Assembly: GCA_030614005.1 (NCBI GenBank)
Contig: JAUWKS010000038.1
Coordinates: 1 to 31,334, forward strand
DNA length: 31,334 bases
Source of the DNA: Candidatus Heimdallarchaeota archaeon
GTDB taxonomy: Archaea > Asgardarchaeota > Heimdallarchaeia > JABLTI01
Reading direction: 5' to 3'
Under the pieces are notes generated by a model, which did not search any database, was not told the DNA's origin, and saw only the letters and a program-made list of their open reading frames with translations. The first letter of the stretch is position 1; every line of letters begins with the position of its first letter. A program made the translations under genes and the position numbers. This document shows, piece by piece, positions 1 through 31,334 of this stretch.

Positions 1-10053: not shown

Positions 10054-11637
10054 TTACTTCACTAGTATAGCTGTTACTCCTTCGATTATTCCATTCGATA
10101 TTATAGATGGAATAAATCCGAATAGTATTAGTGCTAATGCAATTAGAACACCAATAAACGTAGTTACAGAGAGATCATTACTCACTCCTGATGTTACTGG
10201 CGAAATTCTCTGTGATTTATTTAGTATTATGGATTTTAGCACAATCATATTACAGATTAATAGTAATAAAACCACCACTCCAATTAAAATACCAAATATT
10301 GAATATTCAGTTTTTATGAGTGAATAAATAATCATAAATATTGTTACTCCACCAAAAGTTGGAAGTATACCTACATTTGATAATAGGCTCACTGTAAAGA
10401 TAAACCCGGAAACTGGTAGGTTTTTTCCTGCTCCTCTCATTTGGATTAAATCATAACTTCCTCCGTTAGCTCCAGCAAATTTTTCTATACAAATAAAGCT
10501 TAGAAAAATCGTTGCAACTATATTTGCCATATACAAATAGCCATAACCAAGGCAATCTTGTAATAATCTTACTTCTGCTAGACCTTCCACAATTACTAGT
10601 CCATTAAATGATAATGTTGTTAATAGAATACCAATATTAACAAATGTTGTATAGACAATAATTTTCATTAAATTGATATCTTCTTTCTTGATTAATTGTC
10701 CAATAATCAGTAAAATACCCTCAAATGCAGTTACAAGTCCTATTCCAGCAACAATAAGGGAATAATTTGTGCCCGAAATAATTCCTGGATTGAAGATGTT
10801 ATTTAATATTCTAATAATTGAGAATACTGCGGTTACACTTGTGAAACCAGTAACCATTATTTTCACTCCTATGCGAGCATTTTGGATTGTAGATGCGGTC
10901 CAAATATTTAGTAAAAACAGATTGGCGAAAATACCGAAACTAATGATCACTAAAGCAATTATAAAATAGACAGCTAAATTCAGATTTTGCAGTAAATTAG
11001 TATTAAATAATTCATTTTCAAGTATATAAGCAAAATTCAAAGTGCCAAATAATCCATATGTTAGAATAACTGCTAAGAGGAGGAGAGCAATAGCAAAGCC
11101 TATTGTCATATAAGCTTTCACTCCGCCAACGCGTAAATCTTCCTTTGTTCTATCGAAAGTAATCAATAATATTAATGACACACCAATAATGACCCACGAA
11201 AGAAACAAAGTGAAGAAATCATATGTTAAAAACACTCCATTTATTCCAGAAATAAGCAAGAGGAAAAAGCTAATATAAATCGGTGCGTTTTGCTGTTCCC
11301 TTATTTTTGCTGTTTCATAAATCAACACAAATATCAATATGATATTTAAAAATAATAGTATCCAAGAGGATACGCCATCACCTCTAAATTGCACTCCAGT
11401 TGGAGGGGAATATTCTACACCAAGCGATGTATCATAAACACCATAGATAATTTTAGTCGTACTTGCTTTTACTTGAGTTATAATAGCACTAAGAAAAGCT
11501 ACAACAGCAATAATTCCTGCAACAGCAATTTCTCCAGAAAAACTCTTCAACCATTTTCGTAATCCGAATATAATTACTCCGAGTAAGAAGGGTAACAATA
11601 TCGGAATCAAGAGAATTATATTTACTGCAATAGCCAT
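10054..11637 (-). CDS. MrpD/NuoM/NuoN-like antiporter-fold membrane protein with divergent charged residues
   Basis: Multi-TM protein. GINGVFLTYDFFTLFLSW and KNLPVSGFIFTVSLLSNVGILPTFGG match the proton-antiporter (Oxidored_q1) family pattern. Likely start is ATG 11637, 1 nt after the upstream stop. Confidence 0.8.
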   Translation of the reverse strand: MAIAVNIILLIPILLPFLLGVIIFGLRKWLKSFSGEIAVAGIIAVVAFLSAIITQVKASTTKIIYGVYDTSLGVEYSPPTGVQFRGDGVSSWILLFLNIILIFVLIYETAKIREQQNAPIYISFFLLLISGINGVFLTYDFFTLFLSWVIIGVSLILLITFDRTKEDLRVGGVKAYMTIGFAIALLLLAVILTYGLFGTLNFAYILENELFNTNLLQNLNLAVYFIIALVIISFGIFANLFLLNIWTASTIQNARIGVKIMVTGFTSVTAVFSIIRILNNIFNPGIISGTNYSLIVAGIGLVTAFEGILLIIGQLIKKEDINLMKIIVYTTFVNIGILLTTLSFNGLVIVEGLAEVRLLQDCLGYGYLYMANIVATIFLSFICIEKFAGANGGSYDLIQMRGAGKNLPVSGFIFTVSLLSNVGILPTFGGVTIFMIIYSLIKTEYSIFGILIGVVVLLLLICNMIVLKSIILNKSQRISPVTSGVSNDLSVTTFIGVLIALALILFGFIPSIISNGIIEGVTAILVK

Positions 11638-11638
11638 T

Positions 11639-13555
11639 TTATGGTCTTCCTCCTGCAAATAAAATAGATACCAAGATAACGAAGGATAGTATAGCCCACA
11701 GAATGATTCCTCCCGGAGCTTTCAATCTTGTCCAGGTAAAATAGTTACTTAGAAAGCTGAATGGTTTTAATATCAAGTAATCATTGATTTTTTCCAAATA
11801 AAGTCCATGTTCTATTACAGACATAACCATTTTTGTTCCTTTGAAGTTTCTTATTGGAGTAAAGATTTTTCCGATTCCATCCCGGTAAGCAAAGAACGTT
11901 CCTACAAGAACTAAGGGTATTATTAGAAGCATTATCATTGATATTGCCCAATTGCTAAAGATTGGGAAATCATACCCTAAGTCTAGGTCTTTCAATAAAA
12001 GCCCTCTGAAAAATCTCGGTGTTGGAGTATCCACTATAATTAATATGAATCCAGCAAAACAAGACCATAATAGAATTAACCCCTCTGAAATCATTGATTG
12101 TAAGCTTATTGGTCTAACTGAGTATTCCTCATTCGTTTCACCAAATAATATTTTCATTAATGATTTTCCTACTGCAAAAATAAGTACTATAGTTGCAACC
12201 ATTGCTAATATCAAGAGTGCTATACTCGATGGAACAACACTTGTTCTTAACGATTCAAAGATCATATCGCGACTAAAGTAAGTACTAAATGGAAACATTC
12301 CAACATAACTTAAAATAGAGATAAATCCTAATATTTGCAAAGCTGGAAATCGTTTTCGTAATCCACTTACTCTTGTAATTTGTTTTATTCGCAAAGATTC
12401 GATTACCATTCCAAATATTATCGTCAATGCAACACTTGCCGCTGATCCAAGAATAAGATGATAGATTGTTGCAAGATAACCTAATTCATTTCCTGCACTT
12501 AGTGCTAAAAATGTTAAACTCACTTGAAAGAGTGAGGTACCGATCATTATTCTATTAATGTTCTTTGATGTAAAAATCACCACTAAACAGGTAACCATTG
12601 TTATTATTGCTGCCCATCCAATGATTATAAATGGTATACTATTGAATAATTCAGTTTCAAAGTGTACTTCTAAACCTTTATTCGAAAACATTGGAAAGAA
12701 TACGCATATGATATAGATACCAATATTACCCAAAGTTGCTGAAATAAGAAATGAAGAAATTGGTAATGGAGCTTTTGCCAAGTCTGCATCATTTTTTTCT
12801 CCGGATAAGGACCAAAGAAGTAATGGAAATTGCGCTGATTTAATGAGTGCACCAAGAACTATGAAAATTTCAATTAGTAATCTAGTATTGCCACTCGTAC
12901 CACCGATAATAGTTTTGGGAGTTCGTATCCATGCATTCATCAAATTCTCAAAATCTAGAGTATTGAATGCTTTACCGATAAAACCAATTCCGATTATTAA
13001 TAAAATATCTCCAACAAAGTTGAAAATGAAGAAGCGCATCGCTGCTTTTCCAACCTTTTCTCCTTCTTCTCCTGACTTATTTCTCCAGTGAGAAATAAGG
13101 AAAAAGCCTCCTAAACTAGCGATTGCAAAACCTAAAAACATCCATAATAGGTTATTTGAAAAGATTGCAAATAACATTCCTCCCTCTGTGATGAGAAAGA
13201 AAAACCAATAATTTGTTTGATTTCTATCTCCAGATAAATAATTGATAGAATAAAGTCCTAGCAAAGCACTAAGGGCACTTATTAAACAAGCAAATCCAAC
13301 TGATAATTCATTGATTCGTATCCCCAAGTAAAGATTGGGTAACCAAAGGAAATATTGACTTAGATGTAAATGCATTTGCCATAATAGAAGCAGAGAAATT
13401 ATCGCTGTTGGAATTAAAATGAAAATTACAAGAATCCAAGATCTAGTTTTTCCTTCTGCAGTAACATAATCCTCTAATTGAGATAGGAATAATGCTAATA
13501 ACGCACCAATAAATGGTAATAATATAGCAACCCAAGTAAGTATAATGCCATTCAT
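11639..13555 (-). CDS. NuoL/MrpA-like antiporter-fold membrane protein with divergent charged residues
   Basis: Motifs LLGLYSINYL, NNLLWMFLG, VGD, IKSAQFPL..W and GMFPFSTYFSRD; long C-terminal region as in NuoL. Confidence 0.85.
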   Translation of the reverse strand: MNGIILTWVAILLPFIGALLALFLSQLEDYVTAEGKTRSWILVIFILIPTAIISLLLLWQMHLHLSQYFLWLPNLYLGIRINELSVGFACLISALSALLGLYSINYLSGDRNQTNYWFFFLITEGGMLFAIFSNNLLWMFLGFAIASLGGFFLISHWRNKSGEEGEKVGKAAMRFFIFNFVGDILLIIGIGFIGKAFNTLDFENLMNAWIRTPKTIIGGTSGNTRLLIEIFIVLGALIKSAQFPLLLWSLSGEKNDADLAKAPLPISSFLISATLGNIGIYIICVFFPMFSNKGLEVHFETELFNSIPFIIIGWAAIITMVTCLVVIFTSKNINRIMIGTSLFQVSLTFLALSAGNELGYLATIYHLILGSAASVALTIIFGMVIESLRIKQITRVSGLRKRFPALQILGFISILSYVGMFPFSTYFSRDMIFESLRTSVVPSSIALLILAMVATIVLIFAVGKSLMKILFGETNEEYSVRPISLQSMISEGLILLWSCFAGFILIIVDTPTPRFFRGLLLKDLDLGYDFPIFSNWAISMIMLLIIPLVLVGTFFAYRDGIGKIFTPIRNFKGTKMVMSVIEHGLYLEKINDYLILKPFSFLSNYFTWTRLKAPGGIILWAILSFVILVSILFAGGRP

Positions 13556-13558
13556 TTT

Positions 13559-13939
13559 TCATTTTTCCTCCTCTGTTTGAGCACTAGTTTCTTCGACTCT
13601 TTGCCCTTCTTGCATACTGAAATCAAAATCAAGCAAGGTTGATCCTTCGTTAACCTTACGCAATCTCTTGTCTAAGCCTACTCCAATTATAACAAAAATA
13701 GCACCCACTATTATAATGAAAAATGCTAAAGTCTGCGCAAGAGGATCTGCGAAAGTGATACTCTGATTGTTTGCTGCACCAAAGGACAATAACAGTAAAT
13801 TTCCGGCCATTAAAAGAAAAACAATACCAAATACTACTTTAAGGAATTTTTTTGCTGTAATCAAAGAATAAATCCCAATACAAAAAAGTATCATTACTGC
13901 TAGTATTGTATAAGGGAATGGTGTGGTCCAATCTAACAT
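13559..13939 (-). CDS. MrpC/NuoK-like small membrane subunit
   Basis: LFCIGIYSLIT.K.FLKVVFG..GNLLLLSFG and DPLAQ (cf. MrpC DPLPQAL); 3 TM. Start overlaps the upstream stop (TAATG). Confidence 0.8.
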   Translation of the reverse strand: MLDWTTPFPYTILAVMILFCIGIYSLITAKKFLKVVFGIVFLLMAGNLLLLSFGAANNQSITFADPLAQTLAFFIIIVGAIFVIIGVGLDKRLRKVNEGSTLLDFDFSMQEGQRVEETSAQTEEEK

Positions 13940-14268
13940 TAATAATATCTCCTCCTTTGCTGCTGGGTTTGTTTTTGCGGTTGTTTTATCACTTCAAAAT
14001 TGACAAGATAATAAGAACCCATTATTGCTAAAGAAATTATTATTAAAATTAGAAGAAGATCATATACTCTAAATGTCCAGAGATTTCGTCCAATTTCTTG
14101 CCCTATAATTGCATAGTTTACTTCTGTCTGATTTGGTCCTGAATAAAAGGAATCTTGATTTATTTCTAGAAAAACTAAGAAAAAGACCATACCAAATAAT
14201 CCTGCACTGATAATCCCTATACCACGTACAAACCATTGATTTAATCGATTTATTTTTGATTCAGTCAT
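13939..14268 (-). CDS. Small 2-TM subunit resembling the NuoJ C-terminal half / MbhE-like subunit
   Basis: IGRNLWTFRVYDLLLILIIISLAIMGSYYL; position between the NuoA-like and NuoK/MrpC-like genes. Confidence 0.5.
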   Translation of the reverse strand: MTESKINRLNQWFVRGIGIISAGLFGMVFFLVFLEINQDSFYSGPNQTEVNYAIIGQEIGRNLWTFRVYDLLLILIIISLAIMGSYYLVNFEVIKQPQKQTQQQRRRYY

Positions 14269-14287
14269 AATTTCTCTCTCTGCGAGT

Positions 14288-14704
14288 TTAAAATCTCCTC
14301 ATATCTTTTTGAACTGTGCGTTTGCTTCTCAGTTTAGACCAATCAACAACAGCAAGACAAATGAAAATAATCACTAGGACTGCTAAGATAAATGGCCATA
14401 TATCAGCTAGAACTAATATTTCAAACAATCCATACAATGGGAAGATAAGTAAAATAATAAAGATTTCAAATACAAGTATGTAAACCGTATATTGATATAA
14501 TTTGTTTAGTTGTTCACCTGAGGTTTTTGTAGTAACTTTCTGATATTCCGGTGGTTCTTCTTCTACACCTTTTGTTTTTTGTTTAATTACTTTTCCAATT
14601 ATTGAAACAACTACTGCTGTTATAATCATTGCAGCAGCAAAACCAAAGGCCAATGCAACAATAATCGGCAAATCTTGCAATTGTAAAGGCATTATTCTTC
14701 CCAC
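14288..14704 (-). CDS. NuoA-like 3-TM subunit, divergent
   Basis: TM1, a long hydrophilic loop, then YTVYILVFEIFIILLIFP (cf. NuoA YLVAMFFVIFDVE) and TM3 ending in DW; first gene of the operon. Confidence 0.6.
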   Translation of the reverse strand: MGRIMPLQLQDLPIIVALAFGFAAAMIITAVVVSIIGKVIKQKTKGVEEEPPEYQKVTTKTSGEQLNKLYQYTVYILVFEIFIILLIFPLYGLFEILVLADIWPFILAVLVIIFICLAVVDWSKLRSKRTVQKDMRRF

Positions 14705-15017
14705 TTATTATTTCTCTATTATGCATATATCAATTCTATATATTAGCTAATTGGTTCCTTTAAGAAGAAAAGTTTGTTACAAATTACTTTATTACTACTC
14801 ATTAACTCTTGTTTCAAATGAGACATTCTACTTTATTTAACGTGCAAAAGAATCTAATCCAGAACCAATAAAATCTTTTGCTTTCTTTGGTACTATTGCA
14901 CTTGTACTAACTAGAAGCACCCTTTTTCTTCATTTGCTATGTACAAAAAAGGTTGCTCTGAAAATAAAAGACTTTGAAAAAAATTAGAAAAAGCATCAGA
15001 TAGCTTGAAAAATCAAA

Positions 15018-15755
15018 CTATATTTGATGCATCCATAATAGACTACGATAAACGTTTACAATTCGTTTTTTGAGTTCTACAGCAGCTTTTGATTCATTCA
15101 TCTTTTCTAAGCCTTTGAGAACTTTACGACAATAATCACATTCTTCACCATTATCTACTTTCTTCCCATCAATATCGAGGATTACTTCAGATTCATAGTA
15201 ATCTCTGAGAGCGGGAGTAATGCCAATTATATCGTAATCTCTTGGATCAAAGAATGTTTCAGCATACCAGCTGATTCGTAAATCTTTCTTATGAACAAAT
15301 AATTTCATAGTAGCTATTGCAATCTCCATAAGAGCCAAATCACCGACAACGACAACCGTTTTACCTGTCATTACTGGTTTCATAACATACTCTAGATCTC
15401 TACCGAAAGTTTTGAGCATCAAAGTAATACTTGCTCTTGCTTCAGCTTGTGATCCTGGAGAAGCTGCTGCTGCTGCAGCCGTTGAACCAGCTTGCGCTAT
15501 TGCTGCTGCTGCAGATCGCGCAGAGGCTTCTTCTCTGCTGCTTCTTGCAATCGTTGAGGAACGATGTTGCCTCAAAGATAAATTTTTATCTAAAAATAAG
15601 GTAATGACATGATCATCATGAAGGTATGATACTTGCCATAGCCCACCTACTTGTGTTTTTAAATCGTCTACGTAAATTGGTATGAAAATATCCTTTCCAC
15701 ACCCTTTACAAGTGAGCGATATTTCTTTTAATGGTACCCTTGCAGATGACAACAA
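15018..15755 (-). CDS. Hypothetical protein: N-terminal CxxC...HxxH domain, Ala-rich linker, DENN-like alpha/beta domain
   Basis: TTG start with GGAG upstream; CKGC...LHDDH; SAAAAIAQAGSTAAAAAAS linker; VMKPVMTGKTVVVVGD resembles the cDENN core. The DENN call is tentative. Confidence 0.6.
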   Translation of the reverse strand: MLSSARVPLKEISLTCKGCGKDIFIPIYVDDLKTQVGGLWQVSYLHDDHVITLFLDKNLSLRQHRSSTIARSSREEASARSAAAAIAQAGSTAAAAAASPGSQAEARASITLMLKTFGRDLEYVMKPVMTGKTVVVVGDLALMEIAIATMKLFVHKKDLRISWYAETFFDPRDYDIIGITPALRDYYESEVILDIDGKKVDNGEECDYCRKVLKGLEKMNESKAAVELKKRIVNVYRSLLWMHQI

Positions 15756-15969
15756 TTTACAACTCCGACTAATTTTTTTTTTTACAATAAACTGTCTTTC
15801 TTTTTATCTGGTATAATAATACTTGCTTGTATTGTTTAAGTCTTATGACAAATTTATCCGTATAAACCTGTGTAGACTTCACTGATATCTTCGATAGTTG
15901 GAAGTTTATAATTTCTTCCTATTATCCAAGTATTATTCACACTGTCCTCCTTAAAAATAAACCTTGTTT

Positions 15970-16290
15970 TTACGGCAAAAACCCCATTAAAAACATAAAT
16001 CCAATAATAAGCGCAAAGAAGACCACTATTGAAATCATTAAGATAGGGAATTTCTTACTTTTAAGAACTATTTTTGGAAGATCCTTCAATGAATAAGGGA
16101 ATTTCTTTACTTCTTTTAACGCTAAAAATGGGAATGCAGTAATTAATCTGCCACTAAAACCTACGCCAAATGCAATTGAAACGGCAGTATATTGAGCGTA
16201 AGAAAAATGATAACCAAATACGGTAAATTCGCCCATAAGAAAATCCACTAAATAGCCACCTGCCAAAGAACCAAGAAATAAAATAACGCC
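15970..16290 (-). pseudogene. 3' remnant of an MFS-type transporter
   Basis: GVILFLGSLAGGYLVD...GRLITAFPFLALKEVK resembles the last MFS helices. The N-terminal ~30 aa of the track ORF (to 16377) is the antisense of a TPR fragment. Confidence 0.55.
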
Positions 16291-16407
16291 ATGGGATTTG
16301 CTAATGGTCGTGCAGGAGATTATGAAGAAGCAATAAAATGGTACAAAAAAGTACTCACTATTGAACCTAATTTCCAAAAAGCAAAGGAATTAGCAAAGAA
16401 GAGTTGA
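16282..16407 (+). pseudogene. Single TPR remnant, absent from the ORF track
   Basis: Reads (NNA)MGFANGRAGDYEEAIKWYKKVLTIEPNFQKAKELAKKS*, a near-consensus TPR. In-frame TAA at 16279-16281 directly upstream. Confidence 0.7.
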
Positions 16408-16497
16408 AAAATAAGAAAGAAAAAAAATTACTTGCAATCACATATTAACCCAAAAGATTTTAAAATAAGTTTACGCGCAAAAGAATAACAGAATATT

Positions 16498-16602
16498 GCC
16501 GGATTAGCTCAGTGGTAGAGCTCTCGGCTGTTAGAGCCTTAAAATGAATAGAAGGCTACAGATACCGGGTGGCCGCAGGTTCAAATCCTGCATCCGGCGC
16601 CA
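16498..16602 (+). tRNA. tRNA-Asn(GTT) with a 30-nt intron (16534-16563) at position 37/38 and encoded CCA
   Basis: Acceptor stem GCCGGAT/ATCCGGC, D-arm GCTC/GAGC, anticodon GTT at 16530-16532, T-arm GCAGG-TTCAAAT-CCTGC, discriminator G. BHB motif: central helix CTGT/ACAG, bulges TAG and ATA, intron stem AGCCTT/AAGGCT. Confidence 0.97.
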
Positions 16603-16620
16603 TCTTTTTTATTTTTTTTT
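16603..16620 (+). terminator. Oligo-T terminator after the tRNA
   Basis: tcttttttattttttttt immediately after CCA. Confidence 0.6.
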
Positions 16621-16652
16621 GTTATCTCATTCTTCAAAAGATGCCTGTAAAA

Positions 16653-16910
16653 TTAATAGTCTTCATCTATTTCATGCAGAATGTCTAGTGCGTCTTTTAA
16701 GCGATTATTAATATAGAAGCTTAATTCGCCATAGTCCTCATTCTTCTGCATTCTAGAAATGTCTATTGCAGCATCAGTTAATTGTTTATGTGCTGTTAAC
16801 ATGATCTCTTCTCGTTCTTTTTCATTCTCTATTGTAGAGAATTTTGGACCAACAAATAATGAACCATTTCCTACTGCTTTTACAAAGAAGAAATTGAAAT
16901 GTTCTGTCAT
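16653..16910 (-). CDS. Hypothetical 85-aa protein
   Basis: ATG-started ORF with protein-like composition filling the gap; no motif recognised. Confidence 0.6.
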   Translation of the reverse strand: MTEHFNFFFVKAVGNGSLFVGPKFSTIENEKEREEIMLTAHKQLTDAAIDISRMQKNEDYGELSFYINNRLKDALDILHEIDEDY

Positions 16911-17046
16911 TTAAGTCAACACCTAGTTTTTTTTACGTTTCTTAGCTATAAAAACTCTCTTCAGGAATATTCATACAAAGCGATAGTCTTAAAGAATCCT
17001 CTATTTTCCTCTTTACACACACATTAAATTTTGTGGATCTGATTAA

Positions 17047-18099
17047 ATGGCAGTAGTAGGCGCAAATAAAACCACTCTTCTTACTGAGCATGAAGAAGAA
17101 ATTTTAGAACAATTAAAGCTTGTAGAGGGTTCTAACCTTTGGACAATCACTTTGAGGCGAATGAGACAAGATCAACTTGGAATGTTTGGTTTAGGTTTAG
17201 TACTAGCTTTATTTGTGATAGCTGTTATTGCTTTTACGCTACAAATATATGATACTTGGTTTGGACTTGCCAATCCTACTGGTGATCCTTGGGATGTTCA
17301 TAATTATTTTATTGAAATCTGGATTCCAGGAACAGAGAAATACTTGCGCTTAATTGCCCATCCTAAGCATATCATTGCAGGTGATGAAGGCTTAGCACCA
17401 AGTGTCCAATATCCATTTGGAACTGATTTACTTGGTCATGATATCTTCTCTAGAATGGTTTTTGGCACACCTTTATCTTTAGCATTAGGTGTTACTGGGC
17501 AGCTTCTAACAAGTTTTCTCGGTGCTGTTGTCGGTGCTGTTTCAGGTTACTATGGCGGATTATTTGATGAAGTAGTTCAAAGAATAAATGAAGTTGTTAT
17601 GGGTCTTCCTGATTTTATTTTATTTATATTCGCAGTTGCTCTTTTTGGACAAGTAGCAGATTTGTTTGAGGGAGGCTATTACATTGTTGTATTAACTATT
17701 CTTGCACTACTTGGTTGGGGTGGCACAAGTTTAATTGTACGAAGTACCGTTCTAAGCTTAAAAGCGAGAGACTTTGTCGAAGCAGAAAGAGCTCTCGGAG
17801 CAAAAGATGCCAGAATTATATTCAAACACATTCTACCTAATGCATTATCCCCACTTATTATTATTACTACCCTTGGAATTGCTGGTACTATAATGAGCAT
17901 TACTGGATTAGCTTTCTTCGGTTTAGGCGATCCAACTGCTGTATCTTGGGGTGATGATTTAGCAGCATACCGAGATCAATTACTAAGTTATTGGTGGATG
18001 CCCTCATTCCCTGCCATGATGATTTTTATTACAATGCTTGGGTTTAATCTTATGGGCGATGCGTTGCGTGATGCCCTTGACCCGAAGCTGAAAAGCTAA
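17047..18099 (+). CDS. Peptide/nickel ABC transporter permease (OppC/DppC type)
   Basis: PFGTDLLGHDIFSRMVFG and the EAA motif FVEAERALGAKDARIIFKHILPN; WWMPSFPAMMIFITMLGFNLMGDALRDALDPK. Confidence 0.95.
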   Translation: MAVVGANKTTLLTEHEEEILEQLKLVEGSNLWTITLRRMRQDQLGMFGLGLVLALFVIAVIAFTLQIYDTWFGLANPTGDPWDVHNYFIEIWIPGTEKYLRLIAHPKHIIAGDEGLAPSVQYPFGTDLLGHDIFSRMVFGTPLSLALGVTGQLLTSFLGAVVGAVSGYYGGLFDEVVQRINEVVMGLPDFILFIFAVALFGQVADLFEGGYYIVVLTILALLGWGGTSLIVRSTVLSLKARDFVEAERALGAKDARIIFKHILPNALSPLIIITTLGIAGTIMSITGLAFFGLGDPTAVSWGDDLAAYRDQLLSYWWMPSFPAMMIFITMLGFNLMGDALRDALDPKLKS

Positions 18100-18157
18100 A
18101 TCAAATAATGGATAGGAGAAATTCTATCCTAGTTAGTTTTTTTACTTTTGATAAAAA

Positions 18158-18937
18158 TTAGTCTTCTGTGAGTTTCACTACTTTCTGACCATTAGGTAAT
18201 TCTTCAATATCGTTTAGTGAAGTTGGCACAACTGATATTTGATTGATATAACTGCAAAATTTGATATCATCCTTAAATCCTAATTTAACTAATTTTTTTC
18301 CGTGCAATGTATTCAGAAGTATTTGGAATAGAGTTTGTTCTTCAAGTAATTTCACAAAATAATCAAGCTCAGCTAAAATTTCTCCGGACAAAGTAAATCC
18401 TGCTTTCTTAAATTCTTGTGCAATAACTAATCCACCGATTTGATCTTCAGTTATTTCATTTGTTATTATCGAGCCTTCGCTAAAAGCGGGAATTATTACT
18501 ATAGGAAAATCATTGCTAGACAACGATTTGCAAATTCCCGTGATTTTAGAAACTACCGCTTTAGCATTGATTGGTGACCCAACAATAATTGCTCGTGAAC
18601 CAATAGCTTCAACAACTCTTTTTGATCCTGTTGATGATGTAAATGAAACAATTTTATTTGACATTTCTTCCAATTTACTTATTTCTACAGGACTATTCCC
18701 ATAATCAAATCCATCGAGCATCTCGCACCCTCGTTCACCCATTAACAAACTGCCGAATTCTTTTGCAGCTAAACGTGTGTCCTCAACTTCCAAAGCAACA
18801 TAAATTGTTGTTATCCCCTTGCTCATAGTTACGGGTATTGTTGTACTTGCTCTAAGGGTATCAACAATTATTGCAATACCTCCTTTGCTTGCTGCCAATT
18901 GAGAACCTTCATAATTTCCAAGGAGAACTATTTCCAT
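18158..18937 (-). CDS. comB: 2-phosphosulfolactate phosphatase (ComB)-family protein
   Basis: IVDTLRASTT, GERG...GFDYGNSPVE and TSSTGS match ComB motifs. Substrate is not established. Confidence 0.85.
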   Translation of the reverse strand: MEIVLLGNYEGSQLAASKGGIAIIVDTLRASTTIPVTMSKGITTIYVALEVEDTRLAAKEFGSLLMGERGCEMLDGFDYGNSPVEISKLEEMSNKIVSFTSSTGSKRVVEAIGSRAIIVGSPINAKAVVSKITGICKSLSSNDFPIVIIPAFSEGSIITNEITEDQIGGLVIAQEFKKAGFTLSGEILAELDYFVKLLEEQTLFQILLNTLHGKKLVKLGFKDDIKFCSYINQISVVPTSLNDIEELPNGQKVVKLTED

Positions 18938-19223
18938 TTTTAAAACACTTCAATGCAAAAATAAACTAATATTACTTTTAAGTATAGCTTTCATTCATTT
19001 TTTGCTATAATAATTCCTTTAAATAGAAATAATGAAAAAGGGATAACTCTATTATATCCTTAAATTAAGAAAATGAGCTTGCAATTGAACTGCCGAAGTG
19101 AAATAATGACTATTTTGAATCGGTGTTAGTATAATATTAGAAAGCAAACAAAAGAATCCGTCAAAAACGAAGACTAACAGTACTTTATGTATTTGGGATC
19201 CTACTATTAGGAGGACTATTAAC

Positions 19224-20324
19224 TTGACCTCGAAAGACGATATTCGACAATTTTTATTAGATAAGAAAGAATCAGAGATACTTGAATTAATAAAGAGTGA
19301 TAAGACGAATGTTCAAAATTTCTTAATGGACATTGCAAAAAAAGATTCAGAATGGAAGTTCCGTAGGGATGCTGTGAAAATTTTAGGAAAAGCAGAAATT
19401 ACTGAATCAATAGAATTATTGAAAAGAATATTATTGAAAGATCATCTAACCGTAATGAGAAAAACTGCAGCAAAAGCTTTGGGATGTATTGGTGATGAAA
19501 AGGGTGTATCTCCTTTACTTACAGCTTTGCAAACATCAAAAGATCCTGCAATAATTACCGAAGTTTCATGTGCACTAGGCGCACTCAAAGCTACTGATGC
19601 AGTAATTACTTTGGTAGGTATGTTACAATTAAATCCTGATGGTGAAATAAGAGAGCATGCAGCAGAAGCATTGGGTTTAATCGGTGATCCAAAAGGTATT
19701 GACATCTTGCTTGAAGCTTTAAATAATGATAAAGAGGATTGGGTCCGAGGACGAGCAGCAGAAGCTCTGGGTTTAATTGGTGATACAAAGGTCGTACCAG
19801 ATTTAGTCAAAGCACTTGAAGATGACAAAGGAATCGGAGTATCAGTTCGAGTTGCAACTGCTTTAGGTAGATTAAAAGATAAAAGTGCAATTGAACCGTT
19901 GAAAGTTTATCTACAAAAAGGACAAAAGGTTGAAACTCGCAGAGCAATAGTTTATGCTTTAGGAGAAATAGGTGATAAGAAAGCTGCTGATGTTTTTCTT
20001 AATTTATTAGAAAATGATGAAGATGCAACAATACGATATTGGGCTTGTATTTCTCTTGGATTTATGCAATACAAACGAGCTGCAAAAGTACTTGAGAAGA
20101 TTCTTCTAGAAGATGAAAGCGTTCGAGTAAGGCGTACTGCGGCACTCTCTCTTGGGCAATTAGAACTCAAAACGAAGAAAGCCATTAGTACACTCGTTAC
20201 TGCTTCGAAAGAAGATAGTGATGAAGAAGTTCGAGGAAAAGCAAAAGAAACTATTAAGAAACTAGCAAAAATACATGGTTACAAAAATCAAACCGAGATG
20301 TTAAAGGATTTGGGCATAAAATAA
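19224..20324 (+). CDS. HEAT (PBS lyase-type) repeat protein
   Basis: About 10 repeats of the type VRxxAAxALGxIGDxxAVxxLxxAL; TTG start with AGGAGG at 19209-19214. Confidence 0.9.
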   Translation: MTSKDDIRQFLLDKKESEILELIKSDKTNVQNFLMDIAKKDSEWKFRRDAVKILGKAEITESIELLKRILLKDHLTVMRKTAAKALGCIGDEKGVSPLLTALQTSKDPAIITEVSCALGALKATDAVITLVGMLQLNPDGEIREHAAEALGLIGDPKGIDILLEALNNDKEDWVRGRAAEALGLIGDTKVVPDLVKALEDDKGIGVSVRVATALGRLKDKSAIEPLKVYLQKGQKVETRRAIVYALGEIGDKKAADVFLNLLENDEDATIRYWACISLGFMQYKRAAKVLEKILLEDESVRVRRTAALSLGQLELKTKKAISTLVTASKEDSDEEVRGKAKETIKKLAKIHGYKNQTEMLKDLGIK

Positions 20325-20423
20325 TAATTATTTTTTATTTGCCCATCTTTTTTCCCTTTTTTTTATACTTGACATTTCAAAATAGCAGAAATAGATAAAA
20401 ATTAATTTATTATTTAACGGATT

Positions 20424-21863
20424 ATGAATGTTCAAGAGCTATCCATAACTTCAGTAGGTATTGATGTAGGTACATCTACTTCACACGTGGTTTTTTCTCG
20501 ATTACAACTAGTTAGACAAATGAGTCGTTCGTCAAAAAAATTTGAAATAGTAAATCGGGAGATTATTTACAAAGGAAATATTTTTCTAACTCCATTGGTT
20601 GACAAAGAGACAATTGATTTTGAAAAATTATCAATAATCCTTAATGGTGAATTTGAAAAAGCTGGAATAGAAAAAGATGAAATTGATACTGGAGCAGTAA
20701 TTGTTACAGGTGAAACTGCTAAAAAGAAAAATGCAGAAAAAATCGTTGGTTTATTAGCTGCAGAAGCAGGTAAATTTGTTGCTGCTACTGCAGGACCGAA
20801 TTTCGAGTCAGTGATTGCTGCAATGGGATCAGGTGCAACAATACGCGCGAAAGAATTAAAGAAAACCATAATGAATATCGACACTGGAGGGGGAACATCA
20901 AACATAGCTGTTATTTCTCCTAATGGAGAAATAATCGATACTGCGTGTATCAACGTTGGTGGAAGATTATTAGTAACAAAAGGTTCCGAAAATATATTAG
21001 AAAAATTCGAAGATGCAGCAAAGATTATTGCCGATAATTTAGAAATTGAATTAGTTGTGGGTAAACCAATTTCTCAAAAAGACAAAGAACGCATAGCTAA
21101 AGGATTAGTAGAAGCTCTTGTAGAAGTTATTACAAAGAAAGAACACATTTCTGAAACAACTATGAAATTAATGATGACGCCTCTGCTAACTTTTGATGGC
21201 AAAGTTGATTATTTTACCTATTCCGGTGGGGTAGCAGAATACGTCTTTGAAAAAACGGATGAATATTTTGATGATATTGGACGTGAAGTTGCTCGAGAGA
21301 TTAAGAAACAACATCAGAACGCCAAATTAAAATTACTCGAACCTCCCGAGCTAATACGTGCTACAGTTATTGGTGCAGGGCAATATTCATTGCAAGTAAG
21401 TGGTGCTACTACATTAGTAACTGAAGATAATGAATTTCCAATAAGAAATATTCCAGTTATTGTTCCTTATCTTCCACAAGATAATCCAACACCAGAACAA
21501 GTCAAAAATGCAATTGATGTTGCTTACAAACGGATAGATATGACGGAAGGAGAAGCACCTGTTGCTTTGTCATTCCATAAAACAATTGGATTATCTTATG
21601 AACGCTTAAAATCATTTGCCATGAGCATAGTAAATGCTGTTCCAACAATTGTAAAAAACAAGTCACCATTAATTTTAGTGTTCTCCGATGATATCGGTAA
21701 TAGCGTTGGCAATGTTATGAAACGTGAAACAGAGTTGAAAACCAATATTATTTCAATTGATGAGCTCAATTTACGTGAAGGGGATTACATCGATATCGGT
21801 GAACCAATGGCAAATAAACAGGTTGTACCAGTAGTTGTTAAGACGCTTATTTTTCAGAATTAA
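20424..21863 (+). CDS. eutA: Ethanolamine ammonia-lyase reactivase EutA-like ASKHA ATPase
   Basis: SVGIDVGTSTSHVVFSRL, TGAVIVTGETAKKKNA, FVAATAGPNFESVIAAMGSGA, IDTGGGTSNIA, IRATVIGAG and VVPVVVKTLIF. Confidence 0.9.
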   Translation: MNVQELSITSVGIDVGTSTSHVVFSRLQLVRQMSRSSKKFEIVNREIIYKGNIFLTPLVDKETIDFEKLSIILNGEFEKAGIEKDEIDTGAVIVTGETAKKKNAEKIVGLLAAEAGKFVAATAGPNFESVIAAMGSGATIRAKELKKTIMNIDTGGGTSNIAVISPNGEIIDTACINVGGRLLVTKGSENILEKFEDAAKIIADNLEIELVVGKPISQKDKERIAKGLVEALVEVITKKEHISETTMKLMMTPLLTFDGKVDYFTYSGGVAEYVFEKTDEYFDDIGREVAREIKKQHQNAKLKLLEPPELIRATVIGAGQYSLQVSGATTLVTEDNEFPIRNIPVIVPYLPQDNPTPEQVKNAIDVAYKRIDMTEGEAPVALSFHKTIGLSYERLKSFAMSIVNAVPTIVKNKSPLILVFSDDIGNSVGNVMKRETELKTNIISIDELNLREGDYIDIGEPMANKQVVPVVVKTLIFQN

Positions 21864-22099
21864 TTAAGCGTCAAATCATTTTTTCGATAATGGTCAATAA
21901 ATCAACCTTTAAATATAACCTTTCCCCGATGAATAAACGGAGAGATTTTCCATAAAGAACTAAAAACGGAAAATAGTATGCTCTAGCAGTAGTTTTTAAA
22001 TCAAAATTTCTCTTTGATATTGAAGCACGATAATAAACTTCAGAGAAATATCAAAACAAGGTGAACGTCTCAATAAAGAAATAATATGGAATACTTTCC

Positions 22100-22390
22100 A
22101 TGAATCGAGGTAAAATTATGAAAGATAATCTAATAAAACTTACTCAAGAATTATCCAAAGCTGGTTATGCAATTGTTGGTTTGGAAGTAGAATCAACTGA
22201 ACTAGTTAGAATTAAATTTCAGGGATTGGATGGATTCGAATTAGTTGTTAATAAAAGTCATGCAAAAATTATCGAAGGTGATTGTTCTCCTAAAGTAATC
22301 AAATTGATTACTAAAATCGTCCAATCGCGTTACAAAATAAACGATAATCTTGAACCTGATATTTTTAGCAATCTATTGAATGCTTCTTGA
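22100..22390 (+). CDS. Hypothetical protein (start may be ATG 22118)
   Basis: 96-aa ORF in an otherwise empty gap; no motif recognised. Confidence 0.6.
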   Translation: MNRGKIMKDNLIKLTQELSKAGYAIVGLEVESTELVRIKFQGLDGFELVVNKSHAKIIEGDCSPKVIKLITKIVQSRYKINDNLEPDIFSNLLNAS

Positions 22391-22407
22391 AAAATGAAAA
22401 AGGAACT

Positions 22408-22436
22408 TTAAAGGCATTAAAGTAAATTGCCTTTAA
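22408..22436. terminator. Hairpin between convergent genes, possible bidirectional terminator
   Basis: ttaaaggca (22408-22416) and tgcctttaa (22428-22436): 9-bp stem, 11-nt loop. Confidence 0.45.
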
Positions 22437-22639
22437 GATCCTGCAATTCTTTTTATCTTACAGTAGTCATCAGTACAGCTATAACAAGAAGTTCCTTTAT
22501 ATTTTTGCGAACAATAAGTTACTGCATTTCTAATTTTACACCAATCAATAGCACAATCTGTACAAAAAGTCACTTTTGGTGTTTTCACTGCTGATCTCCG
22601 TCTCATTAAGATTTTTTCTTGAGTATCTAAAACAGTCAA
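22433..22639 (-). CDS. Cys-rich microprotein, paralog 1
   Basis: TTG start with GGTGA SD; shares a six-Cys motif with the neighbouring ORF. Confidence 0.8.
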   Translation of the reverse strand: MTVLDTQEKILMRRRSAVKTPKVTFCTDCAIDWCKIRNAVTYCSQKYKGTSCYSCTDDYCKIKRIAGS

Positions 22640-22763
22640 TTTTTCACCAATCCTTTGATCTTATCACCTTGCTATCAATAAAGTGATGAAAATTCGCTTT
22701 TTAACTTGCTAATATCTTGAGAATATTGGCATAATACCCAAAAGTGAACATTTGGTATTAAAA

Positions 22764-22955
22764 TTAGCCTAATTTTGTTGGACAGTGGCCATTTTCACAA
22801 AAAAAGCTGCGAACACCACGATATTTTAGACTGCAATAAACTATCTTTCCTCTGTTCAAACACCATGAAATCATACAATCTGTACAATAACCAATTTGCT
22901 CTTCAAGAATAGCAATTTTTTTTGTTACTGCTTTTTCTTTTGGTTCCGATGCCAA
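22764..22955 (-). CDS. Cys-rich microprotein, paralog 2
   Basis: TTG start; CTDCxIxWCxxRx4YCSxKYxGx5Cx4C is conserved with paralog 1. Confidence 0.8.
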   Translation of the reverse strand: MASEPKEKAVTKKIAILEEQIGYCTDCMISWCLNRGKIVYCSLKYRGVRSFFCENGHCPTKLG

Positions 22956-23063
22956 TTGTAAGTTCCAATCCTTTAACTATCTACTTTGATTTATCACAGT
23001 TTTCTTCTTTCTAATTATTACATTCGTATTTTCAGTAATTAAGACAGCGAATTGTTAGTTTGG

Positions 23064-24212
23064 TCATTTCTCAGCAACTGAAATTGGTTTTTTAAGGAAA
23101 TCATTGAAGGATTTATTTGATTGTTTCTCTAAGAATTTCTCTGGCAGTTTTCTGAATTCTTCTTGATGGTTCTCTGATAATTGTAAATAATGTTCTAAAT
23201 TCAATTCAAGAACAAGCAAACCAAACATTAGTGTGCTAACGTTTTTCGATACATATAGGTCACGATGATTCCAAAGATCATTTGTCCCTAAATCAGTATC
23301 ACATATATTTTCAGCCCCAGGGAGTATTACATCATCTGCTTCTACAACGCCATCGTTTAGAGCTTTCTTTTGATAAATTGTTTTAGTGAACCATTGTCGT
23401 TTCGTGCCTCTAATTGTCATCCACCGAATAGTTCCTGGAGTGAGTGGATGAGAATTTAGTTCTTCAATGAACTCATTTTTCGGCGATATTTTCTTATTAA
23501 ACAATGCCCTGATTTTTCCATAGACTGCTTGGTTTCCGACACTTATCTGAAGAAATTGATTACTTTGTGAAAAATTATTCTTTCCGTATAATAATCGTAA
23601 AATACGTTGAATAAGTGGGGATTGCAAACGATCAATAATTTTGCATCCTTTATTTGGTGTAGCGACTAGTAAAATATTTTTTATTCGCAGAGTTCCCGAT
23701 TTTTTGGTAGGGAGAAGGTTATTGCCCTTCATTTTATCTTGAATGAATTTCCTAACAATTAATCCACCCATACTGGCGCCTAAGAAATCTATTTCGCCAT
23801 TTTCTAGAAACTCCCATGAATCTCGATTTGTATTAATACTTTTGAATAATTCTTCTGCTAACTCTGGAATGCTATGTTTAAAATTACATCTGCCATCTTT
23901 TTGAGAATAGATATCAAATAAATAGATTCTTTTGTACCCTAGGGGGTTTGTCTTAGGATCAAATTTCAATGCATCAATATAGTATAAATGATGCCCAATT
24001 CTGGGTGGGTTATCGACAGAATAACCCGGAATAATAATTAGTGTTCTTTCATTGCCTTTCAGCGTGTGTTTTTTAGATTTGAAGACTTCTAGATATCTTT
24101 TTGTTAGAATTTCAGACGGATTTTGATCTGAGAGATTTGTTTCTCTTTTAATTGAAAAGATACGATCTAGCACTTTATTCATAGCAAAACCTGCTGAGTA
24201 ATCCTCAAGCAT
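23064..24212 (-). CDS. Alpha/beta hydrolase (lipase/esterase, PGAP1-like)
   Basis: IIIPGY oxyanion region, GASMGG nucleophile elbow, LVATPNKG, NDGVV (Asp), WNH (His). Confidence 0.85.
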   Translation of the reverse strand: MLEDYSAGFAMNKVLDRIFSIKRETNLSDQNPSEILTKRYLEVFKSKKHTLKGNERTLIIIPGYSVDNPPRIGHHLYYIDALKFDPKTNPLGYKRIYLFDIYSQKDGRCNFKHSIPELAEELFKSINTNRDSWEFLENGEIDFLGASMGGLIVRKFIQDKMKGNNLLPTKKSGTLRIKNILLVATPNKGCKIIDRLQSPLIQRILRLLYGKNNFSQSNQFLQISVGNQAVYGKIRALFNKKISPKNEFIEELNSHPLTPGTIRWMTIRGTKRQWFTKTIYQKKALNDGVVEADDVILPGAENICDTDLGTNDLWNHRDLYVSKNVSTLMFGLLVLELNLEHYLQLSENHQEEFRKLPEKFLEKQSNKSFNDFLKKPISVAEK

Positions 24213-24262
24213 TCACTGGTGAAATTTTGCTTTTAAATGTCTAAAGGGCGTATTGAAAGTCG

Positions 24263-25039
24263 TCAGTTGATTATCGTGAAATCATTTTCCTCAAGAAATA
24301 GTAATAATTTCTTTTTTGATTTCAGATTTTGTTTTTTGAACGATTCTTGATATTCTGAACGGTTAATATATTTCAAAATATTTTGTGTTTTTTCTTTTAC
24401 TTTATTCTCAACTGTTTTTGATTGATAATAATAGATTTTCTTATCTTTTTCATGGATAATGAAAATTAAGTCTCCATCTATTGTTACTTTTTTTTCTTCA
24501 AATTCCACTGTTATTCCATTTTCTACTTTGAAAACTCTCACTCTTGGTTTAATCTTTAATTTAAAGACCAAATCTTCGTATATCAATTGTAATGTATTTA
24601 ACTGCAGAGTTTCTTCTGTTTTGAGAAAACTTTGTTGATAAACATTCAATAAAGATTCAATCATTGAGAAAACATTTGCAATTAGATGAAACATTTCTTT
24701 TTTGAAAATAATGAATATCGCACAAAAAAGTCCGTTCTCAATAATCTCACTATCGGTGCTCGTAGTGGCTTCTATATTGAAGATATAAATCAGTGCTTGG
24801 TATTTCGAATTGTATTGGACTGGCAATGGACCGAATAATCCTTTAATATTTTCTTCACCCAAGCCAACAGCTGTTATTCCTTGAATAGCAGTGGCAAGCG
24901 CTTCTCTGTCATTCAACGTACTTGCATTTATTCTCAATTGAGGTCCTGAATCATCTATAATAGCAAATAAAATACCATTAAAAATCGAATCATCTAATTC
25001 TTGTTCCAGAGATTCAGTTGTCATTTTTGTTTCCACCAT
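24263..25039 (-). CDS. uDENN/longin-like N-terminal domain fused to a gelsolin-like C-terminal domain
   Basis: ILFAIIDDSGP...LFGPLPV...ALIYIF...D..I...G..CAIFIIF, followed by VFKVENG...DLIFIIHEKDKKIYYY...ILKYIN. Recognised by eye only. Confidence 0.55.
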   Translation of the reverse strand: MVETKMTTESLEQELDDSIFNGILFAIIDDSGPQLRINASTLNDREALATAIQGITAVGLGEENIKGLFGPLPVQYNSKYQALIYIFNIEATTSTDSEIIENGLFCAIFIIFKKEMFHLIANVFSMIESLLNVYQQSFLKTEETLQLNTLQLIYEDLVFKLKIKPRVRVFKVENGITVEFEEKKVTIDGDLIFIIHEKDKKIYYYQSKTVENKVKEKTQNILKYINRSEYQESFKKQNLKSKKKLLLFLEENDFTIIN

Positions 25040-25198
25040 TTACAATTAAGAATTCAAGTTCTCTTACATATTCCTTGAATTCAGTGATACCTCAAAAACC
25101 TTTCTAAAGTTGATATGCTTTATTTTGAAAAACAGATTATAAAAAAATTAATAGTTAGCTTTTGTTTAATAGAAAGAAGAACTAGAGGATATTAAGCA

Positions 25199-26716
25199 AT
25201 GACCAATATTACAGAAGAAATCAGTACGGAAGGAAAACCAGTTCGAACTGTAAACGAGCTCGAAGATTTTTCAACGAAAAAACATAACACATTCATATCT
25301 AATTTCACTAAAAGAAATTGGTCAGCTTACAGCTTGGATTTTGCAGTTGTATTGGTTTTAGTGGTATTAGCCTTGTTTATACGTATTCTCTTATCTTACA
25401 CTTTTCGTGAACAGCATGGTTATGGCTCAGATATAATCTGGAATCGATGGTTACACTTTGACATCTTTAATCCTGAATTGAATCAATATGTACAAATTCG
25501 TGGTTTTGCTGATTTTGGTTATTATTATCGTACTTGGATTGAAGGATGGTATAATGGTACCTGGTATCCTTACCAATGGAATGAGGATCCAGGAGTATTA
25601 GATTTCTATTCTTACCCACCTGTATTCATTTATTTCTTAGTATTAACATGGCGACCTGGAATGAGCAACTTGTGGATGGCTATGCCAATGATTTTTGCTG
25701 ATGCTGCCTGTGCTGGTGTTGTCTACCTAATATTAAAGGAGCTATTCAAAGAAAAGAAAGGTCGAGCAATTGGACTTGTTGGAGGAATTCTTATGATGAT
25801 TGCTCCGATAAATATAATCTATGATGGTATTTACTGGCTCAATCCTGGACCAGTTACGTTGATTACAATGATTGCTTTTTATTTTGCTACTAAGAAGAAA
25901 TGGTGGCAAGCATTCTTTTGGTTAGCAATTGCCACTATGACTAAACAAAACGCATTATTTTTCACTTATCCATTGTTTATGGCTATGTTAGGTGAGAAGG
26001 TTAAGAATAAAAAACTAAAAGATGCGATTGTCGAAAGCATAATGAACGCGTTATTATTTGTAGGTGTAGGTCTCTTACTTTCCGTTCCCTGGATTTTTAT
26101 TAGCCCCTATCAATACGTCCGGCACATGCTTTTCCCAGGTAGACCTATGGAACTAAGATTTACGTCTATACACCCTGCAACGAATGACTGCGTATCTTTT
26201 GCGAAATCTTTACAGGAATTAGGTTTTCCGAATTGGATCATAGCTATAACATCATTTGGTAATTATTCTATGCTATGGATGATTCTCTCAGCAAGTATAA
26301 TTGCAGTATTAATGTTATGGAGATCTTTTTGTGGAAAAATGGATGGCGTTGAATTTTATGAGTGGATAGCAATCTATATGATTTTTAGCCATATATTCAT
26401 GCCTCGAGGCGTTTACAAATTCTATACGGCTTATTTTACTCCAGTAATTTTGATTGCCTTACTAGGGTCACTTGCAAAACTTACAGAGAAAAAAGAATTA
26501 TTACCAATTGGCTTAGTTATTGGGAGCGCACTATTTTTAGGTTTTAATATTTGGTTAATTGTAATACCTAGGTTTCCCGTTCCCTTCTTATTATTCATGA
26601 CTGCTGTGGTTATTGCATTAATTCTATGGTTTAGAGCACATTTAAGAAATCTTGTAATAAGGAAAGCGAATTTATTTAGAATAGCTTCCAATCTTGATAA
26701 AAAAATTGGTCAATAA
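25199..26716 (+). CDS. GT-C fold membrane glycosyltransferase (GT87/DUF2029-like)
   Basis: Polytopic; ADFGYYY, YSYPPVF, IFADAAC, APINIIYDGIYW and ATMTKQ fit Dol-P-sugar-dependent transferase patterns. Confidence 0.7.
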   Translation: MTNITEEISTEGKPVRTVNELEDFSTKKHNTFISNFTKRNWSAYSLDFAVVLVLVVLALFIRILLSYTFREQHGYGSDIIWNRWLHFDIFNPELNQYVQIRGFADFGYYYRTWIEGWYNGTWYPYQWNEDPGVLDFYSYPPVFIYFLVLTWRPGMSNLWMAMPMIFADAACAGVVYLILKELFKEKKGRAIGLVGGILMMIAPINIIYDGIYWLNPGPVTLITMIAFYFATKKKWWQAFFWLAIATMTKQNALFFTYPLFMAMLGEKVKNKKLKDAIVESIMNALLFVGVGLLLSVPWIFISPYQYVRHMLFPGRPMELRFTSIHPATNDCVSFAKSLQELGFPNWIIAITSFGNYSMLWMILSASIIAVLMLWRSFCGKMDGVEFYEWIAIYMIFSHIFMPRGVYKFYTAYFTPVILIALLGSLAKLTEKKELLPIGLVIGSALFLGFNIWLIVIPRFPVPFLLFMTAVVIALILWFRAHLRNLVIRKANLFRIASNLDKKIGQ

Positions 26717-26729
26717 AAAAAGAAGAATC

Positions 26730-27290
26730 TTACCTGATGTTTTGTAACATTTTGAAGGTTCTTTTTTCTTCTTCTTCATTTGCAAAAATTTTCAGCTCTC
26801 TACCAATTGCTATTGCAAAACTAACTATTGCTTCCATTTTGGCAGTAATTAGGTTCCCATCAATAACTACATCTTCATTTACTAGTGTGCCTGTTGTAAA
26901 GGGCTTCATCCAATTTTCTGGTAATTTATGATCCCCGCCAACAACAAATCGTTTATTTTCTAAAATATTTGTATTTGCAAAAAGAACAGGTCCACCGCAA
27001 ACACTAGCAATAATTTTCCCCTTATCATTAAGCTGATTCAATTTCTCTTGTAAAGGAGATCCATCTTTTAAGTGTTTTAATGCAGAACCACCTGGAATAA
27101 TAAATGCATCAACATTATCAACATCCAAATCAGTAATCAAAATATCTGTCATATATTTCAAACTCTCTTTACTTGTAATTGGACCCTTTTCCAAACCAAC
27201 TGTTACAAGATTAGTGTTTCGCAAAACAAATGCAGGAAATGATAGCTCAAAACCTGAAAAACTATCCTATAAAAGAAAATAGGTATTCAA
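26730..27290 (-). pseudogene. DJ-1/PfpI-family protein with an in-frame TAG at codon 8 (nonsense mutation, sequencing error or readthrough)
   Basis: GGTGAG SD (27296-27301), TTG at 27290, then MNTYFLL*DSFSGFELSFPAFVLR in frame with the track ORF. Downstream motifs are DAFIIPGG, ASVCGGP and VVIDGNLITA. Confidence 0.75.
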
Positions 27291-27429
27291 AATATCTCAC
27301 CAATACTAACTGAAAAAGGAGAAATTACGTATATACTTTTTTGTAACTATCTAAATAAACCAAGTTATTAATAGTACAATTTTTAACCTAAGAAATATCT
27401 AAATTGAATATAGAAACCTATCATTAGCA

Positions 27430-27837
27430 TTGGAGCAATCAAATGTGTCAGAAAATACTTCAGCTGAAGAAAAACATTTACTCGCAGTTTACGGCACGTT
27501 AAAAGAAAATTTTCCAAATTACTTTTACTATTTGAATCCCCTTGTACCAATATTCCGTGGAGCAATACAAATTCCATATGAGATGTATTCAAATGGTGGG
27601 TTTCCTCTTCTATTCTCTTCAGAAGGGCTTAAGAAAATCTATGTCGAAATATTCGAGGTTACAGATAGAATTCTCCAAAAAATCGATAGATTAGAAGGTG
27701 TTCCCCATTTGTATTCTCGAGCAACAATTTGGATAGATGAAGTTAGTGCTAGTGTATTTCTTTATGTTGTTGCTAACAGAGAACCCACTGGTGAATTAAT
27801 TGAAGATGGTATCTTTCGAAGAAAAGAAAATGACTAG
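27430..27837 (+). CDS. Gamma-glutamylcyclotransferase/AIG2-like protein
   Basis: LAVYGTLK, GGFPLL, IYVEIFEV and IDRLEG motifs. Confidence 0.9.
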   Translation: MEQSNVSENTSAEEKHLLAVYGTLKENFPNYFYYLNPLVPIFRGAIQIPYEMYSNGGFPLLFSSEGLKKIYVEIFEVTDRILQKIDRLEGVPHLYSRATIWIDEVSASVFLYVVANREPTGELIEDGIFRRKEND

Positions 27838-27851
27838 TTTTTCTGCAATAA

Positions 27852-29096
27852 CTATTTGACCGTTTTAATCCAATCTAGTAAAGCAACAATGCCATGGCCT
27901 TTTTCATAATCTAAAATCCTTTGAAAACCTCGTCCATAAATATCCTCTCTCGAGAGAATCATTTCTGCTTGCCCCTGATACCCAAACCGCATAAGCACTT
28001 TATAGGATATCCATTCACAGAACCCTTCTCGAATTTGTAAGGATTGATTTGGTTCTGTTACATTTTCAGATTGCCAAGCATGGCCCATTTCATGACTAAT
28101 TGTTCCTAAAGACATTTGCAAAGGCAGATGAGATTGAATGAAAATATTTCTTTTTTCGCCTTTTCTTTGGAAAAGACCGAGATTACGTCCTGCGGTAACT
28201 TCAGCTCCAGATTCTTTAATACGACTATCTAGTAATTTCTTTGAAATTAAACGGAAATTAATAGTACTATTAATTTTCAAACCTAAACCTAATAATCCTG
28301 CCTCAGCTTTATCTACCAAAGCTGTTAATTGTTTTTCAGTAGTAATTGAGCTTCTTTGGCATTCTACACAGATTTTTCTTCCATCGGAAATTTGAACGTA
28401 TTGTAGTCCTACAGGGCGACCACATGAGTCACAATGCGGTGCGAGTTTTTCACAGTACTCGCAATAAATACCACTTTGATATTTATAGGAGAAATATTTA
28501 CCAACAATTGGCAGACCACAAGAAGTACATCTTTGAGCTTTTTCTTGACATGAATAGCATATTTTTTTATCGTGGACTGTGAATAGAAATTGACTCGGCA
28601 TCCCACATAAATTGCATCTCTCATAAATTTTGTAACAATAATCACAAACAACTTCATTGTCAAATACCCAATAAGTTCCTACAATGGGGTTGTTACAGAC
28701 ATTGCAACGAGGAGCTTGTGTTAAACATTGTTTACAAAGAACCTTTCCACGTATTTTTGTATATTTAACAACCGGTTGCCCACATCGTTCACATTTTAGA
28801 TATTTGCTCATACAATCGTCACAAGCAATTGTTTTGTTAACAAATCGAGTGTAGCTCCCAATGACTGCTTTCCCACAAGTATCACACTTTGGGGATCTAT
28901 TATAACAAATCGAGCATAAACCATCAACCGATTCATCTGAACCACCAATTATTGGTTTCTTACAGCTTGTGCATTTTGGAAGGAATTTGAAACAATCGTT
29001 ACAAAAGGTTGACCCGTCAGAGAAATGGATGTATTTACCTGTGATAACTTCATTACAAGCATCACATTTCACTTTAATTACTCCAACAGATACCAA
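27852..29096 (-). CDS. DA1-like zinc metallopeptidase with 8 tandem LIM-like zinc-finger units
   Basis: Eight CxxC-x(15-19)-CxxC units, then SHEMGHAWQ and REGFCEWISY; GGAGG SD before the TTG start. Confidence 0.8.
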   Translation of the reverse strand: MVSVGVIKVKCDACNEVITGKYIHFSDGSTFCNDCFKFLPKCTSCKKPIIGGSDESVDGLCSICYNRSPKCDTCGKAVIGSYTRFVNKTIACDDCMSKYLKCERCGQPVVKYTKIRGKVLCKQCLTQAPRCNVCNNPIVGTYWVFDNEVVCDYCYKIYERCNLCGMPSQFLFTVHDKKICYSCQEKAQRCTSCGLPIVGKYFSYKYQSGIYCEYCEKLAPHCDSCGRPVGLQYVQISDGRKICVECQRSSITTEKQLTALVDKAEAGLLGLGLKINSTINFRLISKKLLDSRIKESGAEVTAGRNLGLFQRKGEKRNIFIQSHLPLQMSLGTISHEMGHAWQSENVTEPNQSLQIREGFCEWISYKVLMRFGYQGQAEMILSREDIYGRGFQRILDYEKGHGIVALLDWIKTVK

Positions 29097-29208
29097 TGAG
29101 TTTCCTCCGGAAATTAGATTCTCAATTACTAGAAAATAATCTATACCAATAATTAGCTATTCTCTTGAAAAAAACTTTCTATTAGGGTAATATAAGCAAA
29201 GAGCTCTT

Positions 29209-29736
29209 TCACTTGATGTATTTCAGTAATTCTTTGATAAATTCGTTGATTTTCTCACATTCACTTTGAAATTTGCTTGGTATTAGCTTATCATAATTTA
29301 CAATGTAAGGGACAATAACCATCTTAGGAAAACTTGCTGATCCTAATAACAAGATAATAACTGCTCCTCCTAAAATTAACCACTTAGCCCAATGATCAAT
29401 ATATATTATAGCTGCTACTGTTCCAATAATAACAAGTAATGATACAAAAATCGTTGTGCCAAACAATGAACGAATTACTCTTTGCCTTTTTTTTCGTATT
29501 TTAATCAATGCTGCCTTTGCACCTATTGATTCCCAAATTAAGTCTATTTCTTGGACTTTAAGTGAAACTGCTGCAATACGCGTATCTGTATCATTAAGCG
29601 AAGCAGTAATTGCTCCCCGTGCATCTTCTTTAGGCCAATTTCTTCTTCCGATGATTATAGAGAGCTTATCAATAATTTGGGTAATATTCTCTTTTGTGCC
29701 TCGAGGTAATTTTCTTTTGGTCTTTTTATGGGTCAT
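29209..29736 (-). CDS. Hypothetical 2-TM membrane protein
   Basis: Soluble N-terminus, basic stretch, two hydrophobic helices. Confidence 0.7.
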   Translation of the reverse strand: MTHKKTKRKLPRGTKENITQIIDKLSIIIGRRNWPKEDARGAITASLNDTDTRIAAVSLKVQEIDLIWESIGAKAALIKIRKKRQRVIRSLFGTTIFVSLLVIIGTVAAIIYIDHWAKWLILGGAVIILLLGSASFPKMVIVPYIVNYDKLIPSKFQSECEKINEFIKELLKYIK

Positions 29737-29785
29737 TATCTTCTTCCTTTTGAACTGAATGAATTAAATAAATATTTTATTTAGC

Positions 29786-30184
29786 TTAGCTTCTTGCTGC
29801 AACTTCAAAGAAGATCAAAATTGCACCAATAATACAAATTAATCCTCCAACACTTCCTGATACAATTGCTATCACTATAACGATAATTGCATAAAGAATT
29901 AGATTCAAACTATAAGCAAATCGATTATCAATACCAAACCAAATTAAAACCACGCCACATACAATTGCAATAATAAAGGCTAAAATTGGTATGCCTAAAA
30001 AACCGAAAGTATATGATTGCCATGCCTCATCGGCAAAACCAACTTCAAGTAAGTTTAGAATTGCTGCAACAATAATGATGACAGCACCAAGAATAATAAA
30101 AATTCTTCCAGCTTTAAACCATGGTCCTAACCATTTCTTTTTACGATGTTTTTCTTCTCTTCTCTTAGGGGACACATAGTACAC
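29786..30184 (-). CDS. Hypothetical small multi-TM membrane protein
   Basis: Basic N-terminus and about 4 hydrophobic helices. Confidence 0.7.
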   Translation of the reverse strand: MYYVSPKRREEKHRKKKWLGPWFKAGRIFIILGAVIIIVAAILNLLEVGFADEAWQSYTFGFLGIPILAFIIAIVCGVVLIWFGIDNRFAYSLNLILYAIIVIVIAIVSGSVGGLICIIGAILIFFEVAARS

Positions 30185-30292
30185 TTCCTAATTAACTTTC
30201 ATTTTTACACTAAAGCAATACTAACAATTATTCTTAATCTTATCGCTATGGAGGCACAAAAATCGCTAGATAAAATGGATGAGAATGCTAAC

Positions 30293-30775
30293 CTAACGTT
30301 TATCATCTCTAACTCCATGCGCAATGGTTCCTATTAATGCACCTAAGCCAAATGAAAAACAGGTATAAAGACCAATTATTAAAGAAGAAAGGAAAAATCC
30401 TCCAATGCCAATAAAAAATTGTCCTATTGATCCTACATCTACCACTAGAAATATCACTCCGAGTATGAAGAAGAAGAACGTGAAAACTAACGCACTGTAG
30501 CTGGAATATCTAAATGAAACCAGAAAACTAAGTGTTTTATCTCTAAATGCAATAATGATCCCTGCAGGTATACCATATAAACCAATGACAAAATTTAGTG
30601 CCATAGGATTTCCCAAAGCAGCAGAAGCAAAGGCATTTGTTAAAATTGAAATAATAGCTGTGATAATACCAACAATAATAATCCACCCCCAAGGTGTTTT
30701 AATCTGTTGCCTAGTACCAGTTTGATATTCTTTGAAAGCAACGCTTTCTCTTAAATCAGAATTTTCTTCTACCAC
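30293..30775 (-). CDS. Hypothetical 4-TM membrane protein
   Basis: Gly-rich hydrophobic helices. Start is tentatively GTG 30775 (the track begins at 30835). Confidence 0.65.
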   Translation of the reverse strand: MVEENSDLRESVAFKEYQTGTRQQIKTPWGWIIIVGIITAIISILTNAFASAALGNPMALNFVIGLYGIPAGIIIAFRDKTLSFLVSFRYSSYSALVFTFFFFILGVIFLVVDVGSIGQFFIGIGGFFLSSLIIGLYTCFSFGLGALIGTIAHGVRDDKR

Positions 30776-30997
30776 ATTGAACGACCAACAATAGATAAAT
30801 ATGAAGATTATTTGTATTCTTCCATTGCTCTTCAATTTGAAATAAGAAAAAAATTACATAAGTTATTACGGTAAAAAAAATATAGGTATATATACTCAAC
30901 TTTCTAATACAGTAGTGAATGTTCAGTTTAGAAAATAAATCGCAATTTCTTTCAAAAAAGAGCGAAATAAGGTAAAATAGGATGGAAAACGGCATTT

Positions 30998-31015
30998 TTC
31001 CGTATTTTTACGGAA
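30998..31015. promoter_or_regulatory. Perfect inverted repeat, candidate operator
   Basis: TTCCGTA-TTTT-TACGGAA between a membrane gene and a divergent wHTH gene. Confidence 0.45.
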
Positions 31016-31155
31016 CGCTGACATCTGATTGAAAGATAATTGGCGGATAATTTTACTAGATGGTAGAAGATTTTTACTAGACGTAGGGTAAGAATTTGTC
31101 AGTCTTCTTTTATATTAGAATAGATGGTCTATTGCTTAGGAGATGAAAAATAAAA

Positions 31156-31334
31156 ATGCTGACTGTAGCCGAACAATTACCCCCTTCTGCAAGGGCGATT
31201 TATACTCTCTTATCTGAACAGGGACCTTTGACTTCAAAGGACTTAATTCTAAAATGCGATCTCGCACCAAGAACTGTTAGATATGCCTTAAAACGTTTAA
31301 CGAAAGAGGGCCTAGTTAAAAAGGCACCATACCT
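31156..31334 (+). CDS. Archaeal winged-HTH transcription regulator, 5' partial (runs off the window; absent from the ORF track)
   Basis: MLTVAEQLPPSARAIYTLLSEQGPLTSKDLILKCDLAPRTVRYALKRLTKEGLVKKAPY matches the LPPSA...PRTVRYAL..L...GLV family pattern. Confidence 0.85.
   Translation, partial: MLTVAEQLPPSARAIYTLLSEQGPLTSKDLILKCDLAPRTVRYALKRLTKEGLVKKAPY

What the first reader, a model, noticed from the sequence alone, without database searches (positions are those of the whole stretch)
10054..14704. Intact complex I/Mrp-like membrane-arm operon that has lost most of its ion-pumping charged residues and has no adjacent redox module
Seen: five tightly packed genes (A-like, J/MbhE-like, K/MrpC-like, L-like, M/N/MrpD-like), full length and stop-free. 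By-eye comparison with E. coli motifs shows systematic losses. L-like: LGWE becomes LGFA (E144 equivalent is Ala, 13124-13126), ALIH becomes FLI, and THAFFK becomes LGSAAS (H338, K342 lost). K229, D178 and H334 equivalents remain, K399 is Arg, and an unusual Glu sits in the preceding helix (ITEGG). M/D-like: WE becomes WV (11191-11193), AVK becomes GIF, LLK becomes TSV, and the TM12 Glu/Lys position is Ile. A-like: FDVE becomes FEIF and the ECG loop is absent. Established: these residues are required for H+/Na+ translocation in complex I and Mrp. No NuoH, NuoB/C/D/I, hydrogenase or MrpE/F/G genes flank the operon. Inference: this is a maintained pseudo-antiporter complex with another role (non-pumping scaffold, altered solute, or regulatory paralog). 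It is the best candidate here for an undescribed system.
Basis: partly seen in the sequence, partly recalled or inferred. Interest (0 to 1): 0.82.

Follow-up and report, generated by a model that had tools for sequence, protein, structure and literature searches.

The report
Charge-stripped complex I-like membrane module
One family of Heimdall (Asgard) archaea keeps, under purifying selection, a second set of respiratory-complex-I-type membrane genes that has lost nearly all ion-pumping residues; matching cofactor-less NuoD/NuoH-like partners sit elsewhere in the genome, so the machine is probably being kept for something other than redox-driven pumping.

Summary
Window 10054-14704 (- strand) carries five intact, tightly packed genes: S1 (NuoA-derived), S2 (C-terminal half of split NuoJ), S3 (NuoK), S4 (NuoL with lateral helix) and S5 (NuoN/MrpD-like).

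Profile alignments to solved structures show which residues are gone:
- S5 lacks the TM5 Glu, TM7 Lys, TM8 Lys, TM11 Lys/His and TM12 Lys/Glu in every ortholog.
- S4 keeps only the TM7 Lys, TM6 Asp and TM12 Asp invariantly.
- The window's subclade has also lost the S4 TM5 Glu (Ala144) and the S3 TM2 Glu (Val).

The genes are not decaying. dN/dS is 0.10-0.25, and the module is in 11 of 11 genomes of one Heimdallarchaeial family and in none of 289 other Asgard genomes.

New here: the module is not truly orphan. Contig C29 of the same genome has a D'-H'-X operon, a NuoD-like protein without Ni-Fe or quinone ligands followed by a degenerate NuoH-like protein. It has the same phyletic range and the same accelerated divergence. 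No second NuoB, NuoC or NuoI exists.

An ordinary A-to-N operon with an intact [NiFe] site lies on C34.

Best reading: a cofactor-less complex-I-like "pseudo-complex". Its function is unknown and the physical assembly is unproven.

The scan found both loci before, on other genomes.

The parts
14288..14692 (-). S1 (A'): a 134-aa, 3-TM subunit derived from NuoA. It has a long charged TM1-TM2 loop and a conserved basic C-terminal tail (SKRTVQKDMRR). The ORF opens at GTG 14704.
   Evidence: The expanded family profile against Heimdall NuoA gives hhalign probability 79%, E 1.6e-5, over 89 collinear columns. Against the NuoJ N-terminal half it gives 1.4%. An hmmsearch hits only canonical NuoA among 22 subunits. 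Only 24 relatives were found in 1.84 billion representative proteins. The start follows the orthologs.
13939..14268 (-). S2 (J2'): a 109-aa, 2-TM homolog of the C-terminal half of split NuoJ (MbhE/MrpB-type, motif W-x-x-R-x-x-D).
   Evidence: hhalign against the genome's own 140-aa J2 subunit gives probability 79%, E 1.6e-5. An hmmsearch hits only canonical J2. Pfam Oxidored_q3 is weak, E 0.011.
13559..13939 (-). S3 (K'): a 126-aa NuoK/MrpC homolog. The TM2 Glu is replaced by Val40 in the window's subclade.
   Evidence: PF00420, E 8.8e-12. Alignment and column tables.
11639..13555 (-). S4 (L'): a 638-aa NuoL-type subunit with a lateral helix (~563-608) and a C-terminal anchor TM (614-634). It keeps Lys239, Asp183 and Arg429/Asp430. 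Ala144 stands at the TM5 Glu position.
   Evidence: PF00361, E 4.7e-31; NCBIfam NuoL, E 1.4e-48. Profile alignment to 8e9g_L. AF2 model pTM 0.81. Foldseek TM 0.75-0.80 to E. coli NuoL.
10054..11637 (-). S5 (N'): a 527-aa NuoN/MrpD-type subunit without any of the canonical TM5, TM7, TM8, TM11 or TM12 charges. The ORF opens at TTG 11658.
   Evidence: PF00361, E 2e-13. Profile alignments to MrpD 6z16_D and MbhH 6cfw_H. Family alignment. AF2 model pTM 0.79 with the beta-hairpin and broken TM7/TM12.
14723..14745 (-). AT-rich TATA-like elements 31-53 nt upstream of the S1 start. This is a possible own promoter of the five-gene operon. T-rich runs follow the upstream gene's stop at 15018.
   Evidence: Read from the sequence only. 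Not tested.

Best explanation
What it is. The five genes are the membrane-arm half (A', J2', K', L', N') of a second, lineage-specific complex-I-like assembly in one family of Heimdallarchaeia. The other half is a D'-H'-X operon on contig C29. D' is a NuoD/[NiFe]-large-subunit homolog with no Ni-Fe cysteines and no quinone His/Tyr. H' is a degenerate NuoH. X is a 6-TM protein of no known family.

What is missing. There are no paralogs of the Fe-S subunits NuoB and NuoI, and none of NuoC.

Shown:
- Each subunit's homology.
- The family-wide loss of every canonical charge in N'.
- The partial loss in L' and K', and the extra loss in the window's lineage.
- Preserved folds, including the broken helices and the lateral helix.
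- Purifying selection.
- Co-distribution of the two loci.

Inferred:
- The two loci assemble into one complex.
- That complex no longer couples redox chemistry to ion pumping.
- What selection preserves is the architecture itself. The complex would be a membrane scaffold or conformational transducer, possibly with one residual ion site in L' (Glu-Lys-Lys/Arg) in those species that still have it.

The ordinary energy-converting enzyme of this organism is the separate A-to-N operon on C34, which keeps an intact [NiFe] site and canonical L/M/N charges.
For: Homology and anatomy:
- Subunit families.
- Residue mapping against solved MrpD, MbhH and NuoL.
- Per-ortholog columns.
- Positive control: the genome's own canonical L/M/N keep the TM5 Glu, the TM7 Lys, the TM11 His/Lys and the TM12 Lys/Glu.
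- Fold kept: S4 pTM 0.81, TM 0.75-0.80 to NuoL; S5 pTM 0.79.

Selection: dN/dS is 0.10-0.25 for S1-S5 and 0.17-0.18 for D' and H'.

Distribution:
- S5 family: 10 of 10 other genomes of the family, 0 of 289 other Asgard genomes.
- D' orthologs: all 9 congeners.
- H' and X: also in the second genus, on a contig that begins at H'.

Second locus and its synteny.

No second NuoB, NuoC or NuoI.

Shared unusual divergence, as % identity of own genome to G234/G258/G288/G228:
- S4: 84/50/49/43.
- S5: 86/48/42/36.
- D': 84/41/40/39.
- H': 84/46/46/40.
- Flanking genes stay at 81-97%.

Complementarity: locus 1 supplies A, J2, K, L and N; locus 2 supplies D and H.
Against: - The two loci are not adjacent in any genome examined.
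- No experimental or expression data exist.
- A NuoJ N-terminal half (TM1-3) has no identified paralog, and X shows no detectable similarity to it.
- S4 keeps an invariant TM7 Lys, TM6 Asp and TM12 Asp. In most species it also keeps the TM5 Glu and a TM12 Lys/Arg, and S3 keeps its Glu in most species. Some ion binding or transport through L' is therefore not excluded.
- The Fe-S subunits of the C34 operon could in principle be shared.
- The S1 = NuoA and S2 = NuoJ-C assignments rest on profile-profile probabilities of only ~79%.
Confidence: 0.55

Rival explanations
1. The module is a stand-alone reduced Mrp-like cation/proton transporter that still moves ions through non-canonical residues. 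The path would run mainly through L' (Lys239, Asp183, His156, Lys160, Arg/Lys429-Asp430, plus the TM5 Glu in most species) and the K' Glu. N' would serve as a structural partner. D' and H' would be unrelated.
For: - The architecture (L-type with lateral helix, one D-type, K-type, J-type) mirrors the Mrp core. S5 scores best against MrpD models and structures.
- The TM7 Lys, TM6 Asp and TM12 Asp of S4 are invariant in 21 orthologs. The TM5 Glu is kept in 16 of 21.
Against: - MrpE, MrpG and MrpB families were not found in the genome, which is 90% complete.
- S4 is NuoL-type, not MrpA-type: there is no fused C-terminal domain, and NuoL scores 166 bits against 123 for MrpA.
- The window's lineage lost the S4 Glu and the S3 Glu, yet stays under purifying selection.
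- The TM12 position is Leu in three species.
- S1 is NuoA-derived. NuoA is a complex I subunit that packs against NuoH; this last point rests on established knowledge.
Confidence: 0.2
2. The paralogs are alternative subunits that combine with the single-copy NuoB, C, I and J1 of the C34 hydrogenase-type operon. Together they would form an isoform, for example a non-pumping or regulatory variant of that enzyme.
For: The subunits that have no paralog (B, C, I, J1) are exactly those present once in the C34 operon. Cyanobacterial NDH-1 uses alternative NdhD/NdhF paralogs in this way (established knowledge).
Against: - D' has no Ni-Fe cysteines and no quinone-site His/Tyr, so electrons arriving via B would have no acceptor.
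- The paralogs share only 24% identity with the canonical D and H. The canonical A and J1 are highly conserved (67-93% identity within the clade). Interfaces are therefore unlikely to be interchangeable; this is inference.
Confidence: 0.15
3. The module is a recently inactivated operon in slow decay (pseudogenisation).
For: The genes have lost canonical residues and evolve faster than their neighbours (35-50% against 80-90% identity across the genus).
Against: - All five ORFs are intact in every genome of the family, across divergences down to 35% identity.
- dN/dS is 0.10-0.25.
- The S5 losses are ancestral to the whole family.
- The predicted folds are intact.
Confidence: 0.03

Closest known systems
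Respiratory complex I / Fpo-type membrane arm (NuoA, J, K, L, M, N)
   Same: Subunit families, J-K-L-N gene order, split NuoJ as in archaeal operons, NuoL-type lateral helix and anchor TM, antiporter fold with broken TM7 and TM12.
   Different: Only two antiporter-like subunits. N' has none of the conserved Glu/Lys residues, and L' has lost the TM8 and TM11 connecting residues. There is no NuoB, C or I. The D and H partners are encoded elsewhere and have lost their cofactor and quinone ligands.
Mrp multisubunit cation/proton antiporter
   Same: One L/MrpA-type plus one MrpD-type subunit, bridged by a lateral helix, together with a MrpC/NuoK-type and a J/MrpB-type small subunit. S5 scores best against MrpD.
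   Different: MrpE, MrpG and MrpB families were not found. S4 lacks the MrpA C-terminal domain. The conserved charges are missing. A NuoA-derived subunit is present.
Ehr (energy-converting-hydrogenase-related) complexes and Mbx, as described in PMC6349859 and, from my own knowledge, by Marreiros et al. 2013
   Same: A large-subunit homolog without Ni-Fe ligands, combined with NuoH-like and antiporter-like membrane subunits (definition read).
   Different: Ehr and Mbx keep the NuoB-type and ferredoxin-type Fe-S subunits and are thought to couple redox reactions to ion translocation. Here no Fe-S subunit paralog exists, the antiporter-like charges are largely gone, and the genes are split over two loci.
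Short-arm group-4 [NiFe]-hydrogenase/complex-I-like complexes of Heimdallarchaeia (bioRxiv 10.1101/2024.07.04.601786)
   Same: The closest outside relative of S4 is the L subunit of a Hodarchaeales A-B-CD-H-I-J1-J2-K-L-N operon, which has two antiporter-like subunits. The paper notes shorter membrane arms in this class.
   Different: Those operons are complete and contiguous and include B and I. The set described here lacks them and has lost its catalytic and pumping residues. I found no mention of such a cofactor-less set in that paper's text.
Repurposed antiporter-like subunits: cyanobacterial NdhD3/NdhF3-CupA and DabB/MpsA (own knowledge, not tested here)
   Same: These are precedents for complex-I-type antiporter-like subunits serving a function other than classical respiratory pumping.
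   Different: They work with a soluble carbonic-anhydrase-like partner. No such partner is present here, and I did not compare sequences with them.

Membership tests
Complex I (Nuo/Fpo) membrane arm | Subunits belong to the NuoK, NuoL and NuoM/N families above curated cut-offs | tested here: met
   PF00420: 45.1 bits (cut-off 26.1). PF00361: 108.5 and 50.7 bits (cut-off 21.5). PF00662: 26.6 bits (cut-off 24.5). All. All NCBIfam equivalog scores are far below their cut-offs.
Complex I (Nuo/Fpo) membrane arm | NuoA and NuoJ homologs present | tested here: inconclusive
   S1 against NuoA: hhalign 79%, E 1.6e-5. S2 against the NuoJ C-terminal half: 79%. No Pfam hit above cut-off. No paralog of the NuoJ N-terminal half was found.
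Complex I (Nuo/Fpo) membrane arm | Conserved TM5 Glu, TM7 Lys and TM12 Lys/Glu in each antiporter-like subunit | tested here: not met
   S5: Val, Phe and Ile at these positions in all orthologs. S4 in the window: Ala144, Lys239, Arg429. The canonical L/M/N of the same genome keep them.
Complex I (Nuo/Fpo) membrane arm | NuoK TM2 Glu | tested here: not met
   Val40 in the window and Val/Ile in its subclade. It is Glu in 6 of 11 orthologs.
Complex I (Nuo/Fpo) membrane arm | Associated Q-module with Fe-S subunits (NuoB, NuoI) and a quinone or Ni-Fe site in NuoD | tested here: not met
   None in the window. The only paralogs are D' and H' on C29. D' lacks the CxxC...H and DPCxxC motifs and the quinone His/Tyr. 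There is no second NuoB, NuoC or NuoI.
Complex I (Nuo/Fpo) membrane arm | NuoL lateral helix with a C-terminal anchor TM | tested here: met
   The model has helices at 563-608 and 614-634 and superposes on E. coli NuoL over its full length. This region has low pLDDT.
Mrp antiporter | MrpE, MrpF, MrpG and MrpB subunits | tested here: not met
   PF01899, PF03334 and PF04039 give no match in the 90%-complete genome, while the controls ring. MrpF (PF04066) was not searched.
Mrp antiporter | MrpA with a fused C-terminal (MrpB/NuoJ-like) domain | tested here: not met
   S4 is 638 aa and NuoL-type. NuoL models score 166 bits against 123 for the best MrpA model.
Mrp antiporter | Cation/proton antiport activity | not testable with these tools
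   Needs expression in an antiporter-deficient strain or in proteoliposomes.
Ehr / Mbx-type hydrogenase-related complexes | Large-subunit homolog lacking Ni-Fe ligands | tested here: met
   The D' alignment against the Cys-bearing C34 subunit.
Ehr / Mbx-type hydrogenase-related complexes | NuoB-type small subunit and ferredoxin-type Fe-S subunit in the complex | tested here: not met
   A phmmer search of all genome ORFs finds such subunits only in the C34 operon and in cytosolic hydrogenase loci. None lie at the D'-H'-X loci of six genomes.
Group 4 membrane-bound [NiFe] hydrogenase | Four Ni-Fe cysteine ligands in the large subunit | tested here: not met
   Absent from all six D' orthologs; present in the C34 subunit.

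The most novel reading that the evidence does not exclude
Heimdallarchaeaceae maintain a complete 'pseudo-complex I': seven or eight subunits (A', D', H', J2', K', L', N', perhaps X) that assemble like complex I but carry no redox cofactor and no functional proton path. The coupling machinery would have been co-opted as a membrane-embedded conformational device or scaffold. It could, for instance, be linked to the GTPase, roadblock-type and zinc-ribbon proteins that sit next to both loci. This would be the first non-bioenergetic descendant of the complex I superfamily.
Probability: 0.3. Interest if true: 0.88.

Novelty: new variant of a known kind. Interest (0 to 1): 0.7.

Why it matters
Every known member of the complex I / Mrp / membrane-hydrogenase superfamily is thought to move ions using one conserved chain of buried Glu/Lys/His residues. 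Here a full set of paralogs has shed that chain, and its partner subunits have shed every cofactor ligand. Yet the set has been kept intact, under purifying selection, through deep divergence in a lineage close to the archaeal ancestor of eukaryotes.

Two readings are possible:
- The architecture has a second, non-bioenergetic use. That would be a new type of pseudoenzyme complex.
- Ions can be moved by a very different residue set. That would bear directly on the long debate over which residues are mechanistically essential in complex I.

The graded series of natural variants is a ready-made comparative test set for that question. Most species keep the L' Glu and the K' Glu. The window's clade has lost both, and three species have Leu at the TM12 Lys position.

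Tried and rejected
- Complex prediction of H' with S1, S2 and S3: score 0.31 against a mark of 0.32. This is no verdict and is not used either way.
- Sequencing-run searches: no RNA holder was listed. DNA holders are cold-seep and marine-sediment metagenomes. Nothing can be said about expression.
- ESM Atlas look-ups for S1 and X: only unnamed clusters, uninformative.
- PDB profile searches for S1 and S2: nothing significant. NuoA of E. coli comes up at E 0.24 only.
- S1 against the genome's single NuoA, J1 or J2 sequence: no signal. The NuoA link appeared only with family profiles on both sides.
- X as the missing NuoJ N-terminal half: no support.
- The 900-1100-aa protein lying between the upstream gene and S1 in some relatives (L008, L009, L013): not found in this genome, so it is not an obligate part.
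- The upstream 245-aa gene as an operon member: rejected. It is separated by ~310 bp containing T-rich runs and a TATA-like element, although its close orthologs are also family-restricted.
- Origin of the paralog set: S4 and D' are nearer to a Hodarchaeales short-arm operon, S5 is nearer to the genome's own NuoN, and H' scores about equally against both. The signal is mixed and no tree was built, so no claim is made.
- Small-gene dN/dS between very close pairs (S2 and S3, L012 against L013: 0.74-0.89 at dS 0.05-0.08): too few substitutions to interpret.

Full report
**1. The genes**

The organism is a Heimdallarchaeial (Asgard) archaeon. This follows from the best hits of S4, the titles of related genome records, and the neighbouring archaeal PolD large subunit with an intein.

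The - strand between 10054 and 14704 carries five stop-free ORFs. Using ortholog-supported starts they are:

| Gene | Coordinates | Length |
|---|---|---|
| S1 | 14288-14692 | 134 aa |
| S2 | 13939-14268 | 109 aa |
| S3 | 13559-13939 | 126 aa |
| S4 | 11639-13555 | 638 aa |
| S5 | 10054-11637 | 527 aa |

The gaps between them are 19, -1, 3 and 1 nt. About 310 bp separate S1 from the upstream gene. That spacer holds T-rich runs and TATA-like elements, so the five genes look like their own transcription unit. This is read from the sequence only.

**2. What each subunit is**

- **S3** is NuoK (PF00420, E 8.8e-12).
- **S4** is NuoL-type (PF00361, E 4.7e-31, plus PF00662). NCBIfam NuoL gives E 1.4e-48, better than any MrpA model.
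- **S5** is an MrpD/NuoN-type subunit (PF00361, E 2e-13).
- **S2** matches the 140-aa second half of this genome's split NuoJ: hhalign 79%, with the motif W-x-x-R-x-x-D.
- **S1** has no significant single-sequence hit. A profile search of 1.84 billion representative proteins returns only 24 relatives, all ~130-140 aa.

A profile of 19 of those S1 relatives aligns collinearly with a Heimdall NuoA profile over TM1, the loop and TM2 (probability 79%, E 1.6e-5). Against the NuoJ N-terminal half it gives 1.4%. In a mini-database of 22 subunits the S1 profile hits only NuoA.

AlphaFold2 models support the folds:
- S4: pTM 0.81. Foldseek gives TM 0.75-0.80 to E. coli NuoL over the full length. The lateral helix and anchor TM are included, at low confidence.
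- S5: pTM 0.79, with the N-terminal beta-hairpin and discontinuous TM7 and TM12.

**3. The residue losses**

I built family alignments from metagenomic orthologs and from loci in ten related genomes. I aligned their profiles to solved chains.

*S5, against MrpD 6z16_D and MbhH 6cfw_H:*

| Canonical position | Residue in S5 family |
|---|---|
| TM5 Glu | Val/Thr/Ile |
| TM7 Lys | Phe/Leu/Val |
| TM8 Lys | Ser/Val |
| TM11 Lys/His | hydrophobic |
| TM12 Lys/Glu | Ile/Leu/Tyr |

This holds in every ortholog.

*S4, against NuoL 8e9g_L:*
- The TM7 Lys, TM6 Asp and TM12 Asp are invariant in 21 sequences.
- The TM8 His and the TM11 His/Lys are lost in all.
- The TM12 Lys position is Lys, Arg or, in three species, Leu.
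- The TM5 Glu is kept in 16 of 21. It is Ala only in the window's subclade (at least 71% identity to the window).

*S3:* the TM2 Glu is kept in 6 of 11 orthologs. It is Val/Ile in the same subclade, Gln in one other ortholog and Asn in another.

*Control:* the genome's ordinary NuoL, M and N keep the TM5 Glu, the TM7 Lys, the TM11 His/Lys and the TM12 Lys/Glu. The ordinary NuoK keeps the TM2 Glu but has no TM3 Glu, so that absence in S3 carries no information.

Glu124 of S4 (ITEGG) is Gln in the nearest relatives and so is not a conserved novelty.

**4. Not decay**

Between the window and its two nearest relatives, dN/dS is 0.10-0.25 for all five genes. dS is 0.4-0.8, and flanking genes give 0.07-0.18. 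In other clades S4 and S5 give 0.11-0.23.

A search of 300 Asgard genomes finds the S5 family (above 500 bits) in 10 of 10 other genomes of the same GTDB family. It is in none of 289 genomes outside it, where only ordinary NuoN-like matches of 171 bits or less occur.

Synteny next to the PolD large subunit is conserved.

The genes evolve much faster than their neighbours, 35-50% against 80-90% identity across the genus. They remain constrained all the same.

**5. The rest of the genome**

*Canonical operon.* Contig C34 holds a complete A-B-C-D-H-I-J1-J2-K-L-M-N operon. Its D subunit has the CGIC...H and DPCFSC Ni-Fe motifs. It is therefore a [NiFe]-hydrogenase/complex-I hybrid of the sort reported for Heimdallarchaeia in bioRxiv 10.1101/2024.07.04.601786.

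*Mrp.* MrpE, MrpG and MrpB families were not found in the genome.

*A second NuoH.* A search for NuoH found a second, divergent copy on contig C29. It belongs to a three-gene operon:
- **D'**, 381 aa (PF00346, E 1e-36).
- **H'**, 346 aa (PF00146, E 2.6e-15).
- **X**, 217 aa, about 6 TM, no family.

D' lacks both cysteine motifs and ends before the C-terminal one. It also lacks the GPQHP loop and the Tyr region of the quinone site. It keeps the ELERI, GPxAR and DPY core motifs.

H' lacks the RxGP loop and most of the acidic TM5-6 loop.

A phmmer search of all ORFs in the genome finds no second NuoB, NuoC or NuoI. The only other NuoB-like and NuoD-like hits are cytosolic hydrogenases.

**6. Linking the two loci**

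- D' orthologs (above 250 bits) occur in all nine congeners.
- The second genus of the family has H' and X on a contig that begins at H'.
- D'-H'-X synteny is conserved in six genomes, and no Fe-S subunit lies nearby.
- dN/dS of D' and H' is 0.17-0.18.
- Both gene sets share the same unusual divergence profile, unlike their flanks:

| Gene | % identity to G234 / G258 / G288 / G228 |
|---|---|
| S4 | 84 / 50 / 49 / 43 |
| S5 | 86 / 48 / 42 / 36 |
| D' | 84 / 41 / 40 / 39 |
| H' | 84 / 46 / 46 / 40 |
| Flanking U245 | 91 / 84 / 81 / 82 |
| Flanking VWA | 97 / 84 / 84 / 86 |

- The subunit sets are complementary. A, J2, K, L and N lie at one locus; D and H lie at the other. By established structural knowledge, NuoA is a subunit that packs against NuoH.

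Together these make a single two-locus assembly the most economical reading. It remains an inference. The loci are never adjacent, and the one complex prediction I could run gave no verdict.

X has remote homologs in other Asgard families that lack D' and H'. Its membership is open.

**7. How it probably works**

*Shown:*
- A complete complex-I-style subunit set, minus the Fe-S subunits.
- All cofactor ligands and most proton-path residues are gone.
- Folds and constraint are retained.

*Inferred:*
- There is no redox-driven pumping.
- N' is not an ion channel.
- L' may keep one ion-binding or half-channel site in most species.
- The window's clade lost the L' Glu and the K' Glu together, with no sign of relaxed constraint. 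The selected function therefore does not depend on them.

I favour a structural or conformational role (0.55). The rivals are a non-canonical transporter (0.20), an isoform that borrows the C34 Fe-S subunits (0.15) and decay (0.03).

**8. Comparison and novelty**

The closest outside relative of S4 is the L subunit of a complete Hodarchaeales operon with two antiporter-like subunits. The origin signal of the other subunits is mixed.

The set fails defining tests for complex I, Mrp, Ehr/Mbx and group-4 hydrogenases, as listed in the membership table. It is clearly derived from that superfamily.

In the searches I ran I found no description of such a cofactor-less, charge-depleted set.

Within this scan, both loci were noted before on other genomes:
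- e1-4809544: a followed-up report on the D'-H'-X trio that also proposed degenerate partners elsewhere.
- e1-2565778: a first-reader note on the five-gene module.

The C34 operon of this genome is noted in e1-5383097. I reached the second locus independently, before seeing those notes.

Noticed in passing
G000 contig C34:65834-76321 (locus L006:4835-15322): A complete A-B-C-D-H-I-J1-J2-K-L-M-N operon. Its D subunit keeps both Ni-Fe cysteine motifs (CGIC...H, DPCFSC), and there are three antiporter-like subunits with canonical charges. A 427-aa 4Fe-4S protein lies just upstream. This is a hydrogenase/complex-I hybrid.
   Followed up: partly
window 15018-15755 (-): A 245-aa protein with an N-terminal CxxC zinc ribbon, an Ala/Ser-rich linker and a C-terminal domain. 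It is 75-91% conserved and lies upstream of the module in all nine related loci that extend that far. Close orthologs occur only in this family. The C-terminal domain recurs at 25-34% identity in many larger Heimdall proteins. It has no Pfam family.
   Followed up: partly
L008:5450-8809, L009:6080-8770, and L013 between 5841 and 8802: In some relatives a soluble protein of no Pfam family sits between the 245-aa gene and S1. It is 896 aa in L009 and 1119 aa in L008; in L013 only the ~2.9-kb gap was seen. Its N-terminus looks roadblock/longin-like by eye. It was not found in this genome.
   Followed up: partly
window 5027-9940 (-): The PolD large subunit (DP2) is interrupted by an intein with a LAGLIDADG domain, giving 1637 aa. 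The ortholog in L009 is 1166 aa and has no intein.
   Followed up: no
window 14288-14692, S1 residue Glu73 (VFEIF): Only the window's subclade has Glu at the position that aligns with the conserved TM2 Asp of NuoA; other orthologs have Gly/Ala/Ser. The same subclade lost the S3 Glu and the S4 Glu, so a charge may have relocated.
   Followed up: no
L040:7004-7519 (+), own contig C29: A 171-aa single-TM protein between a Ras-like GTPase and a VWA/CDC48_N protein. It diverges as fast as D' and H' (61/40/40/42% identity) while its neighbours stay at 64-97%. There is no evidence that it belongs to the complex.
   Followed up: no
L040:9282-9935 (-), protein X: The 217-aa membrane protein downstream of H' has remote homologs (45-63 bits) in two other Asgard families that lack D' and H'. 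Atlas look-alikes occur in Thermoplasmatota. It belongs to a wider uncharacterised archaeal membrane family.
   Followed up: partly
L057 and L058 (G270, G276): In two genomes a 344-aa gene on the opposite strand lies between D' and H'. The same gene lies a few kb upstream of D' in the other four genomes. In G276 the D' match has one in-frame TAA.
   Followed up: no
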